Positions 1 to 64,000 are shown, counted from the stretch's first letter. The stretch is 64,000 nucleotides of DNA from Oscillatoriales cyanobacterium (GCA_004292515.1 RDXB01000039.1:1778-65777), one strand, 5' to 3'. Numbers and translations are program-made. The notes: generated by a model from the letters alone, not told the origin.

Positions 1-471
1 GGGTCGATCACCGCCGGAAAACGACTTTTTCACCTTTTGTGGCAACCCTGGGCGATCCCCATTGGCGCGGCCAAAGTCTGGGCGGCGATCACCATCAAAG
101 GAGCGTCCCCCATCGCGACCACCGCCACCATAGCTCCGACGCTCCCGGTCATCCCGGCTGGGCCGATCATCCCGGCGCTCACCCGACGCATCCTCGGGGC
201 GATCGCGCCGACCCTCGTAGCGACCCTCATAGCGCCCTTCGTAGCGGCCACCGCCACCGCCACCACCATTACGATTGTCGTAGCGCTTTTCCGGTTGGCC
301 ATGCTGTCCCTGCGATCGGCCTTGCCCCCCTTGACCCGATCGATCTTGACCTGCCGATCGATTAAATTTTTCACCGGATTTTTCGCCAAATTTTTCGCCA
401 AACTTACCAAACCGACCGGCTTGACCTGACGAGTCACCGGCGCGTCCCTTGCGATTCGAGAAATCAGTCAT
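1..471 (-). CDS. Partial CDS running off the window edge: Gly/Arg/Asp-rich low-complexity N-terminus, probably of the 23S rRNA methyltransferase RlmB
   Basis: Not in the ORF track. ATG at 471 overlaps the Mini-III stop (ATGA overlap, 468-471). The frame is open to position 1: MTDFSNRKGRAGDSSGQAGRFGKFGEKFGEK...RYEGRYEGRYEGRRDRP. RlmB identity is inferred only from the usual cyanobacterial STAS-MiniIII-rlmB order. Confidence 0.55.
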   Translation of the reverse strand, partial: MTDFSNRKGRAGDSSGQAGRFGKFGEKFGEKSGEKFNRSAGQDRSGQGGQGRSQGQHGQPEKRYDNRNGGGGGGGRYEGRYEGRYEGRRDRPEDASGERRDDRPSRDDRERRSYGGGGRDGGRSFDGDRRPDFGRANGDRPGLPQKVKKSFSGGDRP

Positions 472-1001
472 GATGAAGTGTTGCGATCCGCGATCGCATC
501 GGAAGAAGAAGAAAACAGCGAAAAATCCAGCCTTGCTAACAGTTCTGTCAATCGCTCAGGCTGGGTTAAATAGAGGTATCCCACCAAGGTTTCTAGCCCC
601 GTTGCCGCTTGGTAGGTTGACGTTGTGCCCTTCAGCCGCTTTGGACGCTTGTCAGTGGCGTTGCGACCGCGCCGAACCATGTCACGTTCGGCATCCGTGA
701 GGTGGGGCAACAGCTCGTCTAGGTGTCGGGCTTGGGCTTCGGCTCGAACTTGCGCGACCACGCGCTCGTGGTAGGTACGGATGCGCGATTGCGGCAACAA
801 ATAATAGCAGCGGATGTAGAGTTCGTAAACGGCATCACCCAAATAGGCCAAGGCTGCCGGCGAAAGACGTTGAATCTCGGCAAGGGGAAGGGCGCTAGTA
901 GGGTCAGCCTTCAGGGAAAGGGGCGATCGCAAGGCCGCAGCGGCTAGCCAGCCAGCTTCGGCACTCGGATAGTCCGGGGCGATCGCCGATTGTTGCTCCA
1001 C
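468..1001 (-). CDS. mrnC: Mini-ribonuclease III
   Basis: Motifs LAYLGDAVYELYIR and YQAATGLETLVGYLYL; no dsRBD. Start codon uncertain. Confidence 0.85.
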   Translation of the reverse strand: MEQQSAIAPDYPSAEAGWLAAAALRSPLSLKADPTSALPLAEIQRLSPAALAYLGDAVYELYIRCYYLLPQSRIRTYHERVVAQVRAEAQARHLDELLPHLTDAERDMVRRGRNATDKRPKRLKGTTSTYQAATGLETLVGYLYLTQPERLTELLARLDFSLFSSSSDAIADRNTSS

Positions 1002-1009
1002 GGGAAACG

Positions 1010-1387
1010 TTACCCCGGATTGGACTTGGAAACGCGGTCAAGCGCGACTTCAACCGAGTCCTGGAGCGACAAGAAGCTCTCGAGACGCACAAGTTTAACG
1101 GTTTGAGTCACCCGGGGGTTAGTCACGATCTGAAAGCTGCCGCTGGCCCCTTGCGCTTTTTTGGCAAGTTGCACAAGGGCACCCAGCCCGGAGCTATCTA
1201 CAAAGTCAATTTGTCCAAGGTCTAGCACGATGTGCGGTGGCCCGTCATCGACGTACTGACCTAGCTTTTTGCGGAAGGTTGGCTCCGAAAAAGCATCTAG
1301 GAGTCCGGTGAGGCGAAACAGTTGGCAGTTTCCCTTAACTTCGCGCGTGCCTCGTAAGCTAACGGTTAAGGTAAGTGGCTCGGCAAT
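1010..1387 (-). CDS. STAS-domain anti-sigma factor antagonist
   Basis: LTVSLRGTREV...LDLGQIDFVDSSGLGALV with the STAS phospho-Ser motif. Start placed at ATT (1387), 5 nt after AGGAGG; the ORF is open upstream to 1459. Confidence 0.85.
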   Translation of the reverse strand: MAEPLTLTVSLRGTREVKGNCQLFRLTGLLDAFSEPTFRKKLGQYVDDGPPHIVLDLGQIDFVDSSGLGALVQLAKKAQGASGSFQIVTNPRVTQTVKLVRLESFLSLQDSVEVALDRVSKSNPG

Positions 1388-1737
1388 AATGACCTCCTGA
1401 GAATACTGTCGCAATCTAGACAACATCTCAATATAGGGATTGAAAGCCTGCTTGTCCACTGGGCGATCGAGGCGATTGCCCTAGGAATAGAGCTGATTGC
1501 TAAGTTGGTGTGGAGCGAATCCCTGAGTTCCGAGGATTAGCTGCGATCCACTGCAATGGGGACTGTAATCACCAGTGTAGCCCAGGGACGGGAAACCGGA
1601 GTTGGGGCACGCTGGGGCACAGAAAATCAACCTTGCGGCGTGGGGTGGCAATGCAAAATCAGCCACTCCAGCCTTAAACCTGGTGGCGTGGAGGAGCGGT
1701 TGCCAATCCTGTTCAGTTTGAATTTTGTTTTCTAGAC

Positions 1738-1803
1738 TTGGACTTTCTGGGCCTGGACTTTCTAGGCTCGAACTTTCTAGGCCTGGACTTTCTGGGCCTG
1801 GAC
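1738..1803. repeat. 15-bp tandem repeat (CTGGACTTTCTRGGC), about 4.4 copies
   Basis: Read directly from the sequence. Confidence 0.85.
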
Positions 1804-1847
1804 CGTAGATTTTGAATCTATTGAGATTTCACGTTTGAGATTTCGCG

Positions 1848-2288
1848 TTAAATTTCGCGCCTAAAGGTCGTGCCGCGATATTTCAGCTCGACCACCTTGT
1901 GTTGCACCTGTTGCCCTTCCTGTGCACTCGCATCGGGCACATGCCAGGTCAATCCTCGATAGACGCGATCGCCATGATCGATCGCCTCCGTTTCGGACTG
2001 CAACGTTGCATGGGGGCCAGTTGCTGGTGCTGATGTTGGATCACTCAGCTCTGGTTCTGGTTCTGGTTCTGGGATAGGGACATTGCGGGCTTGCAAGACA
2101 CTGTGAGCCACGATTAGCACTCCCAGCAACAGGAGTGACTGCACTTCCCAAGGGGCTAAGACTAACGCAAGCGGAAACATCACCACGGCCAACCCGGCGC
2201 AGATGTAGGACGGTTCATCCGTCAAGCGCGGGTATAGATAGGCCGACACACCACAAATTGCCGACGGCACCAAAAACCAAAGAGACAT
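1848..2288 (-). CDS. Small membrane protein with C-terminal DUF4278-like YRG motifs
   Basis: Hydrophobic N-terminal helices, an EPEPEP linker, then RVYRGLTW and LKYRGTTF. Confidence 0.6.
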   Translation of the reverse strand: MSLWFLVPSAICGVSAYLYPRLTDEPSYICAGLAVVMFPLALVLAPWEVQSLLLLGVLIVAHSVLQARNVPIPEPEPEPELSDPTSAPATGPHATLQSETEAIDHGDRVYRGLTWHVPDASAQEGQQVQHKVVELKYRGTTFRREI

Positions 2289-2417
2289 GGCTTACGCCTC
2301 AAACAGTCATGTGCGGAAATTCAGCGGGCGATCGAACCTCCAAGCCAAGCCTGGATGCTAGCCTGCGGCCGTCAGCCAATCGCGCTGGAGTCGGCGGGGG
2401 GCTACAGGACGGTTTTC

Positions 2418-2462
2418 GATCATGCGGGAATGGATCATGCGGGCATGGATCATGCGGGCATG
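2418..2462. repeat. 15-bp tandem repeat GATCATGCGGGCATG x3
   Basis: Read directly from the sequence. Confidence 0.85.
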
Positions 2463-2619
2463 AAGGTATTCAGTAGTTTAGATCCGTTCCCTTGAATGAT
2501 CGCTAGCCGATCGCGCCACCTCATGAATCGCTAACCTAGAGGGTCAACCCCTATGGCACAGGCCGTTGAGTTGGGGCAATGGTCGATCGGTGCGATCAGG
2601 TTCCAACCAGGTGGTTTTA

Positions 2620-2679
2620 GCACATGGATTACTAGCGCATGGATTAGTGGCACATGGATTACTAGCACATGGATTAATG
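2620..2679. repeat. 15-bp tandem repeat GCACATGGATTACTA x4 (degenerate)
   Basis: Read directly from the sequence. Confidence 0.85.
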
Positions 2680-2938
2680 GATCAACTGCCGATCGTGCTT
2701 GGCGCTGGGGCTGCTGAGGGCCAGTGCGGCTAGCGCGAACTGACCAGAATGGTAATCGGGGCGATCAACGAAGTCTTGGTGTTGAGGCAAGGTGGTGATG
2801 GGGGCGTTAATCAACAGGCTCGTTCGATAGAGCCTGAGGGGCTGCGTAATCTGCTTCAGATCGCAAGTTCAGATAGCGGACTCAGACAGCGAATTCAGAC
2901 AGCGAACTAGGCTCGCTGGGATAGTCCATTTTGGGAGT

Positions 2939-4126
2939 ATGGAACCGATGCCCGATCCAAGACCGCTACGAGTGCTACAAATCGTGCCATCCGTGTCGGT
3001 GGTGTATGGCGGGCCAAGCCAAATGGTGGTGGGACTGAGCCAAGCGTTGGCTGGGGCTGGGGCCCGGGTCACGCTGCTGACTACCGATAGCAATGGTGAT
3101 GCGGGCCAAGTGCCCCTGGATGTGCCGATCGGGCAGCCGGTGCTGCAAGACGGCTATGAAATTCGCTATTTTCGTTGCGCCCCTTGGCGACGCTATAAGT
3201 TTTCGATTGCCCTGCTGTGGTGGCTGTGGCAACGGGCGGCTGAGTTTGATGTGGCCCACATTCACGCCCTGTTTTCGCCTATTAGTACGGCGGCGGCTAT
3301 GGTCTGCCGTGCGCGGGGTTTGCCCTACGTGCTGCGGCCCTTGGGTACGCTTGATCCTCTGGATTTGCAAAAAAAGCGACGGCTGAAGCAGTGGTATGGC
3401 CGGCTGCTGGAGCGGCAAAACCTGTCGGGGGCGGCGGCGGTGCATTTCACCAGTGCCGAGGAAGCCAAAATTTCCGAGCGATTTGGCGCTGTCACAACCG
3501 ATTGGGTGATGCCGTTGGGAGTGCCGTTGCCGTTGGATCTAGTGCGATCGCCCCGGGATGCTCAGGCCGTGCCGACGATTCTGTTTATGTCGCGGCTCGA
3601 TCGCAAAAAGGGCTTGGACATTGCGATCCCGGCCTTGGAAACCCTGGCGGTGGCGGGGCTGAACTTTCGGTTCATTGTGGCGGGCAGCAATGTGCAAGAT
3701 CCTGACTACGAGCGATCGATTGCGGACTACCTGAGTCGATCGCACCTGAGCGATCGCTCGGAAATGCTGGGGTTTGTCACGGGCGATCGCAAGCGGCAAC
3801 TGCTGGCGATGGCGGATCTGTTTATCTTGCCGTCCTATTACGAAAACTTCGGGATCGCGGTGGCAGAGGCTATGGCGGCGGCAGTGCCCGTGGTGATTTC
3901 CGATCGCGTCCACATTTGGCCAGACGTGGCCGAAGCCGAGGCGGGCTGGATCTGTACCTGTGATGTGTCGTCCTTTGCGGATGTGGTGCGATCAGCCTTG
4001 GCTGATCCGATCGAGCGGCAGCGTCGGGGTCAGAATGCCCGAGCCTGTGCCGCCGGGCGCTATAGCTGGCCGGCGATCGCGCAACAACTCCTAACGGCTT
4101 ACGGCGAAATTCCCCGAACCCGGTAG
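2939..4126 (+). CDS. hpsP: GT4 glycosyltransferase, hormogonium polysaccharide HpsP-like
   Basis: RVLQIVPSVSVVYGGPSQMV, TTDSNGD, and the ENFGIAVAEAMAA (ExFG..E) GT4 signature. Confidence 0.75.
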   Translation: MEPMPDPRPLRVLQIVPSVSVVYGGPSQMVVGLSQALAGAGARVTLLTTDSNGDAGQVPLDVPIGQPVLQDGYEIRYFRCAPWRRYKFSIALLWWLWQRAAEFDVAHIHALFSPISTAAAMVCRARGLPYVLRPLGTLDPLDLQKKRRLKQWYGRLLERQNLSGAAAVHFTSAEEAKISERFGAVTTDWVMPLGVPLPLDLVRSPRDAQAVPTILFMSRLDRKKGLDIAIPALETLAVAGLNFRFIVAGSNVQDPDYERSIADYLSRSHLSDRSEMLGFVTGDRKRQLLAMADLFILPSYYENFGIAVAEAMAAAVPVVISDRVHIWPDVAEAEAGWICTCDVSSFADVVRSALADPIERQRRGQNARACAAGRYSWPAIAQQLLTAYGEIPRTR

Positions 4127-4168
4127 ACTGAGACGAATCCCGCGATCGGTTAGGGCCCAGTGCGATCC

Positions 4169-4984
4169 ATGAGCCTTCAGAGCAACCCCAATTTCGCCCC
4201 AGATTCTTCCCTGACGGCCCCTGATCAGGGGCTGGCCATTCACAGCGAAACCCTCACCATTCCCCCGATTGACCCGGCCTTGGGCTTGCCGATTCGGGCT
4301 TACTTGGCTCGACCGATCGCCCAGCCCGCACCGGTTGTGGTGGTGTTGCAAGAGGTGTTTGGGGTCAATGCCCACATACGATCGGTCTGCGATCGCCTGG
4401 CCCAAGCGGGTTACTTAGCCATTGCCCCCGCCCTTTACCAGCGCACGGCCCCGAGCTTTGAGGTGGACTACAGCGCCGAGTCCTTGGCCCTGGGTCGCCA
4501 CCACAAAGATCTAACCACCGCCGAAACCTTGCTGGCCGATATTCGAGCAGCGATCGCCTATGCCCGCGCCCTACCCGGGGCGATCGGCTCCGGCGTTGGC
4601 TGCTTGGGGTTTTGCTTTGGGGGCCATGTGGCCTACTTGGCGGCCACCCTGCCGGAAGTGACCGCCACAGCCGCGTTTTACGGCGCAGGCATCACCACCT
4701 TTTGCCCCGGTGGCGGCCCACCCACAGTCAGCCGCACGTCCCAGATTCACGGTAAGCTCTGGTTTTTCGTGGGGCTAGCCGATCCCCTGATCCCGATCGC
4801 CCAGATTGAAGCCCTCGAAGCCGCCTTGACCGAATGGGAGAGTGACTATTGCCTATGGCGCTACCCCGATGCAGATCACGGCTTTTTCTGTGATGTGCGC
4901 GCCAGCTATCACCCAGAGGCCGCGACCGATGCTTGGCAGCGGGTGCAAGCATTGTTCGCCACCCTGCGTCCACCTGCCCCCTAG
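4169..4984 (+). CDS. Dienelactone hydrolase family protein
   Basis: QEVFGVNAHIR, GFCFGG nucleophile elbow, YPDADHGF. Confidence 0.85.
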   Translation: MSLQSNPNFAPDSSLTAPDQGLAIHSETLTIPPIDPALGLPIRAYLARPIAQPAPVVVVLQEVFGVNAHIRSVCDRLAQAGYLAIAPALYQRTAPSFEVDYSAESLALGRHHKDLTTAETLLADIRAAIAYARALPGAIGSGVGCLGFCFGGHVAYLAATLPEVTATAAFYGAGITTFCPGGGPPTVSRTSQIHGKLWFFVGLADPLIPIAQIEALEAALTEWESDYCLWRYPDADHGFFCDVRASYHPEAATDAWQRVQALFATLRPPAP

Positions 4985-5081
4985 CCGAGTCTGTTCCATT
5001 GCTGAATCCCGTCGCCTAATCCCGTCGCCTAATCCTTGTTGGCTCGCTCCAGGTGAGCGGGCATGATTCCCCATCCCTCGC

Positions 5082-6197
5082 ATGAATCGCCCCATTGTTT
5101 ACGTTGCGATTACGGCCCACGGTTTTGGCCATGCCACGCGCGCGGCTGCCTTGGTCGAAACCCTTCAGCGGGTTCGGCCGGATGTGTTGCCGGTGCTCGT
5201 GACAACGGCTCCGCGCTGGCTGCTGGGGTCTTATATTGAAGGTGAATTTTTGTATCGACCGCGGGCGCTCGATGTGGGGGTGGTGCAAGCCGATAGCCTG
5301 ACGATCGACCAGGCCGCAACCCTCGAACAACTCCAAACCCTGCGATCGCGGGCCGATGCGATCGTGGCGGCGGAAGTGGATTTTATCCGGCAAATGTCCG
5401 TGAAAAACGGCCGGGTGGCATTGGTGGTGGCGGACTTGCCCCCCTTGGCGATCGAAATTGCCCGGGCAGCGGGGTTGCCCTGCTGTGCGATCGGCAACTT
5501 TGGCTGGGACTTTATCTATCGGGATTGGGGTGGTGAATTTGAGCGGGAAGCGGACTGGATTGCCGATCGCTTTAGTCAGTGCGATCGGCTGTTTCGGCTG
5601 CCCTTCCACGAGCCAATGCCGGCTTTCCCCACCATTGAAGATGCGGGCTTGACCGGTGGCGCACCGCGCTACAGCCCCGACGAGCTGCGCGACAAGCTAG
5701 GCTGGCCCGATGTGCCGCGCGATCGCTGCGTATTGTTGACCTTTGGCGGCTTAGGCTTGCAACAAATCCCCTACGATCGGCTGCGACAATTTCCCGATTG
5801 GTGGTTTGTCACGTTCGATCGCCACGCCCCCGATTTGCCCAACCTGTGCAAAGTGCTTGACCCGATCGATAGCCAAACGCCCGATCGCGGGTTCCGCCCT
5901 GTCGATTTCATGCCCCTTTGTGGTCGCATCGTTTCCAAACCAGGCTATGGCACTTTCGCCGAAGCCTGTCGCACCGGCCCCGCGATCGCCACCCTGACCC
6001 GCGATGGGTTTGCGGAAGCACCAGTGTTGATCGACGGCATCCGCAACCAAGCCCCCCACCAAGTGCTGGAACCCCAAGACTTCTTTGAAGGGGATTGGTC
6101 ATTTCTGCGTCAATCTCCCACCCCGGCAGAACCGGGAGACCCCTTCGCCCGCAACGGCAACGAAACGATCGCCCGGGCGATCGCCACCTATCTCTAA
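5082..6197 (+). CDS. GT-B fold glycosyltransferase-like protein (resembles the N-terminal domain of L-arabinokinase)
   Basis: HGFGHATR, ADLPPLA, NFGWDFIY, SKPGYGTFAEA motifs. Confidence 0.65.
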   Translation: MNRPIVYVAITAHGFGHATRAAALVETLQRVRPDVLPVLVTTAPRWLLGSYIEGEFLYRPRALDVGVVQADSLTIDQAATLEQLQTLRSRADAIVAAEVDFIRQMSVKNGRVALVVADLPPLAIEIARAAGLPCCAIGNFGWDFIYRDWGGEFEREADWIADRFSQCDRLFRLPFHEPMPAFPTIEDAGLTGGAPRYSPDELRDKLGWPDVPRDRCVLLTFGGLGLQQIPYDRLRQFPDWWFVTFDRHAPDLPNLCKVLDPIDSQTPDRGFRPVDFMPLCGRIVSKPGYGTFAEACRTGPAIATLTRDGFAEAPVLIDGIRNQAPHQVLEPQDFFEGDWSFLRQSPTPAEPGDPFARNGNETIARAIATYL

Positions 6198-6418
6198 TGG
6201 TGATTTGGATTCAGCCCAACCCTTGCTCACCGCACAACCATTCTTGCCACACAGCCATTATTTTGGATTGACATTCTCCTCACGCCAATTTCGTGAATTG
6301 GCGCTACTCAAGCTTCTTTCCTGACCAGGGTTTCAGCACAAGATTTGTAGCATCGGCAGTCGAAATTGCCCTGACTAATCCGCATCAATTGATCACATTG
6401 ATCAAGGTCTTACCCATT

Positions 6419-7897
6419 TTGATTTCAAATACACTGTCAAGCTTTGCCGCCTCTGATTTACCTGCTATTTGTGGCAATGAAGCAGTCATTCAACAGGCTA
6501 TTCAAGACGACGCGCCCGTATTTCTCCATCAGAACAGTCTCCAACTAGAGCAGATTACCGCCGCGTTTGCCTGTGCTTTGCATATGCATCAACCAACAAT
6601 TCCAGCGGGTATGAATGGCGCTTTAATCTGTAACCTACAGCAGATGTTTGAGCATCCAAATGAAGGAGATAATCACAACGCCTCTGTATTTGCCTGGTGC
6701 TACGGTCGGATGGGAGATTTTATTCCGCAATTGGTTGCACAGGGCAGCAATCCCCGGATCATGTTGGACTATTCAGGCAATCTGCTTTGGGGTTTGCAGC
6801 AGATGCAACGCCATGACATTTTGGATAACCTGAAGCGAATCACCTGCGATCGCCGATATCAACCCTATGTGGAATGGCTCGGAACCATGTGGAGCCATGC
6901 AGTCATTCCTTCCACGCCGATTCCCGATCTAAAGCTGCATATCCAAGCCTGGCAAAATCATTTTGCTGCTATTTTTGGCATGGATGCGCTCAAGCGTGTG
7001 AAGGGGTTTTCACCACCAGAAATGCATCTGCCCAATCACCCCGACACGCTCTACGAATACATTAAAGCACTGAAAGACTGTGGCTATCGTTGGCTTTTGG
7101 TGCAGGAACATTCCGTGGAACGGCTTGATGGCTCCAGCTTAAGTCAAGATCAGAAATATTTGCCCAATTGTCTGGTAGCCCAAAATACTCGGGGTGAGTC
7201 GATCAGCATCACGGCTTTGATTAAGACCCAAGGATCGGATACCAAATTGGTGGCCCAAATGCAGCCCTACCATGAGGCTAAAGGGCGCGGCCAACAACAG
7301 TTGGGTAATGGGTTAATTCCTGCCCTTGTTTCCCAAATTGCTGATGGGGAAAATGGCGGCGTGATGATGAATGAGTTTCCCCGCGATTATCCTTTGGTTT
7401 GGGATCAGCTCAAAACCCACGGGCGTGGGGTGTCTGGGGTGGTTGGTTTGAATGGAACTGAGTATTTAGAAATGGTTGAGGCGGCGGGTGTCAGCTCTTT
7501 GGATTATCCCAAAATCCAAGCAGCGCAACAGCACAAAGTATGGAAAAAGGTTGCGGAGTTGGGTGGACTGGGTTCTGAGATGGTTGAATCAGCGATTCAA
7601 GAACTCAAGGCCAGTGATCATCAATTCCATATGGATGGTGCGTCTTGGACGAATGATCTGAGTTGGGTTAAGGGTTACGAGAATGTGTTGGAACCGATGA
7701 ATCAATTGAGCGCTAAGTTTCATGAAAAGTATGATGCATTAGTGGCGGCTGATCCTGAGATAACTCAGCGATCGGACTACCAAGAAGCGCTGCTTTATAA
7801 TCTCTTGGTGCAGACCAGTTGCTTTCGATATTGGGGACAAGGAACCTGGACAGACTATGCCCGTGAGTTGTATCGGCGCGGAGCTAGTCTTTTGTAG
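6419..7897 (+). CDS. Glycoside hydrolase family 57-like protein
   Basis: ALHMHQP (GH57 HxHQP), GFSPPEMHLP, DGENGGVMMNEF. Start uncertain: the ORF is open from 6293 and the in-frame TTG at 6419 was chosen. Confidence 0.7.
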   Translation: MISNTLSSFAASDLPAICGNEAVIQQAIQDDAPVFLHQNSLQLEQITAAFACALHMHQPTIPAGMNGALICNLQQMFEHPNEGDNHNASVFAWCYGRMGDFIPQLVAQGSNPRIMLDYSGNLLWGLQQMQRHDILDNLKRITCDRRYQPYVEWLGTMWSHAVIPSTPIPDLKLHIQAWQNHFAAIFGMDALKRVKGFSPPEMHLPNHPDTLYEYIKALKDCGYRWLLVQEHSVERLDGSSLSQDQKYLPNCLVAQNTRGESISITALIKTQGSDTKLVAQMQPYHEAKGRGQQQLGNGLIPALVSQIADGENGGVMMNEFPRDYPLVWDQLKTHGRGVSGVVGLNGTEYLEMVEAAGVSSLDYPKIQAAQQHKVWKKVAELGGLGSEMVESAIQELKASDHQFHMDGASWTNDLSWVKGYENVLEPMNQLSAKFHEKYDALVAADPEITQRSDYQEALLYNLLVQTSCFRYWGQGTWTDYARELYRRGASLL

Positions 7898-7937
7898 GGT
7901 TTTCTAGTTGATTTGTGGGCAATACCAGATCGTTAGG

Positions 7938-8024
7938 CAGCAAGAGGTTGAAGCCCCTTGTTACTATGACTGACTCGCAAGCAGCAAGGGGCTGAAGCCC
8001 CTTGTTACTATGACTGACTCGCAA
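7938..8024. repeat. 44-bp tandem duplication of the internal palindrome segment of the 145-bp MITE family
   Basis: CAGCAAG(A/G)GG(T/C)TGAAGCCCCTTGTTACTATGACTGACTCGCAA x2 between convergent genes. Confidence 0.75.
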
Positions 8025-8032
8025 CCTGGAAT

Positions 8033-9001
8033 TTACGATCGCCCGGCCAATTCGCGGTTGCTGAACCGTTCTTTCACGAGCTTGATATAGAGATGCTTGA
8101 ACGTCGATCGCACCACGCGGGGCAAGCCAAAATCGATTGGGATCATGAAGCTGGAAAGTTGCCAATCATCGATCGCCAGCTCGGCTGGTTGGGCTAGCGG
8201 ATAGGCGACCTCGGTGCGATCGGGACATACACCCAAAGCCAAGGCGGCGGCGGCGGTGGGCACTCGCTCGGGCTGCACTTGCAGGATATCTAGCAAGGCT
8301 TGATCCAACGCAAACACGTTGGCCGACGCACCCAATAGGCCCAACAAGCGGGGTTCGCCATTGCTGGGGCCGTTACCTTCGTGGCCGATGATCCCGTCGA
8401 TGATCGTGAGGTTAGGGGCGATTGTCTGGGCTGTTTCCACGAGCATCCGACCAAACCGCGCCGCGTCTTTGCCCGCATCCAAGTGCCACCAGGCTTTCAG
8501 TTTGCCGGGAACGCAGCCGAAGAGGTTCTTGACCCCGAGGGTAATGGTGAGCTGGCAGTGGGATTTCACCTTGGGTAGGTTGATCACCACATCTGCGTCC
8601 ATGGCTTCCTTGCTCAGGCGCAGGTGACCAAATTCGCCGCCGAGGCTGTCGTAGCGTTGGCCACGAAACTCGACGATCGGGATCTCCAGTTCTTGGGCGA
8701 TCGCGGCTAGTCCGTTGGCCTTGGCGACTCCGGCGGCACTGCCAAAGGCGGGGCTATCTCCCAAAAACGGCTGACCACCCGCTGCCAACACCAGCTCGGC
8801 CACCACGCGCACCAGTTCCGGGCGGGTGGTGCATTCCTTGGTGGGGCGCGCCCCGGTCAACAAATTGGGCTTCAGCAATACGCGATCGCCCGGTTTCACA
8901 AAGGCTTCGATGCCCCCCAACGGCTCCAGCAAGGCCACAACCTTTTCGCGTAGCAAGTCCAAATCGTAGCTGGTGGCCCTGAGCAAACTAACTGGAACCA
9001 T
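8033..9001 (-). CDS. DUF362 domain (putative Fe-S) protein
   Basis: GDRVLLKPNLL, GDSPAFG, INLPKVKSH, GVKNLFGCVPG. Confidence 0.8.
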   Translation of the reverse strand: MVPVSLLRATSYDLDLLREKVVALLEPLGGIEAFVKPGDRVLLKPNLLTGARPTKECTTRPELVRVVAELVLAAGGQPFLGDSPAFGSAAGVAKANGLAAIAQELEIPIVEFRGQRYDSLGGEFGHLRLSKEAMDADVVINLPKVKSHCQLTITLGVKNLFGCVPGKLKAWWHLDAGKDAARFGRMLVETAQTIAPNLTIIDGIIGHEGNGPSNGEPRLLGLLGASANVFALDQALLDILQVQPERVPTAAAALALGVCPDRTEVAYPLAQPAELAIDDWQLSSFMIPIDFGLPRVVRSTFKHLYIKLVKERFSNRELAGRS

Positions 9002-9063
9002 GCGGTTTTGTCCTCAAGGGGTTTAAAAATGGATCAACACCAGATTCCAGTTTAAGGGGTTTG

Positions 9064-10089
9064 TTAAAAGACGACGGGGCGATCGCGCGGATCGGGGGCG
9101 ATCGGGCTGGATTGGGTCTGCGGGAGATTCAGTAATTGTGACCAGGCAGTGATGATGTCTTGGGCTTGGTTTTCGGGGGAATAGGTCGATCGAATGTAGT
9201 GGGAAGCAGCTTTCACTTGGGCGATCGTTTGGTTGGGGCGCATTGTCCAGTCTTCGATCGCCTGCTCGACGGCTTCCACAAATCCAATGATGTTGCCACG
9301 TTCGATCGGGTAGGAAAACTCAGGTTTGAAAAATTCTCGCCCGCCGCGGCCGTGATAGCCCACCGTTAAACAACCGGCGGCCATAGCTTCAGCGGCGGGC
9401 AATCCGAAGCCTTCAGGATCGCCAAAGCTCATAAAAATTGCCGACTCTCGCATGATTTTGGCGAGTTCGGCTTGGGGTAGATCTAAAACTCGAACGAATT
9501 GAAATCCTTGCAAGCGATTTCGATACCTCAAGATTTGACAAACTTGCTGTAAATCGCTGAGATTCTTACGAGCCAAAAAGCAAATTTGATTGGTTTTCTT
9601 TTGGGGAAAATAAAATAGATCAGGGTTGACGATGCATCGAACTCGGTGAACATTGAGTTCAGGGAAAATGGCTTTTATATAGTTCTGACTGTCTTCAGAA
9701 ACAACCATCACCCCTAGTAAATTGGGGTCGCGATAGGGAAAATACTCTTCATCAAAATTGACTGAAAACTTATCGAAGGTGTAATAGACGTTCTGGTTAA
9801 AGATGACAAACGGTATATTCTTGGGAATACGAGCATATTCGTCTTGCTCATAGATTTCTGGCGTAACAATAATTGTCGAATCATTCACATCAATTTCACC
9901 GGCTTCAACCTGGGTTTGATTTTCAAACCACTGGCAGCGAAATCCTAGGGTTTTGTGCAGAACAGCGGCTGAAAATCCATGTTCATTCAGCACATCCACA
10001 TGGCGATAGATCATTTGGACACCACCTGTAGGCTTGGTGAATTGCCGACAGGGAAACCAGATTTGGTAGTGCGATCGATCTCGGTTCAT
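9064..10089 (-). CDS. GT4 glycosyltransferase resembling the alpha-1,6-glucosyltransferase partner of NGT
   Basis: PTGG...HVDVL, NQNVYYT, FLARK, EGFGLPAAEAMAAGC; AT-richer than the flanking genes. Confidence 0.75.
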   Translation of the reverse strand: MNRDRSHYQIWFPCRQFTKPTGGVQMIYRHVDVLNEHGFSAAVLHKTLGFRCQWFENQTQVEAGEIDVNDSTIIVTPEIYEQDEYARIPKNIPFVIFNQNVYYTFDKFSVNFDEEYFPYRDPNLLGVMVVSEDSQNYIKAIFPELNVHRVRCIVNPDLFYFPQKKTNQICFLARKNLSDLQQVCQILRYRNRLQGFQFVRVLDLPQAELAKIMRESAIFMSFGDPEGFGLPAAEAMAAGCLTVGYHGRGGREFFKPEFSYPIERGNIIGFVEAVEQAIEDWTMRPNQTIAQVKAASHYIRSTYSPENQAQDIITAWSQLLNLPQTQSSPIAPDPRDRPVVF

Positions 10090-10136
10090 TGTCAGATTGT
10101 TTAGCAGGCTATCGTATGGAGAAATTTAAGATCATC

Positions 10137-10165
10137 GTAGGGCTAGGTGTGAAACCTACCCCTGC
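10137..10165 (+). repeat. GTAG-footed REP-like hairpin between the GT41 and GT4 genes
   Basis: GTAGGGCTAGGTGTGAAACCTACCCCTGC. Confidence 0.5.
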
Positions 10166-10179
10166 CAAACTGGTGGGAA

Positions 10180-12036
10180 TCATCCGTAAATCAAGGGTTC
10201 GGGCGGTAGATTTTTGACCCAACGATCGAGTGATCGCGCAAACAAACCCCCCGCCTGCTGGGCGTAGGCAAAACTATTTAAACATAGGGGCGGCCGTTGG
10301 AGTGCAACGGCTAATTGAGCGCGGATCGTGCTGCGAAGCTGTGGATCGGTGGCCAGTTGAACGGCTCGATCGAGGTAGTCGGCTTCCGAGCGAACAATCC
10401 AGCGATCGAGACCCACATCTCGCAAAATGGCAGCTCCTTGGCGCGATCGAAACCAATCACTTTCACGAGCAACGACAGGCAAACCCACCTCGATCGCATC
10501 AACAATTGAGTTAGCACCCGTGAAGGGAAATGAGTCGAGATAAATATCGCTAAGTTTAAGCACTTCCTGCACATCGGCACGACTGGGTAAGGCATCAAAC
10601 ACAATCAATCGGTTGGGATCAACACCGCGATCGCTCAAAGTTGCTCGAAACCGCTGCCAGAATTGTACCTTTGGGTAATTACGCCGCCAACTAGCTCCAA
10701 AGGGACAAAGCAACAACACAGAATTCGACACTCGCTGCAATAATGTGGCCCAGGTTTCTCGCAGTTCGGGAATCGTTTTGTAAAGGTTTGCACCGGAAGT
10801 AAAGGCGACTGTTCCTGGACTTATTCCTAAGTCGGCGCGCGAAATATTTAACCGAGCGGTGGCATTTTCCAAGGAATAGTCAAAACAGTGGGCCGGGCCG
10901 CGAACTAGCATCAGTTGCTCGGTGTATTGGGCGGCCCCGTTGGAGATTTCAGTGAAGGTTCCCGAGAGATAGTAATCCACATGGGTCATACCGCTGGTGA
11001 CTGGAGAAGATACGGAATGAATCTGCACCCGCGCCAACCGATGTGCGCCAATGCTTAAGACCCGATGCAATGAATTTGTGACGATCGTGCCGAGCAGAAT
11101 GACATCGAGATCATCAGCACGAATTTGCTGTACTTGTTCGGCAACGCTACCCGTCAACTGGACAATTCGATCGCCCGATCGTCGCTGCTGATAGTGATCA
11201 AGTAAATCATCACCGAGATTGATCACATAGAGTGTAATTTCAAAGCGATCGCGATCGAGCCATTCAAAGACTGGAAAAGTGGTGAAGGTTTCCGGGTGCG
11301 ATAGATAATTGGTTTTGAGGATGCCGAGGCGAATTTTTGAGCGGTGAACTGGGCGATCTGCAAACTGATAATTAAGCTGATGATCGGCTAAGGTTAGGGC
11401 AAATTCGATGATTTGTGATCGCTGGGCAAAGGTTATGCAAACATTGCGATCGCAAAAATATAGCGGCACTAAATTAACGTTATGACTAAAAACTAAAGCA
11501 GCATTTTGCCACTTTGGAGATTGGGGAGATTGCAGGATTTGGGTATGCAGCTCATCCACTAAAGCAATCATAAAATCGGCATAGCGATCGACTTCGCCAA
11601 CTTCCCGAAAAAAGCAGGGAAACGCCAAGCAATATCGTAAAAAGGGTGCGATCACCCAATCGGGTAAACTCAAGTCTTGGAAGCTTTTAACCCAAGTTTC
11701 CGCACGTTGATACAACATCAGAGCCAAGCATAACGCCAACCGATCGCCCTGGTCAGCCGCTGTCATGGCATCTTGAATGGCGATGACTTGACGCTGTTCA
11801 TCGATCGTTAATGCTTCATAGCCCAAGTTGCTATCGAGTAAGAGTTCTTGGGCGGAGCCAAATCGTTGCCATTGGGTGGCCAGTTGGGTCGCAGGAGTCG
11901 ATCGCCATTGCTCGGCCAACTGCGATCGCAGCGATCGTAGCCGCCCTAAGAGGGTTGGAGAAAAAGGTTGTTGATCCCAAGCAATTAAGGCTCGTTCAAT
12001 CTCTGAGTAAATCGGCTCCACGATCAACATACACAT
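10180..12036 (-). CDS. GT41 glycosyltransferase (OGT/SPINDLY/HMW1C-NGT family) without TPR repeats
   Basis: All-helical N-terminus, then IRADDLDVIL, RLARVQIH..PVTSG..VDY, GANLYK (catalytic Lys), DIYLDSFPFTGANS..DAIEVGLPVV, SRQGAAIL. Confidence 0.8.
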   Translation of the reverse strand: MCMLIVEPIYSEIERALIAWDQQPFSPTLLGRLRSLRSQLAEQWRSTPATQLATQWQRFGSAQELLLDSNLGYEALTIDEQRQVIAIQDAMTAADQGDRLALCLALMLYQRAETWVKSFQDLSLPDWVIAPFLRYCLAFPCFFREVGEVDRYADFMIALVDELHTQILQSPQSPKWQNAALVFSHNVNLVPLYFCDRNVCITFAQRSQIIEFALTLADHQLNYQFADRPVHRSKIRLGILKTNYLSHPETFTTFPVFEWLDRDRFEITLYVINLGDDLLDHYQQRRSGDRIVQLTGSVAEQVQQIRADDLDVILLGTIVTNSLHRVLSIGAHRLARVQIHSVSSPVTSGMTHVDYYLSGTFTEISNGAAQYTEQLMLVRGPAHCFDYSLENATARLNISRADLGISPGTVAFTSGANLYKTIPELRETWATLLQRVSNSVLLLCPFGASWRRNYPKVQFWQRFRATLSDRGVDPNRLIVFDALPSRADVQEVLKLSDIYLDSFPFTGANSIVDAIEVGLPVVARESDWFRSRQGAAILRDVGLDRWIVRSEADYLDRAVQLATDPQLRSTIRAQLAVALQRPPLCLNSFAYAQQAGGLFARSLDRWVKNLPPEPLIYG

Positions 12037-12121
12037 AAAAGATAAGCAAAATTAGCATAAAAATGGGCCAGCGATCGCCAGCCCACTGCTGCATAACATG
12101 ATACTCAGCCAAGAACCCAGC

Positions 12122-13483
12122 TTAAGACTGACCCGGCAACAAAAACCGCACCATCATGTACAAAGAGGCCACCACCAATTGTGCCAACATGACTGGAATT
12201 CCGTATTTCAGAAAGCGGTGAAAAGAAATACTTTTACCATGTATCTCCGCAATTCCAGCCGCCACAATATTGGAAGATGCCCCCACTAATGTGCCATTTC
12301 CTCCCAAGGTTGCGCCATACATCATGGCATAGAACAACGGCATAACTTGTGGTGGAAAACTACCAGCATAATCCTGAGCCAAAATTTCTGGCCCAGCCAG
12401 CCCCACATTCACCACATATTCCTTCAGCAGAGGCACCATCGCCACCACCAAAGGAATATTAGGAACCACACTAGAAATCAAACCAACAAAGAAAATTAAA
12501 ACGATCGCACCCAAAAAGATATTGGTGCCTAAGACAACCCCCAAAACACCCGATAGCGCACTGACAACACCCGTTTTTTGGAGTCCACCAATCAGCACAA
12601 AGATGGACATAAAGAACAGCAAGGTGCTCCAGTCCACATCCCGCAAAATATTGTTGACGGTATCAATTTTGCTGTGATGGGCGAGGAGCAAAGCCAAGGC
12701 AGCACCGAGCAAAGCAACCGCAGCCGGAGAAACTGGTGATGGCAATGCTTCACCAATTACAAAAAACAACAACACAAGCGCAACAATTAGCCCCCCAAAG
12801 ACCAAGGTTCGCGGATGGTTGATTTTGGGATGGGGCAAATCGTCTAGGCTCTTAAGCTCCTTGCGCCATGTATCCCGAAACAGAATGGGCAAGAGCAGCA
12901 GAATCACCCCGATCGCTAAAGCCCCCCCTAGACTCAGCCGACTCAGGTATTCATTGAAGGTTAAGTTGACCGCATCCCCCACAATGTAGGTGGCAGGATC
13001 CCCCACAATGGTCAGCAGTCCTGCACTGTTGGCAACAAACACCATCAAAATCAAAAGCGGCACAAAATCCACGCCCACTTCTTCCGCCAAGGGGGGAATG
13101 AGCGGTGCTAACAGCATGACGGTCGTGGCATTAGGCAAAACTGCACAAATGGGAGTTGTAATACCGACAATTCCCAACAACAAGTTCTTGCCTTTTCCTT
13201 TAGCAAGAATTACCATCTGCGTTGCCAAATATTCAAAGACTTTGGTGGGTTCAAATGCCCGCACCAAAATCATCACACCCAAAAATAATGCCAATGTTCC
13301 ATGACTTTGGCTGATGTAGCCAATCGCTTCCTTCATGGTCATCACATGGGCAAACACCAACACTAATGCACCCAAAAATGCTGCGACCGTGAGGTGAATC
13401 CACTCGGTCATAATGACGAGAATCACGATCGAGAAGACGATCGCCGCAATCCAAGCCTGCATGTTGCCAATTTGTTCTAGCAT
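12122..13483 (-). CDS. ArsB/NhaD/SLC13 (P-protein-like) ion transporter
   Basis: Many TM helices; ANSAGLLTIVGDPAT, DWSTLLFF, GATLGGNGTLVGASSN. ATG at 13483 follows GGAG. Confidence 0.8.
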   Translation of the reverse strand: MLEQIGNMQAWIAAIVFSIVILVIMTEWIHLTVAAFLGALVLVFAHVMTMKEAIGYISQSHGTLALFLGVMILVRAFEPTKVFEYLATQMVILAKGKGKNLLLGIVGITTPICAVLPNATTVMLLAPLIPPLAEEVGVDFVPLLILMVFVANSAGLLTIVGDPATYIVGDAVNLTFNEYLSRLSLGGALAIGVILLLLPILFRDTWRKELKSLDDLPHPKINHPRTLVFGGLIVALVLLFFVIGEALPSPVSPAAVALLGAALALLLAHHSKIDTVNNILRDVDWSTLLFFMSIFVLIGGLQKTGVVSALSGVLGVVLGTNIFLGAIVLIFFVGLISSVVPNIPLVVAMVPLLKEYVVNVGLAGPEILAQDYAGSFPPQVMPLFYAMMYGATLGGNGTLVGASSNIVAAGIAEIHGKSISFHRFLKYGIPVMLAQLVVASLYMMVRFLLPGQS

Positions 13484-13715
13484 CCTGTAATCTCCCTTCC
13501 ATTGGCTGACGAGGTTAGCTGACGGGCTAGGCTTGGAAGTCGCCTTCTTGAGTGACAAGATTCGCCCCGAATAATGCTGGTTCCCCCGCTCGATCGCCTT
13601 GCATCATCAAACTCAGAAACTATATCGCAGCCTCTCAAGCAAGATGAGTATCTGGCTTGACTTGGGAGCTGAATTCTGAAGCCTCGATCAGCACGATCAA
13701 TTAAGCCGTCTACAT

Positions 13716-13762
13716 CATCACTCAATCATCACTCATAGATTAGGCATCACTCACAGATTAGG
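13716..13762. repeat. CATCACTCA x3, with an 18-bp direct repeat CATCACTCA(T/C)AGATTAGG x2
   Basis: Read directly from the sequence, upstream of the transporter. Confidence 0.7.
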
Positions 13763-14179
13763 CGGTGATCATCAACTGTGACCAAAGAATTGACATCAAG
13801 AATCCAATCTGCCTCTTAATCTCAATCCATAGAGCAATCTATGGGGGTGAGTTGACTAAGAAGAAATTGCTTAACCTATGTCAATTGTTCGAGATTTTTG
13901 CACAACCAAAAGGTGTCGAAGCCCACTTGCAACTGATCAACCCTTGATGCTCAAGTATGTTTAACACAACATGATCAATCCAAGTAAAGCCCACATGAAT
14001 CATTCACATTTGAGTTATGCATATGCTGATTGACGCTAACACGGACAACTTGAGATGGTCAATCAATGGGCGATCGCCTGAGACTCAACTCTAGGTACGA
14101 TTCCCAAGTTCCGGTACTGTAAATGCAGTAAGCAAAACGCAAGTAAATCCAGTTACCCGATCGCGTTCAACCCCGAGCA

Positions 14180-15157
14180 ATGGATATCAAAAACGGATTC
14201 GTTGGGACAGTTGGGAACACGCCCCTAATTCGGCTCAACAGCTTTAGTGACGCAACGGGCTGCGAAATTCTCGGTAAAGCTGAATTTCTAAACCCAGGTG
14301 GCTCTGTCAAAGACCGCGCCGCCCTCTACATCATTGAAGATGCGGAACGCCGCGGCCTGCTGAAACCCGGCGGCACGGTGGTGGAAGGCACAGCGGGCAA
14401 CACGGGCATTGGCTTGGCCCACATCTGTAACGCTAAGGGCTACAAGTGCCTAATCGTGATTCCTGATACCCAATCCCAGGAAAAAATCGACCTGTTGCGG
14501 GCGCTGGGGGCGGAGGTGAAGACCGTGCCTGCGGTTCCCTACCGTGATCCAAATAATTATGTGAAGTTGTCGGGACGCTTGGCGGCGGAGACCCCGAATG
14601 CGATTTGGGCGAACCAGTTTGACAACTTGGCCAATCGCCAATCCCATTACGAAACGACGGGGCCGGAAATTTGGGCCCAAACTGATGGCACGGTGGATGC
14701 TTGGGTGGCAGCCACGGGCACGGGCGGAACCTACGCGGGGGTGGCGATGTTCCTGAAGGAAAAAAATCCCCAAGCGCAAATGGTGCTGGCGGATCCGATG
14801 GGCAGTGCGCTCTACAGCTACGCCAAGACGGGGGAGCTGACGATGGAGGGCAGCTCGATTACGGAGGGCATTGGCAACTCGCGGGTGACGGCGAATATGG
14901 AGGGTGTGCCGATCGATGATGCGATTTGGGTGGCTGACCCGGAGGCGTTGGCGGTGCTGGCTCAGTTGATGAGACAGGAGGGGCTGTTTATGGGTGGCTC
15001 CGTGGGCATCAATGTGGGGGCGGCGGTGAAGCTGGCGCAGAAACTGGGGCCGGGCCACACGATCGTCACGGTGCTGTGTGATGGTGGGTCGCGCTATCAG
15101 TCACGGCTGTATAACGCGGAGTGGCTGGCCAGTAAGGGGCTGGTGATGCCGAATTAG
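14180..15157 (+). CDS. cysK: Cysteine synthase A
   Basis: NPGGSVKDRAA (PLP lysine), EGTAGNTGIG, GTGGT. Confidence 0.92.
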   Translation: MDIKNGFVGTVGNTPLIRLNSFSDATGCEILGKAEFLNPGGSVKDRAALYIIEDAERRGLLKPGGTVVEGTAGNTGIGLAHICNAKGYKCLIVIPDTQSQEKIDLLRALGAEVKTVPAVPYRDPNNYVKLSGRLAAETPNAIWANQFDNLANRQSHYETTGPEIWAQTDGTVDAWVAATGTGGTYAGVAMFLKEKNPQAQMVLADPMGSALYSYAKTGELTMEGSSITEGIGNSRVTANMEGVPIDDAIWVADPEALAVLAQLMRQEGLFMGGSVGINVGAAVKLAQKLGPGHTIVTVLCDGGSRYQSRLYNAEWLASKGLVMPN

Positions 15158-15178
15158 TTTGGGTTAGATCGCGCGTAT

Positions 15179-15253
15179 CGGAGGGCGCAAGGCGTTGTGC
15201 TTAGTCCTGCCTGAGTCGATCGAACCGGAGGGCGCAAGGCGTTGCGCCCCTAC
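15179..15253 (-). repeat. GTAG-footed REP-like tandem (GTAGGGGCGCAACGCCTTGCGCCCTCCGG, 2 copies)
   Basis: 15216-15253 is the exact reverse complement of 16013-16050. Confidence 0.85.
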
Positions 15254-15392
15254 GGAGGGGGTGGGGTCGATCGCCCGGTCAATGGGTGACGATCGGTGGT
15301 GCGTACCCGGCGCGGTAGGATAGGGAGTCGCAATTTTTGTGGCTATTCGTTTGCTTCGTCCTGTCGCTCCATCTATCGTTCCATCCGCCGCC

Positions 15393-15995
15393 ATGACCGT
15401 TACCGCTGGGAATTGGGCCGCCACTGCCGGTGAGGCTGAATTGCGCGATCGCCTGTTGGATTTGCTGTGCGATCGCGCCTATCGGGAAGGGGATTTCACC
15501 CTGTCTTCGGGCCAAAAAAGCACCTACTACATCAACTGCAAGCCGGTGACGCTGCATCCCGAGGGGGCGTTGGCCCTGGGACGGTTGCTGTTGGGCCAAG
15601 TGCCGATCGGGGCGGCGGCGGTGGCTGGGTTGACCCTGGGGGCTGACCCGTTGGTGTCGGCGGTGGGTGTGGTGTCGGCGCTGGAAAACCGCCCGATCGC
15701 CGCCCTGATCATCCGCAAGGAAGCGAAGGGCCACGGCACGATGGCCTACATTGAGGGGCCGGCCCTGGAACCGGGTTCCGAAGTGGTGGTGCTTGAAGAT
15801 GTGGTGACGACGGGCGGCTCGGCCCTGAAGGCGGTCGATCGCCTGCGGGAAGCGGGCTACCGGGTCGATCGGGTGGTGGCGATCGTCGATCGTCAACAGG
15901 GCGGCGCGGAACTCTACGCGCAACATGATTTGGCTTTTGAGGCGCTGTTCTCGATCTCCGATGTGCAGGCCCACTACGCGGCGCGATCGGCCTAA
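15393..15995 (+). CDS. pyrE: Orotate phosphoribosyltransferase
   Basis: FTLSSGQKSTYYINCK, IRKEAKGHG, VVVLEDVVTTGGS PRPP-binding motif. Confidence 0.93.
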   Translation: MTVTAGNWAATAGEAELRDRLLDLLCDRAYREGDFTLSSGQKSTYYINCKPVTLHPEGALALGRLLLGQVPIGAAAVAGLTLGADPLVSAVGVVSALENRPIAALIIRKEAKGHGTMAYIEGPALEPGSEVVVLEDVVTTGGSALKAVDRLREAGYRVDRVVAIVDRQQGGAELYAQHDLAFEALFSISDVQAHYAARSA

Positions 15996-16012
15996 CCCTA
16001 ACCGTCATTCCC

Positions 16013-16129
16013 GTAGGGGCGCAACGCCTTGCGCCCTCCGGTTCGATCGATCCAGGCGAGACACAACGCCTTGCGCCCTCCGGTTCGATCGATTTGGGCA
16101 GGCCTGGGCGCACGGCGGTGCGCCCCTAC
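16013..16129 (+). repeat. REPIN-like cluster: two direct REP copies plus one inverted copy
   Basis: GTAGGGGCGCAACGCCTTGCGCCC ... GGGCGCACGGCGGTGCGCCCCTAC. Confidence 0.8.
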
Positions 16130-16177
16130 CATGTCCAAAATTTATTGTCTTAAATCTGTTTTTGGGAGTTTATAACC

Positions 16178-16927
16178 GTGACTGGAACCCGCCTGCAAAA
16201 CCAAGTGGCTGTTGTGACCGGGGCTTCTCGGGGGATTGGCCGCGCCGCTGCCCTCGCTCTGGCTGCCGAAGGGGCCAAGGTGGTAGTGAACTACGCGGCC
16301 TCCAGCGGGGCTGCCGAAAGCTTGGTGGCGGAAATTACCGGGAACGGGGGCGAGGCGATCGCCGTGAAAGCTGACATGTCCAAGCCCGACGAGGTGGACG
16401 CGCTGTTGCAAGCCACCTTGGACCAATGGGGTCGGGTGGATGTGTGGGTGAACAATGCCGGGATCACCCGCGACACGCTGTTGCTGCGGATGAAGCTGGA
16501 AGACTGGCAGGCGGTGATTGACCTGAACCTGACCGGCGTGTTTTTGGGCACGAAGGCGGTTAGCAAGGTGATGCTGAAGCAAAAGTCCGGCCGGATCATC
16601 AACATCGCGTCCGTGGCGGGGCAAATGGGCAACCCAGGCCAAGCCAACTACAGCGCGGCAAAGGCGGGTGTGATTGGCTTCACGAAGACGGTGGCCAAGG
16701 AATTGGCGGCGCGGGGGATTACGGTGAACGCGATCGCTCCCGGTTTCATCAGCACGGACATGACCGAAGGCCTAGACAGCGATGGCATCCTGAAGGCGAT
16801 TCCGTTGGGTCGCTACGGCAAACCCGAGGAAATCGCGGGCACGGTGGCCTTTTTGGCGGCTGACCCGGCGGCGGCCTACATCACGGGCCAAACGATCAAC
16901 GTCGATGGCGGCATGGTGATGGCCTAG
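16178..16927 (+). CDS. fabG: 3-oxoacyl-ACP reductase
   Basis: TGASRGIG, NNAGITRD, YSAAK, NAIAPGFI, GQTINVDGG. Confidence 0.93.
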   Translation: MTGTRLQNQVAVVTGASRGIGRAAALALAAEGAKVVVNYAASSGAAESLVAEITGNGGEAIAVKADMSKPDEVDALLQATLDQWGRVDVWVNNAGITRDTLLLRMKLEDWQAVIDLNLTGVFLGTKAVSKVMLKQKSGRIINIASVAGQMGNPGQANYSAAKAGVIGFTKTVAKELAARGITVNAIAPGFISTDMTEGLDSDGILKAIPLGRYGKPEEIAGTVAFLAADPAAAYITGQTINVDGGMVMA

Positions 16928-16954
16928 GGGCGATCGCCTACCAGCCATTGCAGA

Positions 16955-16974
16955 CAAGGGGCTTAAGCCCCTTG
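16955..16974. repeat. 20-bp perfect palindrome CAAGGGGCTTAAGCCCCTTG
   Basis: Identical copies at 18900, 28077, 30564, 49019 and 55981. Confidence 0.9.
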
Positions 16975-17034
16975 TTCCCCCCGACGACTGCGATTCAGCA
17001 GCTAGCGAGTCGGGCAGTCAGCTTTGGAGCACCT

Positions 17035-19194
17035 ATGGTCATGAGAGCCACGCGCTGGGCGATCGCCCCGGAAGATGCCGATCGCGCCGTTGAGATTGCA
17101 GCGGCCACGGGCCTGTCGCCGCTGTTGGCCCAGGTGCTGATCAACCGGGGTATCGATACGCCGGAGCTGGCCGAGCTGTTTCTCGATCCGGATTTGGCGG
17201 AACTGCCCAGCCCGATCGAGGAGTTTCCCGACCTGGCCCCGGCGCTGGATCTGTTGGCCGAGGCGATCGACCGGGGCGATCGCCTCGGGATTTGTGGCGA
17301 CTACGACGCGGACGGCATGACCAGCACCGCCCTGCTGATCCGCGCCTTTCGCCATTTGGGAGCCGATGTGACCGCCTCGATTCCCAGTCGGATGACCGAC
17401 GGCTACGGGATTAACCAGCGGATCGTGGAAGAGTTTCACCAAAACGGGATCAGCCTGATCCTGACGGTGGACAACGGGATCGCCGCCTACGAGCCGATCG
17501 CCCGGGCCCGAGAACTGGGACTAACCGTGATCCTCACGGATCACCACGACGTACCGCCCAAAATTCCCCCCGCCAACGCGATCCTGAACCCGAAATTGAT
17601 CGACCCAGCCTCGCCCTACGCCGGATTGGCCGGGGTGGGTGTGGCCTACGTGTTGGCCGTGGCGTTGGCCCAGCGGATGGGGCGATCGGCCCCGTGGAAA
17701 TCCCTGTTGCAACTGTTCACCCTGGGGACGATCGCCGATCTTGCGCCCTTGACCGGCGTGAATCGGCGCTGGGTGAAACGGGGCCTCAGTTTGCTGCCCT
17801 TTTCCACGGTTCCCGGCATCCGCGCCCTGCAACAGGTGGCGGGGATTAACGTGGCTGGTAATTTGGCCGGCGATGGGCAGTCGGACGGCAACGCCATCCC
17901 TAGCGCCATGGCCAGCACCAGCAAAGGCCCCCTGAAACCGGAGGCGATCGGCTTTCGGCTCGGGCCGCGGATCAACGCCGTGGGGCGGATTCACCAGCCG
18001 AATGTGGTGATCGACCTGCTGACCACCGATGACAGCGGCGAGGCCCTAGAGCGGGCCATGCAGTGCGAGGAAATTAATCACAAGCGCCAACAGATTTGCA
18101 ACCAAATTGAGCAGGAAGCCCACGCCTGGGTGCAGGCCAGCGATCTGGATCTGAAGGCGGCGCGGGTAATGTTGGTGGTGCAACCGGATTGGCACCACGG
18201 GACGATCGGGATTGTCGCCTCGCGGTTGGTGGAACGCTACGGCGCGCCCGTGTTCATCGGCACTTACGAAGAAGACAACCCCGAGCAGGTGCGTGGTTCC
18301 GCCCGCAGCATCCCGGAATTCAACGTGTTTGAAGCCCTGGAATTTTGCAAAGATCTGCTGACCAAACATGGCGGCCACCGGGCGGCGGGCGGCTTTTCGC
18401 TCCCGGCGGCGAATTTGCCCGCTTTTGAGGCGCGGTTGCGGGAATTTGCCCAAACCTGCCTCAAGCCGGAGCATATTTGCCCACTGGTGCAGCCCGATGT
18501 GCGGGCCAGCCTGAGCGAGCTGGATGGGGAGCTGTACGAGCAAATCGATATGTTGCACCCCTGCGGCATTGGCAACCCCGATCCGGTGTTTTGGTCGCCG
18601 GGGTTGCAGGTGGTGGGTCAGCGGCAGTTGGGCCAGGATCGCAAGCATTTGCGGCTCACGCTGTCCGATGGGACGGCCCAAATCGAGGCGATCGCCTGGC
18701 GTTGGGGCGATGCGTTTCCGTTGCCGCCCGTGGTGGATCTGGCCTATCAGCTCAAGGAAAACCACTGGAACGGCGCGGTGAATTTGGAACTGGACGTGGT
18801 GGCGATTCGGCCTGCCGCTGGAGTGAGCGCCCCGGTACGATCGCTGATCGTCGCCGATCGCCCCGCCACTTACGATCCAGCCGCCACCCTGATCGTAGGC
18901 AAGGGGCTTAAGCCCCTTGCCCCCAATAGCCGCCAGCCCCTTACCCCCAGCACCCCCAAACGAGCTGGTTTTACCTTCCGCGATCGCCCCTACAACTGTG
19001 CCTGGGGCGATCGCGACGGCCAGCCAGAACTCCGCATTCGTAACCCCGAGGGCAAAGTGCTGGCCCTAGTGGATGGTGAATCCACCGGCTTGCTTGGCCC
19101 CAGTCGGGAAACGGCCGAGCCGGTGGATTTGAATCATCCCTTTTTTCGGTCGCTGATTGCCGCCGCCAAAGTGGCCCTGACTGGGACGACCTAG
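17035..19194 (+). CDS. recJ: Single-stranded DNA exonuclease RecJ with a C-terminal extension
   Basis: GDYDADGMTST, TVDNG, TDHH (DHH), GTIADLAPL, KHGGHRAAGG. Confidence 0.92.
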   Translation: MVMRATRWAIAPEDADRAVEIAAATGLSPLLAQVLINRGIDTPELAELFLDPDLAELPSPIEEFPDLAPALDLLAEAIDRGDRLGICGDYDADGMTSTALLIRAFRHLGADVTASIPSRMTDGYGINQRIVEEFHQNGISLILTVDNGIAAYEPIARARELGLTVILTDHHDVPPKIPPANAILNPKLIDPASPYAGLAGVGVAYVLAVALAQRMGRSAPWKSLLQLFTLGTIADLAPLTGVNRRWVKRGLSLLPFSTVPGIRALQQVAGINVAGNLAGDGQSDGNAIPSAMASTSKGPLKPEAIGFRLGPRINAVGRIHQPNVVIDLLTTDDSGEALERAMQCEEINHKRQQICNQIEQEAHAWVQASDLDLKAARVMLVVQPDWHHGTIGIVASRLVERYGAPVFIGTYEEDNPEQVRGSARSIPEFNVFEALEFCKDLLTKHGGHRAAGGFSLPAANLPAFEARLREFAQTCLKPEHICPLVQPDVRASLSELDGELYEQIDMLHPCGIGNPDPVFWSPGLQVVGQRQLGQDRKHLRLTLSDGTAQIEAIAWRWGDAFPLPPVVDLAYQLKENHWNGAVNLELDVVAIRPAAGVSAPVRSLIVADRPATYDPAATLIVGKGLKPLAPNSRQPLTPSTPKRAGFTFRDRPYNCAWGDRDGQPELRIRNPEGKVLALVDGESTGLLGPSRETAEPVDLNHPFFRSLIAAAKVALTGTT
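18900..18919. repeat. 20-bp palindrome embedded in-frame in recJ
   Basis: CAAGGGGCTTAAGCCCCTTG translates within GKGLKPLA. Confidence 0.9.
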
Positions 19195-19215
19195 GGGCGA
19201 TCGACTGCCACTCCG

Positions 19216-20439
19216 CTACATCGATCGCATCAAATCCGCTGCAAAGTTCCTGGGATCTTGGTCGCGGCGATGCTTGTTGGAAATCGGTGGCCCCTGGCGA
19301 TCGCCCGCCAATGCCGCCGTAGCCTCCAGGGCCGATCGCAAATGCTTGGCCGCGTAGATCGACATATCCCGAGGCACACTGATCCGATCGCGCAGATACC
19401 GTAACCCCACCTCCGACCCCGCCGGAGGTTGACAAGCCTGCCCCGTCATCATCTGCGTCAAGGCACAGCGCAGAGCCAGATCAAACTGATCATCGGCCAA
19501 GGGATTGACACGAACCAACGTCGTGCGATGCTTCACCACCCGGTGCAGCGCCTCAACTGGTGCAGTTTCCGGCTCCGGATAGGTCACATCGGGCAGCCCC
19601 CACCAGGGGCCCTGATCCACCCGCTGTTGATTCAGTTGGGTTTGGCGATCGTCATTGGCCCAGCAGCCCCCCATCTGTGGCGGCAAATCATGCACATGGG
19701 TCTGAAAATCGCTTTGGGTTCCCCGATAGGTCGATCGCGTTTCCATGGCCGCAAACCAAGCTTGGAAATAGGGATTTTCCTCACGCAGGGAATAGCCTTT
19801 GTAGTAGAACAAGCTGGCATTCATCCGCTCCACGTAGGGCGTAAAAACCACATCTACGGTGCTGAAGCGATCGAGGAAATAAGGGCCCGGAGTTGCCGCC
19901 AAGGCCGCTTCCACCATCGCCACTACTTCAACAAATTGCTGACGGTTACGTTGTTCCTGAGCGGCCGACATTGTGGGGTAGCAGAGCCAAGAACACCAAG
20001 CCCGAAATAGCAACCGTTCGAGCCGACGCAGGGGCAACACAGCCCGATCGTTCATGCCATAGGCCAGTGGGCCAAACGTTTGCTCTAGGGCTACCAAAAT
20101 ATCATCACTTTCGGTAATGATCCGGCCATCTAGCTCCAGGGCCGGCAGCATTCCCGATCGGACTTTTTGTTTATACCAAGCCTCTTTTTCTCCATAGCAA
20201 AACATCGTCACTTTTTCGATCCGGTAGGGAATTTGCTGTTCCTCTAGCCAGAGCCAAACTTTTTGGCAATAGGGGCACCAAGCATGGTGATCGCGATAGA
20301 GCGTCACCCGCACTGCTGATTCCGGTTGGCCAAATAGCCGCAACCGGGCCTGGGCATTGGTGGGACCCTGGAGGCGATCGAAAACAAAGGGTTCGGCCAA
20401 GGCGGTTAATTCTGCCCAGCTCAAAGGGGAAAGGCTCAT
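19216..20439 (-). CDS. Glutathione S-transferase family protein
   Basis: [40 protein letters not shown]. Confidence 0.85.
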
Positions 20440-20496
20440 AGGGTTTTGGAACGCAGCGGCTGAATGGGCTGAATCCTAGCTTAGGGGAATCAGCTC

Positions 20497-23400
20497 CTAG
20501 GTGGACTCGCTCCATTCGGGTTGCTCGATCGGAATTTCAATCAAGAACTCCGTACCGCCGGTTGGGGCTTCCCGACAGTCTAAGGTGCCGCGATGCTTGT
20601 CCACCACAATTTGATAGGAAATCGACAGGCCTAGGCCAGTGCCCTGGCCCACGGGCTTGGTGGTAAAGAATGGATCGAAGAGCTTGGAACGCAGGTCTTC
20701 GTCGATGCCGCGCCCATTGTCCGCAATCAACACCCGCACTCGATCGCCTTCCACCAAACCTGTTTCGATCGTAATTGTGGGCATGGCGATCGTCGATAGG
20801 CGGGTTTCCTCAAAGCCCTCCCCGCCCAAGCGCCCAACTGCTGCGTGAATGCTCGTTTCGGCCGCTTGCAACGCCCGTGCCGATCGCCGCGATCGCGGTC
20901 GTCCATAGCGCTCCTCTAGGGCATCGATCGCATTGCCAATCACATTCATAAACACCTGATTGAGCTGCCCCGCATAGCAGACAACCAAGGGCAAATCACC
21001 ATAGTGTTTAATGACTTCAATGCCGGGAAAATTGCTGTTGGCCTTAAAGCGATGCTGCAAAATCAACAGGGTATTTTCAATCCCTTCGTGGATATTCACC
21101 GGCTTCATTTCCGCTTGATCTAACCGCGAGAAATTCCGCAGGGAAGCCACAATTTGGCAAATGCGATCGGCTCCCAACTGCATCGATTGCAGGGTCTTGG
21201 GCAGATCATCACAGAGGAAATCCACATCAATGTCTTGGGCAAATTTCGACACCGTATCCGTCGGGACGGGATAGCTCTCTTGGTAATGCTGAATCAGCGA
21301 TAGCAAATCTTGCGTGTAGCGACGGGCGTAGGTCAGATTGCCATGAATAAAAGTGGTGGGGTTATTAATTTCATGGGCAATCCCAGCCACCATTTGTCCC
21401 AAACTGGACATTTTTTCGTTTTGAATCAGTTGGGTTTGGGCGGTTTTCAGTTCCTGGAGGGCAGTGCTGAGGCGCGTGGCTTGCTCCTGGGCTTGGATGG
21501 CAGTGACTTGGGCTTTGCCGTAGAGTTCCGCCTGGTCGATCGCCGTGGCCAGTTGATCCGTAACGGCGCGCAACAGTTCCACGTCGCGCTCGCTCCAGGT
21601 GCGTACTTGGGTGCTGTGACCACATTCAATCACCCCGATCGCCCCCGATCGCGTTTGCACCGGCAGGGCCAACAGGGCCCGATAACCCCGATCCTCCATC
21701 ATCTGCTTGAGGGTGTGATTGTCGATGCGCGACACATCATCGGCCCGCAGGCACTTGCTCCACATCAACTGCTGTAGGAAGTAGCTGGCGTAGATGTGGT
21801 GATAGGGGCCTAGGGCGCTGGGGACGGCGGGGCGGCGCGACTCATTGACCACATCCCAGGCCGGAATTCCACCGCCCGCGTCGGCCGAGTACCAAGCAAA
21901 CAGACAGCGATCGGTATCTAGCAGGTTGCGAATGCCCTGCACGGCCGATTCCAAGATGGTTTCCAAGTCCAGAGAATTGCGGATCTGGGCTGCCAACTGG
22001 AACAACAGGGCTTCCCGGCGGGTGGTCAGCTCCTGGCGCGCTTGGGCCCGGTCGATACCCACGGCGATCGCGCTGGCCAGCCAACCCAACGCATCCTGTA
22101 CTGCCTCCGTAAAGGGTTCCGTGCGATAGAGCGCCAAAGCCCCCACCAGGCGATCTTCAACTACCAGCGGGAAGCCTGCAAAGTGTAATTCCAGCGGAGT
22201 TTGTCCCCGATCGCGCAGGAGGGCACATTCGCTACGAAACACCGCATTGCGCGATCGAGCTACGGCGGCCACCGTCGAAAGCTCCGGCACACTCAAGTTG
22301 ATTTTGTCGCGCAGGGCATCATCCAGCAGGGGCAAATCTAGGGGCAGTTCGTTGTTGGGATTGCGGTTGACCTGGGCTTGGAGGGTCAGATAGGTTGGAT
22401 CCAACGCCACCATCCAGAGCCGCGCCAAGTTGCAGTCCAACTGACCGGCCATCATCTCGGCACAAGTTTGGAGAATTTCGGCCAGCTCGCCCCGCTGGCA
22501 GAGGGCAATCCCCACTTCGGCTTCCAAAATCGACAGGCGAGATCGCTCCATCAGGGTTTCTTGGGCCCGCTTGCGATCGGTAATGTCTTCTACCGTCCCT
22601 TCATAGCAAACCAATCGACCCGACTCATCCAGCAGGGCCGAGGCATTTTCTGAAATCCAAATTCGCTGCCCATCCGCCCGGTAGACTTCTGATTCAAACC
22701 CCAGTACCCGTGATTCCAGTTGTAGGCGCGTCATCAACTCACGGGACCGATCGGGCTGCACGTAGGGTGGACTGCCCTGGCGATCGAACGACTCGATCAG
22801 CGCCACAGACGACTCATAGCCATAGATCCGGGCCATGGCCGGGTTGGCGTTCAGGTAGCGACCATCGGGCAGGGCCTGATAGATCCCTTCGATCGCATTT
22901 TCAAAGATGCTGCGGAACCGTTCCTCGGCCTCGCGCACAGCCCGTTCAGCTTCCTTGCGTTCGGTGATATCAATCCCCAACACAAAGGCCGCCCGATCGC
23001 GATCGTATTTTTGGGCCACCACCAAATAGCTCTCGATCCGATCGCCCACCGGCCGCGACACCTCCCGCGTTGCCACCTGAATCGGCGTGGCAAAAAATTC
23101 CGCCACAAACTCCCGAAACTCCTGCCCATAGCCCAAAAAACCAATGTCTTGGCCCACAAACTCTTCAACCGATCGCCCAAAGGTTTGGGCTAAATGGTTG
23201 TTCACCTCCAAGTAGCGCAAGTCTGAGCCAACGCGCGACACCGTACCCGGCACCGCAGCCAAAATCGCTTCGAGGCGATCCTTCAAGGTGCGCAAGCTAG
23301 CCTCAGCCCGTCGCCGCTCGGTAATATCCTCAACCGTGCCTTCGTAGTAGAGCAGCTCACCATCTTCGTCATAAACCGCCCGCGCCGACTCCGAGATCCA

Positions 23401-24738
23401 AATGCGCCGCCCATCGGCCCGATAGACTTCCGATTCAAAATTGGTGAGAGAGCCTTGGCGCTGCACCTCTTGCACAAACTCTTGGCGGCGCTTGGGATTG
23501 ATGTAGAGGTTTTGGGTGGCATTCAGGGCCAACAGCATCACGTCCGGGCCGCTGTAGCCATAAATCCGCGCCAGAGCTGGGTTGGCGCTCAGATAGCGAC
23601 CATCGGGGGTGGTTTGAAAAATCCCTTCGATCGCGTTTTCAAAAATGCTGCGATATTGCGCTTCGGCCGCATAAACCGCCGACTGGGAGGTTTGCAGGCG
23701 ATCGAGCGTCATATTCAAGGTCGTAGCCAGATCCGACAGCTCATCGGTTCCCGGCATGGTCTGCACCCGCTGGGTGGGGTCGGCGCTGGCCCCGATCGCC
23801 TTTACCTCCTCACTCAGCCGCATCAACCGCGCCAACACCAGTTTTTCCAGCAACAACAGGGTGATGGTGGCAAACATCAAGCCCCCCACCACCAACAAAA
23901 TCAGCGTGTAGCGCAGGCTGATCAGCCCTCGGTTGTAAATGGCCCGATCGAGATCCACCCGCACCACCAAACTGGGGTGATGGTATAGATCATCGAGCAA
24001 GGCATAGCCCAGCAAGCGATCTTGGGCCACCATATCCAGGGCCACGGTTTCCTCGCCCGCCAGCAAAGATTTCACCGCCGCTATTTCGGTTGGCTGTTGC
24101 TCGGCCGTTGCTAGGGGCTGCAAGCTCAAGTTCAGTTGAGTTAGTCGGGCAGCGCGCTCAATCTCTGGCCCCGCCAGAAACCGCCCCAACAGCAGAGTGC
24201 CTCGAATCGGGCCCTCGGCTTCACTGGTCACGATCGGGCGGGCCGCCACCATCATCGGCCCCTCGGGCAATTGCAACAGGCCGCGCACGGAACTGGTGGT
24301 GGTGTCATGGGCCAGCAGGGGACTGTCAGGCTGGAGATGCTCCCACAGGCTGGCTGGAACCGGAATTCGTTGACGCTGCTCGAGGTTGTAGCCCTGCTGC
24401 AAGACGGGTTTGTCGCTTTCGTCGAGTACGACTAGGGCATTTAGGCGTAAGTAATCGAAGGTGCGATCGACAAAATTTGATCGCTCGTAGGCCGGATCAT
24501 GATTTTTGACAAAGGCGTAGGTCGTGTCCCACTCGGAATAGTCACGGGCTGTGGCATCCAGATCCGCCGCATTGTCCATCAACACGCTCAGGGCCCGTTG
24601 CACATCCCGCTCAACCTCTCGCCGCTCCAGTTGACCGTAGCCATCCAGCAACAGGTTAGACGAAGAGGCAAACAGCAATAGATTTAAGCAAAGTAACGCT
24701 AAACCCACGATCGCTAGCGTTTTCAGCCGTAATTTCAA
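20497..24738 (-). CDS. Membrane sensor histidine kinase: CHASE4-HAMP-PAS x3-GAF x2-HisKA-HATPase
   Basis: Two TM helices around a CHASE4-like WDTTYAF segment; repeated [15 protein letters not shown] units; H-box AHEINNP; [25 protein letters not shown] start follows AGGAGGT. Confidence 0.9.
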
Positions 24739-25619
24739 ACCTGCTACCTCCTGCTGCCTCCCGATCGGCTGATCGGGCCTCTGCTTAATAGCGATCGCGG
24801 AAAACCAGGGTGGATTCCAGCAGCGATCGCTTGCTCAACTGCTGTTTGGGTCTGGTGGTGGGGTTTTGCCCCTCAGTTGCTAGACCGGGCACAAGCCGGT
24901 TACGCGATCATGAGAGTTGGCAGGCTGTGACCTGCGATCACGGGTTTTATCCCTTCAATCTAGACAATTCCTGAGGGGATTCGCGCCTATCAATCGATTA
25001 ACTCTGCTGAGGCATTGCACCATCAACCTCTGGGCGATCGCTCAGTCGATTGCAGGCAAATCAACCTAGCCGTTTCTTGTTTCAAGGTCTCCCGATCCAA
25101 GTCGGGATTGAAATCACCTCAATTAGGATTTTCGGTCACGCTGGTCAACCTTGATGGCTCTTCCGTTGATTAACCCCCTCACCAATGCCTGCCAATGGCA
25201 GCGCTAGTTAGGCCATGTGATTTTGGCCACCGAGCGACGGAGCCATCACCCACAGCGCAACCCGGGGAGCATGATCACGGTTGCTGCATAGTTAGTTAGT
25301 CTGGGGCATGGGCAATCGTGGTGTTTCTCAAGCCTAACGGGCCCCCTAGGGCACAGTCAGGCGATCGGCACAAGCCTGTGCCCAACGCTGGCTCTTTTCA
25401 ACTCTGGTCGCCACCCGGTGTGGGAGGAATGGCGATCGGCACCCTGCACGAGAGTTGAAACTTCACGGTCGATCACTAATTTTAGCGATTTGTCGCAATT
25501 CAGAATGTTACGAAACTGGCCCGATCGCCCATCCTGCATTCACGGCCATTCCTGATTGGTTGGGTCGCGCTCAAGTCCCGGTGCGTGGGAGCATCCATCA
25601 GGCGTTTCATAATACCCAC

Positions 25620-25645
25620 AAAAAAAGGGTAGGCAATGCCCACCC
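25620..25645 (-). terminator. Rho-independent terminator of thiC
   Basis: Minus strand GGGTGGGC-ATT-GCCTACCC followed by T7, about 70 nt after the thiC stop. Confidence 0.8.
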
Positions 25646-25715
25646 CTCGCGATTTGATTAGGTCGATCGCACCCCACGGGCCGATCGCACCTAACATCAG
25701 TGCTTGGCTAGATGA

Positions 25716-27116
<1,401 letters not shown>

Positions 27117-27123
27117 TCAAAAA

Positions 27124-27206
27124 ACAGCTTTCCTACGCCGGTTTGAACCGGATCAGGTTCTAAGGGTGTGTTCTCAGCCTGGAAACGATCCCAGACACCC
27201 CTAGCT
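27124..27206 (-). promoter_or_regulatory. TPP riboswitch
   Basis: Minus strand AGGGGTGTCTG...GCTGAGAACACACCCTTAGAACCTGATCCGGTTCAAACCGGCGTAGGAAAGC, immediately upstream of thiC. Confidence 0.95.
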
Positions 27207-27457
27207 CGGCCAGTTGATCGCTGGCACTCGGGTTTCATCCTACCATTTTGGTTCGGAGGAGATGGGGCCCAAAAGCAGGCCAGCTCCTGGGGCGATCGCG
27301 GTGAGGCAAGCGATCGACCAGCGCGTGATCCCGGTGGAATCTGGCCCGATCTCCTGTGGGTTAATAACCCTGACGCTTGCTTGACTCTAGTGCAGGAGAT
27401 GGGCATTCATTGCTTAAGAAAGGGCAATATTCCCAGTAAAATGCCGAGAGTCTTTCG

Positions 27458-27910
27458 GTGGGGATGGGTGAAGTTTTTATGGTGCGCGGCCCTGGATTTT
27501 GGTTCACGTTTATTTACTACACCGTGACAGCAACGACCGTGGCGGCGATCGCCAGCGCTCCGCTCTTGTTTGAGGGAAATCTGGGTCTGGAAGCCTTACA
27601 AACAGCCTTGCCCGCTGGTTTAGCGATCGGAGCCTTGGGGGCTTATTTTAACCACAGCATTGCGATCGATTTTGCAATGAAAAATACCCGCGAATTTCAA
27701 CAGCAACTCACCCAGACCCTGGCAGACTTGGGATTTAGCCCCATGACCGATCCTGACCCAGCTCTGGCTGAATTTGCAGTGTACGAGCGCGGGGCGATCG
27801 GCAAGTGGTTTTCCGGGCGGGTGTTGGTGAAGCTCGATCGCCAACAGGCCACCATTATGGGGCGGGCGGGCTTGATGCGAAAACTGCGCGATCGCCTTTC
27901 CCAAGCTTGA
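27458..27910 (+). CDS. Hypothetical membrane protein
   Basis: Two hydrophobic helices followed by a soluble tail; gene-like codon usage; divergent from thiC. Confidence 0.6.
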   Translation: MGMGEVFMVRGPGFWFTFIYYTVTATTVAAIASAPLLFEGNLGLEALQTALPAGLAIGALGAYFNHSIAIDFAMKNTREFQQQLTQTLADLGFSPMTDPDPALAEFAVYERGAIGKWFSGRVLVKLDRQQATIMGRAGLMRKLRDRLSQA

Positions 27911-27949
27911 TTGCATCCGTCAGCAGATCGTTGAGGATCACAGGGGCTG

Positions 27950-28162
27950 AGGGCTGGTCGTCAAATCGCCCAAAACCCTGCTTCCACCGTGAGCAGATCG
28001 TGGGGAATAAGATGCTCAGGGCTGGTTGTCAAATCGCCCAAAACCCTGCTTCCACCGTGAGCAGATCGTGGTGCAGCAAGGGGCTTAAGCCCCTTGTTAC
28101 GACGACTGGCGCACAAAAAATCGACCGTTTCAGCTTCATTTCAGCGAATGACGATCGGCCCT
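27950..28162 (+). mobile_element. Nested ~145-bp MITE-like element: full copy at 28018-28162 preceded by a left half at 27950-28017
   Basis: Imperfect TIRs AGGGCTGGTTGTCA / TGACGATCGGCCCT; internal AAACCCTG..TCCACCGT.AGC.GATCGT and the 20-bp palindrome; homologous to 30497-30640, 48960-49103 and 55915-56014. Confidence 0.75.
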
Positions 28163-28176
28163 AATGCTGCAAATGG

Positions 28177-28209
28177 GTAGGGGCAGGAGTTCAAGCCCCC
28201 TGCCCCTAC
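28177..28209. repeat. GTAG-footed REP-like hairpin
   Basis: GTAGGGGCAGG ... CCTGCCCCTAC, 11-bp stem. Confidence 0.7.
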
Positions 28210-28615
28210 GTGATTGGGTATCGATTGTGGAAACTGCTCGAAAACTGGTGAGTGACCAGCATTTAGCGGTTTATTAGCTGTTCAACTGACGACGCAGTTG
28301 CTCCAGAGCCGCTTTACCAATATTGAAAACAGCCCAGCTAGCGGCCAGCAGGAGCGGAGCAACCACAACCAAAACGCGCCAATCCATATCTCAATCTCCC
28401 GTAACAGTTCTAAAAACAGGCGAGCCAATTTAATTAAATGCCATTGTCGGGCATTTCGGGCATCCTGGCACAAATCGATTGGCTATCTGTATCGGTTCCG
28501 ATGGGGTTTGCGATGGGGTTTGCGATGGGGTTACGGATCGGTTGCAGACCTGTGACCGATCGCAAAGTATCGAGGGTGTTGGCCCCTTGGCGGTTTGCCC
28601 TCAGGAGCCTACCCG

Positions 28616-29224
28616 CTAATGGGGATCGGTGAATCCCAGATCTGTGCCCTGGCCCGCATGGACGAGGGCCAGCTTGCGGTAGCGATCGGCATGGTCAACT
28701 TGGGCGGCCACTTCTGCGTCACTGAGCGATCGCACCACCTTGCCGGGAATACCCACCACCAGCGATCGCGGTGGCACATCTTTGGTGACGACGGCTCCCG
28801 CGCCGACAATGCTGCCCGCCCCAACCCGCACGCCGTTGAGGACGATCGCCCCCATGCCAATCATGCAGCCCCGTTCGATGTGGGCTGAGTGAATAATCGC
28901 CCGGTGGCCCACGGTCACGTCGGCTTCTAGGATCGTTGGCTGGCCCGGATCGCCGTGGAGCACTGCGCCGTCTTGCACATTGCTGTTGGAACCCACCACA
29001 ATTTGTTCCACATCGCCCCGCAACACGGCTCCATACCAAACGCTTGCCCCCTCAGCCAGGGTGACCCGACCGATCACCGTGGCATTGGCCGCCACAAAGG
29101 CCGCCGCTGCGATCTCCGGCGTACCCAGCACGGGGTGGGCGATCGCGCCGGCCGAATCCAAACGTGACAAATCTAAACTGGACAAATCCAAGGGTGACAA
29201 ATCCGAACGTGACAAATGATTCAT
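28616..29224 (-). CDS. Gamma carbonic anhydrase family (hexapeptide-repeat) protein
   Basis: VWYGAVLRGDV, NVQDGAVLH, VTVGHRAIIH. The N-terminus is built from a 15-bp repeat. Confidence 0.88.
   Translation of the reverse strand: MNHLSRSDLSPLDLSSLDLSRLDSAGAIAHPVLGTPEIAAAAFVAANATVIGRVTLAEGASVWYGAVLRGDVEQIVVGSNSNVQDGAVLHGDPGQPTILEADVTVGHRAIIHSAHIERGCMIGMGAIVLNGVRVGAGSIVGAGAVVTKDVPPRSLVVGIPGKVVRSLSDAEVAAQVDHADRYRKLALVHAGQGTDLGFTDPH
29161..29220. repeat. 15-bp tandem repeat x4 encoding the (LS.xD)n N-terminus of the gamma-CA
   Basis: AACGTGACAAATCTA / AACTGGACAAATCCA / AGGGTGACAAATCCG / AACGTGACAAATGAT. Confidence 0.8.
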
Positions 29225-29355
29225 GAAACGCGGGTTTTGTCCCAAGCCGCCAAAACGACATCGTTATAATAGGACAGCAATTAGACAGCGCGGCAATTGC
29301 CCGCGATCGAACCCCGCTTCCACCGCCTGTTTTGCCCGAGGTTTCGATCGGACTC

Positions 29356-29859
29356 ATGTTCAATCCGGCGTTGCAGTACCCCATCTTCGGCCCCGAGATT
29401 TTTTGCCCCCATTGTCGGCAGCCAATCCCGGCCTTGACCCTGACGGACACCTATCTTTGTCCTCGGCATGGCGCGTTTGAAGCCGATCCCAACACCCAAG
29501 AGTTGGTTCATCTCCAATCCGGTCGTCATTGGCGGCAGTGGGAGGGCGAGTGGTATCGCCAACATACCCACCCGGACGGGATTCGATTTGAAATTCATGA
29601 GGCGCTCGATCGCCTCTACACCCAAGGGTTTCGGGCCACGAAGGTGACGATCGCCCACCGTTACCAATCCCTGATTGCGTCCTATCTCGATCGGGCTAAT
29701 CCCCGCGCCCCCAACGCCGACGGCAACCCTCGGCTCTATGGGCTGCCGGTGGAATTTAGTCCCCTTGATGAGGACGATCGCTGGAGTGTGATTAATTTTT
29801 TGCTCGACCAAGAACCCGGAGTACCCGTGCGCTATCCCTATTTCCGGTTGTTTGAGTAG
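29356..29859 (+). CDS. Conserved cyanobacterial TIGR02652 family protein
   Basis: LQYPIFGPEIFCPHCRQ, YRQHTHPDGIRFEIHEALDRL, YPYFRLFE. Confidence 0.85.
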   Translation: MFNPALQYPIFGPEIFCPHCRQPIPALTLTDTYLCPRHGAFEADPNTQELVHLQSGRHWRQWEGEWYRQHTHPDGIRFEIHEALDRLYTQGFRATKVTIAHRYQSLIASYLDRANPRAPNADGNPRLYGLPVEFSPLDEDDRWSVINFLLDQEPGVPVRYPYFRLFE

Positions 29860-29888
29860 CCGATCGCCTAGGGTGATTCAAGCGAGCT

Positions 29889-30353
29889 ATGCACCATGTT
29901 TCCCTGCGAACGGCGGATATTCACCGGGCGATCGCCTTCTATGAAGCTTTGGGGTTTGCCATCACGGAGCGGTTTACGGCGGGCATAACCCTGGCTTGCT
30001 GGCTGGAAGGTTGGCAAGGGCGCATCGAACTGCTGCAAGTGCCGGAACCGAAGCCTGCTCCCGATCCCTTTGGCGACGAGCATTATGTGGGCTACTACCA
30101 CCTGTCGCTGGATTTGGCGCGATCGCCCGACCAACCAACCGAAGCGACTGAGCCGCGCTTAACAATACCGACTTGGTTGAGCTTGCTGGGCGATCGGCTG
30201 GCTCCCCAACCGCTGAAGGTGTTGCTGAGGCCCCAACAGCAAATGATCGGGCGCGGGATCTACGAGGTAGTGTTCATCGCCGACCCAGACGGAATGCCGA
30301 TCGAAATTCTGCAATGGCAAACCAACCTCCCGATCAATCTGCCATCTGCGTAA
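29889..30353 (+). CDS. VOC/glyoxalase family protein
   Basis: MHHVSLRTADI..AIAFYE, GYYHLSLDL, FIADPDGMPIE. Confidence 0.85.
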   Translation: MHHVSLRTADIHRAIAFYEALGFAITERFTAGITLACWLEGWQGRIELLQVPEPKPAPDPFGDEHYVGYYHLSLDLARSPDQPTEATEPRLTIPTWLSLLGDRLAPQPLKVLLRPQQQMIGRGIYEVVFIADPDGMPIEILQWQTNLPINLPSA

Positions 30354-30390
30354 AATCCAAATAAAATCCAAGACCACCCCCAAAACTCGG

Positions 30391-30420
30391 ATAGGGTCAG
30401 GTTTTGAAACCTGCCCCTAC
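30391..30420. repeat. REP-like hairpin
   Basis: ATAGGGTCAGGTTTTGAAACCTGCCCCTAC. Confidence 0.6.
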
Positions 30421-30496
30421 TAGCGAAGCAAGTTGATTCTGATAGGCCACCTTAAAGGCTGTTAGCGTTACCCAATCATTAGATGATAAGGGGCTT

Positions 30497-30640
30497 AGGG
30501 GGTGTCATCATTTTCCATAACTGAGTCTGAAATCGTCGATTTCCCGCGCCTCAATGGTCGTAACAAGGGGCTTAAGCCCCTTGCCCCCACGATCCGCTAA
30601 CGGTGGAGTCAGGGTTTCAGGGTAATTGATGACAGGCCCT
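30497..30640 (-). mobile_element. 144-bp MITE-like element sitting in the centre of a split palindrome
   Basis: TIRs AGGGGGTGTCATCA / TGATGACAGGCCCT; flanks AAGGGGCTTA and TAGGCCCCTTG. Confidence 0.8.
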
Positions 30641-30750
30641 AGGCCCCTTGTTCCGACGACCGACTGACAACTCTGACCCAATGAATTAAGGCAGCCACGC
30701 TACTACGACGGACTCGGAGATCAACCAGCAATTGACTGACGGCAATTGGC

Positions 30751-31944
30751 TTAACGGGAAGCGCGCACCAACAGCGTTGCCCCCAAGCCACAGACCAACA
30801 GCAGCGGTGTCCAAGTGGCGACGATCGGGGACAGAATCTCTTTCAGCCCCAAGGCATCCATCACGAAGGCCAAGAGATAGTAGGCAAAAATCACCACGAC
30901 GCTGATGCCAAAGCTGGTGGCCCGGCCCAGGCGCTGGTGGCGACGGTTGGCCAAGGCGGAACCCACTAGGCCAAAGGCCAAACAAATGAAGGGGAAAGCG
31001 TATTTTTGTTGAATCCGCAGTTCCAGCTTGTTGATTTCGGCCCGTTCACCCGTTTGCCGCAGCAGTTCGAGGCGCTTTTGGGCTTCGATGATGTTTAGCT
31101 CATTGGAGAAGCGATCGCGCACGGCCAAGTCCAGGGGCGTACGGGGCAGTTGCAGCCGCTGTTGCTCAAAACGCAGGATGTCGCGGTAGGAACCATCGGG
31201 AGCTACTAAATAGATCGTGCCATTTTTGAAATCCCAGGCCCGTTCGGTGGGGTTCCAGGCGGCGGTTTTGGCGGTGACGATTTGGCTGATGCCGGCTTGG
31301 GAGCGATCGATCACCGTCAGATCAAGCATCTGTTTGCCGTCATAGCGCTCGGCGTAGAACACGCGGGTCAGGATATTTTTCTTCTCCCCATTACCTTGCT
31401 CAACCTCACCAAATTCCCGATAAAAGATATTCTCTTCGCGGAATGAGGGCTGCTCATCATCGGTGCCCAGGGCCCGTTCCATGATGATGGTGGCTTGGTA
31501 GTTGGCGGCCGGGACGATCGCCTCGTTAAACACAAAGGTCATGCCCGTGACAAACAGACTCAGCACAACGGCCGGAGCGACCAACCGATAGACGCTCACG
31601 CCGCAACTCCGCAGGGCCACTAGCTCGCTGTCGTTGGAGAGCCGCCCAAAGGCCATCATCGAGGCCAGCAGGGTGGACATGGGGAATGACAGCACAATGA
31701 AATACGGCATCCGCAACAGCAAAATTTGCAGGGCCAAATGGAAGGGCAGCCCTTCTTCAACGACTTTGCGAACCAGCTCAAAGACTGCGCCCACGGACAC
31801 GCCGATCGAGGAGAAGGCCCCCACCCCAAACAAAAAGGGCATGGCCAGCTCTTTGGCCAGGTAGAGATCCATCACGCTGATTTGCGGCAGCCAATGGGGC
31901 CAGGCGGAGAGGGGCGATCGTTGCGGCAGGGTATTGGGAGTCAT
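30751..31944 (-). CDS. LptF/LptG family LPS export permease
   Basis: MDLYLAKELAMPFLFGVGAF, GRLSNDSELVALRSCGVS, QQKYAFPFICLAFGLVG. Confidence 0.88.
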   Translation of the reverse strand: MTPNTLPQRSPLSAWPHWLPQISVMDLYLAKELAMPFLFGVGAFSSIGVSVGAVFELVRKVVEEGLPFHLALQILLLRMPYFIVLSFPMSTLLASMMAFGRLSNDSELVALRSCGVSVYRLVAPAVVLSLFVTGMTFVFNEAIVPAANYQATIIMERALGTDDEQPSFREENIFYREFGEVEQGNGEKKNILTRVFYAERYDGKQMLDLTVIDRSQAGISQIVTAKTAAWNPTERAWDFKNGTIYLVAPDGSYRDILRFEQQRLQLPRTPLDLAVRDRFSNELNIIEAQKRLELLRQTGERAEINKLELRIQQKYAFPFICLAFGLVGSALANRRHQRLGRATSFGISVVVIFAYYLLAFVMDALGLKEILSPIVATWTPLLLVCGLGATLLVRASR

Positions 31945-32030
31945 AGGCGAGCCATTGCGGGCAGACGGCGGGCGATCGAGCAAAAGTCAGTCAGGCAACC
32001 AGGCGGAGCTTGTTCGGTGGGTTGGGGACT

Positions 32031-32759
32031 TTAGGGCTGGAACTTTTCGCCCAAGTAATATTGCCGCACCAGGGGGTTGGCGTAGAGTTCCGCTGCATTG
32101 CCGGAAGCCAGGATTTGGCCTTCCCGCAAGATGTAGGCGCGATCGACAATTTCGAGGGTTTCGCGCACGTTGTGATCCGTAATCAAAATCCCCATCCCCT
32201 GTTCCCGCAGGCCGGCCACGATCCGTTGGATTTCGGCCACGGCGATCGGATCAATGCCCGCAAAGGGTTCGTCCAACAGTAGAAATTGTGGCCCATCGAG
32301 ACCCACTGCCAAGGCCCGGGCAATTTCGGTGCGTCGCCGCTCACCACCCGAGACTTGGATGCCCTGGGTGTTGGCAACTTTTTCCAGACCGAATTCTCGG
32401 ATCAGTTCCTCTAGGCGATCGTCCTGCTCTGATCGGGTCAGTTGGCTCTGTTGCAACACCAATCGCAGGTTATCGGCCACGCTCAGATGCCGAAAAATGC
32501 TCGGCTCCTGGGCCAGGTAGCCAATGCCGAGGCGCGCCCGTTGATGGATTGGCTGCTCCGTGATGTCGTGGTTGTCGAGCCAGATGCGCCCGCTGTCGGG
32601 TCGTTCTAGGCCGGTGGCCATGTAGAACACCGTGGTTTTGCCTGCGCCGTTGGGGCCGAGCAGACCGACCACTTCGCCGCGCTCAACGGTGAGGCTGACG
32701 CGGTTGACAATCAGGCGCTCGCTATAGGCCTTCTGGACGTTTTCGAGGACGATCTTCAA
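32031..32759 (-). CDS. lptB: LPS export ABC transporter ATP-binding protein
   Basis: GPNGAGKTT, VSGGERRRTEIARAL, LLDEPFAGIDP, ILITDHNVRETL. Confidence 0.93.
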   Translation of the reverse strand: MKIVLENVQKAYSERLIVNRVSLTVERGEVVGLLGPNGAGKTTVFYMATGLERPDSGRIWLDNHDITEQPIHQRARLGIGYLAQEPSIFRHLSVADNLRLVLQQSQLTRSEQDDRLEELIREFGLEKVANTQGIQVSGGERRRTEIARALAVGLDGPQFLLLDEPFAGIDPIAVAEIQRIVAGLREQGMGILITDHNVRETLEIVDRAYILREGQILASGNAAELYANPLVRQYYLGEKFQP

Positions 32760-32825
32760 CGGGATTACCCCCACACAACAAGATGCAAGCAAGAGGCCAG
32801 TGAGGCGCGATCGAGCCGAGAGCGG

Positions 32826-33365
32826 CTAGGGGGTGGCGGGCGCAAACAGGGACGGGGGATTGGGGTCGGCCGGCAGACCACCAGCCGGGCCCGTGGAAGA
32901 GGGCAAGACCGTGGGGCTGGTGGTGTCGAGGACGAGGTAGATCGATTCCACTTGGCGGTTGGGGGCGGGCAGGGCGATCGAGCGGCCCTCGTCCACATAG
33001 TAGGTGACGGTTTCGGCCCGGAGGCTGTTGCCATCTTGCAAGACGAACACATCGCCGGACATCACCAAGCGCCGTTCGTTGCTGAAATATTGGGCCTGGG
33101 CGGCGGTGGCCTTCAGCATCCGCGCGGGATAGTCAACCTGCACATTGCCGCGAGCCGTGACAATCCCGGCGATCGAATTGGCTTCTTGCACGTCGGAAAT
33201 GACGGTCATCGGCTGCCGCACGGGGGTGGGAGCTGCTGGCTGGGCGGTGGCGGGCATGGCTGCACCCAAGCTGCTTGCGATCGCGGCGATCGCTCCGATT
33301 TGAAGGCGCTGATGAGCGGTTTCCCGGCGGTGCGATCGGGTTGTGCCCAAATTGTGACCGACCAT
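32826..33365 (-). CDS. lptA: LptA/OstA family protein
   Basis: Signal peptide, then SDVQEANS..GIVTARGNVQVDYP, LSGDV/MSGDVFVLQDGNSLRAE; directly upstream of lptB. Confidence 0.8.
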   Translation of the reverse strand: MVGHNLGTTRSHRRETAHQRLQIGAIAAIASSLGAAMPATAQPAAPTPVRQPMTVISDVQEANSIAGIVTARGNVQVDYPARMLKATAAQAQYFSNERRLVMSGDVFVLQDGNSLRAETVTYYVDEGRSIALPAPNRQVESIYLVLDTTSPTVLPSSTGPAGGLPADPNPPSLFAPATP

Positions 33366-33670
33366 AATGCTTGACGACTCAACCGAGTTTGGACAAGAAA
33401 CTTAGACCAGAAGCTTGGACTAGAAACACAGGGTGCGGGACTGGTGGAATTGAGTCCCCGTTGGATGCCCCTAGACGAGACTTAGATGAGACCAATGGCT
33501 CGGCGGCCACTCCCGCTCAGGGGCGATCGCTGGCTGAGGGCGCGCGCATCGCTGGTGGTTAGCCGACCCAAACTCTCGATAGTGTAGCCTACCGCACGCG
33601 GGCCCTTGGCTGGGGCCCAGGGGACTGGGCGATCCGGTGCGATCCGGTGCGATCTGGCTCAATCTGGTTC

Positions 33671-33734
33671 GATCGCCCCAGCTTGATCGCCCCAGTCCGA
33701 TCGCCCCAGTCCGATCGCCCCAGTCCGATCGCCC
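33671..33734. repeat. 14-bp tandem repeat GATCGCCCCAGTCC, about 4.5 copies (HIP1-core containing)
   Basis: Read directly from the sequence. Confidence 0.85.
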
Positions 33735-33741
33735 TCCCTCG

Positions 33742-36700
33742 TCAGCGCGTGAGTTGTTGGCGACAAGCCCGACTCAGCCCCAAAAGCGCTTGGTCATCCC
33801 GGCTGCGCGTCAAATAGTCTTGCAACCAACGACAACTGCGATCGAGCAATTCCCGAGCATCCAGACTGCGCCAAATTAACTGCTGGTCATAACCTCCAGA
33901 CACCAGCAACTGGCCATCCGGGCTAAACCGCACCGCGCCTACCCCGGCTTTGTGTTCTTTGAAGGTTTTGAGCCGCTCCCCTTCCCGACTCCACAGGGTG
34001 ACCGATCCATCCCAACTAGCGGCGGCCAAGAATAGACCATCGGGACTAAACCTCACACTGTTCACGGCATCCCCATGGCCCAGCACCCGGATCAGGTTGC
34101 CATTGGCTGTCCAAATTCGTACGGTGCTGTCATCGCCGGCCGAGGCCAGGAATCGACCATCGGGGCTGAAGGTGACATCGGTGACAGCGCTGCTATGGCC
34201 GGCGAGGGTGCGAACTTGTTGACCTTGCAGGTTCCAAATCCGAATCAGGTTGTCATGGCCGCCCGTGGCCAGCCATTTGCTGTCGGGGCTGAAGGTGATG
34301 CTGTTGAGGCGTTTGGCCCGATCGTCACTGGAGGCCAGCTCGAATTGAGTGACGGTTTGCCCATTGCGCCGCCACACATAGCCACGTCCGTTGCGATAGG
34401 TGGCGGCAATCAGCTCGCCATTGGGACTGAAGGCCACGCTGGAAACGGTTTGGTCATTGGGGTTGTTGGGGTTTTGGGAACTAGCAACGGATTTGGTGTC
34501 GGTCAGAATCCGTTGGAGTCGCCCCGATCGCGACCACAGGCGCACATGGCCATCGTTGTTACCCACCAAGATGGTTTGACCATCGGGGCTAATGGCCGCA
34601 GAGCCAATCCCACCGCCCGGATCGGTGAAGTAGGTGGGTTGGCGGGTTTTGCGATCCCAGAGCTTGACCTGCCGATCGCTGCCCGCCGACAGAATGGTGG
34701 AGCCATCTTGGCTGATGTCGAGACCATAGATGCGATCGGTATGGGCCGTGATTTGGACGATCGACTCGGGTTGTAACCGCCACAGCCGCACCGTGCGATC
34801 GTAGCTGGCCGAAATCAGCGATCGCCCATCGGGACTAAAGGCCACACTCGTGACCCGATCGGTGTGACCCACAAAGGTTTGCTGCAACGCCCCTTCAAAA
34901 GTCCAATACTTAACGAGTTTGTCTTTGCCTGCGGAGGCGATCGAGCGGCCATCGGCACTAAACGCCACGCTCAACACCCCATCCTGGTGGGCCGCAATCA
35001 TCCGCACCGGTTTTCCCCCACTAGTCCAAACCCGAATGGTCTTATCGAGGCTGCCGGAAGCCAAATAGCGCCCATCGGCACTAAAGACCACACTCATCAC
35101 AATGTCGCTATGGCCGCGCAGGGTAGCTAGTTCTTGGCCCTGAACCGTCCAGAGCCGCACGGTGCGATCGTCGCTGGCCGTAACCAAGCGCTGGCCATCG
35201 GGACTAAACGCCACCCAATCCACCGGGCCTTGATGGCCCGCCAACGTGGCCACAAGCTGTCCCTGCAAATTCCAAATCTTGGCCGTGCCATCGTTGCTGG
35301 CAGTGGCCACCAACTGCCCATTGGGACTAAAGGCAATGCAATAGATCGAATCAGGATGGCGACCAAGCTCGCGCACAAACTGCCCCGCGCTCGTCCACAA
35401 CTGCAATTGGCCAATCCCTTTGCCTGTGCTGGTAGCCAGCCAGCGACCATCGGGGCTAAACACCGCATTGGTGGCGCTGGAGTTGTGGCGCAGCACGATC
35501 GGCCGATCTTGGGCATTCTGCATAGGCAAGCCATTGGATAGCCACAACCGTACGGTGCGATCGGCGCTAGCCGTCGCCAACGTGCCTTGGGGGCCCACAC
35601 TCACATCCCAAACAATATCGCTATGGGCGCTGGGCCCTTCGAGCCGGTTATATTCCCGAATCCGGGCCAAGGCTTGCTGCAAGGTGGCGGCCACCTTCAG
35701 TTCGGTGGCCCGGCGCGTGCTGGGCTTGGCCCACACCACCCAGAGGCGTTGCTGGCGTTGCTGCCAGGCTTGCAATCCCGCAATCAACGATTCAAAGGAT
35801 TGGTTCGACCCCAGCAGGGCCTCGGAGGCGGTGGCCGTTGCACTAATTTGGGCGCTGGCCTCATCGGCAGCCAGCCGCGCTGCAAACCCCAGGGACGACA
35901 GGAACAAAATCCCCAACACAGCCCCGGCGGCGTAGAGTTCGCGCACCCGTTTGTTGAGGATGGTGTTGAGTTGGGATTGGGTGAGCCGGAAGCGGGCCCG
36001 CTCGTCGGCCTGGCGTTGCTGGCGAATGAAGGTGACGAGGTAATCGTGCACCAGTTGATAAAAATCGGCGGTGGATTCGCGGAACATCACCACTAGCCCA
36101 GCACCAGAGAGAATTCTGAGCACCAGTTCCAGTTGGCTGTGGCTGGCTCCCAGTTCAGCGGCCAGTTCAGTGCGGGTTTTCAGGGGGCGAGTGCCGTTTT
36201 CGGCCGTGAGCAAAAACAGCACTTGGCGGGCAATGTTTTCGCTCTCGGGGCCGCAGTCGCGGATTGTGTTTTCGAGGTAGCGTTCCACCAGCACTTCTTT
36301 GGAGCCGTATTCTCGCTGGTAGTCCGTGAGGGTGGCGATCCGATCGGCTTGGAGCTGGGCACCCACCACTTGCAGTTCGATCGGGTTGACTTCACCGGTT
36401 TCGCGGGCCAACTCGCCTACCAGGGCATCGATCAAGTCGGGTTCGAGGCCCAGGCGCGATTGCTCGGTCAGGCTTTGGATTGTGGCGCGGGCATCGGTGG
36501 GCGAAAAGTCCCCAATGTAGTAGCGCACTTGGCGGGCCAGGATGTTGTCGTCAATGATCGACAGGTCAGTGGCGCGCTCCCACTCCAAGAGGAAGTGCAG
36601 GTAATCTTCGCGCATGGAGATGATCAGCTTGACGTAGGGCACGTTCAAGCAATCGCGCAGGAATTCAAAAAATTGCTGTCGTTCGCTGACGGTGGGCCAG

Positions 36701-38760
36701 TGGAAGAAGAGTTCTTCAAACTGGTCGAAGATGAAAACGATCGTGAAGTTTTGTTGGCTAAATTGTTGGAGCCGATCGAGCAGCAACCGAAGGCGCGGCC
36801 CATAGCCGGGAACCGATCGCTCCAGGTTGAGCAGCGGGCGATGGGGTTCGATCGCCAGGTCATCCCAGGTTTGCAGGGCCCGATCGCTGTCAAGCCCCTT
36901 GAGATTGGCGGCGCGATCGAGGGCGTTTTCGGCCGCCCCCACCCAATCGGTGTAGACCTCCACAATCACCGGCAGCACATCGCGATCGCCCAGGGCCCGC
37001 CGGTAAAGCTCCGGCACTAACCCCGCCTTCAGCAGGGAGCTTTTGCCCGCGCCGGAATGGCCATGGACGATCGTCAGCTTCAGGTCAGCCCGGGCCAGCC
37101 GCGCGATCAGTTGTTCCACATCTTTTTGACGACCGGAGGCCGCAATTTCCGGGGCGGCGGCGGGCAAGGTGAGGTTGTCCTCCAGTTGGGCCACCAGTTG
37201 GGGCTGCAACTGCCCTGCGCCAATGAAGGCTAGCCAACTGCATTGGTGCTCGACCCGTCGTAGATCTTGCTTGGTTTGGAAGGCTTCTAGGTAACGCCCC
37301 TGCTGGAAATAGACTTCCCGCAACCGCGACAGCAAGCGCACGGTCAACTGCGGCTGCTCAAAGTTCCAAACCGTGGCGCGGGCCCGCTCTAAGTTGCCGA
37401 TCGCCAGGCCCGATCGCCCCAGATGCCAATGGGCCTCGCCCAACAAAAACCAAGCCTGGCCCTGACGTAACCGCACCGCCCGCAACAGTTCAGTACCCAA
37501 CACCGTTGGATCGTTCTGGCCGGCTTGGACTAGGTGGTTGAGAGCCTGTTCTGCCCACTGACAAGCCGCGGCCCATTGCACCCGCACCAGGGCCACTTCC
37601 GCCAAAAAACAACAATCGCGGGCCAACTCTGCCCGGTTGCTGGGCTTGTCGATCGCACCGTGCAAGGTCAGGGCCACCCGCGCGAGTTGCTCCAGCCCCA
37701 GCCAGTCTTGGAGTTCGTAGAGCACTTCGCCCAAGGGGCCAATGAACTTGGCCGTCAGATCAGGGCGATCGAGTGCCGCAAAACAATCGGCACAAGCCTG
37801 GAGCGATTCGCGAGCCAAGCGCCACCGCTGACCGCGATCGCGCCGGGTTTCCGCTGAATCCGCCGGGCGATCGTTACCCGCCGCCAACCGCGCGTGGCAA
37901 ATACCCACATAAAACCGCAGCAGGCCCGATCGTAACCAAGCCTGCTGCCGATCGGGGCTAACCGAGCTGGGTTGGGCCGCTTCGGAATTGGAGACGGCCG
38001 TTGCCTCAGCGAGGGCCTTCCAGCCTTCTAAAGCCCGGCGAAACACCGCCAGGGCCCCAGACACATCACCCCGCCCCAAGGCCGCCCAGCCCTCCAAAAA
38101 ATCCACACTCACGGCCAATTCTGGATCTAGCGTGGCGTGGCGCTGGGCCAAATCGGCTCGGGCCGCGGCCAGCTCTTGGCGGTGGCGCAGTTCAGCCAGA
38201 GCGGGCAAAGGTTGATAGATCGAATAGCCCGCCGGTGCATTAAAAGACCGATCGAACGCCAAATTAGCGCGATCGCGCAGAAACTCCAGCACCCCCGCCG
38301 TATCTAGCTCAAACCGCACCGGCGCTGCGGCCCAGCTTTTGAGGTCGGGAGCCACTCGTTTCAACTTTTCGAGGGTCTCATCGGTCAGCCACAGCACAAT
38401 CGGGAAGGGTAGTTGCTTGAACCGATCGCGCATCTGATTCGCGAGGGCAAACACCGTCTCCACCGATTCGGCTTCCTCCAGCCCCAGCACCATCACCGCC
38501 CTTGGGGGGCGATCGCCAGCACTCGCCGCCGCCACCAAGGGATACAGCGTTTTCAGATTCGCTGGCACCATCAAGCGGTTGACCTGTGCAAACGACTCAC
38601 CGGGATTCGATCGCGCGGCAATCTGCGCCAACAGCTCCCGGCGCAGTTGGCCATAGCTACAGCGCACCAAAACCAACGAAAATTGCCCTTCAGACAGCAC
38701 AATCGCTCGTTCTAGGGTCTGTAACGCTCGTTGGTTAGCGCGAACGGTCGCCTCGTCCAT
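33742..38760 (-). CDS. Large STAND protein: inactive P-loop-like N-domain, TPR-like helices, nSTAND1-type ATPase, TM helix, about 14 WD40 repeats
   Basis: Walker A GHSGAGKSS, Walker B FIFDQFEE, repeated GH...VAFSPDG..LASAS.D.TVRLW. Start uncertain (ORF open to 38958). Confidence 0.85.
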   Translation of the reverse strand: MDEATVRANQRALQTLERAIVLSEGQFSLVLVRCSYGQLRRELLAQIAARSNPGESFAQVNRLMVPANLKTLYPLVAAASAGDRPPRAVMVLGLEEAESVETVFALANQMRDRFKQLPFPIVLWLTDETLEKLKRVAPDLKSWAAAPVRFELDTAGVLEFLRDRANLAFDRSFNAPAGYSIYQPLPALAELRHRQELAAARADLAQRHATLDPELAVSVDFLEGWAALGRGDVSGALAVFRRALEGWKALAEATAVSNSEAAQPSSVSPDRQQAWLRSGLLRFYVGICHARLAAGNDRPADSAETRRDRGQRWRLARESLQACADCFAALDRPDLTAKFIGPLGEVLYELQDWLGLEQLARVALTLHGAIDKPSNRAELARDCCFLAEVALVRVQWAAACQWAEQALNHLVQAGQNDPTVLGTELLRAVRLRQGQAWFLLGEAHWHLGRSGLAIGNLERARATVWNFEQPQLTVRLLSRLREVYFQQGRYLEAFQTKQDLRRVEHQCSWLAFIGAGQLQPQLVAQLEDNLTLPAAAPEIAASGRQKDVEQLIARLARADLKLTIVHGHSGAGKSSLLKAGLVPELYRRALGDRDVLPVIVEVYTDWVGAAENALDRAANLKGLDSDRALQTWDDLAIEPHRPLLNLERSVPGYGPRLRLLLDRLQQFSQQNFTIVFIFDQFEELFFHWPTVSERQQFFEFLRDCLNVPYVKLIISMREDYLHFLLEWERATDLSIIDDNILARQVRYYIGDFSPTDARATIQSLTEQSRLGLEPDLIDALVGELARETGEVNPIELQVVGAQLQADRIATLTDYQREYGSKEVLVERYLENTIRDCGPESENIARQVLFLLTAENGTRPLKTRTELAAELGASHSQLELVLRILSGAGLVVMFRESTADFYQLVHDYLVTFIRQQRQADERARFRLTQSQLNTILNKRVRELYAAGAVLGILFLSSLGFAARLAADEASAQISATATASEALLGSNQSFESLIAGLQAWQQRQQRLWVVWAKPSTRRATELKVAATLQQALARIREYNRLEGPSAHSDIVWDVSVGPQGTLATASADRTVRLWLSNGLPMQNAQDRPIVLRHNSSATNAVFSPDGRWLATSTGKGIGQLQLWTSAGQFVRELGRHPDSIYCIAFSPNGQLVATASNDGTAKIWNLQGQLVATLAGHQGPVDWVAFSPDGQRLVTASDDRTVRLWTVQGQELATLRGHSDIVMSVVFSADGRYLASGSLDKTIRVWTSGGKPVRMIAAHQDGVLSVAFSADGRSIASAGKDKLVKYWTFEGALQQTFVGHTDRVTSVAFSPDGRSLISASYDRTVRLWRLQPESIVQITAHTDRIYGLDISQDGSTILSAGSDRQVKLWDRKTRQPTYFTDPGGGIGSAAISPDGQTILVGNNDGHVRLWSRSGRLQRILTDTKSVASSQNPNNPNDQTVSSVAFSPNGELIAATYRNGRGYVWRRNGQTVTQFELASSDDRAKRLNSITFSPDSKWLATGGHDNLIRIWNLQGQQVRTLAGHSSAVTDVTFSPDGRFLASAGDDSTVRIWTANGNLIRVLGHGDAVNSVRFSPDGLFLAAASWDGSVTLWSREGERLKTFKEHKAGVGAVRFSPDGQLLVSGGYDQQLIWRSLDARELLDRSCRWLQDYLTRSRDDQALLGLSRACRQQLTR

Positions 38761-39117
38761 CACGCCTTGTTCTCCAGGCTGTTTCCAGCCGTTTTCTGTT
38801 ACGCCCGTTACGCCCGTTACGGTCGTGCTGTCCTCGCGCGACATTTCCATAGCACCCTTCCATCTCTCTCTGGCTGGCAATGTTCGCTTGGCCGTGACCT
38901 GGATAGCCCTTGCCAGACGAACAAGTTTGAGACCGGGCAATCTCTGAATCGAGATCACCGAGCCATGACCGACATCCTGTGGGGATATTGCTGGTCGCGA
39001 TCCGTTGATTAACCCTCAGTCACCGCTACGGCAGGGAGCGGAGTCACACCGAATCTCTGTTTTGGGTTGAGTTTTGAGGATTTGCAATGCTGGCTTCACT
39101 GCCAATTGTTCCTGTCC

Positions 39118-39172
39118 GTTGCGTTTCGGTTGCGTTTCGGTTGCGTTTCGGTTGCGTTTTGATTGCATTTTG
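39118..39172. repeat. 11-bp tandem repeat GTTGCGTTTCG x5
   Basis: Read directly from the sequence. Confidence 0.85.
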
Positions 39173-40045
39173 GTTGTGCTGTGTCCGTCGTAACAAACCG
39201 TTGATCGTGCCGGCCGCTGATTGTGCTCAGTTTTTGAGGTGGCTCCAAAACCGTGGGAGCAAGACAGTCACTGGTTTTTGGGGTTCCCCCTCCGCGATCG
39301 CCGTTGCTGAAGCTTAAGCAAACGAGGCGATCGCCCCAAAAATCAGTCAAATCAGTCAACAAAGCCAGCAAAGCCAGTCTTGACCGGAAAAGCCTGACCC
39401 AAAATGAATGCTAATTGTCCCCTTCCAATTAATGTGGCGCGATTGTGGTGAATCGGGTGATTAAACCGACTCATAAAGCTGCGATCGCACCGTCAATTTA
39501 GGTCAATTTAAGTCAACCAATTTGGGTCAGTAAAACCGATCAAATCAAGTCAACTCACCGAGTGAATGCTCAGGTGATGAATTGATCCGAAACAGCCCAC
39601 CAATTGCTAAGGGGTCTGATCCCTAATTAGTCCCAACATAGTACATCTCTCATGGCGCGTCTTAAAGTGAATGGCTAGTGACGTAGACGAACGATCGAGA
39701 GTAGCAATAAGATGAAGACTCTGGCCAGTGCTCCGTGTTTACACGCAGAAATCGACAGGATTCATGGTTGATTCCTATTGAGAAAGGACGAAAAACAGAA
39801 ACTTTATCAAATCTTTAAAATAGTCAAATGACAGCGATCGCCATCACAAGGATGGGAGGAATTCATCAACCACTCAGGACTGACGCAGGGTTGGCTCAGA
39901 CCCTCATCCCCAGCCCCGCTCCCAATGGGGTTGGGGGAAACCCGCAAGATGGTGATTTCCCGGCTCCCAGAATAGGAGCAAGGGTTGGCGAATGGGGACA
40001 GTTGAGACGTTGCGTGAGGCCGACCCCTGAAGCGATCGCCCCTAA

Positions 40046-40134
40046 TGGTTAACTAGCCCGTGGTTAACTAGCCCGTGGTTAACTAGCCCGTGGTTAACTA
40101 GCCCGTGGTTAACTAGCCCGTGGTTAACTAGCCC
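40046..40134. repeat. Perfect 15-bp tandem repeat TGGTTAACTAGCCCG x6
   Basis: Read directly from the sequence, just downstream of purE. Confidence 0.95.
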
Positions 40135-40152
40135 AGGCGATCGCCAGCATTT

Positions 40153-40680
40153 TTAGGATTGCTGGAGATAAGCCTGATATCCGAGATGATCAAGCGTTGT
40201 TTGCTTCTCTTCAACCATTCTGCGCAGACTGTCGCGGTAGGCCTGCAAGCGAGATTGCAATTCAGGGTCATGGCTAGCAATCATTTGCACCGCCAGCAAG
40301 CCTGCATTCTTGGCATTGCCGATCGCCACGGTGGCCACGGGAATCCCCCCAGGCATTTGCACGATCGAGTAGAGCGAATCGACTCCGCCCAGTTGCTTGG
40401 TCGCCACCGGCACACCAATCACCGGCAACACGGTCAAGGCCGCCACCATGCCGGGTAGGTGCGCTGCGCCCCCAGCCCCGGCAATGATCACCTTCAGACC
40501 CCGATCAACGGCGCTTTTGGCATAGTCCACCATTCGATCGGGGGTGCGGTGGGCCGAGACGATCGCCACTTCTGCCGAAACACCGAACTCCTCACAAACG
40601 GCGATCGCCGCCTGCATCGTGGGCAAGTCAGAATCACTGCCCATGATGATGCCGACCAGGGGAGAAAGGGAGCTATCCAT
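40153..40680 (-). CDS. purE: N5-CAIR mutase
   Basis: [39 protein letters not shown]. Confidence 0.96.
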
Positions 40681-40754
40681 ATATGAGAGCTGAGTCTAAA
40701 GGGGGTAAGGATCACAACGCGCGGGGAATCTGCTTGCTGAACCTGTGAGTTCAG

Positions 40755-42053
40755 CAAAAGAAAAGGGTCTGAAACCCCGCCCTTTTAGGGCGGTTTTATT
40801 CGACAACTTACACTATGGTCGATATCATGTAAGGCATGGCTGAAAAGGCTTACCGATACCGTTTCTACCCAACAACCGAGCAAGTGTTGCTGTTGCGACA
40901 AACGCTTGGTTGTGTGCGACTGATTTATAACCGGGCGCTAGCAGAACGAACGCAAGCCTGGTACGAGCGACAAGAGCGAGTGGGACATGCTCAAACTTCT
41001 TCCCTGTTGACCACATGGAAAAAAGATGAGGAGCTGGCGTTTCTCAATGATGTCAGTTCGGTTCCATTGCAGCAAGGATTGCGGCATTTGCAATCAGCAT
41101 TTACCAATTTCTTTGCAGGCAGAACTCAGTACCCAACCTTCAAGAAAAAACGAAACGGAGGGAGTGCAGAATTTACGCGCTCTGCCTTTTGCTTGAAAGA
41201 TGGCCAAGTATTTTTGGCTAAATCTGACCAACCTTTGAAGATTCGCTGGTCACGGCCATTACCCGATGGTGTTGAGCCATCGACGGTCACGGTGCGATTG
41301 AGTCCTGGTGGACATTGGCATCTATCCTTACGGTTTGATGATCCTCGTGATTTGACCCTGCCAGAATCCTCCAATGCGGTAGGACTGGATATGGGTATTA
41401 CGAGCTTGGTCACAGTCAGCACGGGTGAAAAAGTTGCCAACCCCACCCATCTCAAGCGCCACCACAAGCGTTTACGAATGGCTCAAAAATCTCTAAGCCG
41501 CAAGGTCAAGGGATCTCGCAATCGCGACAAAGCCAGACGTAAAGTTGCTCGTATTCACCAATGGATCACAGACTCCAGACAAGACCACCTACACAAGCTG
41601 ACTACTCGCCTGATTCGTGAAAACCAAACGATCGCGGTGGAATCGTTGTCAGTGGTGAATATGGTCAAGAATCACAAACTTGCTCGCGCCATTAGTAATG
41701 CGGGATGGGGTGAGTTGGTTCGACAACTGGAGTACAAAGCGCAGTGGTATGGGCGATCGGTGGTCAAGATTGACAAGTGGTTCCCTAGTTCTAAGCGCTG
41801 TGGAAGTTGTGGCCATGTTGTTGACAAGCTGCCGCTCAAGATTCGAGAGTGGGATTGCCCTAGCTGCGGAATGCACCACGATCGAGACGTGAATGCAGCG
41901 CGTAATATTTTGGCCGCTGGGCTAGCGGTTTCAGTCTGTGGAGCAACCGTCAGACCCGAAGAGAGTAAATCTCGGAAGGCAGGTGCTATGAAACAGAAAC
42001 CTAGATCGTGAGGTCTGGGAATCCCCGTTCTTTTAGAACAGGGAGGATGTCAA
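40755..42053 (+). mobile_element. IS200/IS605-family element without tnpA (IS1341-like)
   Basis: Left end TCAG|CAAAAG... with hairpin CCGCCCT-TTT-AGGGCGG; right end GAAT-CCCCGTTCTTTTAGAACAGGG-AGGATG-TCAA, the same layout as IS608 ends. Confidence 0.85.
40836..42011 (+). CDS. tnpB: RNA-guided endonuclease TnpB
   Basis: KAYRYRFYPT HTH; RuvC-I GLDMG, RuvC-II AVESL, Zn finger CGSC...CPSC, RuvC-III DRDVNAARNI. Confidence 0.95.
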   Translation: MAEKAYRYRFYPTTEQVLLLRQTLGCVRLIYNRALAERTQAWYERQERVGHAQTSSLLTTWKKDEELAFLNDVSSVPLQQGLRHLQSAFTNFFAGRTQYPTFKKKRNGGSAEFTRSAFCLKDGQVFLAKSDQPLKIRWSRPLPDGVEPSTVTVRLSPGGHWHLSLRFDDPRDLTLPESSNAVGLDMGITSLVTVSTGEKVANPTHLKRHHKRLRMAQKSLSRKVKGSRNRDKARRKVARIHQWITDSRQDHLHKLTTRLIRENQTIAVESLSVVNMVKNHKLARAISNAGWGELVRQLEYKAQWYGRSVVKIDKWFPSSKRCGSCGHVVDKLPLKIREWDCPSCGMHHDRDVNAARNILAAGLAVSVCGATVRPEESKSRKAGAMKQKPRS

Positions 42054-42070
42054 GAAACACTGAGGGCCGT
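41900..42070 (+). ncRNA. Predicted TnpB omega/re-RNA (boundaries approximate; guide starts at 42054)
   Basis: Inferred from known TnpB biology: the RNA overlaps the tnpB 3' end and the right-end hairpin. Confidence 0.5.
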
Positions 42071-42211
42071 TGCACCAAGGGCAGCGCCCAAGGTTCGGCT
42101 GAATTCTACCGGCTGCTGCGTTTTGGCCCAGGTTTTGGATGCCACGCGGCAGGCTGAGTGTGACAGCTTGCAGTTGACCGCTTTCGTGGCATAGCCATAT
42201 CTTATCGATCG

Positions 42212-43411
42212 ATGACCCATTGGCAAAATCGGCGAATCAATCGCGCGCGGCTGCTCGATCGCTCGGGTCTCCATGATCTGATTTGCGACCAGCAGGGACT
42301 GATTGGCGAAATCACGCCCCACGACCCAGCGGCCGTCGATGAGCGCAGCACCCATGCGGAGTTTACCGGCGCGATCGACCTCCAAGGCGATTGGTTGTCG
42401 CCCGGTGGTGTGGATTTACAAATCAACGGGGCCCTGGGCTTGGCCTTTCCCGACCTGACCCTGGCGGACTTGCCCCAGCTCGATCGGATTTGTCAATTCC
42501 TGTGGCGACAGGGGGTTACGGCCTGTTTGCCGACGATCGTTACCACCTCGATCGCCAAAATCCACCAAAGCCTGGCCGTGCTGGCCACCTACCAAGCTCG
42601 GGAGCCGGATCGGGCCGGCCGGGCGATGATTTGGGGCGCGCACCTCGAAGGCCCTTGCCTCAATCCCCAAAAGCGCGGGGCCCATCCCGAGCAGTTTTTG
42701 CAACCCCTGACTGTGGAACGGCTGGCGGTGATCTTGGGGCCCCACGTTGATCAGGTCGCCAAAATCACCCTAGCCCCGGAACTTGACCCGAGCGGCGCGG
42801 CGATCGACTGGCTGCGATCGCGCGGGATTGCCGTCAGTTTGGGCCACTCCCAAGCCACCGCCGCCGAAGCGGAAGCGGCCTTTGAGCAGGGGGCAACGAT
42901 GGTGACTCATGCCTTTAACGCCATGCCGCCGCTGCATCACCGAGAGCCGGGCCTGTTGGGGGCGGCGATCGGGCGATCGGGGGTTTGGTGTGGGTTCATT
43001 GCCGACGGGATTCATGTTTGTCCGTCGATGCTGCGCCTGTTGTTGCGGGCGGGGAACTACGGTCAGGGGTTGTTTTTGGTTAGCGATGCCCTGTCGCCTT
43101 TGGGGTTGCCCGATGGGACTTATCCTTGGGACGATCGGACGATCGAAGTTTGCCAGGGAACAGCCCGCCTACCCGATGGCACGCTCTCGGGCACAACCCT
43201 GTCACTCCTCGATGGGGTACAAAATCTCCTAAGTTGGCAGCTTTGCACCCCGGAACAGGCGATCGCCCTGGCCACGATTGCTCCACGTCGGGCGATCGGG
43301 CGGCTGTCAGTGTCGGCCGATCCCTATGGCGATCAAAGTCCCGATCGGCTCCTGCGTTGGCATCGTCAACCGGACGGCCAACTTACCTGGCGACATTTGC
43401 AGTTGAATTAG
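42212..43411 (+). CDS. nagA: N-acetylglucosamine-6-phosphate deacetylase
   Basis: PGGVDLQING, HLEGP, TLAPE, SLGHS, THAFNAM, IADGIHV, LSGT. Confidence 0.9.
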   Translation: MTHWQNRRINRARLLDRSGLHDLICDQQGLIGEITPHDPAAVDERSTHAEFTGAIDLQGDWLSPGGVDLQINGALGLAFPDLTLADLPQLDRICQFLWRQGVTACLPTIVTTSIAKIHQSLAVLATYQAREPDRAGRAMIWGAHLEGPCLNPQKRGAHPEQFLQPLTVERLAVILGPHVDQVAKITLAPELDPSGAAIDWLRSRGIAVSLGHSQATAAEAEAAFEQGATMVTHAFNAMPPLHHREPGLLGAAIGRSGVWCGFIADGIHVCPSMLRLLLRAGNYGQGLFLVSDALSPLGLPDGTYPWDDRTIEVCQGTARLPDGTLSGTTLSLLDGVQNLLSWQLCTPEQAIALATIAPRRAIGRLSVSADPYGDQSPDRLLRWHRQPDGQLTWRHLQLN

Positions 43412-43518
43412 TCCCCAAAACCAGCCCGCCGCAGCCTGATTGAGTCCCGATCCAATCCCAATTAGATCGCGCTCAGATCTTGATCAGATCCAGTCCCGAT
43501 CCTCACTCCCTATCATCT

Positions 43519-43752
43519 ATGTCATCGATTAATCAGGAAACGCTCACTGCGATCGCCAAGGTTGTTGTTGCCTCCTTGGGCCTGTCCGTGGCGATTAAGT
43601 TGATGGCTCATTGGGCGATCGCCACGCCGCCCAACTGGGTTGCAGCCGTGGCGATCGTGCTGCCCTCGTTGGTGCTGGGTGGTTGGATGGCTCAAAAATC
43701 GAGGGGCGATCGGTCAGTCACAACCGACCGCGATCGCCCCCAACAGCCCTAA
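43519..43752 (+). CDS. Small hypothetical two-helix membrane protein
   Basis: KVVVASLGLSVAIK and AIVLPSLVL hydrophobic segments. Confidence 0.55.
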   Translation: MSSINQETLTAIAKVVVASLGLSVAIKLMAHWAIATPPNWVAAVAIVLPSLVLGGWMAQKSRGDRSVTTDRDRPQQP

Positions 43753-43782
43753 ATTCAATTCAACGATTCAATTTAGCGATTC

Positions 43783-43878
43783 AATTCAACAGCCCAATTC
43801 AACAGCCCAATTCAACAGCCCAATTCAATCGATCGTTGAATTAACTCGCCTGAATTAACTCGCCTGAATTAACTCGCC
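43783..43878. repeat. Opposed tandem arrays AATTCAACAGCCC x3 and TGAATTAACTCGCC x3
   Basis: The arrays meet at AATTCAA-TCGATCG-TTGAATT between convergent genes. Confidence 0.8.
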
Positions 43879-43887
43879 AAAGATCCC

Positions 43888-44322
43888 CTAGGAATTGGCC
43901 AATTGAGCCACCGGAGATCCCTGGTGCATCTCCTGGGCCGAAACCCAGTCGGGGCGTAAGTGCTTGGCCCCGCGTAAGTAGGGGTGATGGATGGGGGCGA
44001 TCGGCTCGGGCGTGTTGAAGTGAACCAGTAGCCGAATGCATTGGGGCAAACTACCTGCCACGTCCATTTGCTGGACATCCATCAGCGGCACATTCTGCCA
44101 GTTGGGACGCTCGCGGGCAATCTTGGCCGGGAAAACGGCATTGAGGTCGCGCGTGACGGAAAACGTGACGCTCACCACTTCATCCATATCCAGCCGATTA
44201 TGCGATTCCAATGCGTCGAGAAGCTCGTGAACCGCAGCCCGCATGGCTTCCACGGTGTTATCGGTTGCGGTAGTTGCGCCTCGAATAGCTCGGACTCGCC
44301 AACCCACGTTCCTGTCCTCCAA
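43888..44322 (-). CDS. aroH: Chorismate mutase, AroH class
   Basis: RAIRGATT, FSVTRDLNAVFPA, CIRLL, YLRGAKHLRPDW. Confidence 0.92.
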   Translation of the reverse strand: MEDRNVGWRVRAIRGATTATDNTVEAMRAAVHELLDALESHNRLDMDEVVSVTFSVTRDLNAVFPAKIARERPNWQNVPLMDVQQMDVAGSLPQCIRLLVHFNTPEPIAPIHHPYLRGAKHLRPDWVSAQEMHQGSPVAQLANS

Positions 44323-44480
44323 ATGCGCGTGAGGGTGTGCAGATGACTGTACGGCATTGGGGGCGATCGAGTGCGAAACCTGATCGGAGTCGTGCCGTAT
44401 AGCTAGTTATAGCCTAGGTTTGCCGTCGTTAAGCGATTGGGGGGCGGTCAACGCGATCGCCCCAGCCAGTGCCGTTCAGC

Positions 44481-45791
44481 CTATAGGCGCAAGACCGCAT
44501 CGCTGGCACTGACGGCCACCAACGCCGATCGCACCACATCGGGGGCCGCACCAGCGATCGTCGCCAGAGTTTGACCCGTCGGCAGTTGAATCACCGTCGA
44601 GCCGCCTTGATCTTGCAGGGTCAGTTGGTTGAGAGCCACGCTGCCCACAATCCCGAACCGATCGCCCTGGGCCGCGCTAAAGTCCACGATCGCATCAGCC
44701 GCCGCCTGCACCCCGATCGCCGTATCCGTCCGCAACAGGAACGTATCAGCCCCCGCCCCGCCGGTCAGCGTGTCGGCCCCAAAATCACCGCACAGCACAT
44801 CATTACCCTCACCGCCCAGCAGCGAATCATTGCCCTGGCCGCCGCGCACAAAGTCATCGCCCGCCCCGCCAATCACCGTGTCATTGCCCCGGTTGCCATT
44901 GACGAAATCGCCGCCCGCGTTCCCATTCACCAGGTCATCGCCATCGTTGCCGCGCAGGTAGTCATCCCCATCGGCCCCGGAAATCACATCATTGCCCTCA
45001 TCGCCCCAGATAATATCGGCAGCGCTGGAACCCGTGAGCGTGTCGTTGCCCGCCAGGCCGCGCACACCGCTGGGGGTGGTTTGGCTTTGGGCCGCCGTCA
45101 GGATCACGGCCTCTGCCGCCGCTCCCAAAAAGGTGAACTGACGCGGCAAATCTGCCCGGTTCAAGAAGTTATGGGCAGCATTTAAACGAGCAACATCGCT
45201 CAACACCGCCGAAGTCCGGCTGGGCAACACCCCATCAATCACTTTGGCCGATGCAATCCGATCGCCCGCCTTAATTGCATCCACCGCCGAAAACCCTTGG
45301 GTCACTTGCCCAAAGGTGGCGTAGTTGCCATCCAAAAAGGGCAGCTCCTTTAGGGCAATGTAAAACTGCGACGAGGCGGAATCGGGATTATCGGCGCGGG
45401 CCATGGCGATCGTCCCCTGTTTGTGGGGCACGGCCACGGGCTGCGTGGTGGTTTGGCTATAGGTCGGTTGGGTTGCGCCCTGGGTTTTGATTTCCAGCGG
45501 AATGGTGCGCGCCTGATTGGTGTCGGGGTCGATGAAGCTGCCGCCGCCCAACTGGTTGAGGGGCACGTTGGGATCTTTGCTGGCTGGGTCGCCTGCTTGC
45601 ACCACAAACGGGTCGGGCGATCGCACCACCCGGTGAAAGGAAATCCCGTCATAAAACCCACGCTCCACCAAGTCCACAAAGTTGCCAGCGGTGACGGGGG
45701 CGTTGGCTCCGTCGATCGCCATTTCGACGGTCTGGCCGTTGACGAGCATGGCGACGGTAGCGGAACCATTCAGGCGAGCAGCAGGAGCCAT
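44481..45791 (-). CDS. Cyclophilin-type PPIase fused to RTX calcium-binding repeats
   Basis: [43 protein letters not shown]; then GGxGxDxL nonapeptides. Confidence 0.88.
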
Positions 45792-46197
45792 AGATCTGTT
45801 GGAGACTTTTAGAGAAACGATTGCTTGAGTTAACGAATTACAGGGTCAGGCGGGATAAAGGCGGGATAAAGGCGGGATAGAACGGAGCGATGCGACCAAA
45901 CCTGTGCCAGTTTAGCTTGGCAGCCAGCCTATCGCTAATCTTGGATACTAAATCTTGGAGTCGGTGCAAGGTTTGAAGCCTAGCGCGATCGCTCCTAGCC
46001 CGGTCTGACGACGATCGCCCCGCCGAGGTTTCACAGGCGGTCAGCGACAGGGATGGACAAGACAACCGCAACAAATGCGATCGCTGCCAAATAAGATTAG
46101 TAGACTAGTCTTGAAAAGTGTTTTGCACCTCAATAGGATTAGTAAACTGATTTTATTAGGGCAACATTGCGTCTGACCCTGGAGCTAGCGATCACCG

Positions 46198-47697
46198 ATG
46201 CTGGAAATTTCTAAAAGCGACATTTTGGCGCGCCTCCGGTTTGACAACCCCTGGTGGGAGACGGGAGCTAGCGGGGCGATCGACTATCAAGATGCCCCGC
46301 GCCGCCAATATTTCCCGCCATTCCATCAACAAATTCTGGACACTGAGCTAAGACGGGCGATCGTCCTCATGGGGCCCAGGCGGGTGGGCAAAACCGTCAT
46401 GGTCTACCACAGCATCCGCGCGCTGCTAGATGCCGGGATCGAAGCGACCCATATTCTCTATTTATCGCTAGAAACTCCTGTTTATACGGGGCTATCCCTC
46501 GAACGGTTAGTCAATTATTTTCAAGAACTATTCGATCATCAACGAGACTCGAAGCTGTTTGTCTTTTTTGATGAGATTCAATATCTAAAGGACTGGGAAG
46601 TTCACCTCAAGTCCTTGGTGGATTCATTTGGGGCTTATCGATTTATTGCAACCGGATCGGCAGCGGCAGCCCTGCGACTCAAAAGCAATGAATCTGGGGC
46701 AGGCCGTTTTAGTGATTACATCCTGCCACCGCTTACCTTTGCTGAATATCTCACCTTTATTGGTCAAGAGCCTGAACTCATTTCAGTGCCAATTCAGGAT
46801 GACGCTCAACGCGAGAAAAGTCTTGATACTGTTGCCAATATTGAAACACTCAATCGAGAATTTGTTAACTATCTGAATTTTGGTGGATATCCTGAAGCCG
46901 TTTTCTCAAAAACCATTCAACGTAGTCCAGAACAATATATTAAGAGCGACATTATCGATAAGGTTCTATTGCGCGATCTGCCGAGTCTGTATGGTGTGCG
47001 CGACATTCAGGAGCTGAATCGACTATTCACCACCCTGGCATACAACTCCGGTCATGAGATCAACTTAGATGCTTTATCCAAGTCGTCTAATATCGCCAAA
47101 AATACGATTAAGCGCTATCTCGAATATTTAGAGGCTGCATTTTTGATTCGGCGCATCGAACGGATTGACCACAATGCCAAGCGATTAAAGCGCGCAACTA
47201 GCTTCAAAATCTATTTAACAAATCCATCGATGCGGGCCGCCCTGTTCGGATCTTTGAATCAAGATTCGGAAGCGATGGGACTAATGACTGAAACAGCTAT
47301 TTTTAGTCAATGGCAACATAGTCAAATGGCTCAACTGTATTATGCTCGATGGGACAAGGGCGAAATTGATATTGTCTCTTTGAGTCCTAATACACGATCG
47401 CCCCATTGGATTGTTGAGGTGAAATGGAGCGACAAGCCCCATCAATCCCGATCGGAACTGGATAGTTGCGTGGAGTTCGTGCGTCGCAATCCTGATTTAT
47501 TGCAACCGATTTGGGTCACGAGTCGGACGATCGCCGATCCGCATGTTGAGCATAGAAATGTGCGATTTGTGTTTCAGCCGGCCAGCGTTTATGCCTATGT
47601 TTTAGGTCGCAATTTGCTGGATCGGATTGATCGATCAAGATCGCTAGGACAATCGATCGCCCCCCGGTTGCGTGACGAGAGCGATCGCCCCGAGTGA
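46198..47697 (+). CDS. AAA_14 ATPase with a DUF4143 / PD-(D/E)xK-like C-terminus
   Basis: GPRRVGKT, FFDEIQ, TGS, FGGYPE, GEIDIV...VEVKW; AT-richer than its neighbours. Confidence 0.85.
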   Translation: MLEISKSDILARLRFDNPWWETGASGAIDYQDAPRRQYFPPFHQQILDTELRRAIVLMGPRRVGKTVMVYHSIRALLDAGIEATHILYLSLETPVYTGLSLERLVNYFQELFDHQRDSKLFVFFDEIQYLKDWEVHLKSLVDSFGAYRFIATGSAAAALRLKSNESGAGRFSDYILPPLTFAEYLTFIGQEPELISVPIQDDAQREKSLDTVANIETLNREFVNYLNFGGYPEAVFSKTIQRSPEQYIKSDIIDKVLLRDLPSLYGVRDIQELNRLFTTLAYNSGHEINLDALSKSSNIAKNTIKRYLEYLEAAFLIRRIERIDHNAKRLKRATSFKIYLTNPSMRAALFGSLNQDSEAMGLMTETAIFSQWQHSQMAQLYYARWDKGEIDIVSLSPNTRSPHWIVEVKWSDKPHQSRSELDSCVEFVRRNPDLLQPIWVTSRTIADPHVEHRNVRFVFQPASVYAYVLGRNLLDRIDRSRSLGQSIAPRLRDESDRPE

Positions 47698-47812
47698 CCC
47701 CGGGCGATCTCGGGCGATCGGGTCATGTCGTTCCCGAAGCCGTGCGGCATAATGGGGCGTGGTCTCGGCGCTGTTGCCGATCGACCGGGATTTTTGACCG
47801 AGATCGATCGCC

Positions 47813-48901
47813 ATGATTGAAGTTGAACAGTTGCGGAAGGTCTACGGCAGCACCGTCGCCATCCGTGAGGTGACGTTTTCCGTAGAGCCGGGGGAGATTT
47901 TGGGGTTTTTGGGCCCGAACGGCGCGGGCAAAACCACCACCATGCGGATTTTGACGGGGTATTTGCCCGCCACCAGCGGCACGGCCCGGGTTGCGGGCTT
48001 TGATGTGCATGACCAGTCGATGGCGGTGCGCGAGCGGATTGGCTACTTGCCCGAAACGCCGCCGCTCTATCCCGATATGACCGTCGAAGGATTTTTGAAC
48101 TTTGTGGCGCGGATTAAGGGCGTGTCGGCGGGCGATCGCCCCGAGCGGGTGCGTTGGTCGCTGGAGCGCTGTGGCCTGAGCGATCGCCGCAAGACGATCA
48201 TTAATAAGCTGTCGAAGGGCTACCGGCAGCGGGTGGGGATTGCCCAGGCCATCGTCCATGATCCCCCGGCGATCGTGTTGGATGAACCAACCGTGGGCCT
48301 TGACCCGCGCCAAATTGCCGAAGTTCGCAACCTAATCAAAAGCTTGGCCGGCGACCACACGGTGATCTTGTCCACCCACATCCTGCCAGAAGTAAGCATG
48401 ACTTGCAGCCGGGTGGCGATCGTCAATGGCGGACGGGTGGTGGCCACGGACACGCCCGAAAACCTGATGGCTGGGCGGATGGGCGGCGCGGCCTACGATT
48501 TGGAGCTGGATGGGGGCGCGGCGGCCCTCGCGATGATCGACCCCGATCGCCCGGTGCAATTGCTCGATCGCGCGGCCCGGTTGGTGGAACAGCTCGCCAG
48601 CATTGCCGGGGTGCGATCGATTACGCCCCAAACACCGGAAGCCGATCGCCCCCAACGGTTGCGGCTGAAAGTGGCGATCGAGCGGGGCACGGAACCAGCC
48701 CAAGAGATCGCTCGGGCAGTGATTGCGGCGGAGTTGGGATTATGTGAGCTACGCCGCAGCCAAGCCACCCTCGAAGATGTGTTCCTGGATTTGACCACCG
48801 AGGAAGCCACCGGGGCGATCGGGGTGGAAGTGCCATCACAGCCGCAACCCCCAGCGGCGATCGAACCGGAGCCGCCGAGCGAACCAGGGGATACGGAGTA
48901 G
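47813..48901 (+). CDS. ABC transporter ATP-binding protein (GldA-like)
   Basis: GPNGAGKTT, LSKGYRQRVGIAQA, LDEPTVGLDP. Confidence 0.9.
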   Translation: MIEVEQLRKVYGSTVAIREVTFSVEPGEILGFLGPNGAGKTTTMRILTGYLPATSGTARVAGFDVHDQSMAVRERIGYLPETPPLYPDMTVEGFLNFVARIKGVSAGDRPERVRWSLERCGLSDRRKTIINKLSKGYRQRVGIAQAIVHDPPAIVLDEPTVGLDPRQIAEVRNLIKSLAGDHTVILSTHILPEVSMTCSRVAIVNGGRVVATDTPENLMAGRMGGAAYDLELDGGAAALAMIDPDRPVQLLDRAARLVEQLASIAGVRSITPQTPEADRPQRLRLKVAIERGTEPAQEIARAVIAAELGLCELRRSQATLEDVFLDLTTEEATGAIGVEVPSQPQPPAAIEPEPPSEPGDTE

Positions 48902-48959
48902 CGCGATCGGTCAAAGCTAAAGCACCACCGCTACGCAGTCCTGTGGCAACCAGGAGCTT

Positions 48960-49103
48960 AGGGGGTGTCGTCCAATCGCCTAAAACCCTGATTCCACCGT
49001 GAGCGGATCGTTAGGCAGCAAGGGGCTTAAGCCCCTTGTTACGACGACTGGGGCATGGAAGATCAACTGTTTCAGCTTGACCCCAGAAATGACGACAGGC
49101 CCT
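48960..49103 (+). mobile_element. 144-bp MITE-like element nested in a degenerate older copy, inside the ABC operon
   Basis: TIRs AGGGGGTGTCGTC / TGACGACAGGCCCT; left flank CAGGAGCTTA; right flank repeats GGGGCATGGAAAATCAACTGT. Confidence 0.8.
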
Positions 49104-49205
49104 CCCCTGCTATGACAATTGGGGCATGGAAAATCAACTGTCTAATCGTCTTTCTGGCATTTTGTACAACATTGCTCAACCCAAATCGGGGGCTATGGTT
49201 TCTCA

Positions 49206-50042
49206 ATGGTTTCTCAAGTAATTTATCGATCGCGCGTGATTGGCGCGAATATTCTGGCAATTTATCAGCGCGAACTCCAGGGCTATTTTGCATCGCCCCT
49301 CGCCTATGGGGTTGCCAGTGTCTTTTGGTTAATCGCGGGCATTTTCTTCGTGGCGGTGCTGCTTGGCGACTCGGGGATTATTGCCCAGTCTGCGGCTCGG
49401 GATATGCAAGGCGCACAGATGGGCATTCCCGTGCCCCCGATCGATGTGCCCTACGAATTTCTAAAGATTTACCTCGGGACGATCGGCTCCTTAGCGCTGT
49501 TTGTGCTGCCGATTTTGTCCATGAGTTTATATACCGAAGAACGCAAGCGCGGCACATTGGAGCTACTGGCCACTTCACCAATTACTAACTGGGCCGTGGC
49601 GGTGGGCAAGCTGCTGGGCGTGGCTACCTTTTTTGCCACCATGCTGGCTCCCTTGCTGTTGATGGAAATCATCGTGCTCTCCGCAGCTAGCCCGGCCCTG
49701 TCGCCTTGGGTGGCGGTGTCGGGTCATGTGGGCTTGGTTTTGATGGGTACGAGTGTGCTGTCCTTGGGTATGTTTTTGTCCTCGCTGACGGCCAGCACGG
49801 TGTTGGCAGCCATGATGACCTTTGGCCTGAATTTGTCCCTCTGGATTATTGATTTGTTGGCCAACGCGATCGGGGGTGATGCAGGGCAATTAGTTGGGCA
49901 CTTATCCCTACTCAAGCATTACGAAGCGGCGGTGCGCGGTGTGCCGGAGTCGGGCAGTGTGGTGCTGTTTTTTAGTTACATCATTTTGGGCATTTTCTTG
50001 ACGGCACAATCGGTGGAAACCTTCCGCTTCCAGCGATCGTAA
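49206..50042 (+). CDS. ABC-2 permease (GldF-like)
   Basis: AIYQRELQGYFASP, EERKRGTLELLATSP, six TM helices. Confidence 0.88.
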   Translation: MVSQVIYRSRVIGANILAIYQRELQGYFASPLAYGVASVFWLIAGIFFVAVLLGDSGIIAQSAARDMQGAQMGIPVPPIDVPYEFLKIYLGTIGSLALFVLPILSMSLYTEERKRGTLELLATSPITNWAVAVGKLLGVATFFATMLAPLLLMEIIVLSAASPALSPWVAVSGHVGLVLMGTSVLSLGMFLSSLTASTVLAAMMTFGLNLSLWIIDLLANAIGGDAGQLVGHLSLLKHYEAAVRGVPESGSVVLFFSYIILGIFLTAQSVETFRFQRS

Positions 50043-50137
50043 ATCAGCCAATTTTGTTAGCCAATCTTGATCGATCGCTAGTCAGCAAATTCTTGTCAGT
50101 AACTTCTACGAATTCTCTTGGGGGATGGCTTCAAACC

Positions 50138-51847
50138 ATGAAATTGGCATCAGTGCGGCAGCTTTGGCCGAGTTATAGCAAATATCTGATTTTTCTAGGG
50201 CTATTTTTAATCACGGCAGGCTTGGCGATCGGCTTTGTCTCCGGTTGGAATTTGCTCGCAGGGATTACGATCGCCCTGGGAACTATTGCGATCGCCCTGT
50301 GGTTGTTCACTCGGGGCAATTTGCAGAGCACTTGGGCCTTGCGATCGACCCAATCCAACACCAACGCCCTGCTAGCAACCTTGGCGGCCCTGTTGATTTT
50401 TGGGGCGATTAACTTTTTGGGTGCGCGCTACACCGCTAAGTTTGACCTCACCGAAAAACAACTGTTTACCCTGGCTCCCGAAACCCAACAGGTGGTGAAA
50501 AACCTCGGGCAGCCGGTGAAGATTTGGATCTTCGATCGCACCCTGTCCGACAGCGATCGAGACCTGCTGACCAATTACACCAAAATCAACCCGAAATTCT
50601 CCTATCAAATTGCCGATCCACAGGTGGAATTTGGCAAGGCCCAAACCTTCAAAGTCAAATCCTTTGGGGAAGTGCATTTAGAAGCCGGGAACGATCGCCG
50701 GTTAATCACCACCCTCAGTCCCGAAACCCGCTTGCAGGAGACCGATCTAACCAACGCGATCGCCCAACTGAGCAGCACCAAACAGTCGATCGTTTACTTC
50801 CTGCAAGGGCACGGTGAACGCCCGATCGAAGGTGAGCAAACGGGCTTGGGCGATGCGATTAACGGCCTGAAAACCAAGAACTTTATCGCCAAACCCCTGA
50901 ACCTGATTCGGGAAGGTGCGATTCCGGCCGATGCGGCGGCCGTGGCGATCGTTGGGCCCCAGCGATCCTTGCTAGACAAAGAACTGAGCGCCCTAGAAAC
51001 CTACCTGAGCCAAGGGGGCCGACTGCTGGCCCTGCTCGATCCGGCTGCCGATGGCGGCTTAGGCAAATTGCTGGCCGGTTGGGGCGTGAAGCTGGATAAC
51101 CGGCTGGTGGTCGATGCATCCGGTACGGGGCAGTTGGCGGGCTTGGGACCCGATGCGCCGATCGTCACCCGCTATGGCAACCACCCGATTACCCAGGATT
51201 TTAAGGGCGGCATTTCGATTTATCCCGTGGCGCGATCGCTGGAAATCAGCACTGTGTCGGGGGTGACAGCCACGCCGATCATTGAAACCGACGAAAAGAG
51301 CTGGGCCGAAAGCGATCCGAAAGCCACCCAACTGACTTTCACGCCGCCCCAAGATCGTCAGGGGCCGTTGGTGTTGGGCGTGGCTTTGGAACGCGCACCG
51401 AGTCCGGCTCCTAGCCCGAGTCCGGCCGCTAGCCCCTCCCCCACTGGGCCCCCTAGCCCCGCTGCGAGTCCTGCACCGAGTCCCACGGCTAGTCCTGCAC
51501 CGAGTCCCACGGCTAGCCCTTCGCCGGGTGTGACAGCCAGACCCAGTCCTGCGCCTAGCCCCAGTTCGGCAGCGGCCAAACCGGCGCGGATTGTGGCGAT
51601 CGGGAATTCCTCCTTCATGGCCGATGGCTTGTTTGGTCAACAGCTCAACGGCGATGTGTTGCTCAATTCCGTGGGCTGGCTGGGCGATCGCGACTCCAAC
51701 AGTCTTTCGATTCGGCCGCGCGAGCCGAACAACCGCCGGATCGTGATTACGCCGCAGCAGTCGTCCTTGTTGCTGTTGTTGGCGTTGGTGGTGTTCCCGA
51801 TGGGTGGTTTGACCTTGGCGGGTGTGATGTGGTGGCAACGGCGCTAG
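50138..51847 (+). CDS. GldG-family ABC auxiliary protein with an (ASPSP)n insertion
   Basis: FDLTEKQLFTLAPET, YFLQGHGE, YLSQGGRLL, NGDVLLNSVGWL, C-terminal TM helix. Confidence 0.85.
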   Translation: MKLASVRQLWPSYSKYLIFLGLFLITAGLAIGFVSGWNLLAGITIALGTIAIALWLFTRGNLQSTWALRSTQSNTNALLATLAALLIFGAINFLGARYTAKFDLTEKQLFTLAPETQQVVKNLGQPVKIWIFDRTLSDSDRDLLTNYTKINPKFSYQIADPQVEFGKAQTFKVKSFGEVHLEAGNDRRLITTLSPETRLQETDLTNAIAQLSSTKQSIVYFLQGHGERPIEGEQTGLGDAINGLKTKNFIAKPLNLIREGAIPADAAAVAIVGPQRSLLDKELSALETYLSQGGRLLALLDPAADGGLGKLLAGWGVKLDNRLVVDASGTGQLAGLGPDAPIVTRYGNHPITQDFKGGISIYPVARSLEISTVSGVTATPIIETDEKSWAESDPKATQLTFTPPQDRQGPLVLGVALERAPSPAPSPSPAASPSPTGPPSPAASPAPSPTASPAPSPTASPSPGVTARPSPAPSPSSAAAKPARIVAIGNSSFMADGLFGQQLNGDVLLNSVGWLGDRDSNSLSIRPREPNNRRIVITPQQSSLLLLLALVVFPMGGLTLAGVMWWQRR

Positions 51848-51863
51848 GACAAAGGAAACAGTC

Positions 51864-52655
51864 ATGAAGTTGAAATCATCTACGGCTTGGTTGTTGGCGA
51901 TCGCCCTCGGGGTGGGGGGCGGCGTGGCCCTGTTTGAGATCCGATCGACCCAGCAACAGGTGGCGCAACAGCAGCAATCGAAACTGTTCAGCATCACCGA
52001 GGCGGAGATCCAACAAATCACGCTGAAGTTGGGCGATCGCACGGTGCAGCTCGATCGCCCGGAACCGTTTCAACCGGGCAAAACCGTTTGGCAGCTACGG
52101 CTAAACGGCGAGGCAACGGAACCGGCTAGTGACGGGGCGGTGGCGTTTTTGACCAATCTGCTGGCCACCTCCCAGCGCGATCGCACGATTACCCAAGGGC
52201 GTGATCGGCTGAAGGAATTGGGACTCGATCGCCCCCGCGCCGAGATCACGTTTCGGCTGAAGTCGGGTAAGCAACATCAACTGGCGATCGGGCAGGCCGG
52301 TTTTGACGATTCGTTTCTTTATGGGTTGGTGGATGCGCCGAATCCTTTGCCGGATCAGGTGTCGGTGTCGCTGATTCCCAAGGATTTTCAGGTGGCGGCG
52401 ATCGACCGGCCGATCGCGGAGTGGAAGCGACCGCCGCCGCCCCCGAGTCCCAGCCCGAGCGCCAGCCCCAGCCCGAGCGGATCGGCCGCGCCCAGCCCAG
52501 CAGCTAGCCCGACAGCCAGCCCGAGCGCTAGCCCGAGTCCGAGTGCTAGTCCGAGTGCCAGCCCCAGCCCAGCGGCTAGCCCCAGCCCAGCGGCTAGCCC
52601 CAGTCCGACGGCCTCGCCATCGCCCGGGGCCTTGCCCAGTCCCGCAACACCGTAG
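51864..52655 (+). CDS. DUF4340 domain protein with an (ASPSP)n tail
   Basis: N-terminal anchor, ELGLDRP, AIG..GFDDSFLY; typical last gene of Gld-type operons. Confidence 0.8.
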   Translation: MKLKSSTAWLLAIALGVGGGVALFEIRSTQQQVAQQQQSKLFSITEAEIQQITLKLGDRTVQLDRPEPFQPGKTVWQLRLNGEATEPASDGAVAFLTNLLATSQRDRTITQGRDRLKELGLDRPRAEITFRLKSGKQHQLAIGQAGFDDSFLYGLVDAPNPLPDQVSVSLIPKDFQVAAIDRPIAEWKRPPPPPSPSPSASPSPSGSAAPSPAASPTASPSASPSPSASPSASPSPAASPSPAASPSPTASPSPGALPSPATP

Positions 52656-53074
52656 GGGCGTACGGCCGCACGCCCTCCGATCGCTGACGGTGTGCTATGC
52701 CCGATCGCCCCGATCAGGCTGGGTTTTGCCTGGGTTGTGCCAATGGCGGGCCTGGCGCAGCAGCAACAACGACAACCGCAGGATCTTTTCGAGCCGACCG
52801 GCCAGGACGCAAATGGTGAGCAGGGCGAGCAGCCAACTGGGGGGATTAGTAGCGATCGGCTCGACGCAACCCGCCCGCAGAGCCGTAGGGTGCAGAGAAG
52901 CACGCTCAGCCATCAAATAACCATTGCCCCTCATCTCCCCTGCACCTTACGTGATCGCCCCGCCCGAACCATAGGGGCGCATCGCCATGCATCCTCCGAT
53001 CCGAGAGATCTCCGCAATCCAATTTGTTTCAGGCGATCGACCCTGGCAGAGGGCGTACGGCGGTACGCCCCTAC
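52652..53074. repeat. REP cluster: 52652-52682 (+), 52971-53002 (+, degenerate), 53049-53074 (-)
   Basis: GTAGGGGCGTACGGCCGCACGCCCTCCG and GAGGGCGTACGGCGGTACGCCCCTAC. Confidence 0.75.
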
Positions 53075-53257
53075 CCGATCGCCCTGCCCGCCAAAAACCG
53101 GATCGGGATCTCGAAAGGCGATCGCCCCATGTCCTCGCTGTTTCGCCGCAAACCCTCCGGTACGCAAAATCCCCGAGGATTCTATTCGCCGCAATCAATC
53201 GCCGCAATCAATTGCACCCGATCGAGGGCACACCGCAAAACAACCCCACCCGATCGC

Positions 53258-53731
53258 CTAAACCAGCCAACCCGTTTCGTCGTCGTTGCTCTTGCGAGGG
53301 TCGATCGGACTCACCACCGAGCGACGGGGTGGCAACCGGCGCGGTGCAGGCGCATTGGGCCGGGTCAAAGCCTTGGGCAAGTTGCGATCGTTCATGGGGT
53401 CGATCGGCGCAGGCACAACCGGCGGGGCCAAGTCCAGAATTCGAGGCTTGGTGCGACGCTCAGGGATCAGCGGTGCAGCAATCTTTGTCGGCAATCGGGG
53501 AGATGGGCTAGCGGGCAGGCTGCGGGCCTCGATCGGGGCCGCAGCAGACCCGATCGGCGCACTGGCGGGTGCTGCTTTCTCGGCCAGCCACAGCCGCAAC
53601 GCCTCTTCGATCGCATTCCCCGGCGCATCGGTCAGCTCCAACACCCGATCGATCAAGGCCGGGTCGAGAAAGACCGTGTATTGTTCTCGTTTTTGGCTCG
53701 ATTGACCGGCGGGGATGGAGGGGACAGCCAT
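53258..53731 (-). CDS. Hypothetical protein with a possible ribbon-helix-helix N-terminus and Pro-rich tail
   Basis: YTVFLDPALIDRV...AIEEALRLWL fits a beta-helix-helix pattern. Confidence 0.5.
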   Translation of the reverse strand: MAVPSIPAGQSSQKREQYTVFLDPALIDRVLELTDAPGNAIEEALRLWLAEKAAPASAPIGSAAAPIEARSLPASPSPRLPTKIAAPLIPERRTKPRILDLAPPVVPAPIDPMNDRNLPKALTRPNAPAPRRLPPRRSVVSPIDPRKSNDDETGWLV

Positions 53732-53865
53732 GGAAGTCGCAGCGTTTTGGGCGGGCGAAAAGAATCATTGCCCCCATTGTCGCCTGTTTGCGGGCCGATC
53801 GACTAGATCGCCTCGATCGCAGCCGATCGCCCATCCATCACTCCCCATCCCCCAGTTTGGCGAGC

Positions 53866-54600
53866 TTAAACCAGTGCCCGCGCCACCAAAGGCATGGCCA
53901 AGCGATCGCCCGGCTTCGGCTCCAGCACCTGCGCCGCCAAACCGGCCGAGCCTAAGGCCCCTTGCAGTTCCGCCGTATTGCCCTTAGCCCGCAACATCGA
54001 CACCAGCAGCCCCTCATATTGCACATCGCCCGCCGCTGCCGTGGGCAACATCACCTGCGGCTTCAGCATTTTCGCTAGTTTCAAGGCGCTGTCGGTTCCC
54101 TGAATAATCGGCAAAAAGCCCCCGATCGACAGATCCATCAGCGGGCAAAGGGTCACATCCACCGGCCCCAACTCGGCCAACTCCGCCGGGTGGTAGCCGT
54201 GGGGTTCGTAGTATAGGCTCTCGCCGGATTCGGCCCCCGCGATCGCCCGCAAAATGTAGCCGTTTTCCAGGGTTTTTGGGCCCGTGGGCGATCCTGTGGT
54301 GGCGCGGATGGCCACTTGCTCACCCAGCACCCAGGTTTGACCGTGATCTAGGGCGATCGCCGTTTGGAAACCCAACTGTTCAGCCACTTTGGCCGCGCTG
54401 GGTGATCCCAACACGGGCACGGCGCGATCGATCTGCTCCAGGGTCGGCCGGTGGGCGTGGTCTTCCAATCCCTGGGACAACAGCACCAAATCCAAACGGT
54501 CGGGGATCGGGCGCGGGTTTGGGTGGGTCGCCTTGAGCAAGATCCGCTTGCCCGCCAGTTCAATCAACCAACTGTTGCTGTCAAACCAAGTGAGGTGCAT
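53866..54600 (-). CDS. MBL-fold metallo-hydrolase, apparently with an in-frame N-terminal deletion
   Basis: MHLTWFDSNSWLIE, LLSQGLEDHAH, ENGY, YYEPHG; the DPW motif is missing. Confidence 0.75.
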   Translation of the reverse strand: MHLTWFDSNSWLIELAGKRILLKATHPNPRPIPDRLDLVLLSQGLEDHAHRPTLEQIDRAVPVLGSPSAAKVAEQLGFQTAIALDHGQTWVLGEQVAIRATTGSPTGPKTLENGYILRAIAGAESGESLYYEPHGYHPAELAELGPVDVTLCPLMDLSIGGFLPIIQGTDSALKLAKMLKPQVMLPTAAAGDVQYEGLLVSMLRAKGNTAELQGALGSAGLAAQVLEPKPGDRLAMPLVARALV

Positions 54601-54669
54601 GGGTGCGATCGAGAATTTGCGAGGGGATCTGCTTTGTATGCTAATCCGATCGCCCCAGTCCCGGCCGCC

Positions 54670-55770
54670 CTACGCCAGATTTTCCAGGGTGTGGCACTGG
54701 GCCCGATCGCGCAGCAAATGATCGCAAACCACCAGCGCCACCATCGCTTCCACCATCGGCACGGCGCGCGGCAATACACAGGGATCGTGGCGACCTTTGC
54801 CCGCCAGCACCTTCGCTTCCCCAGTTTGATCGACCGTGTTTTGGGCCTTGCGGATTGTGGCCGTGGGCTTGAAGGCGATCCGAATCACGACCGGTTCGCC
54901 GTTGCTGATGCCGCCCTGAACACCGCCCGATCGATTGGTGGTTGTCCGTAGTTGGCCCGTTTCGTCCGTGTAAAACTCGTCATTGTGTTCGCTGCCCTTC
55001 AGCAACGTGCCCGCGAAGCCCGATCCCACTTCAAACCCCTTGGTGGCAGGCAACGACATCACCGCCTTGGCCAGGTCGGCCTCTAGGCGATCGAATACGG
55101 GCGAACCCAAGCCCATCGGCAGATTGCGCACCACGCATTCCACCACGCCGCCCACGGAGTCGCCCTCATCGCGAATCGATTCAATTAGGGCGATCGCTCG
55201 TTCTGCAAAGTCCCCATCGGGCGATCGCAGAATATTGCTTTCCACCTGCTCGGTCGTCACGGTCAGCGGGTCGATCGTCGCTTCGAGATCCTTAATCCGC
55301 TTCACGTAGCCGACAATTTCGATCTGGCCAAATTCCGTCAGGATCTTCTTGGCGATCGCCCCGGCTGCCACCCGCCCGATCGTTTCCCGCGCGGACGATC
55401 GACCGCCCCCTTGCCAGTTGCGAAACCCATATTTTGCGTCGTAGGTCGCGTCGGCATGGGACGGGCGATAGGTTTTGGCCATCTCGTCGTAGTCCTGGGG
55501 CCGGGTGTCCTTGTTGCGCACCAAAATTGCGATCGGCGTGCCCAGGGTTTTGCCCTCAAACACCCCCGAAAGGATCTCGCACTGGTCGGTTTCCTTGCGC
55601 GGCGTGGTGATTTTGCTTTGGCCGGGCCGGCGGCGATCGAGTTCCACCTGAATTTCTGCGGCCGTCAGGGGCAACCGGGGCGGACAACCATCGATCACAA
55701 CGCCCACCCCACCGCCGTGGGATTCGCCAAAGGTGGTGATCCGAAACAGATTTCCAAACGTGTTGCCCAT
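54670..55770 (-). CDS. aroC: Chorismate synthase
   Basis: [36 protein letters not shown]. Confidence 0.96.
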
Positions 55771-55914
55771 GATGATTTTGTGGTGCGCGGCGGTGCGACA
55801 AACTCGTTAGCAGCGGGGCGATCGGCTGGTGGCCCTACCCGCTGAATGAGTTTGTATCCTATCACTGACCCCGGCCGCGCGTTTCACAGGACGGCGGCCC
55901 CAGACAAGGGGTTT

Positions 55915-56014
55915 AGGGGCTGTCGTCATTGCCAGTAGGGATGCTGAAACGGTTGATTTTCTGTACCCCAATGGTCGTAACAAGGGGCTTAAGCCCCTTG
56001 CTCCCCACGATTCT
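55915..56014 (-). mobile_element. Truncated (right-half) copy of the MITE inside a split palindrome
   Basis: Flanks CAAGGGGTTTA (55905-55915) and TAAACCCCTTG (56014-56024). Confidence 0.75.
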
Positions 56015-56130
56015 AAACCCCTTGCCCCCGACGATCGGGCAATCCCTTGGCCCCAATTTAATCGGGGGCGATCACTATAATGGGCCTGAAGATTAGGGCC
56101 TGAAAATCACAGCCCGATCGCCCTCAGCCC

Positions 56131-56697
56131 ATGATCGCTATTCCCAACTTGTTCAAGGCGGCGGAATATTTGCAGCTTGAGCAGCAGAGTCCGCACCGCC
56201 ATGAATTTCGCCAAGGGCTGGTCTGCGCCATGGCCGGCGGCACAGATAACCACGATCGAATTGCCTTTAACGTACTGCGGGCAATTGACGATCATTTGGG
56301 CGATCGTGCCGACTGTCGCTTCTATTCGGGCAATGTCAAGGTCGCGCATCAGGATCGGTTCTATTACTATCCCGATGCCTTTGTGACCTGTGACCCGCGC
56401 GATCGGGCCGATCGCCTGGTGAAGCGCTACCCCAAGCTGGTGGTGGAGGTGCTTTCGGTTAGCACCCAGTCCTTCGATCAGGGCGACAAATTTCGGGACT
56501 ACCAGGCGATCGACAGCCTCGAAGAATACGTGCTGATCAGCCAGGATCAACAGCGGGTGGAATGCCGTCGCCGGCTGATCGCGGCATCCTCTGATTCTGC
56601 CTGGGCCGCGGACATTTACGGGCCCGGTGAGCAGGTGTTGTTGGCCAGCTTGGGGTTGCAAGTCCCGATCGCCCAGCTCTATCGCGGCCTGGACTAG
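56131..56697 (+). CDS. Uma2 (DUF820) family putative endonuclease
   Basis: RHEF..G...AMAGG, YYYPDAFVTCD, LVVEVLSVST...D.G.K, SLEEYVLISQD. Confidence 0.9.
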   Translation: MIAIPNLFKAAEYLQLEQQSPHRHEFRQGLVCAMAGGTDNHDRIAFNVLRAIDDHLGDRADCRFYSGNVKVAHQDRFYYYPDAFVTCDPRDRADRLVKRYPKLVVEVLSVSTQSFDQGDKFRDYQAIDSLEEYVLISQDQQRVECRRRLIAASSDSAWAADIYGPGEQVLLASLGLQVPIAQLYRGLD

Positions 56698-56735
56698 GGC
56701 GAATCGATCAGTTGCTAAATGTTTGGGAACAGATC

Positions 56736-59700
56736 TCAAAGCAACGGAAGCTGACCGGGACTGGCCGTAGACTTGCTTTTCACCACGGTTTCGGTCAAAG
56801 CATTGGCCGCCATCAGGTGTTGCCGGGACAAGGTGGCTCCCCGACAAATCCGATCGAGCAATTCCGCTTGCTGGGGTTCCAGCTCAACTAGCCAACCCAG
56901 CACGTTTAATAGGTTCAGCAATTCGGTGGTGTAGTCGGCCAGCCAGCGATCGGGCTGAATATCGCTTAGGGCTGATGGCGGCCGGCGATCGCCCAGCACG
57001 GGCCGGCTGCGATCGCGCTTGCGGTAGCTGAACCAATGCCAAATCACCGGCTTGCCAGATACCTCGTAGTTCCAAACCGCAGCGGGCACGTTGTCGATGT
57101 AGCCGTCGCCCACCTGAAGCCGATCGCGGCTGGGATCGTGGCTAATAGTGTCGGGCATTCGATCGGGATCAGCCGGAATTGCGCCGCCCTTGGGAATCGT
57201 CGGGCGGCGATCGCTCGGCAGACGCGGCGGCCCCGGTGGTCGGCCTTGGCTCGGGTCGGCACAGCGATCGCCAAAGGTATGCAGCCACAGCACCCGCTGC
57301 CCGATCGCCACTGCTTCTGCAAATAGATCAGGATTGGCGGTCAACGGAATCCGAATCCCTGGTGTTTTTAAATCGGCTTGAAAGTGGGTTGTAAAACCTG
57401 AATGGGCCGCAATCGCTGCCATATAAGCCAACAGAAATTCTGGGCTAACAGGCTGCTCATAAGTATGACTGAGGCAGTCTAATAACTCGAAATTCAAGTT
57501 AGAAACTTGAGCCTCGGCATCAGCCCATAGGGGAAAAACTCGCCCACCAAATGAACCCTTGTAGTGATGAAGATCAGGAATTAGACTCGAAAAAGTATAT
57601 GCAGGGCCAGAAATCTGTTTGTTATCCAGCAGAGCCGTTAGATAAATTTGATGTTCTGAGTGCCATTCCCAAAGTTTAGGATTGGGTCGATTAATGAGGC
57701 GGTTATCAGGAATAATCCACTGGCGATCAAATGATCGATAGGCATAACCAACAGGTGGTACTACAGGATTTGAATCATTAACTACTGCCAATAAACGCTG
57801 AGGATATCCTGGCAAGGAATTTTTTAGAACTTTGCTGACATGACGATCGCCTGTTCCATGAGGATAAAATAGTTGATCTTTGACTGCATCTGGGGACTTA
57901 ATCAGGGTTTGCCAACGTTGACTTAAGGATTCGGCATCGGGCGCAATTACCCAAGTGCGACCCGGCATCACACCCGAACCGTTGTAGTTAAAAAAGTCCT
58001 GCAAGCAAGGGTAAGTTAACCAAGCGCCCGTTGAGCCGGGGGCAAAGGGCGATCGGCTGCCCGATTGGGAACAATCTGTATCCAAAGGGCAGTCGAGCCA
58101 GCCTGGCCCATCCAGAGTAATTTGGCGTAACTCAGCAAACTTTTGATCGCGCAAACCGGCCGGTAGCGATCGAAATTTGACCGTAGCCAACTCGTCAGAT
58201 TTCTGCCGCTTTGAACGACTCCCAAGAACGATACAAACAGGCTGCTGCACCCCTTGAAACAGTCGCGTATTGACTTCGGGTTGATGACCTTCGGGAGAGC
58301 AATCAATCACCCAGATGCGATCGCATTCTTCCCGCAAATATTGCCGCATGCGCTGGAAACCGGGCCCGTTCAAAAAGCCAGAAACGGTAATAAAGCAAAC
58401 GATGCCGGTGCTGTTGTCGGGGTGATGGTCAAAGACTTTCCAGGTTGCCCAGCGCCAAAAATAAACATACAAATTGCGCAAGTGCTTGGCATGGGCGCTC
58501 ACACCCCAATTCTTCGGTGGTTGCCAATCATTTAACGGTGCAACGGTTCCCGTTTGAGAATTGCCAGACTCAACCCAACCGCCCCGGCCTTTGGCTTTTT
58601 CCTTGTAGGGTGGATTGCCAATTACAACGGTAATCGGTTCTGTGCGTTTGATTTGGTTGGCGGCTTTGCGGGATTGGGCGATCGGGGCCAGCAGTTGCGG
58701 AATCCAACCGGCATCATCCTCGGGATCAGCCAAGGTATCCGCCACAAACATCCGCAGTGATTCGATCGGACTGTCCCCAGTTAACGTAATAATTTCCGCC
58801 AAAATTCGTAACTGAGCTACCGCAAAGGGCCCCAACTGCACTTCAAAAGCAATCAGGCGCTTCAGGGCCGCATTAATTGCTTGGGGAACTGCCCCTTCTC
58901 CCTCATTTTTGCGGACTGATTCGGCAATTTTTTTCAAAATTCCCAGCATATAGGTTCCCGTCCCTGTTGCTGGATCAATGACGGTAACGGATGGGGCTGC
59001 CAAACCCGAATGTAGACCAAAATCGGGACTTCTTAAGAGATCATCAACTAACCGAACCATTGTTTCGACAACGACAGGCGGCGTGTAGTATGACCCCGTT
59101 TGTTTGCGTAATTCATTGTCGTAAACTTCTAGGAAGTCTTCATAGAAATAGAGCCAGGTTTCGGGATCACCTTTGCTGATCGTTGGCCAATCTACGGCAT
59201 CCAGAACTTGAGACAGCGATCGCAATGAGGTTTTCAGCGTCGCCTGATTTTCCGAGGTTTCGGTTAATAATCGCAAGGCTACACCAATTAGTGAATGATT
59301 CGCCTTTAAGGCAATAGCGACACGATCGAGACCTTGCCCTAACTCAATGCCGCTTGCCCGAGCCATCAGCAGCCCAAAGGTAACAGCTTGGGCATAACCA
59401 TCCGCAAATTTCTCATCCGTTGCATCGGGAAATAGCAGTTTTCGCCAGTCCTCTGCCAGAGCTGTGAGTGCTTCCGAACCCAGAGCTAATTGCTCAACGA
59501 CCTCATCTCTCAGCAACCGACAAAGGCGGGCACTAATGGCCGCCAGTTCTTTTGCATTTCGTGGCGCAACCGCTTGCCAAAGGAAAAATTGGCGAAATAG
59601 ATCTAGTAAGCCCGCTGGGGCGGTTAGCTGTTTCCCGGCGGTGGCAATGTTTCCCGTGCAGGAAACGATCGAGCCGACCAATTCTCCATCACGCCACAGA

Positions 59701-60074
59701 CTAAAGCTATTACCATCGGAATAAATGAGGTTAGGTAGGGCTTTGAGCTTTTCCCATTGGACTTTATCGTGGCGATCTTTGAACTTTCTAGGATCTGCGC
59801 CTTTTCCAGGGGCTTTGAGTCCAATAAATCCCACTAGAACGCGCCGTAGCGTGATGGAATAATCAGGGCGAGTTTTTAAATCCCCGATCGCCGATTCGCC
59901 AATGGCAATGACATCATTTCTCGGCAAACCAGCCAACTCAGCCAAGTCGGCTAGAAGCTTTTCAAAGGGTGCCCTCAGTTGATCTTCAGGCTGTCCACTA
60001 GCAACTGGATTAGCCAGCTTATTCGTGACAGCTTGCCCAAAGGCAGCAATTGCAGATTCAAGACTGAGCGGCAT
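56736..60074 (-). CDS. Single-chain restriction-modification enzyme (Type IIG/IIL-like; N6-adenine MTase plus type ISP-like specificity domain, no helicase)
   Basis: N-terminal RPDY...GFIGLKAPG nuclease-like motif; GSYYTP, DPATGTGT (motif I), IGNPPY (motif IV), YAYRSFDRQW. Confidence 0.85.
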   Translation of the reverse strand: MPLSLESAIAAFGQAVTNKLANPVASGQPEDQLRAPFEKLLADLAELAGLPRNDVIAIGESAIGDLKTRPDYSITLRRVLVGFIGLKAPGKGADPRKFKDRHDKVQWEKLKALPNLIYSDGNSFSLWRDGELVGSIVSCTGNIATAGKQLTAPAGLLDLFRQFFLWQAVAPRNAKELAAISARLCRLLRDEVVEQLALGSEALTALAEDWRKLLFPDATDEKFADGYAQAVTFGLLMARASGIELGQGLDRVAIALKANHSLIGVALRLLTETSENQATLKTSLRSLSQVLDAVDWPTISKGDPETWLYFYEDFLEVYDNELRKQTGSYYTPPVVVETMVRLVDDLLRSPDFGLHSGLAAPSVTVIDPATGTGTYMLGILKKIAESVRKNEGEGAVPQAINAALKRLIAFEVQLGPFAVAQLRILAEIITLTGDSPIESLRMFVADTLADPEDDAGWIPQLLAPIAQSRKAANQIKRTEPITVVIGNPPYKEKAKGRGGWVESGNSQTGTVAPLNDWQPPKNWGVSAHAKHLRNLYVYFWRWATWKVFDHHPDNSTGIVCFITVSGFLNGPGFQRMRQYLREECDRIWVIDCSPEGHQPEVNTRLFQGVQQPVCIVLGSRSKRQKSDELATVKFRSLPAGLRDQKFAELRQITLDGPGWLDCPLDTDCSQSGSRSPFAPGSTGAWLTYPCLQDFFNYNGSGVMPGRTWVIAPDAESLSQRWQTLIKSPDAVKDQLFYPHGTGDRHVSKVLKNSLPGYPQRLLAVVNDSNPVVPPVGYAYRSFDRQWIIPDNRLINRPNPKLWEWHSEHQIYLTALLDNKQISGPAYTFSSLIPDLHHYKGSFGGRVFPLWADAEAQVSNLNFELLDCLSHTYEQPVSPEFLLAYMAAIAAHSGFTTHFQADLKTPGIRIPLTANPDLFAEAVAIGQRVLWLHTFGDRCADPSQGRPPGPPRLPSDRRPTIPKGGAIPADPDRMPDTISHDPSRDRLQVGDGYIDNVPAAVWNYEVSGKPVIWHWFSYRKRDRSRPVLGDRRPPSALSDIQPDRWLADYTTELLNLLNVLGWLVELEPQQAELLDRICRGATLSRQHLMAANALTETVVKSKSTASPGQLPLL

Positions 60075-60195
60075 GGGTTGTTAGTCGTCGTGCACTGCTT
60101 CTACAGTAGTCCTTGAACTACTTGAAATTCAATCTTTCTGAGGTTTTCAGAATAACTTTTGCCAAACAATTAGCAACAAGTATTCATAAAAAGTA

Positions 60196-62718
60196 CTAGG
60201 TGTTCGGCGCAGAAAAAGCCCCATCCCAATATTCTGGGGGCGGGCAATCGAGATATTGGGTGGATCGCTCTAGGTGGAGCTTGACGGCGCGATCGTGGGG
60301 GCGCAATTGTTGGGCAGCGGCAAAATGCACCATCGCCTTGTGGAAGTGAAAGTCATTAAAGGCTTCTTTGCCTAATTGGTACTGTTCGAGAAAAGTTTCG
60401 TCCTCAAAGGACAACACGCGCGATCGATCCCCAATTAGTTCGTAAATGCGCGTGGGCTTGGAGCGTCCCTTCACCCGCACTCGATCGAGTTCCCGCGCCC
60501 ACACCCGATCGGCACAGCGCTCGTAGGTCGATTCGCTCACAATAATGTCACAGGCATATTCCTTGGTCAGGGCTTCGAGGCGCGAGCTGACATTTACTGT
60601 GTCGCCGATCGCCGTGTAGTCCATCCGCCGCCGCGACCCAATATTGCCAACGATCACCTCGCCGGAACTGATGCCAATGCCCACTCGCAGGGGCGGGCGC
60701 TCCGTTGCTGCCAAGGCGCGGTTAAACACCTTCAGTCGATCGCGCATATCCAGGGCCGTCAGCACCGCCAGCCAAGCATGATCTTCATCCAAGGGCAGCG
60801 GCGCACCAAACACCGCCATCAATGCATCGCCAATAAACTTATCGAGGGTGCCCTTGCGATCAAAAATTGCCTCCACCATCGTTTCAAAATACTGATTCAA
60901 CAGGGCCACCACCTCAGTGGCATCCAGGGCTTCCGCCAAGCTGGTGTAGCTGCGGATGTCGCAAAACAAAATCGTCACATCCTTGCGCTCGCCGGTGAGG
61001 GTGTCGGCTCCCAACTCTACCGCCCGCTCGGCCACCTCGGGGGTCATGTAGCGTGACATGGTGGCTTTCAGGCGCTGCTCGCGGCTAATGTCTTCGAGCA
61101 CGATCAATCCGCCACGCGCCTTGCCGTCCAAATCCGTGAGGGGATTCACTGCCAGGTTGACGTTGCGATCGAACAGTTGCATGTCCTCGGGATTAATGTA
61201 CTCGGGCGATCGCGCCGGATCATTCCACAGACGCACGCGATCGCTCTCCACGGGCACTACCCACACGGTTCCTTCCAGGGGGCTAAAATAGCGCCCCACC
61301 CGCAGGCCCTGCTCCGGCACCCGATGGCGCGCACCCGTGGTCAGACTATCCAGCAAGCGCGATTGCAAGGATTCGATCGGAATCACTTCCCACACGGGGC
61401 GCTGGATCAACCGCTGCTCCCAAATGCGTTGAATGCTGCGTCGGCCGGCGATACCGTCCCGCCGCACCGGACAGCCCAGCAGCTCCAATGCCGCCTCGTT
61501 AATTGTCACTACCCGCCCTTGCAAGTCCGTGGAAATTACGCCGTTGGATAGGCTGCGCAGAATGTCTTTTTGGTATTGCTGCTCGGTCAGAACACTGGCA
61601 AAGAGGCGGGCATTTTCTAGGGCCACACCGGCCTGGGTGTTGAAAGCCCGCATAAAGGCTTCGTCGGAACTGCTAAAGCTGCCCTGTTTGCGGTTAAGCA
61701 GTTGGCTGACTCCAATCAAGGAGCCGGCGGGATCAAAAATCGGCAGACAGAGGGCATTGCGCGTGGCCAAGCCATTGGGGCAATCGACTTCAGGATCGAA
61801 GTGACTGTGGGAGGGAGCGTGGCTGAGGTTTAGAGGCTCGCCGGTTTGGGCCACATAGCCCACCAGTCCCCGATCGATCCCAATTGCCAGCGATCGACCA
61901 TCTTCGAGGGTGGTGTGGAGCTGGCCCCGGTTGCGATCGAGCCGATAGAGCCGGCCATAGTCTGCCTGCATAAAATCCCGCGCCTCGGCAATGACCGATT
62001 GCAGGGTGCGATCGAGATTCGTATCCACCTGCGCAAACAGGGTCGTCACCTTCAGCAGCGCCGCCACGCCGCGCTGGTTGCGGGCTGCTTGGTAAAACGA
62101 CTGGCAACTTTCGAGAATAATCCCGATCGCCGTAGCAAATTCCCGAAATCGCTCCTCATCTTTGGCATCAAACGCAGAGCCGGTGGTTTTATTCAGCAGT
62201 TGCACCACCGCCACCACATCGCCACTGCTGCTGCGCACGGGCATACACAACAGGGCGCTGGTGGGGCGATCGCCCACCCCATCAAAGGCCCGCTCAAACC
62301 CCGCCACTTGCTCCACATTGGCCGCATTCACCACCTGACCCGTGGCAGCCGATCGCCCCGTCAAGCCCGTGTTCAGGGGAATGCGGATTTCACGGGAAGC
62401 TTGGGGATGGCTGCCATTGGGGCGCGCCCACAGTTCCGCGCGATCGGCATCCACCAAAAAAATCGTGGTGCGCTCCGCCTCCAACACCAAACCAATTTTG
62501 AGGGTCAAGGCATCCAGAATTTGCTCCAGGATGCTTTCGAGCGCCGCATTATTGACTAGATCAAAGGCCCGGAGAAATTGCTGAAACTCCGCCGTAATAA
62601 AATCCAACAGGCAAATAAACTCTGACACCGGCAAGTCCTTGACCCGCCGCGTCAGTAACCCGACCCGATCAGGCTGGGTTAACGAAGCCAAAAAACTACC
62701 AGTGCCAGCAAACGTCAT
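60196..62718 (-). CDS. GAF-GAF-PAS class III adenylate cyclase (CyaB-like)
   Basis: LLNKTT..FD.KDE GAF motif; LFCDIRSYT, DKFIGDALMA, DYTAIGDTVNVSSRLE; TPR-like tail. Confidence 0.9.
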   Translation of the reverse strand: MTFAGTGSFLASLTQPDRVGLLTRRVKDLPVSEFICLLDFITAEFQQFLRAFDLVNNAALESILEQILDALTLKIGLVLEAERTTIFLVDADRAELWARPNGSHPQASREIRIPLNTGLTGRSAATGQVVNAANVEQVAGFERAFDGVGDRPTSALLCMPVRSSSGDVVAVVQLLNKTTGSAFDAKDEERFREFATAIGIILESCQSFYQAARNQRGVAALLKVTTLFAQVDTNLDRTLQSVIAEARDFMQADYGRLYRLDRNRGQLHTTLEDGRSLAIGIDRGLVGYVAQTGEPLNLSHAPSHSHFDPEVDCPNGLATRNALCLPIFDPAGSLIGVSQLLNRKQGSFSSSDEAFMRAFNTQAGVALENARLFASVLTEQQYQKDILRSLSNGVISTDLQGRVVTINEAALELLGCPVRRDGIAGRRSIQRIWEQRLIQRPVWEVIPIESLQSRLLDSLTTGARHRVPEQGLRVGRYFSPLEGTVWVVPVESDRVRLWNDPARSPEYINPEDMQLFDRNVNLAVNPLTDLDGKARGGLIVLEDISREQRLKATMSRYMTPEVAERAVELGADTLTGERKDVTILFCDIRSYTSLAEALDATEVVALLNQYFETMVEAIFDRKGTLDKFIGDALMAVFGAPLPLDEDHAWLAVLTALDMRDRLKVFNRALAATERPPLRVGIGISSGEVIVGNIGSRRRMDYTAIGDTVNVSSRLEALTKEYACDIIVSESTYERCADRVWARELDRVRVKGRSKPTRIYELIGDRSRVLSFEDETFLEQYQLGKEAFNDFHFHKAMVHFAAAQQLRPHDRAVKLHLERSTQYLDCPPPEYWDGAFSAPNT

Positions 62719-63093
62719 GAGCGCGGCGCAACAAAAAGGCTAGGAGCAATCGCGAATGAGCTGGGCCTGGCAAGGGGGTGAACACCACAATCTTGGCCAC
62801 AAGCCGGAATCAAAATTATCTGGAATTGATGCAGAGGTCGCATGGTGTTTGCCCTCAGGATCAGCCCCCACTTGCTAAGTCTCAGGGCCTCGCCAGCCCA
62901 TGAGGGGATGCATCACAACGGCGATTTTTCTCATCATCGGCCTTTGCCCACTCTCCAGCATTGCCCAACGTTGGCTGACCCGAGTTCCCTAGTCCCACTG
63001 CTTACTCTAATTGTTAGACCGAACTTGCGCCTCTTGCCACCCCATCTCCCGATCCGAGCGCGATCGCCTGGGGGGATTCGATCGGCAGCCTCG

Positions 63094-63185
63094 GCCGGTG
63101 GCAGGACAGTCAGCCGGTGGCAGGACAGTCAGCCGGTGGCAGGACAGTCAGCCGGTGGCAGGACAGTCAGCCGGTGGCAGGACAG
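63094..63185. repeat. 19-bp tandem repeat GCCGGTGGCAGGACAGTCA, about 4.8 copies
   Basis: Read directly from the sequence; no spacers between units. Confidence 0.92.
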
Positions 63186-63304
63186 ATCGGCCGCAGCCCA
63201 GTCCCAATCGTCTTTACAACCATGGGGTGACTCACCCCGGAGAATACGGAGGCTGACCCTGGAGCCAGCGCGACAACATTAACCCAGGCGATCGCGCCAC
63301 CGTC

Positions 63305-64000
63305 CTAGGGCTGGGCCTGGGGCCAGGGAATCACTTTGCTGGTGGCGACGGCATCGGTGAGTGCCTGCGCCCCATAGCGGTTGAGGTGGCTGGGATCCGA
63401 GAAGCGATCGTAGCGTGTCACCCACAGGCGCGATAGGTCGAGGTAGGTCAAGGGCTGCGATCGCATGAACTGATCGAACTGTTGCTCATAGGTCGATCGC
63501 GCCCCATCGAGGTAGTCATCCGTCAAGGGCACGTTCACAAACACCACCGCCACGCCTCGGGTCTTGGCCTGCACCAAAAGGGCCGTCAAGGCTTCAAATT
63601 GTTCGCCCCCCAAGGAAAAACTCCGGTAGTCACTGTCGAAGTCGCCTGGAACCCGTGGATAGGTTTGGTAATAGGTTTGGGGATCGAACTTGACCGATAG
63701 GGGCAAAAACCCGTTGAGATCCACTACCCCATCGCGCCCGTGACCCGAGGCAGCAGTGATTTTGCCCAGGTGGACGCGGGCTCCTTGCACCAAATCTGGC
63801 AGGGCTGGATCCACGCCACGCCGCAGGGTCTCCCCCGCCCCCAAGGCCGCAAACAAACTCCAGCCTTGCCAGCGATCGCGCAGGGTCGCTTTCAGGCTTT
63901 CGCGGCGGCTGTGGGTCTGGGAAAGCTGGCTGGTGTGGTCTTGCAGCCAAGCCTCGAAATCCTCGGGTGTGGGAATGGCGGCCACAGCCACCCCCAGCCA
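63305..64000 (-). CDS. C-terminal part of a DUF1574 / SGNH-like protein (partial)
   Basis: Frame open to the window edge; VVFVNVPLTDDYLD, FSDPSHLNRYGA (DxxH). Confidence 0.7.
   Translation of the reverse strand, partial: WLGVAVAAIPTPEDFEAWLQDHTSQLSQTHSRRESLKATLRDRWQGWSLFAALGAGETLRRGVDPALPDLVQGARVHLGKITAASGHGRDGVVDLNGFLPLSVKFDPQTYYQTYPRVPGDFDSDYRSFSLGGEQFEALTALLVQAKTRGVAVVFVNVPLTDDYLDGARSTYEQQFDQFMRSQPLTYLDLSRLWVTRYDRFSDPSHLNRYGAQALTDAVATSKVIPWPQAQP

Follow-up and report, generated by a model that had tools for sequence, protein, structure and literature searches.

Two neighbouring genes of an Oscillatoriales cyanobacterium, one for a glycosyltransferase of family GT41 and the other for one of family GT4, raise the question of whether cyanobacteria possess a two-step protein glycosylation system like the one of Actinobacillus pleuropneumoniae. 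The likeness to the rimO-ngt-agt operon of that bacterium is easily appreciated, since there too a soluble, TPR-less GT41 of ~620 aa is followed by a ~340-aa GT4, Agt, to which the cyanobacterial GT4 is homologous (PMC12159676). An earlier note on this DNA had read the pair as an equivalent of that operon, acting on asparagine. Examination of the window (the whole stretch of 64,000 nucleotides analysed here) and of related genomes indicates that this asparagine-type form fails, while a looser coupling of the two enzymes is plausible, given the fusions of the GT41 module and a second genomic adjacency described below. The features on which the argument rests are collected in Table 1.

Table 1. 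Features of the GT41-GT4 locus (positions within the window)
Feature	Position	Strand	Basis or remarks
GT41 gene, product P0001	10180..12036	-	618 aa; exact ORF; PF13844, PDB matches, AF2 model
P0001 N-terminal all-helical domain, residues 1-233	11338..12036	-	predicted structure, family profile
Five-helix unit, about residues 7-127 of P0001	11656-12018	-	first half of the N-domain
P0001 GT-B catalytic region, residues 234-618	10180..11337	-	alignments with SPY and Drosophila OGT
P0001 Lys420 codon	10777-10779		aligned with the catalytic Lys of OGT-type enzymes
GT41-GT4 spacer	10090..10179	-	90 bp; small hairpin inside
Spacer hairpin	10140-10162		alignment of relatives and folds
GT4 gene, product P0002	9064..10089	-	341 aa; exact ORF; PF00534, AmGGT homology
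DUF362 / Npun_F2552-family gene	8033..9001	-	NF052623, 556 bits
Terminator-like hairpin	12062..12087	-	11 pairs, HIP1 site inside, T-run after

The basic description of the locus stood: both reading frames are exact, Pfam confirms both families, and the GT41 gene lies upstream of the GT4 gene on the same strand. Both genes are also, as had been noticed, richer in AT than the genome. Their GC contents (49.6% for the GT41 and 46.8% for the GT4) correspond to the 6th and the 3rd percentile of the 1647 ORFs of at least 300 aa in the same genome, which average 58.3% (sd 4.7%; whole genome 56.3%). A recent foreign origin could be read into these values, but the HIP1 palindrome (GCGATCGC), found 105 times in the window versus 2.7 expected, has four sites in the GT41 gene, a density typical of the genome, and the GT4 gene is equally AT-rich in the same-genus genome G002, where it lies in a housekeeping context. 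Both observations weaken that interpretation. The abundance of HIP1 in the window also speaks for a cyanobacterial origin of the DNA, and the relatives of the source genome are cyanobacterial.

The public gene call (P0060) starts the GT4 at Met26 and gives a protein of 316 aa. The 341-aa reading is the better prediction, because four related contigs retain both the ATG at 10089 and the codons that follow, and the alignment of P0002 to the characterised enzyme AmGGT begins at residue 11. Scans found no terminator-like site in the spacer between GT41 and GT4, nor between GT4 and the DUF362 gene. The terminator-like hairpin of Table 1 sits between an upstream transporter gene and the start of the GT41, and is likely to be the upstream boundary of the transcription unit. 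The spacer hairpin is kept in the four relatives aligned by changes on both arms, with fold z-scores of only -1.5 to -2.4 that make weak evidence for it. The DUF362 gene (62 bp downstream of GT4, same strand) may be on the same transcript as GT4, and the order GT4-DUF362 is preserved in G001, G002, G003 and GCA_008633385.1. A neighbouring 534-aa ORF (6293-7897) with an HMHQP motif was also considered as a GH57-type enzyme, for which searches of Pfam, NCBIfam and PDB sequences gave no support.

To which branch of GT41 does P0001 belong? We have placed it among NGT, OGT and SPY by comparing bit scores, the length over which the sequences align, and the ranking of Foldseek matches. The protein matches PF13844 (Glyco_transf_41) with 87.6 bits (cut-off 25, E 7.4e-25, residues 398-584). 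Searched alone against PDB sequences, it reaches 80.9 bits with SPY, 70.5 with XcOGT and about 63-66 with OGT, versus 34.2 with an NGT-like protein and 24.9 with ApNGT. The family profile gives 174 bits for SPY, 155 for TtOGT, 146-156 for OGT and 128 for XcOGT over about 380-390 positions; the NGT structures obtain 45-56 bits over about 86 positions of the C-terminal lobe. The AF2 model (pLDDT 91.4, pTM 0.92) leads to the same branch, as the 50 listed Foldseek matches are all SPY, OGT, XcOGT or TtOGT (E 3e-25 to 1e-22, sequence identity at most 21%), with no NGT among them. Against the NCBIfam NGTferase equivalog NF049992, P0001 scores 35.4 bits for a cut-off of 1000. In the genome search with this model it obtains 31.7 bits, fewer than another of the GT41s encoded there, and none of the source genome's genes exceeds the cut-off. 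The proposal of an NGT/HMW1C-like enzyme is contradicted on all these counts, P0001 being no more NGT-like than the other GT41. Judged from its sequence and model, it is a soluble GT41 of the OGT/SPINDLY type and not of the NGT branch.

The catalytic region agrees with this placement. P0001 has the same GT-B region as Arabidopsis SPY (7y4i, 8dtf), human and Drosophila OGT, Xanthomonas XcOGT (2vsn) and Thermobaculum TtOGT (5djs), and like them it is soluble: no hydrophobic segment was detected (maximum Kyte-Doolittle value over 19 residues 1.38) and neither P0001 nor P0002 has a transmembrane segment. The UDP-binding lysine of the SPY/OGT branch is kept as K420, which aligns with the conserved lysine of SPY and Drosophila OGT and is invariant across the 27-sequence family alignment. 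The corresponding residues are K842 in OGT and K665 in SPY. In the Ogt of Synechococcus elongatus the same conserved nucleotide-sugar-binding lysine is K445 (PMC9306852).

The N-terminal part is where P0001 departs from both branches. SPY and OGT have a substrate-binding TPR array, whereas P0001 carries a 233-aa helical domain without any Pfam or PDB relative. No TPR family match appeared for the whole protein at E<=0.1, and residues 1-233 alone found no Pfam match of any kind, TPR included, at E<=10. No PDB sequence matched this domain either, the profile matches beginning at position 232-238. Modelled alone from a shallow alignment (pLDDT 82), the domain has a best Foldseek match at E 0.11 and TM <=0.32, and the 50 listed matches include neither a TPR protein nor an NGT chain. 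In NGT the all-alpha domain carries the Arg/Asp dyad that reads the sequon (PMC10507012). The predicted N-domain of P0001 is not a TPR array, and no resemblance to this all-alpha domain was detected, unlike the situation in ApNGT, HMW1C and AaNGT, from whose branch the protein is also excluded.

A way to glimpse at the role of such a domain is to look at the company that it keeps. Its profile collects 511 clusters at 50% identity, most of whose members are internal modules of proteins of 900-3200 aa with GT2, GT4, methyltransferase, sulfotransferase or fucosyltransferase domains, a habit not shared by the SPY/OGT branch. The N-domain and GT41 together are fused to a sulfotransferase, to GT11 and NodZ fucosyltransferases and to methyltransferases. 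A paralogue of 1841 aa in the same genome joins the module to four GT2 domains, and other fusions have two GT2 domains, a CmcI O-methyltransferase, GT4 plus TylF, or GT4 alone. Where GT4, GT2 and an FkbM methyltransferase are the partners, the GT4 directly precedes the N-domain. The fused GT4 domains were compared with the Agt-like subfamily and do not belong to it, giving only matches to the generic C-terminal motif. The five-helix unit also occurs free-standing, in tandem repeats, in other glycosyltransferases. Because the module is usually fused to glycan enzymes, its product or substrate is normally handled by further glycosyltransferases. Of 251 cyanobacterial genomes sampled, 33 have the GT41 family. 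The members whose surroundings were examined lie between housekeeping genes unrelated to them, and genes for a flippase, an ABC exporter, Wzy or Wza are absent from their neighbourhood. Such a context is more easily reconciled with a cytoplasmic role, protein-directed or other, than with a polysaccharide locus of the classical kind. Contig C67 of the source genome (G000) bears a six-gene cluster of soluble enzymes resembling the multi-glycosyltransferase/methyltransferase relatives, with TPR domains on neighbouring enzymes; TPRs usually mediate protein binding.

The second enzyme, P0002, matches PF00534 (Glycos_transf_1) with 35.3 bits (cut-off 26.4), and its only significant PDB match is AmGGT (8xsg; phmmer E 2.1e-13, residues 11-324 against 8-324). 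Alignment of the P0002 family to AmGGT by hhalign gave a probability of 99.2% and E 1e-19 over 293 columns. AmGGT is a 51%-identical homologue of ApAgt, with donor-site residues N100, R170, K171, Y201, R203, E223 and E231 (PMC12159676). Five of the seven are kept in P0002 (N100, R174, K175, E226 and E234); R203 is aligned with Gln and Y201 with Leu. The motifs that the earlier note had described as Agt-like (PTGG, NQN.YYT, RK, E..GL...EAMA.GC) can indeed be aligned with those of AmGGT. The two proteins share the NQN, the RK and both Glu residues of E..GL...EAMA at an overall identity of 22%, under the threshold of about 40% quoted for transfer of function (PMC12159676). With its full-length homology to AmGGT (8xsg/8xsh) and ApAgt, its similar size and no membrane segment, P0002 is a soluble GT4-type GT-B enzyme, a remote homologue of the Agt/AmGGT alpha-1,6-glucosyltransferases over their full length.

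The acceptor motif of these enzymes, at AmGGT positions 15-16 and 78-79, is TY/GV for oligosaccharides and CT/VM for glycopeptides (PMC12159676). PTGG in P0002 stands against PTYGG in AmGGT, a one-residue deletion at the first of these pairs, so that the type of acceptor is not readable from the sequence; the second pair falls in a poorly aligned stretch. Relatives of P0002 at 40-47% identity are found in many phyla, where the genes around them (Wzy_C, ABC2, Wza, GT2 and sulfotransferase) are those of polysaccharide-type clusters. The identification as an Agt partner enzyme holds as far as the full-length homology to AmGGT goes, and loses ground with these relatives.

If the pair worked as an ngt-agt-type operon, its conservation might be expected to be wide, as had been suggested, but its two genes lie side by side in a shallow clade only, namely G000 and contigs L028, L032 and L033/L034. 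In G001 and G002, of the same genus, they are separated by 576 kb or located on separate contigs, and in G001, G002, G003 and GCA_008633385.1 the GT4 lies between fumC and DUF362, with the GT41 elsewhere. The region is rearranged with respect to G002, fumC and a radical-SAM gene being on other contigs in G000. The adjacency arose by a recent rearrangement and is restricted to the source lineage and its closest relatives; its maintenance within a shallow clade needs no selection, the gap being 90 bp. The junction is retained, however, while three different upstream flanks are seen in the contigs that bear it. In other phyla a GT41 of any kind is found within 10 kb of the GT4 homologue in 2 of 80 loci, and none of the 80 has the helical unit beside the Agt-like GT4. 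Co-occurrence is uninformative, since the GT4 subfamily is present in 7 of the 251 cyanobacterial genomes (nearly all in one family) versus 33 for the GT41 family; most members of the latter must work without this GT4. In G004 and G006, from another genus, the GT4 follows a 1085-1112-aa GT4 protein with three five-helix units. This second, independent adjacency to a helical-unit glycosyltransferase argues for a functional link. Chance adjacency can be put at about 0.2% per lineage, a rough estimate that assumes some four such genes in a genome of ~3700 genes (both estimated).

From the folds, family placement, solubility, conserved donor-site residues and genomic associations observed, we propose that P0001 and P0002 perform a coupled two-step cytoplasmic glycosylation, as consecutive steps of a single uncharacterised glycan-building pathway. 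This reading is tentative, with a probability of roughly 0.42. P0001 would act as an inverting GT41 that transfers the first sugar from a nucleotide sugar through Lys420 and the GT-B pocket, with the helical N-domain, in place of the TPR array, binding either a partner or the acceptor. If it resembles the GT41s characterised so far (OGT, SPY, NGT and the cyanobacterial Ogt), all of which, to our knowledge, act on protein or are tied to it, P0001 would modify a side chain of a protein. Ser/Thr would be a likelier target than Asn and the linkage is probably O-linked. P0002 would then extend the sugar with one or more hexoses; GT4 enzymes are retaining. Our inferences concern the sequence of the two steps, the sugars donated, the protein nature of the acceptor and the transcription of both genes together. 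A search of the ORFs of the window for richness in sequons or in Ser/Thr produced nothing that stands out as a substrate, in agreement with what had been said before.

In favour of coupling are the fusions of the GT41 module to other glycan enzymes, the homology of the GT4 to a glucoside-extending enzyme, the two independent adjacencies of the GT4 to helical-unit proteins and the terminator-like site upstream of the GT41 with none between the genes. Against it stand the separation of the pair in four genomes and the generic, not Agt-like, character of the GT4 domains fused to the module. The two genes might be fortuitous neighbours with unrelated jobs, for example the GT41 on cytoplasmic proteins and the GT4 in a polysaccharide, oligosaccharide or glycolipid pathway, brought together by a rearrangement in a shallow lineage. 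The split pairs, the rearranged surroundings (fumC and the radical-SAM gene), the polysaccharide clusters of the GT4 relatives and the rarity of GT41 near GT4 loci (2/80) would all be explained in this way. The adjacency in G004 and G006, the habitual fusion of the module to other glycosyltransferases and the persistence of the junction despite three upstream flanks speak against such a coincidence, which we regard as rather unlikely.

Coupling does not by itself imply a protein acceptor. The helical-unit GT41s, their giant relatives and the Agt-like GT4 could build a free or lipid-linked intracellular glycan, e.g. a methylated or sulfated oligo- or polysaccharide, with the GT41-like module transferring sugar to sugar. 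The residence of the module within proteins of 900-3200 aa that combine several GT2 and GT4 domains points in this direction, as do the fused domains of sugar O-methyltransferases (CmcI, TylF and FkbM types), the soluble-enzyme cluster on C67, the polysaccharide clusters of the GT4 relatives and the preference of AmGGT for oligosaccharides and not glycopeptides (PMC12159676). This possibility is unlikely in our opinion, considering the protein-linked nature of the characterised GT41s (PMC9306852, PMC10507012 and general knowledge), the export- and polymerase-free surroundings of the family members examined and the TPR domains on neighbouring enzymes of the C67 cluster. Very improbable is the original model, in which P0001 glucosylates the Asn of N-X-S/T and P0002 extends the glucose as an Agt-type alpha-1,6-glucosyltransferase. 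It has on its side the size, solubility and lack of TPRs of P0001, the Agt homologue AmGGT as closest characterised relative of the GT4, and a gene order that mirrors rimO-ngt-agt (PMC12159676). Opposed to these are NGTferase scores (35.4 bits, 31.7 in the genome search) far from the cut-off of 1000, the 25-56 bits for NGT structures versus 128-174 for OGT/SPY, the lack of any NGT among the 50 listed Foldseek matches, an N-domain without a match to the all-alpha domain that holds the sequon-reading dyad (PMC10507012) and the low identity (22%) of the GT4 to AmGGT. Moreover, and unlike rimO-ngt-agt, the cyanobacterial pair has no rimO, adhesin or sequon-rich gene nearby and is conserved only in its shallow clade.

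The statement that cyanobacteria have no characterised protein glycosylation system needs correcting as well. Genetic evidence implicates the GT41 Ogt of S. elongatus (Synpcc7942_0051) in the glycosylation of the pilin PilA, and the OgtA of Nostoc punctiforme, likewise a cytoplasmic GT41, has a genetic tie to pilin glycosylation (PMC9306852). GT41-linked protein glycosylation already exists in the phylum. Ogt and OgtA have N-terminal TPRs (PMC9306852), while P0001 has none; the GT41 genes on contigs C90 and C16 of G000 are better candidates for the Ogt orthologue, and no pilin gene was identified in the annotated part of the window (about 2.9-19.2 kb).

Extending the coupled pathway to the whole family, the five-helix unit (~120 residues) might be the hallmark of a group of soluble enzymes, not described before, that serve glycosylation in cyanobacteria and comprise GT41, GT4 and CmcI-type methyltransferase proteins together with the giant GT2/FkbM fusions. 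The unit would dock the enzymes on a common acceptor or on each other, in a cytoplasmic assembly line that equips protein with a methylated, fucosylated or sulfated glycan, with the GT41 as initiator and the Agt-like GT4 as elongator. This is a speculative idea to which we give a low probability.

With the failure of the N-glycosylation reading, NGT biology is not extended to cyanobacteria. The finding that survives is a GT41 branch of considerable size, as yet unnamed, with a helical domain lacking any known relative where the TPR array would be. Its members are as a rule joined to GT2, GT4, O-methyl-, sulfo- and fucosyltransferase domains. The surface and pilus glycans of cyanobacteria matter for motility, biofilm formation and the interactions with phages or grazers, and only Ogt and OgtA among the GT41s are, as far as we know, genetically tied to them. 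If these soluble glycosyltransferases were promiscuous, they might be of interest to glyco-engineers, as ApNGT and Agt are. The stand-alone GT41 of 618 aa, with its separate partner of 341 aa, is the smallest version of the module and the most tractable one for biochemistry.

The genes of the GT41 and GT4 glycosyltransferases P0001 (618 aa) and P0002 (341 aa) lie exactly at the positions proposed in the earlier note, 90 bp apart (see table below). They are, as it had stated, AT-rich: among the 1647 long ORFs in the source genome (mean 58.3% GC) their contents of 49.6% and 46.8% rank at the 6th and 3rd percentile. P0001 reached 87.6 bits against the Pfam family Glyco_transf_41 (threshold 25), with zero TPR family matches, in agreement with its description as a GT41 without TPRs, and P0002 reached 35.3 bits against Glycos_transf_1 (threshold 26.4). 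The longer start of P0002 (at 10089) is supported by the conservation of the ATG and the subsequent codons in four related contigs. Judging from its sequence, the host is a cyanobacterium, given the abundance of the HIP1 palindrome (105 copies in the 64-kb window, 2.7 expected) and the cyanobacterial relatives of the source genome.

P0001 is a GT41 of the OGT/SPINDLY type and not of the NGT type, to which it had previously been likened. As a single sequence against solved structures it scored 80.9 bits with SPY, 70.5 with XcOGT and 63-66 with OGT, whereas the NGT-type chains 8p0q and 3q3e (ApNGT of Actinobacillus pleuropneumoniae) gave 34.2 and 24.9 bits. The gap was wider with a family profile built from 27 members: 174 bits for SPY, 155 for TtOGT, 146-156 for OGT and 128 for XcOGT, each along some 380-390 positions, versus 45-56 bits for the NGTs along only about 86 positions. 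Against the curated NGTferase model P0001 obtained 35 bits, far below the cut-off of 1000; when the whole genome was searched with this model no gene reached the cut-off, P0001 (31.7 bits) falling below another GT41 of the same genome. The AlphaFold2 model of P0001 is of high confidence (pLDDT 91.4, pTM 0.92) and the 50 Foldseek matches listed for it were exclusively SPY, OGT, XcOGT and TtOGT. K420 aligns with the catalytic lysine of OGT-type enzymes and is invariant across the family.

The N terminus of P0001 (residues 1-233) is all-helical in the AlphaFold2 model. Scanned alone it had zero Pfam matches (E<=10), a PDB sequence search gave no match to it, and its separate model had no significant Foldseek match (best E 0.11, TM <=0.32), the weak ones being designed helical repeats, 14-3-3 and ARM proteins. 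By these searches it is not recognisable as a TPR array, nor is it the all-alpha domain of NGT, which bears the sequon-reading Arg/Asp dyad (PMC10507012). The domain is new. Its profile matched 511 clusters at 50% identity (1.84 billion representatives searched); among the best 150, most are proteins of 900-3200 aa in which the domain is internal, and stand-alone proteins of about 600 aa are a minority. It appeared in 33 genomes (22 of 124 genera) of an evenly sampled set of 251 cyanobacterial genomes. Its first half (approximately residues 7-127) is a five-helix unit also found free-standing, as tandem copies in other glycosyltransferases.

Within the family, the module formed by the N-domain and the GT41 is joined to a sulfotransferase, GT11 and NodZ fucosyltransferases, FkbM and type-11 methyltransferases, two GT2, a CmcI rhamnosyl-O-methyltransferase, a GT4 with TylF, a GT4 alone or a second GT41. 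The best-scoring giants carry GT4 and/or GT2 together with methyltransferases, the GT4 immediately preceding the N-domain. The source genome itself encodes a soluble paralogue of 1841 aa (contig C109:934-6459), 37% identical to P0001, with four GT2 followed by the module. This paralogue is kept in three relatives (G001, G002 and G003) as proteins of 1860-1907 aa with unrelated housekeeping neighbours. No exporter or polymerase, only unrelated housekeeping genes, appeared among the neighbours of the stand-alone and giant members examined. These neighbourhoods and the fusion partners indicate that the module is a regular component of soluble multi-step glycan assembly. On a metagenomic cyanobacterial contig (L123:5540-9318, L124:1773-5551) two tandem TPR-less GT41 genes of the P0001 family (about 605 aa) adjoin an amine-oxidase-like gene.

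The only significant solved relative of P0002 was AmGGT (8xsg; E 2.1e-13, full length), a processive alpha-1,6-glucosyltransferase that shares 51% identity with ApAgt; the rimO-ngt-agt operon pairs ApAgt with ApNGT (PMC12159676). The P0002-family profile matched the AmGGT sequence with a probability of 99.2% (E 1e-19, 293 columns). The motif parallel with the Agt-type partner, drawn in the earlier note, is thus real, but the relation is remote (22% identity). P0002 keeps five of the seven donor-site residues (as set by PMC12159676) and lacks R203 and Y201, and the acceptor-defining pair of AmGGT meets a one-residue deletion in the alignment. The P0002 family is large (792 matches, across many phyla), and the subfamily is rare in cyanobacteria (7 of 251 genomes).

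Features in the window and on contig C67 of the source genome
Feature	Position	Strand	Remarks
Conventional GT4, 395 aa	2939-4126		ahead of P0181
Dienelactone hydrolase	4160-4984		ahead of P0181
P0181, ORF of 371 aa	5082-6197	+	
P0180, ORF of 534 aa	6293-7897	+	48.0% GC; converges on DUF362 gene
DUF362 gene, Npun_F2552 family	8033-9001	-	other loci L020, L022, L025, L035
P0002, GT4 gene	9064-10089	-	ORF
P0001, GT41 gene	10180-12036	-	ORF
Terminator-like hairpin with HIP1 site	12062-12087		between transporter gene and GT41 start
CitMHS/ArsB-type transporter gene	12122-13558	-	48.2% GC; upstream of GT41
Six-gene cluster of soluble multi-domain glycan enzymes	C67:26249-39198 (= L132:5249-18198)	-	outside window

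A scan for terminator-like sites between the GT41, GT4 and DUF362 genes found none, and co-transcription of the three appears plausible. Relatives retain a small hairpin in the 90-bp spacer although both of its arms have changed; its fold statistics are weak. Of the genes that adjoin the Agt-like GT4, DUF362 is the best conserved (G000, the source genome, G001, G002, G003 and GCA_008633385.1). Since it is widespread in cyanobacteria and the GT4 is rare, the latter seems to have entered between fumC and DUF362 in an ancestral genome. The transporter gene is AT-rich and without HIP1 sites in 1.4 kb (the window averages 1.6 per kb). It is absent from the position 5' of the GT41 in close relatives and may thus be a recent arrival. 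P0180, AT-rich like the P0001 and P0002 genes, had no match in Pfam, NCBIfam or the PDB sequence search; its HMHQP motif recalls GH57 enzymes, a candidate likeness only. P0181, without Pfam or NCBIfam match, has an N terminus (VAITAHGFGHATR) that looks like a GT-B glycosyltransferase.

Conservation of the GT41-GT4 pair, suggested in the earlier note as a check, proved shallow. The adjacency is present in the source genome and in the metagenomic contigs L028, L032 and L033/L034 (81-92% identity), with a variable gene 5' of the GT41: the CitMHS-type transporter in the window, a rhodanese (L028, L029) or a holin-like gene (L032). The four metagenomic contigs end inside the GT4 gene or <=60 bp beyond, a hint of a repeat or strain variation just downstream. 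In two same-genus genomes (GT41 66% and GT4 73% identical) the pair is split, either by 576 kb or between contigs. Both, like G003 and GCA_008633385.1, share the arrangement fumC-GT4-DUF362; where the next neighbour was annotated (G002 and GCA_008633385.1) it is a radical-SAM gene. The GT41 of G002 adjoins a CHAT-TPR gene and an integrase gene. None of the more distant GT41 family members examined had a GT4 neighbour, and only 2 of 80 GT4 loci of other phyla had any GT41 within 10 kb.

A second link was found in two genomes of another genus of the same family (G004 and G006), where the gene of a protein of 1085-1112 aa with a GT4 domain and three five-helix units, at the end of a four-gene glycosyltransferase operon, immediately precedes that of the P0002 homologue and has the same orientation. 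The orthologue of this protein in the source genome (C67:27559-30543, 54% identity) belongs to a cluster encoding two FkbM methyltransferase domains with TPRs (936 aa), TPR with GT61 (923 aa), GT25 with Glyco_trans_1_2 (631 aa), a CmcI-like methyltransferase (232 aa), a GT4, helical unit, methyltransferase and helical unit (994 aa) and a CmcI-like methyltransferase with helical unit (422 aa), with no exporter among its annotated genes. On two occasions, then, the Agt-like GT4 has become the neighbour of a helical-unit glycosyltransferase, a different one each time.

The best-supported reading, with a probability of roughly 0.4, is a coupled two-step cytoplasmic glycosylation by P0001 and P0002. 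P0001, an OGT/SPY-type enzyme with a helical domain replacing the TPRs, would start a glycan on an acceptor and the Agt-like P0002 would afterwards extend it. The acceptor would most likely be protein Ser/Thr, since all characterised GT41 enzymes known to us act on, or are tied to, protein; we infer the donor sugars, the acceptor and which enzyme acts first. Adjacency of unrelated enzymes by chance would fit the split pair of the same-genus genomes and is somewhat unlikely; two adjacencies of this kind are unlikely to arise by chance, by a rough estimate, not a formal test, which assumes about four helical-unit genes per genome of some 3700 genes. A coupled pathway with a non-protein glycan as product is unlikely too. 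Relatives of P0002 at 40-47% identity sit in polysaccharide-type clusters (with Wzy_C, ABC-2, Wza, GT2, PMT_2 and sulfotransferase genes). The model of the earlier note, an NGT-type Asn glucosyltransferase with an Agt, agrees with the remote kinship of P0002 and is disfavoured by the class of P0001, which makes it very improbable.

Under coupled glycosylation of protein, P0001 and P0002 are not the first such system in cyanobacteria, where a GT41, Ogt, has been implicated by genetics in pilin glycosylation (PMC9306852). What is new is not the kind of system but a GT41 branch that carries a novel accessory domain and is fused in unusual ways. Soluble multi-glycosyltransferase proteins of the helical-unit family await characterisation, and the small two-gene form offers a practical entry point to them.

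Follow-up and report, generated by a model that had tools for sequence, protein, structure and literature searches.

Bacterial MITEs are non-coding elements of ~100-170 bp that lie between genes in high copy number, carry terminal inverted repeats and form stable hairpins, and Nezha of Anabaena/Nostoc is a small MITE that is moved in trans and shares its ends with ISNpu3 (PMC3184786). The element analysed here, which we call F1, resembles Nezha, RUP and the Correia elements in being small, non-coding, intergenic and present in high copy number, with inverted ends, a short flanking repeat and a hairpin; it differs from these IS630-type MITEs, whose ends are those of a known insertion sequence, in that no partner was found for it. 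RUP (of pneumococcus) and the Correia elements (of Neisseria) insert at TA. To our knowledge, neither these two nor Nezha have been reported to home to a 20-bp palindrome or to carry such a target at their centre.

The insertion sequences IS1397, ISKpn1, ISPpu9/ISPpu10 and IS621 insert sequence-specifically into REPs, abundant extragenic palindromes that serve as harmless landing sites (PMC1525189, PMC3184786, PMC12288879). REPs are defined by a GTAG/CGTC tag at one end of the palindrome (PMC3733652). The elements that target them are autonomous members of the IS3 and IS110 families, and the host repeat that they enter is not carried by them, whereas F1, a non-autonomous element with TA flanks, supplies its target anew each time it inserts. 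That target, a 20-bp palindrome that we call PAL, differs from a REP in having no GTAG/CGTC tag and in not being linked to a Y1 transposase gene here.

In the Plant Cell in 2001, Jiang and Wessler reportedly described Tourist-like MITEs of maize and rice that self-insert into a preferred site and form multimers, and the preference is said to reach past the duplicated bases to a short palindrome. The Tourist-like elements belong to the eukaryotic PIF/Harbinger group, duplicate 3 bp (TAA/TTA) and favour a loose palindrome of 9 bp; F1, in contrast, has a bacterial host, a TA flank and, as its target, a perfect 20-bp palindrome that is common to other families. Elhai et al. are said to have reported in 2008 that SDR4-6 of Nostoc and relatives are palindrome-containing repeats of 21-27 nt that occur in many contexts, and to have proposed that they are mobile. 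PAL is likewise a very short palindromic cyanobacterial repeat that is also found inside other repeats. It differs from SDR4-6 in its sequence and in its occurrence in at least 24 genera, and there is no evidence here of PAL moving alone. SDRs are reported only in Nostocaceae (PMC5861425).

We analysed a window of 64,000 nucleotides, the whole stretch RDXB01000039.1:1778-65777 from an Oscillatoriales cyanobacterium (GCA_004292515.1), and compared it with the rest of the genome and with other cyanobacteria. F1 integrates at TA, with a strong preference for the TA at the centre of PAL, and the reading that we favour, with a probability of roughly 0.7, is that it is a non-autonomous DNA transposon (MITE) of ~145 bp on which a DDE transposase of IS630/Tc1-mariner type would act in trans. 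Elements of this kind are known, and the new variations are a near site-specific target that replenishes itself and a palindrome found across families.

Structure, abundance and genomic context of F1

F1 is a non-coding element of ~145 bp with TA on either side, and the consensus of 114 distinct full copies is 146 nt long, with terminal inverted repeats of 14-16 bp (TA-GGGSCTGTCRTCA ... TGAYGACAGSCCC-TA). In the consensus alignment, the ends TAGGGSCTGTCRTCA and TGAYGACAGSCCCTA had a per-column conservation of 0.8-0.9, and PAL (CAAGGGGCTTAAGCCCCTTG), a perfect 20-bp palindrome at the tip of the hairpin, was nearly invariant. Conserved arm blocks such as CTGAAAC and GTTTCAG mirror one another, which indicates that F1 is a single long imperfect hairpin, and folding of F1 as single-stranded DNA gave one long hairpin. 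Direct inspection showed that the terminal repeat has GGGGCT at its tip and that these six bases also abut TA in PAL. The units in the window start with TA-GGGSCTGTCRTC, finish with GAYGACAGSCCC-TA and have CAAGGGGCTTAAGCCCCTTG at their centre. F1 shares with bacterial MITEs its small size, the lack of coding sequence, many dispersed copies and terminal inverted repeats.

The genome surveyed is a 3.98-Mb draft in 111 contigs with 56% G+C and 7,010 HIP1 sites, which mark it as cyanobacterial; of the relatives that have a name, Limnothrix sp. BL-A-16 is the nearest. A profile built from three full F1 copies gave 512 nhmmer matches in this genome, and profiles of the half-arms resolved 721 half-units at 389 loci, occupying 49.7 kb (1.25%). 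F1 is confined to the genus Limnothrix, where sister species also have it. Rfam has no family at the element, and a plasmid collection gave no F1 match.

Analysis of the neighbourhood of F1 placed the element largely outside genes. Only 20 of the 389 loci (5%) overlapped predicted genes in a genome that is 75% coding, the gene predictions used for this comparison being crude ORF picks. Convergent spacers held 99 F1 loci and divergent spacers 48, against 546 and 543 such spacers genome-wide, while the orientation of F1 relative to neighbouring genes was unbiased (45 versus 30; P = 0.11).

The features of the window are listed in Table 1. The initial annotation had proposed three homologous units and a half copy, and all four are present (copies A to D), as are the isolated palindromes that it had listed at 7941 and 7985, both of them degenerate, and at 16955 and 18900, together with the fragment near 1614. 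Its description of copy C as flanked by a decayed older copy was borne out by the right arm that is kept immediately downstream. Copy B belongs to the youngest F1 subfamily, with 97-98.6% identity to four other copies, and its outer flanks resemble the core of another repeat. Copy D lies in a variant palindrome, CAAGGGGTT-TA / TA-AACCCCTTG, and comparison with copy B suggests that the loss of the rest of its left arm fits a deletion at CTAA microhomology. Two window loci were compared with BL-A-16, and both are at gene-order breaks.

Table 1. F1 and PAL features in the 64,000-nucleotide window
Feature	Position	Strand	Description
Short fragment like F1 right arm	1611-1632	+	22 nt, GCTGGGGCACAGAAAATCAACC; compared with consensus
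Two tandem 44-bp units	7926-8024	+	Degenerate PALs at 7941-7960 and 7985-8004, each with arm TTACTATGACTGACTCGCAA; core remnant of another PAL-bearing family, F3b type (repeat-scan family D7)
Solo exact PAL	16955-16974	.	Between fabG-like gene and recJ; same place in Limnothrix sp. BL-A-16
Exact PAL in recJ	18900-18948	+	In frame, encodes KGLKPL in variable linker, then 24-nt duplication
Older left-arm remnant	27917-27948	+	Ends in degenerate half-palindrome CACAGGGGCT; CCGTCAGCAGATCGTTGAGGATCACAGGGGCT aligns with consensus ..CCGTTACCAGATCGTGGGGAGCAAGGGGCT
Extra F1 left half	27949-28016	+	GA-flanked; decayed half-palindrome AATAAGATGCT at end; nhmmer left-half match
Full F1 copy A	28017-28163	+	Left flank CA, right flank TA
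Copy A, left arm	28018-28087
Copy A, PAL	28077-28096
Copy A, right arm	28086-28163
Full F1 copy B	30496-30641	-	In PAL-like site AAGGGGCT-TA / TA-GGCCCCTTG
Full F1 copy C	48959-49103	+	PAL at 49019-49038; nested in older decayed F1 copy
Right-arm remnant of older F1 split by copy C	49104-49157	+	nhmmer right-half match, model positions 6-59; CCCCTGCTATGACAATTGGGGCATGGAAAATCAACTG
Truncated F1 copy D	55914-56015	-	Right arm, PAL (55981-56000) and 14 nt of left arm

Target preference of F1 and distribution of PAL

The flanks at 30.5 and 55.9 kb had been read as the two halves of the palindrome with TA repeated, and this is what we observed. To quantify the preference across the genome, we rebuilt an empty site for every one of the 114 full F1 copies from the flanking sequence and scored it against the 20-nt PAL. 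The rebuilt site matched PAL without mismatch in 6 copies, with one mismatch in 14 and with at most four mismatches in 32 of the 114. PAL-like TA sites make up 0.5% of the 105,252 genomic TAs, which corresponds to a 54-fold enrichment (binomial P = 1.3e-45). At the 76 remaining F1 sites, positions -8 to -1 and +2 to +7 still agreed with PAL more often than background, and sites that are not PAL showed a weaker preference for GGCTTAAGCC-like sequence. Since the remaining sites are weakly PAL-like, the preference is graded, with PAL as the optimum. A looser count found at least one half-palindrome flank in 52 of the 114 copies (both sides in 26, left only in 14, right only in 12); random flanks, the outcome that would have spoken against targeting, were not what the tabulation gave. 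The preference was also evident among the youngest copies. Eleven of the 19 copies with a sister at least 96% identical were in PAL, and the five copies of the youngest subfamily, 97-98.6% identical, occupy five unlinked loci, of which four are PAL-like sites.

We examined the bases at the insertion point for evidence of a target duplication. T..A flanks were found in 80 of the 114 full copies. Gene identity to the closest genomes is 77-94% and the spacers are unalignable, and in one run the Logan contigs that share identical neighbouring proteins ended inside F1; intact PALs were used as surrogate empty sites, against which the TA flanks fit a 2-bp duplication or an element-borne TA alike. 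The bases outside TA (C/T on the left and A/G on the right) are not repeats of each other, so that an IS5-like duplication of 3 or 4 bp is excluded; at PAL sites they are T and A, as suits a repeat of no more than 2 bp. Of the TA/YTAR targets that had been proposed, TA is thus retained, but a 4-bp YTAR duplication of IS5 type does not fit the flanks.

PAL is not restricted to F1, and around many inserted F1 copies the flanks run on into other sequence. The genome contains 272 exact PALs and no copy of the reversed control sequence, and a census of PALs outside F1 matches revealed at least three other repeat families with a central PAL, namely F2, with ends TA-GAGGATGTCTGAAAAG, and F3a and F3b, with ends TA-GTAGCGCGGCAAGCT. 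F1 was found inside PALs of F2 (e.g., C66:111035, C25:24233 and C84:33292), inside the PAL of an F3a element at C53:3600 and, in both orientations, inside PALs of older F1 copies; the assignment of host families was made from 15-nt flanks and is noisy. F2 and F3 are themselves located at ordinary TA sites, outside PAL. The entry of F1 into PALs of F1, F2 and F3a indicates that it is PAL-targeting and that "self-targeting" is a special case. Consequently, the proposal that the element brings its own preferred target stands insofar as PAL is both carried and preferred, but it does not stand as a description of a private target, because PAL also occurs in at least three other families and in 24 of 100 genera. 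Likewise, the isolated palindromes of the window had been taken as possible empty sites, and they are not simply that: another repeat family accounts for two, which are its cores, and a third is an in-frame part of recJ.

The wide distribution of PAL raises the possibility that the true functional or mobile unit is PAL together with a few bases on either side, either a mobile or captured hairpin module or the binding site of a widespread cyanobacterial protein. It would then have entered many unrelated mini-transposons, F1 would be one carrier that also homes to it, and "self-targeting" would be a by-product. In a balanced sample, the exact 20-mer was present in 42 of 201 cyanobacterial genomes, representing 24 of 100 genera, and was often multicopy (326, 272, 182, 94, 51, 42 and so on per genome), whereas the reversed control was absent everywhere. 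An exact-match scan of one genome per species gave at least 111 stretches; the matches listed were mostly from cyanobacteria, and the genera among them included Pseudanabaena, Limnothrix, Leptolyngbya, Nostoc, Snowella, Spirulina, Caldora, Stenomitos and others. The repeats that contain PAL have unrelated ends (TA-CAGC.., TA-TAGCGGTAGTCAC.., ATACCAATT.., TA-GAGGATGTCTGA.. and TA-GTAGCGCGG.., and further TATAGCGGTTCCC.., TATAGCAACCGCC.. and TACAGCACTTCC..), and, as judged by eye, PAL is exact in F3a and F3b while their arms differ strongly. PAL also occurs alone, as in recJ, where it is in frame, and in six viral contigs, and a 12-nt duplication of half of PAL recurs in independent genomes. The bases adjacent to PAL are commonly GG..TT or GA..TC, so that one strand folds better as RNA (-22.5 versus -14.9 kcal/mol). 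A text search of the literature for the PAL sequence found no paper.

These observations favour a unit smaller than F1, but other results argue against it. A BLAST search of this genome found no copies of F1, F2, F3a or F3b with the arms joined minus PAL, and no duplication flanks PAL. PAL also holds a homologous, constant position in diverged subfamilies which, together with the absence of PAL-less copies, favours inheritance within each family over repeated entry. No gene consistently adjoins PAL, loci with PAL totalling ~1.2 Mb contained no IS630-like ORF, the PALs near one IS630 in G003 (BL-A-16) lie outside that IS630, and the Y1 genes have GTAG-type repeats instead. No stand-alone insertion of PAL as an SDR-type unit of 21-27 nt was seen. 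In recJ, PAL is exact in this genome (G000) and in BL-A-16, has four mismatches in a third congeneric species (G002) and is absent in the next genus (G004); it is therefore shared by descent within the genus, and the 24-nt duplication of the right half-palindrome that follows it is specific to this genome. In 410 kb of another PAL-rich genome (G043), all 12 PALs were intact and lay inside two TA-flanked families; no split PALs were found there, and a search for the parent of the G043 family Y by its end sequence returned single ends only. On balance, we consider it unlikely that PAL is the unit in its own right, and such a role would in any case be compatible with the insertion of F1 into PAL.

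Nests, stacks and half copies

The architecture of the F1 loci was consistent with insertion of the element into its own kind. The initial annotation had proposed nested copies of an inverted-end, TA-flanked, multicopy MITE that prefers the central TA of its palindrome, and nests were found, in both orientations. With L and R denoting the left and right halves, 131 loci were simple L R copies, 70 were solo left halves and 42 solo right halves; 14 loci read L L R and 6 read L R R, and complete nests comprised four direct (L L R R) and four inverted (L R< L< R) examples.

An alternative is that nests and stacks arose by tandem duplication, slippage or repeat recombination instead of targeted transposition. 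To some extent the data support this. About 14 of the 54 pairs of adjacent same-type halves, about a quarter, have an identity of 87% or more, which random pairs exceed only beyond their 90th to 99th percentile, and look like products of local or tandem duplication. One-sided stacks outnumber complete nests, and GGGGCT at both ends of the half-unit could seed slippage. An array at C88:29059-29408 consists of one full F1 and, after it, three right halves of 69-70 bp that all begin with TA, and its adjacent units are near-identical. The stack at 27.9-28.2 kb of the window probably belongs here as well. It had been described as left halves stacked by serial nesting, each ending in a degenerate half-palindrome. 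The degenerate half-palindromes are there in succession (CACAGGGGCT, AATAAGATGCT and CAAGGGGCT), but the left halves starting at 27949 and 28017 are 91% identical, at the 99th percentile of random pairs and well above the median of 77%, and the stack more probably arose by local duplication, or by deletion, than by serial nested hits.

Several results speak against duplication as a general explanation. The likeness of 38 of the 54 adjacent pairs was no greater than that of random pairs (median identity 0.77 between left halves and 0.74 between right halves), and these halves are therefore independent copies. Tandem duplication cannot produce the inverted nests or the entries into PALs of other families, nor does it account for the five near-identical copies at unlinked loci or for a PAL enrichment with P about 1e-45. 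We therefore regard it as very unlikely that duplication explains the nests and stacks at large, while the flagged stack is likely a case of it.

Targeted insertion would itself provide a route to the one-sided forms. Entry of F1 into PAL would create two pairs of 11-bp direct repeats, of which CAAGGGGCTTA would bracket the new left arm and TAAGCCCCTTG the new right arm. Deletion between either pair would remove one arm and rebuild an intact PAL beside the surviving half, which would account for the abundance of solo halves and for the one-sided stacks, and reciprocal exchange between the 11-bp repeats would yield tandem duplications like the flagged stack. The F3a element at C53:3600 has the structure predicted for such an arm deletion, with PAL followed by an F1 right arm and then by half of PAL.

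Candidate transposases and a proposed role of F1

Inverted ends, TA and the lack of orientation bias point to an IS630/Tc1-mariner-type DDE enzyme, which we infer would act on F1 in trans. F1 is inserted at TA with TA on both sides, as is characteristic of IS630/Tc1-mariner elements, and on the closed chromosome of a sister species 19 copies in the plus orientation and 18 in the minus orientation are interspersed, as expected of a double-strand mechanism. An insertion sequence with ends matching those of F1 had been suggested as a search target; no IS630 or other transposase gene with such ends was found in the genome or its relatives, and neither contained a transposase-encoding element of >300 bp bounded by F1 ends.

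Several candidates were considered and rejected. Pairs of inverted F1-like ends 0.3-6 kb apart, which might have marked a parent element, all enclose ordinary host genes. Small contigs, viewed as possible collapsed insertion sequences, yielded no partner for F1; they contained fragments of housekeeping genes and a Y1 transposase accompanied by GTAG repeats. The two IS630 (DDE_3) loci of the genome, at C61:38240-39170 and C9:12270-13180, have ends (TATAGTAG.. and TATAGCAAGTCG..) that differ from those of F1, and the ends of 18 IS630 loci in seven related genomes are also unlike F1. The DDE_3 and DDE_Tnp_1 loci of this genome and of the taxonomic family have different ends, and the one IS5-type element checked has unrelated ends (TAGACCTCTTGC..). 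A 13-nt match to the F1 end (TAGGGGCTGTCAT) at ~22 contig ends was traced to a position 66 nt inside a TnpB-bearing element of the IS605 family, the left boundary of which is GG-TTAATCAACAGTG; the most plausible explanation is a single chance match that the copy number of this element has multiplied.

A further account, which we consider very unlikely, is that F1 is moved as single-stranded DNA by a Y1/HUH transposase (IS200/IS605 or REP-associated) that cuts the tip of the PAL hairpin, with an element-borne TA. In its favour, the target is a hairpin tip, F1 folds into one hairpin, the genome has three Y1 transposase genes and at least 22 copies of the TnpB-bearing element, and the TA flanks can equally be read as insertion after TTA of an element that ends in CTA. 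Against it, IS200/IS605 elements lack the true terminal inverted repeats and the arms of inverted homology that F1 possesses, the orientation of F1 on the closed chromosome is unbiased, the TnpB match is the chance one noted above, and the three Y1_Tnp loci (C82, C34 and C100) are flanked by their own three GTAG-type repeats and not by PAL, which is absent within ~1.3 kb of the Y1 gene at two of the three. The absence of inverted ends, the subterminal hairpins and the strand-biased insertion that mark IS200/IS605 elements do not describe F1.

Under the DDE transposase reading, a two-fold symmetric transposase complex would read the symmetric PAL target, and the GGGGCT common to the F1 tip and PAL suggests that one protein surface may read both. 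Each hit by F1 destroys one PAL and supplies another. Because every F1 carries PAL, the landing site is replaced at each hit and insertions are kept inside repeats in gene spacers, and because PAL is also the core of F2, F3a and F3b, F1 parasitises those families besides itself.

A broader hypothesis, which we offer tentatively and consider doubtful, is that PAL is a pan-cyanobacterial 20-bp "landing pad" or cis-module, kept at the centre of unrelated mini-transposons because a shared machinery needs or reads it, and that F1 is a hyperparasite of mini-transposon cores that renews the pads. If this is true, F1 replaces the landing pads that it destroys and recycles them via arm deletion, and the whole would constitute a sequence-specific, self-renewing safe-site system. 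We know of no description of such a system for bacterial MITEs. That PAL is identical across unrelated repeats suggests a conserved signal in DNA or RNA, or a conserved protein that reads it, seemingly undescribed. The responsible transposase, if found, could be a compact tool for integrating DNA into cyanobacteria at one defined site of 20 bp.

Target choice in most bacterial mini-transposons is regarded as loose. In F1, by contrast, integration is clearly near site-specific throughout the genome, and the 20-bp palindrome that it enters comes from the element. Its mechanism, as we read it, lets selfish DNA multiply while rarely striking genes. It also builds nests of repeats; the two that were compared between sister species coincide with breaks in synteny.

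Synteny breakpoints and contig ends

Mapping against the sister species Limnothrix sp. BL-A-16 placed the flanking genes of both loci of F1, the TA-flanked MITE, within 26500-32000 of the window at 0.3 to 0.8 Mb from each other in that species, and both loci therefore coincide with synteny breakpoints. Elsewhere in the genome that holds the window (G000), approximately 22 contigs end in a TnpB-bearing IS605-family element, which is therefore a main cause of the fragmentation of this assembly. The left end of the element reads GG followed by TTAATCAACAGTGATTGATTTCC, and the N-terminus that it encodes includes LNNQQRTALARHAGVARHAWNWGLG.

REP families and other features of the window

We observed three distinct GTAG-tagged REP families (GTAGGGGCGCAACGCCTTGCGCCCTCC, GTAGGGTGGGCAATGCCCACC and GTAGGGGCAATCCCCCCGTGG), each of which flanks a Y1 (REP-associated) transposase gene of its own; several REP/RAYT systems therefore run in G000 alongside MITEs. 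The product of the window gene with 123-nt periodic repeats may be a beta-propeller or WD40-like repeat protein.

Coordinates of features in the window, in G000 contigs (C) and in stretches from other sources (L)
Feature	Location	Strand	Detail
TPP riboswitch	window 27113-27212	-	67.5 bits, exceeds Rfam gathering threshold
c-di-AMP riboswitch	window 13489-13619	-	62.1 bits, exceeds Rfam gathering threshold
Perfect 15-bp tandem repeat	window 40031-40149		unit TGGTTAACTAGCCCG, ~7 copies
19-bp tandem repeat	window 63091-63185		~5 copies
Gene with 123-nt periodic repeats	window 33990-35580		
GTAG-tagged REP repeats	window 15167-15255, 16009-16125, 52650-52679, 52967-53074, 28174-28209		
GTAG-tagged REP families/Y1 genes elsewhere	C34, C82:11117-11479, C100:83043-83213		
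IS605-family element at contig ends (examples)	C18:15110-15505, C52:26840-27235, C63:1-190, C95:1-200		TnpB-bearing
PAL in recJ	window 18900-18948		in frame, variable linker
F2 (examples)	C58:5306, C36:51827, C111:2540		ends TA, then GAGGATGTCTGAAAAG
F3a/F3b (examples)	C66:49083, C92:5410, C85:28079		ends TA, then GTAGCGCGGCAAGCT
12-nt half-palindrome duplication	L107:7522-7553, L204:4717-4748, C68:41066 region		Symploca genome, viral contig and G000, respectively

Other settings of the palindrome

The perfect 20-bp palindrome at the centre of F1 (PAL) is also central to further undescribed TA-flanked repeat families of G000, F2 and F3a/F3b, which have unrelated ends. On either side of PAL, approximately 12 nt are common to F1 and F3b. 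The copy within recJ is conserved without mismatch in two of the genus's three species, and in G000 only, its right half is duplicated (24 nt, 8 codons). A 12-nt half-palindrome duplication, in which PAL is followed by TTAAGCCCCTTG or the mirror image occurs, was recurrent in three sources. Exact PAL was present in six IMG/VR viral contigs (L202 to L207), mostly as a solo hairpin in intergenic or intragenic positions, and such contigs could be vehicles for the spread of PAL.
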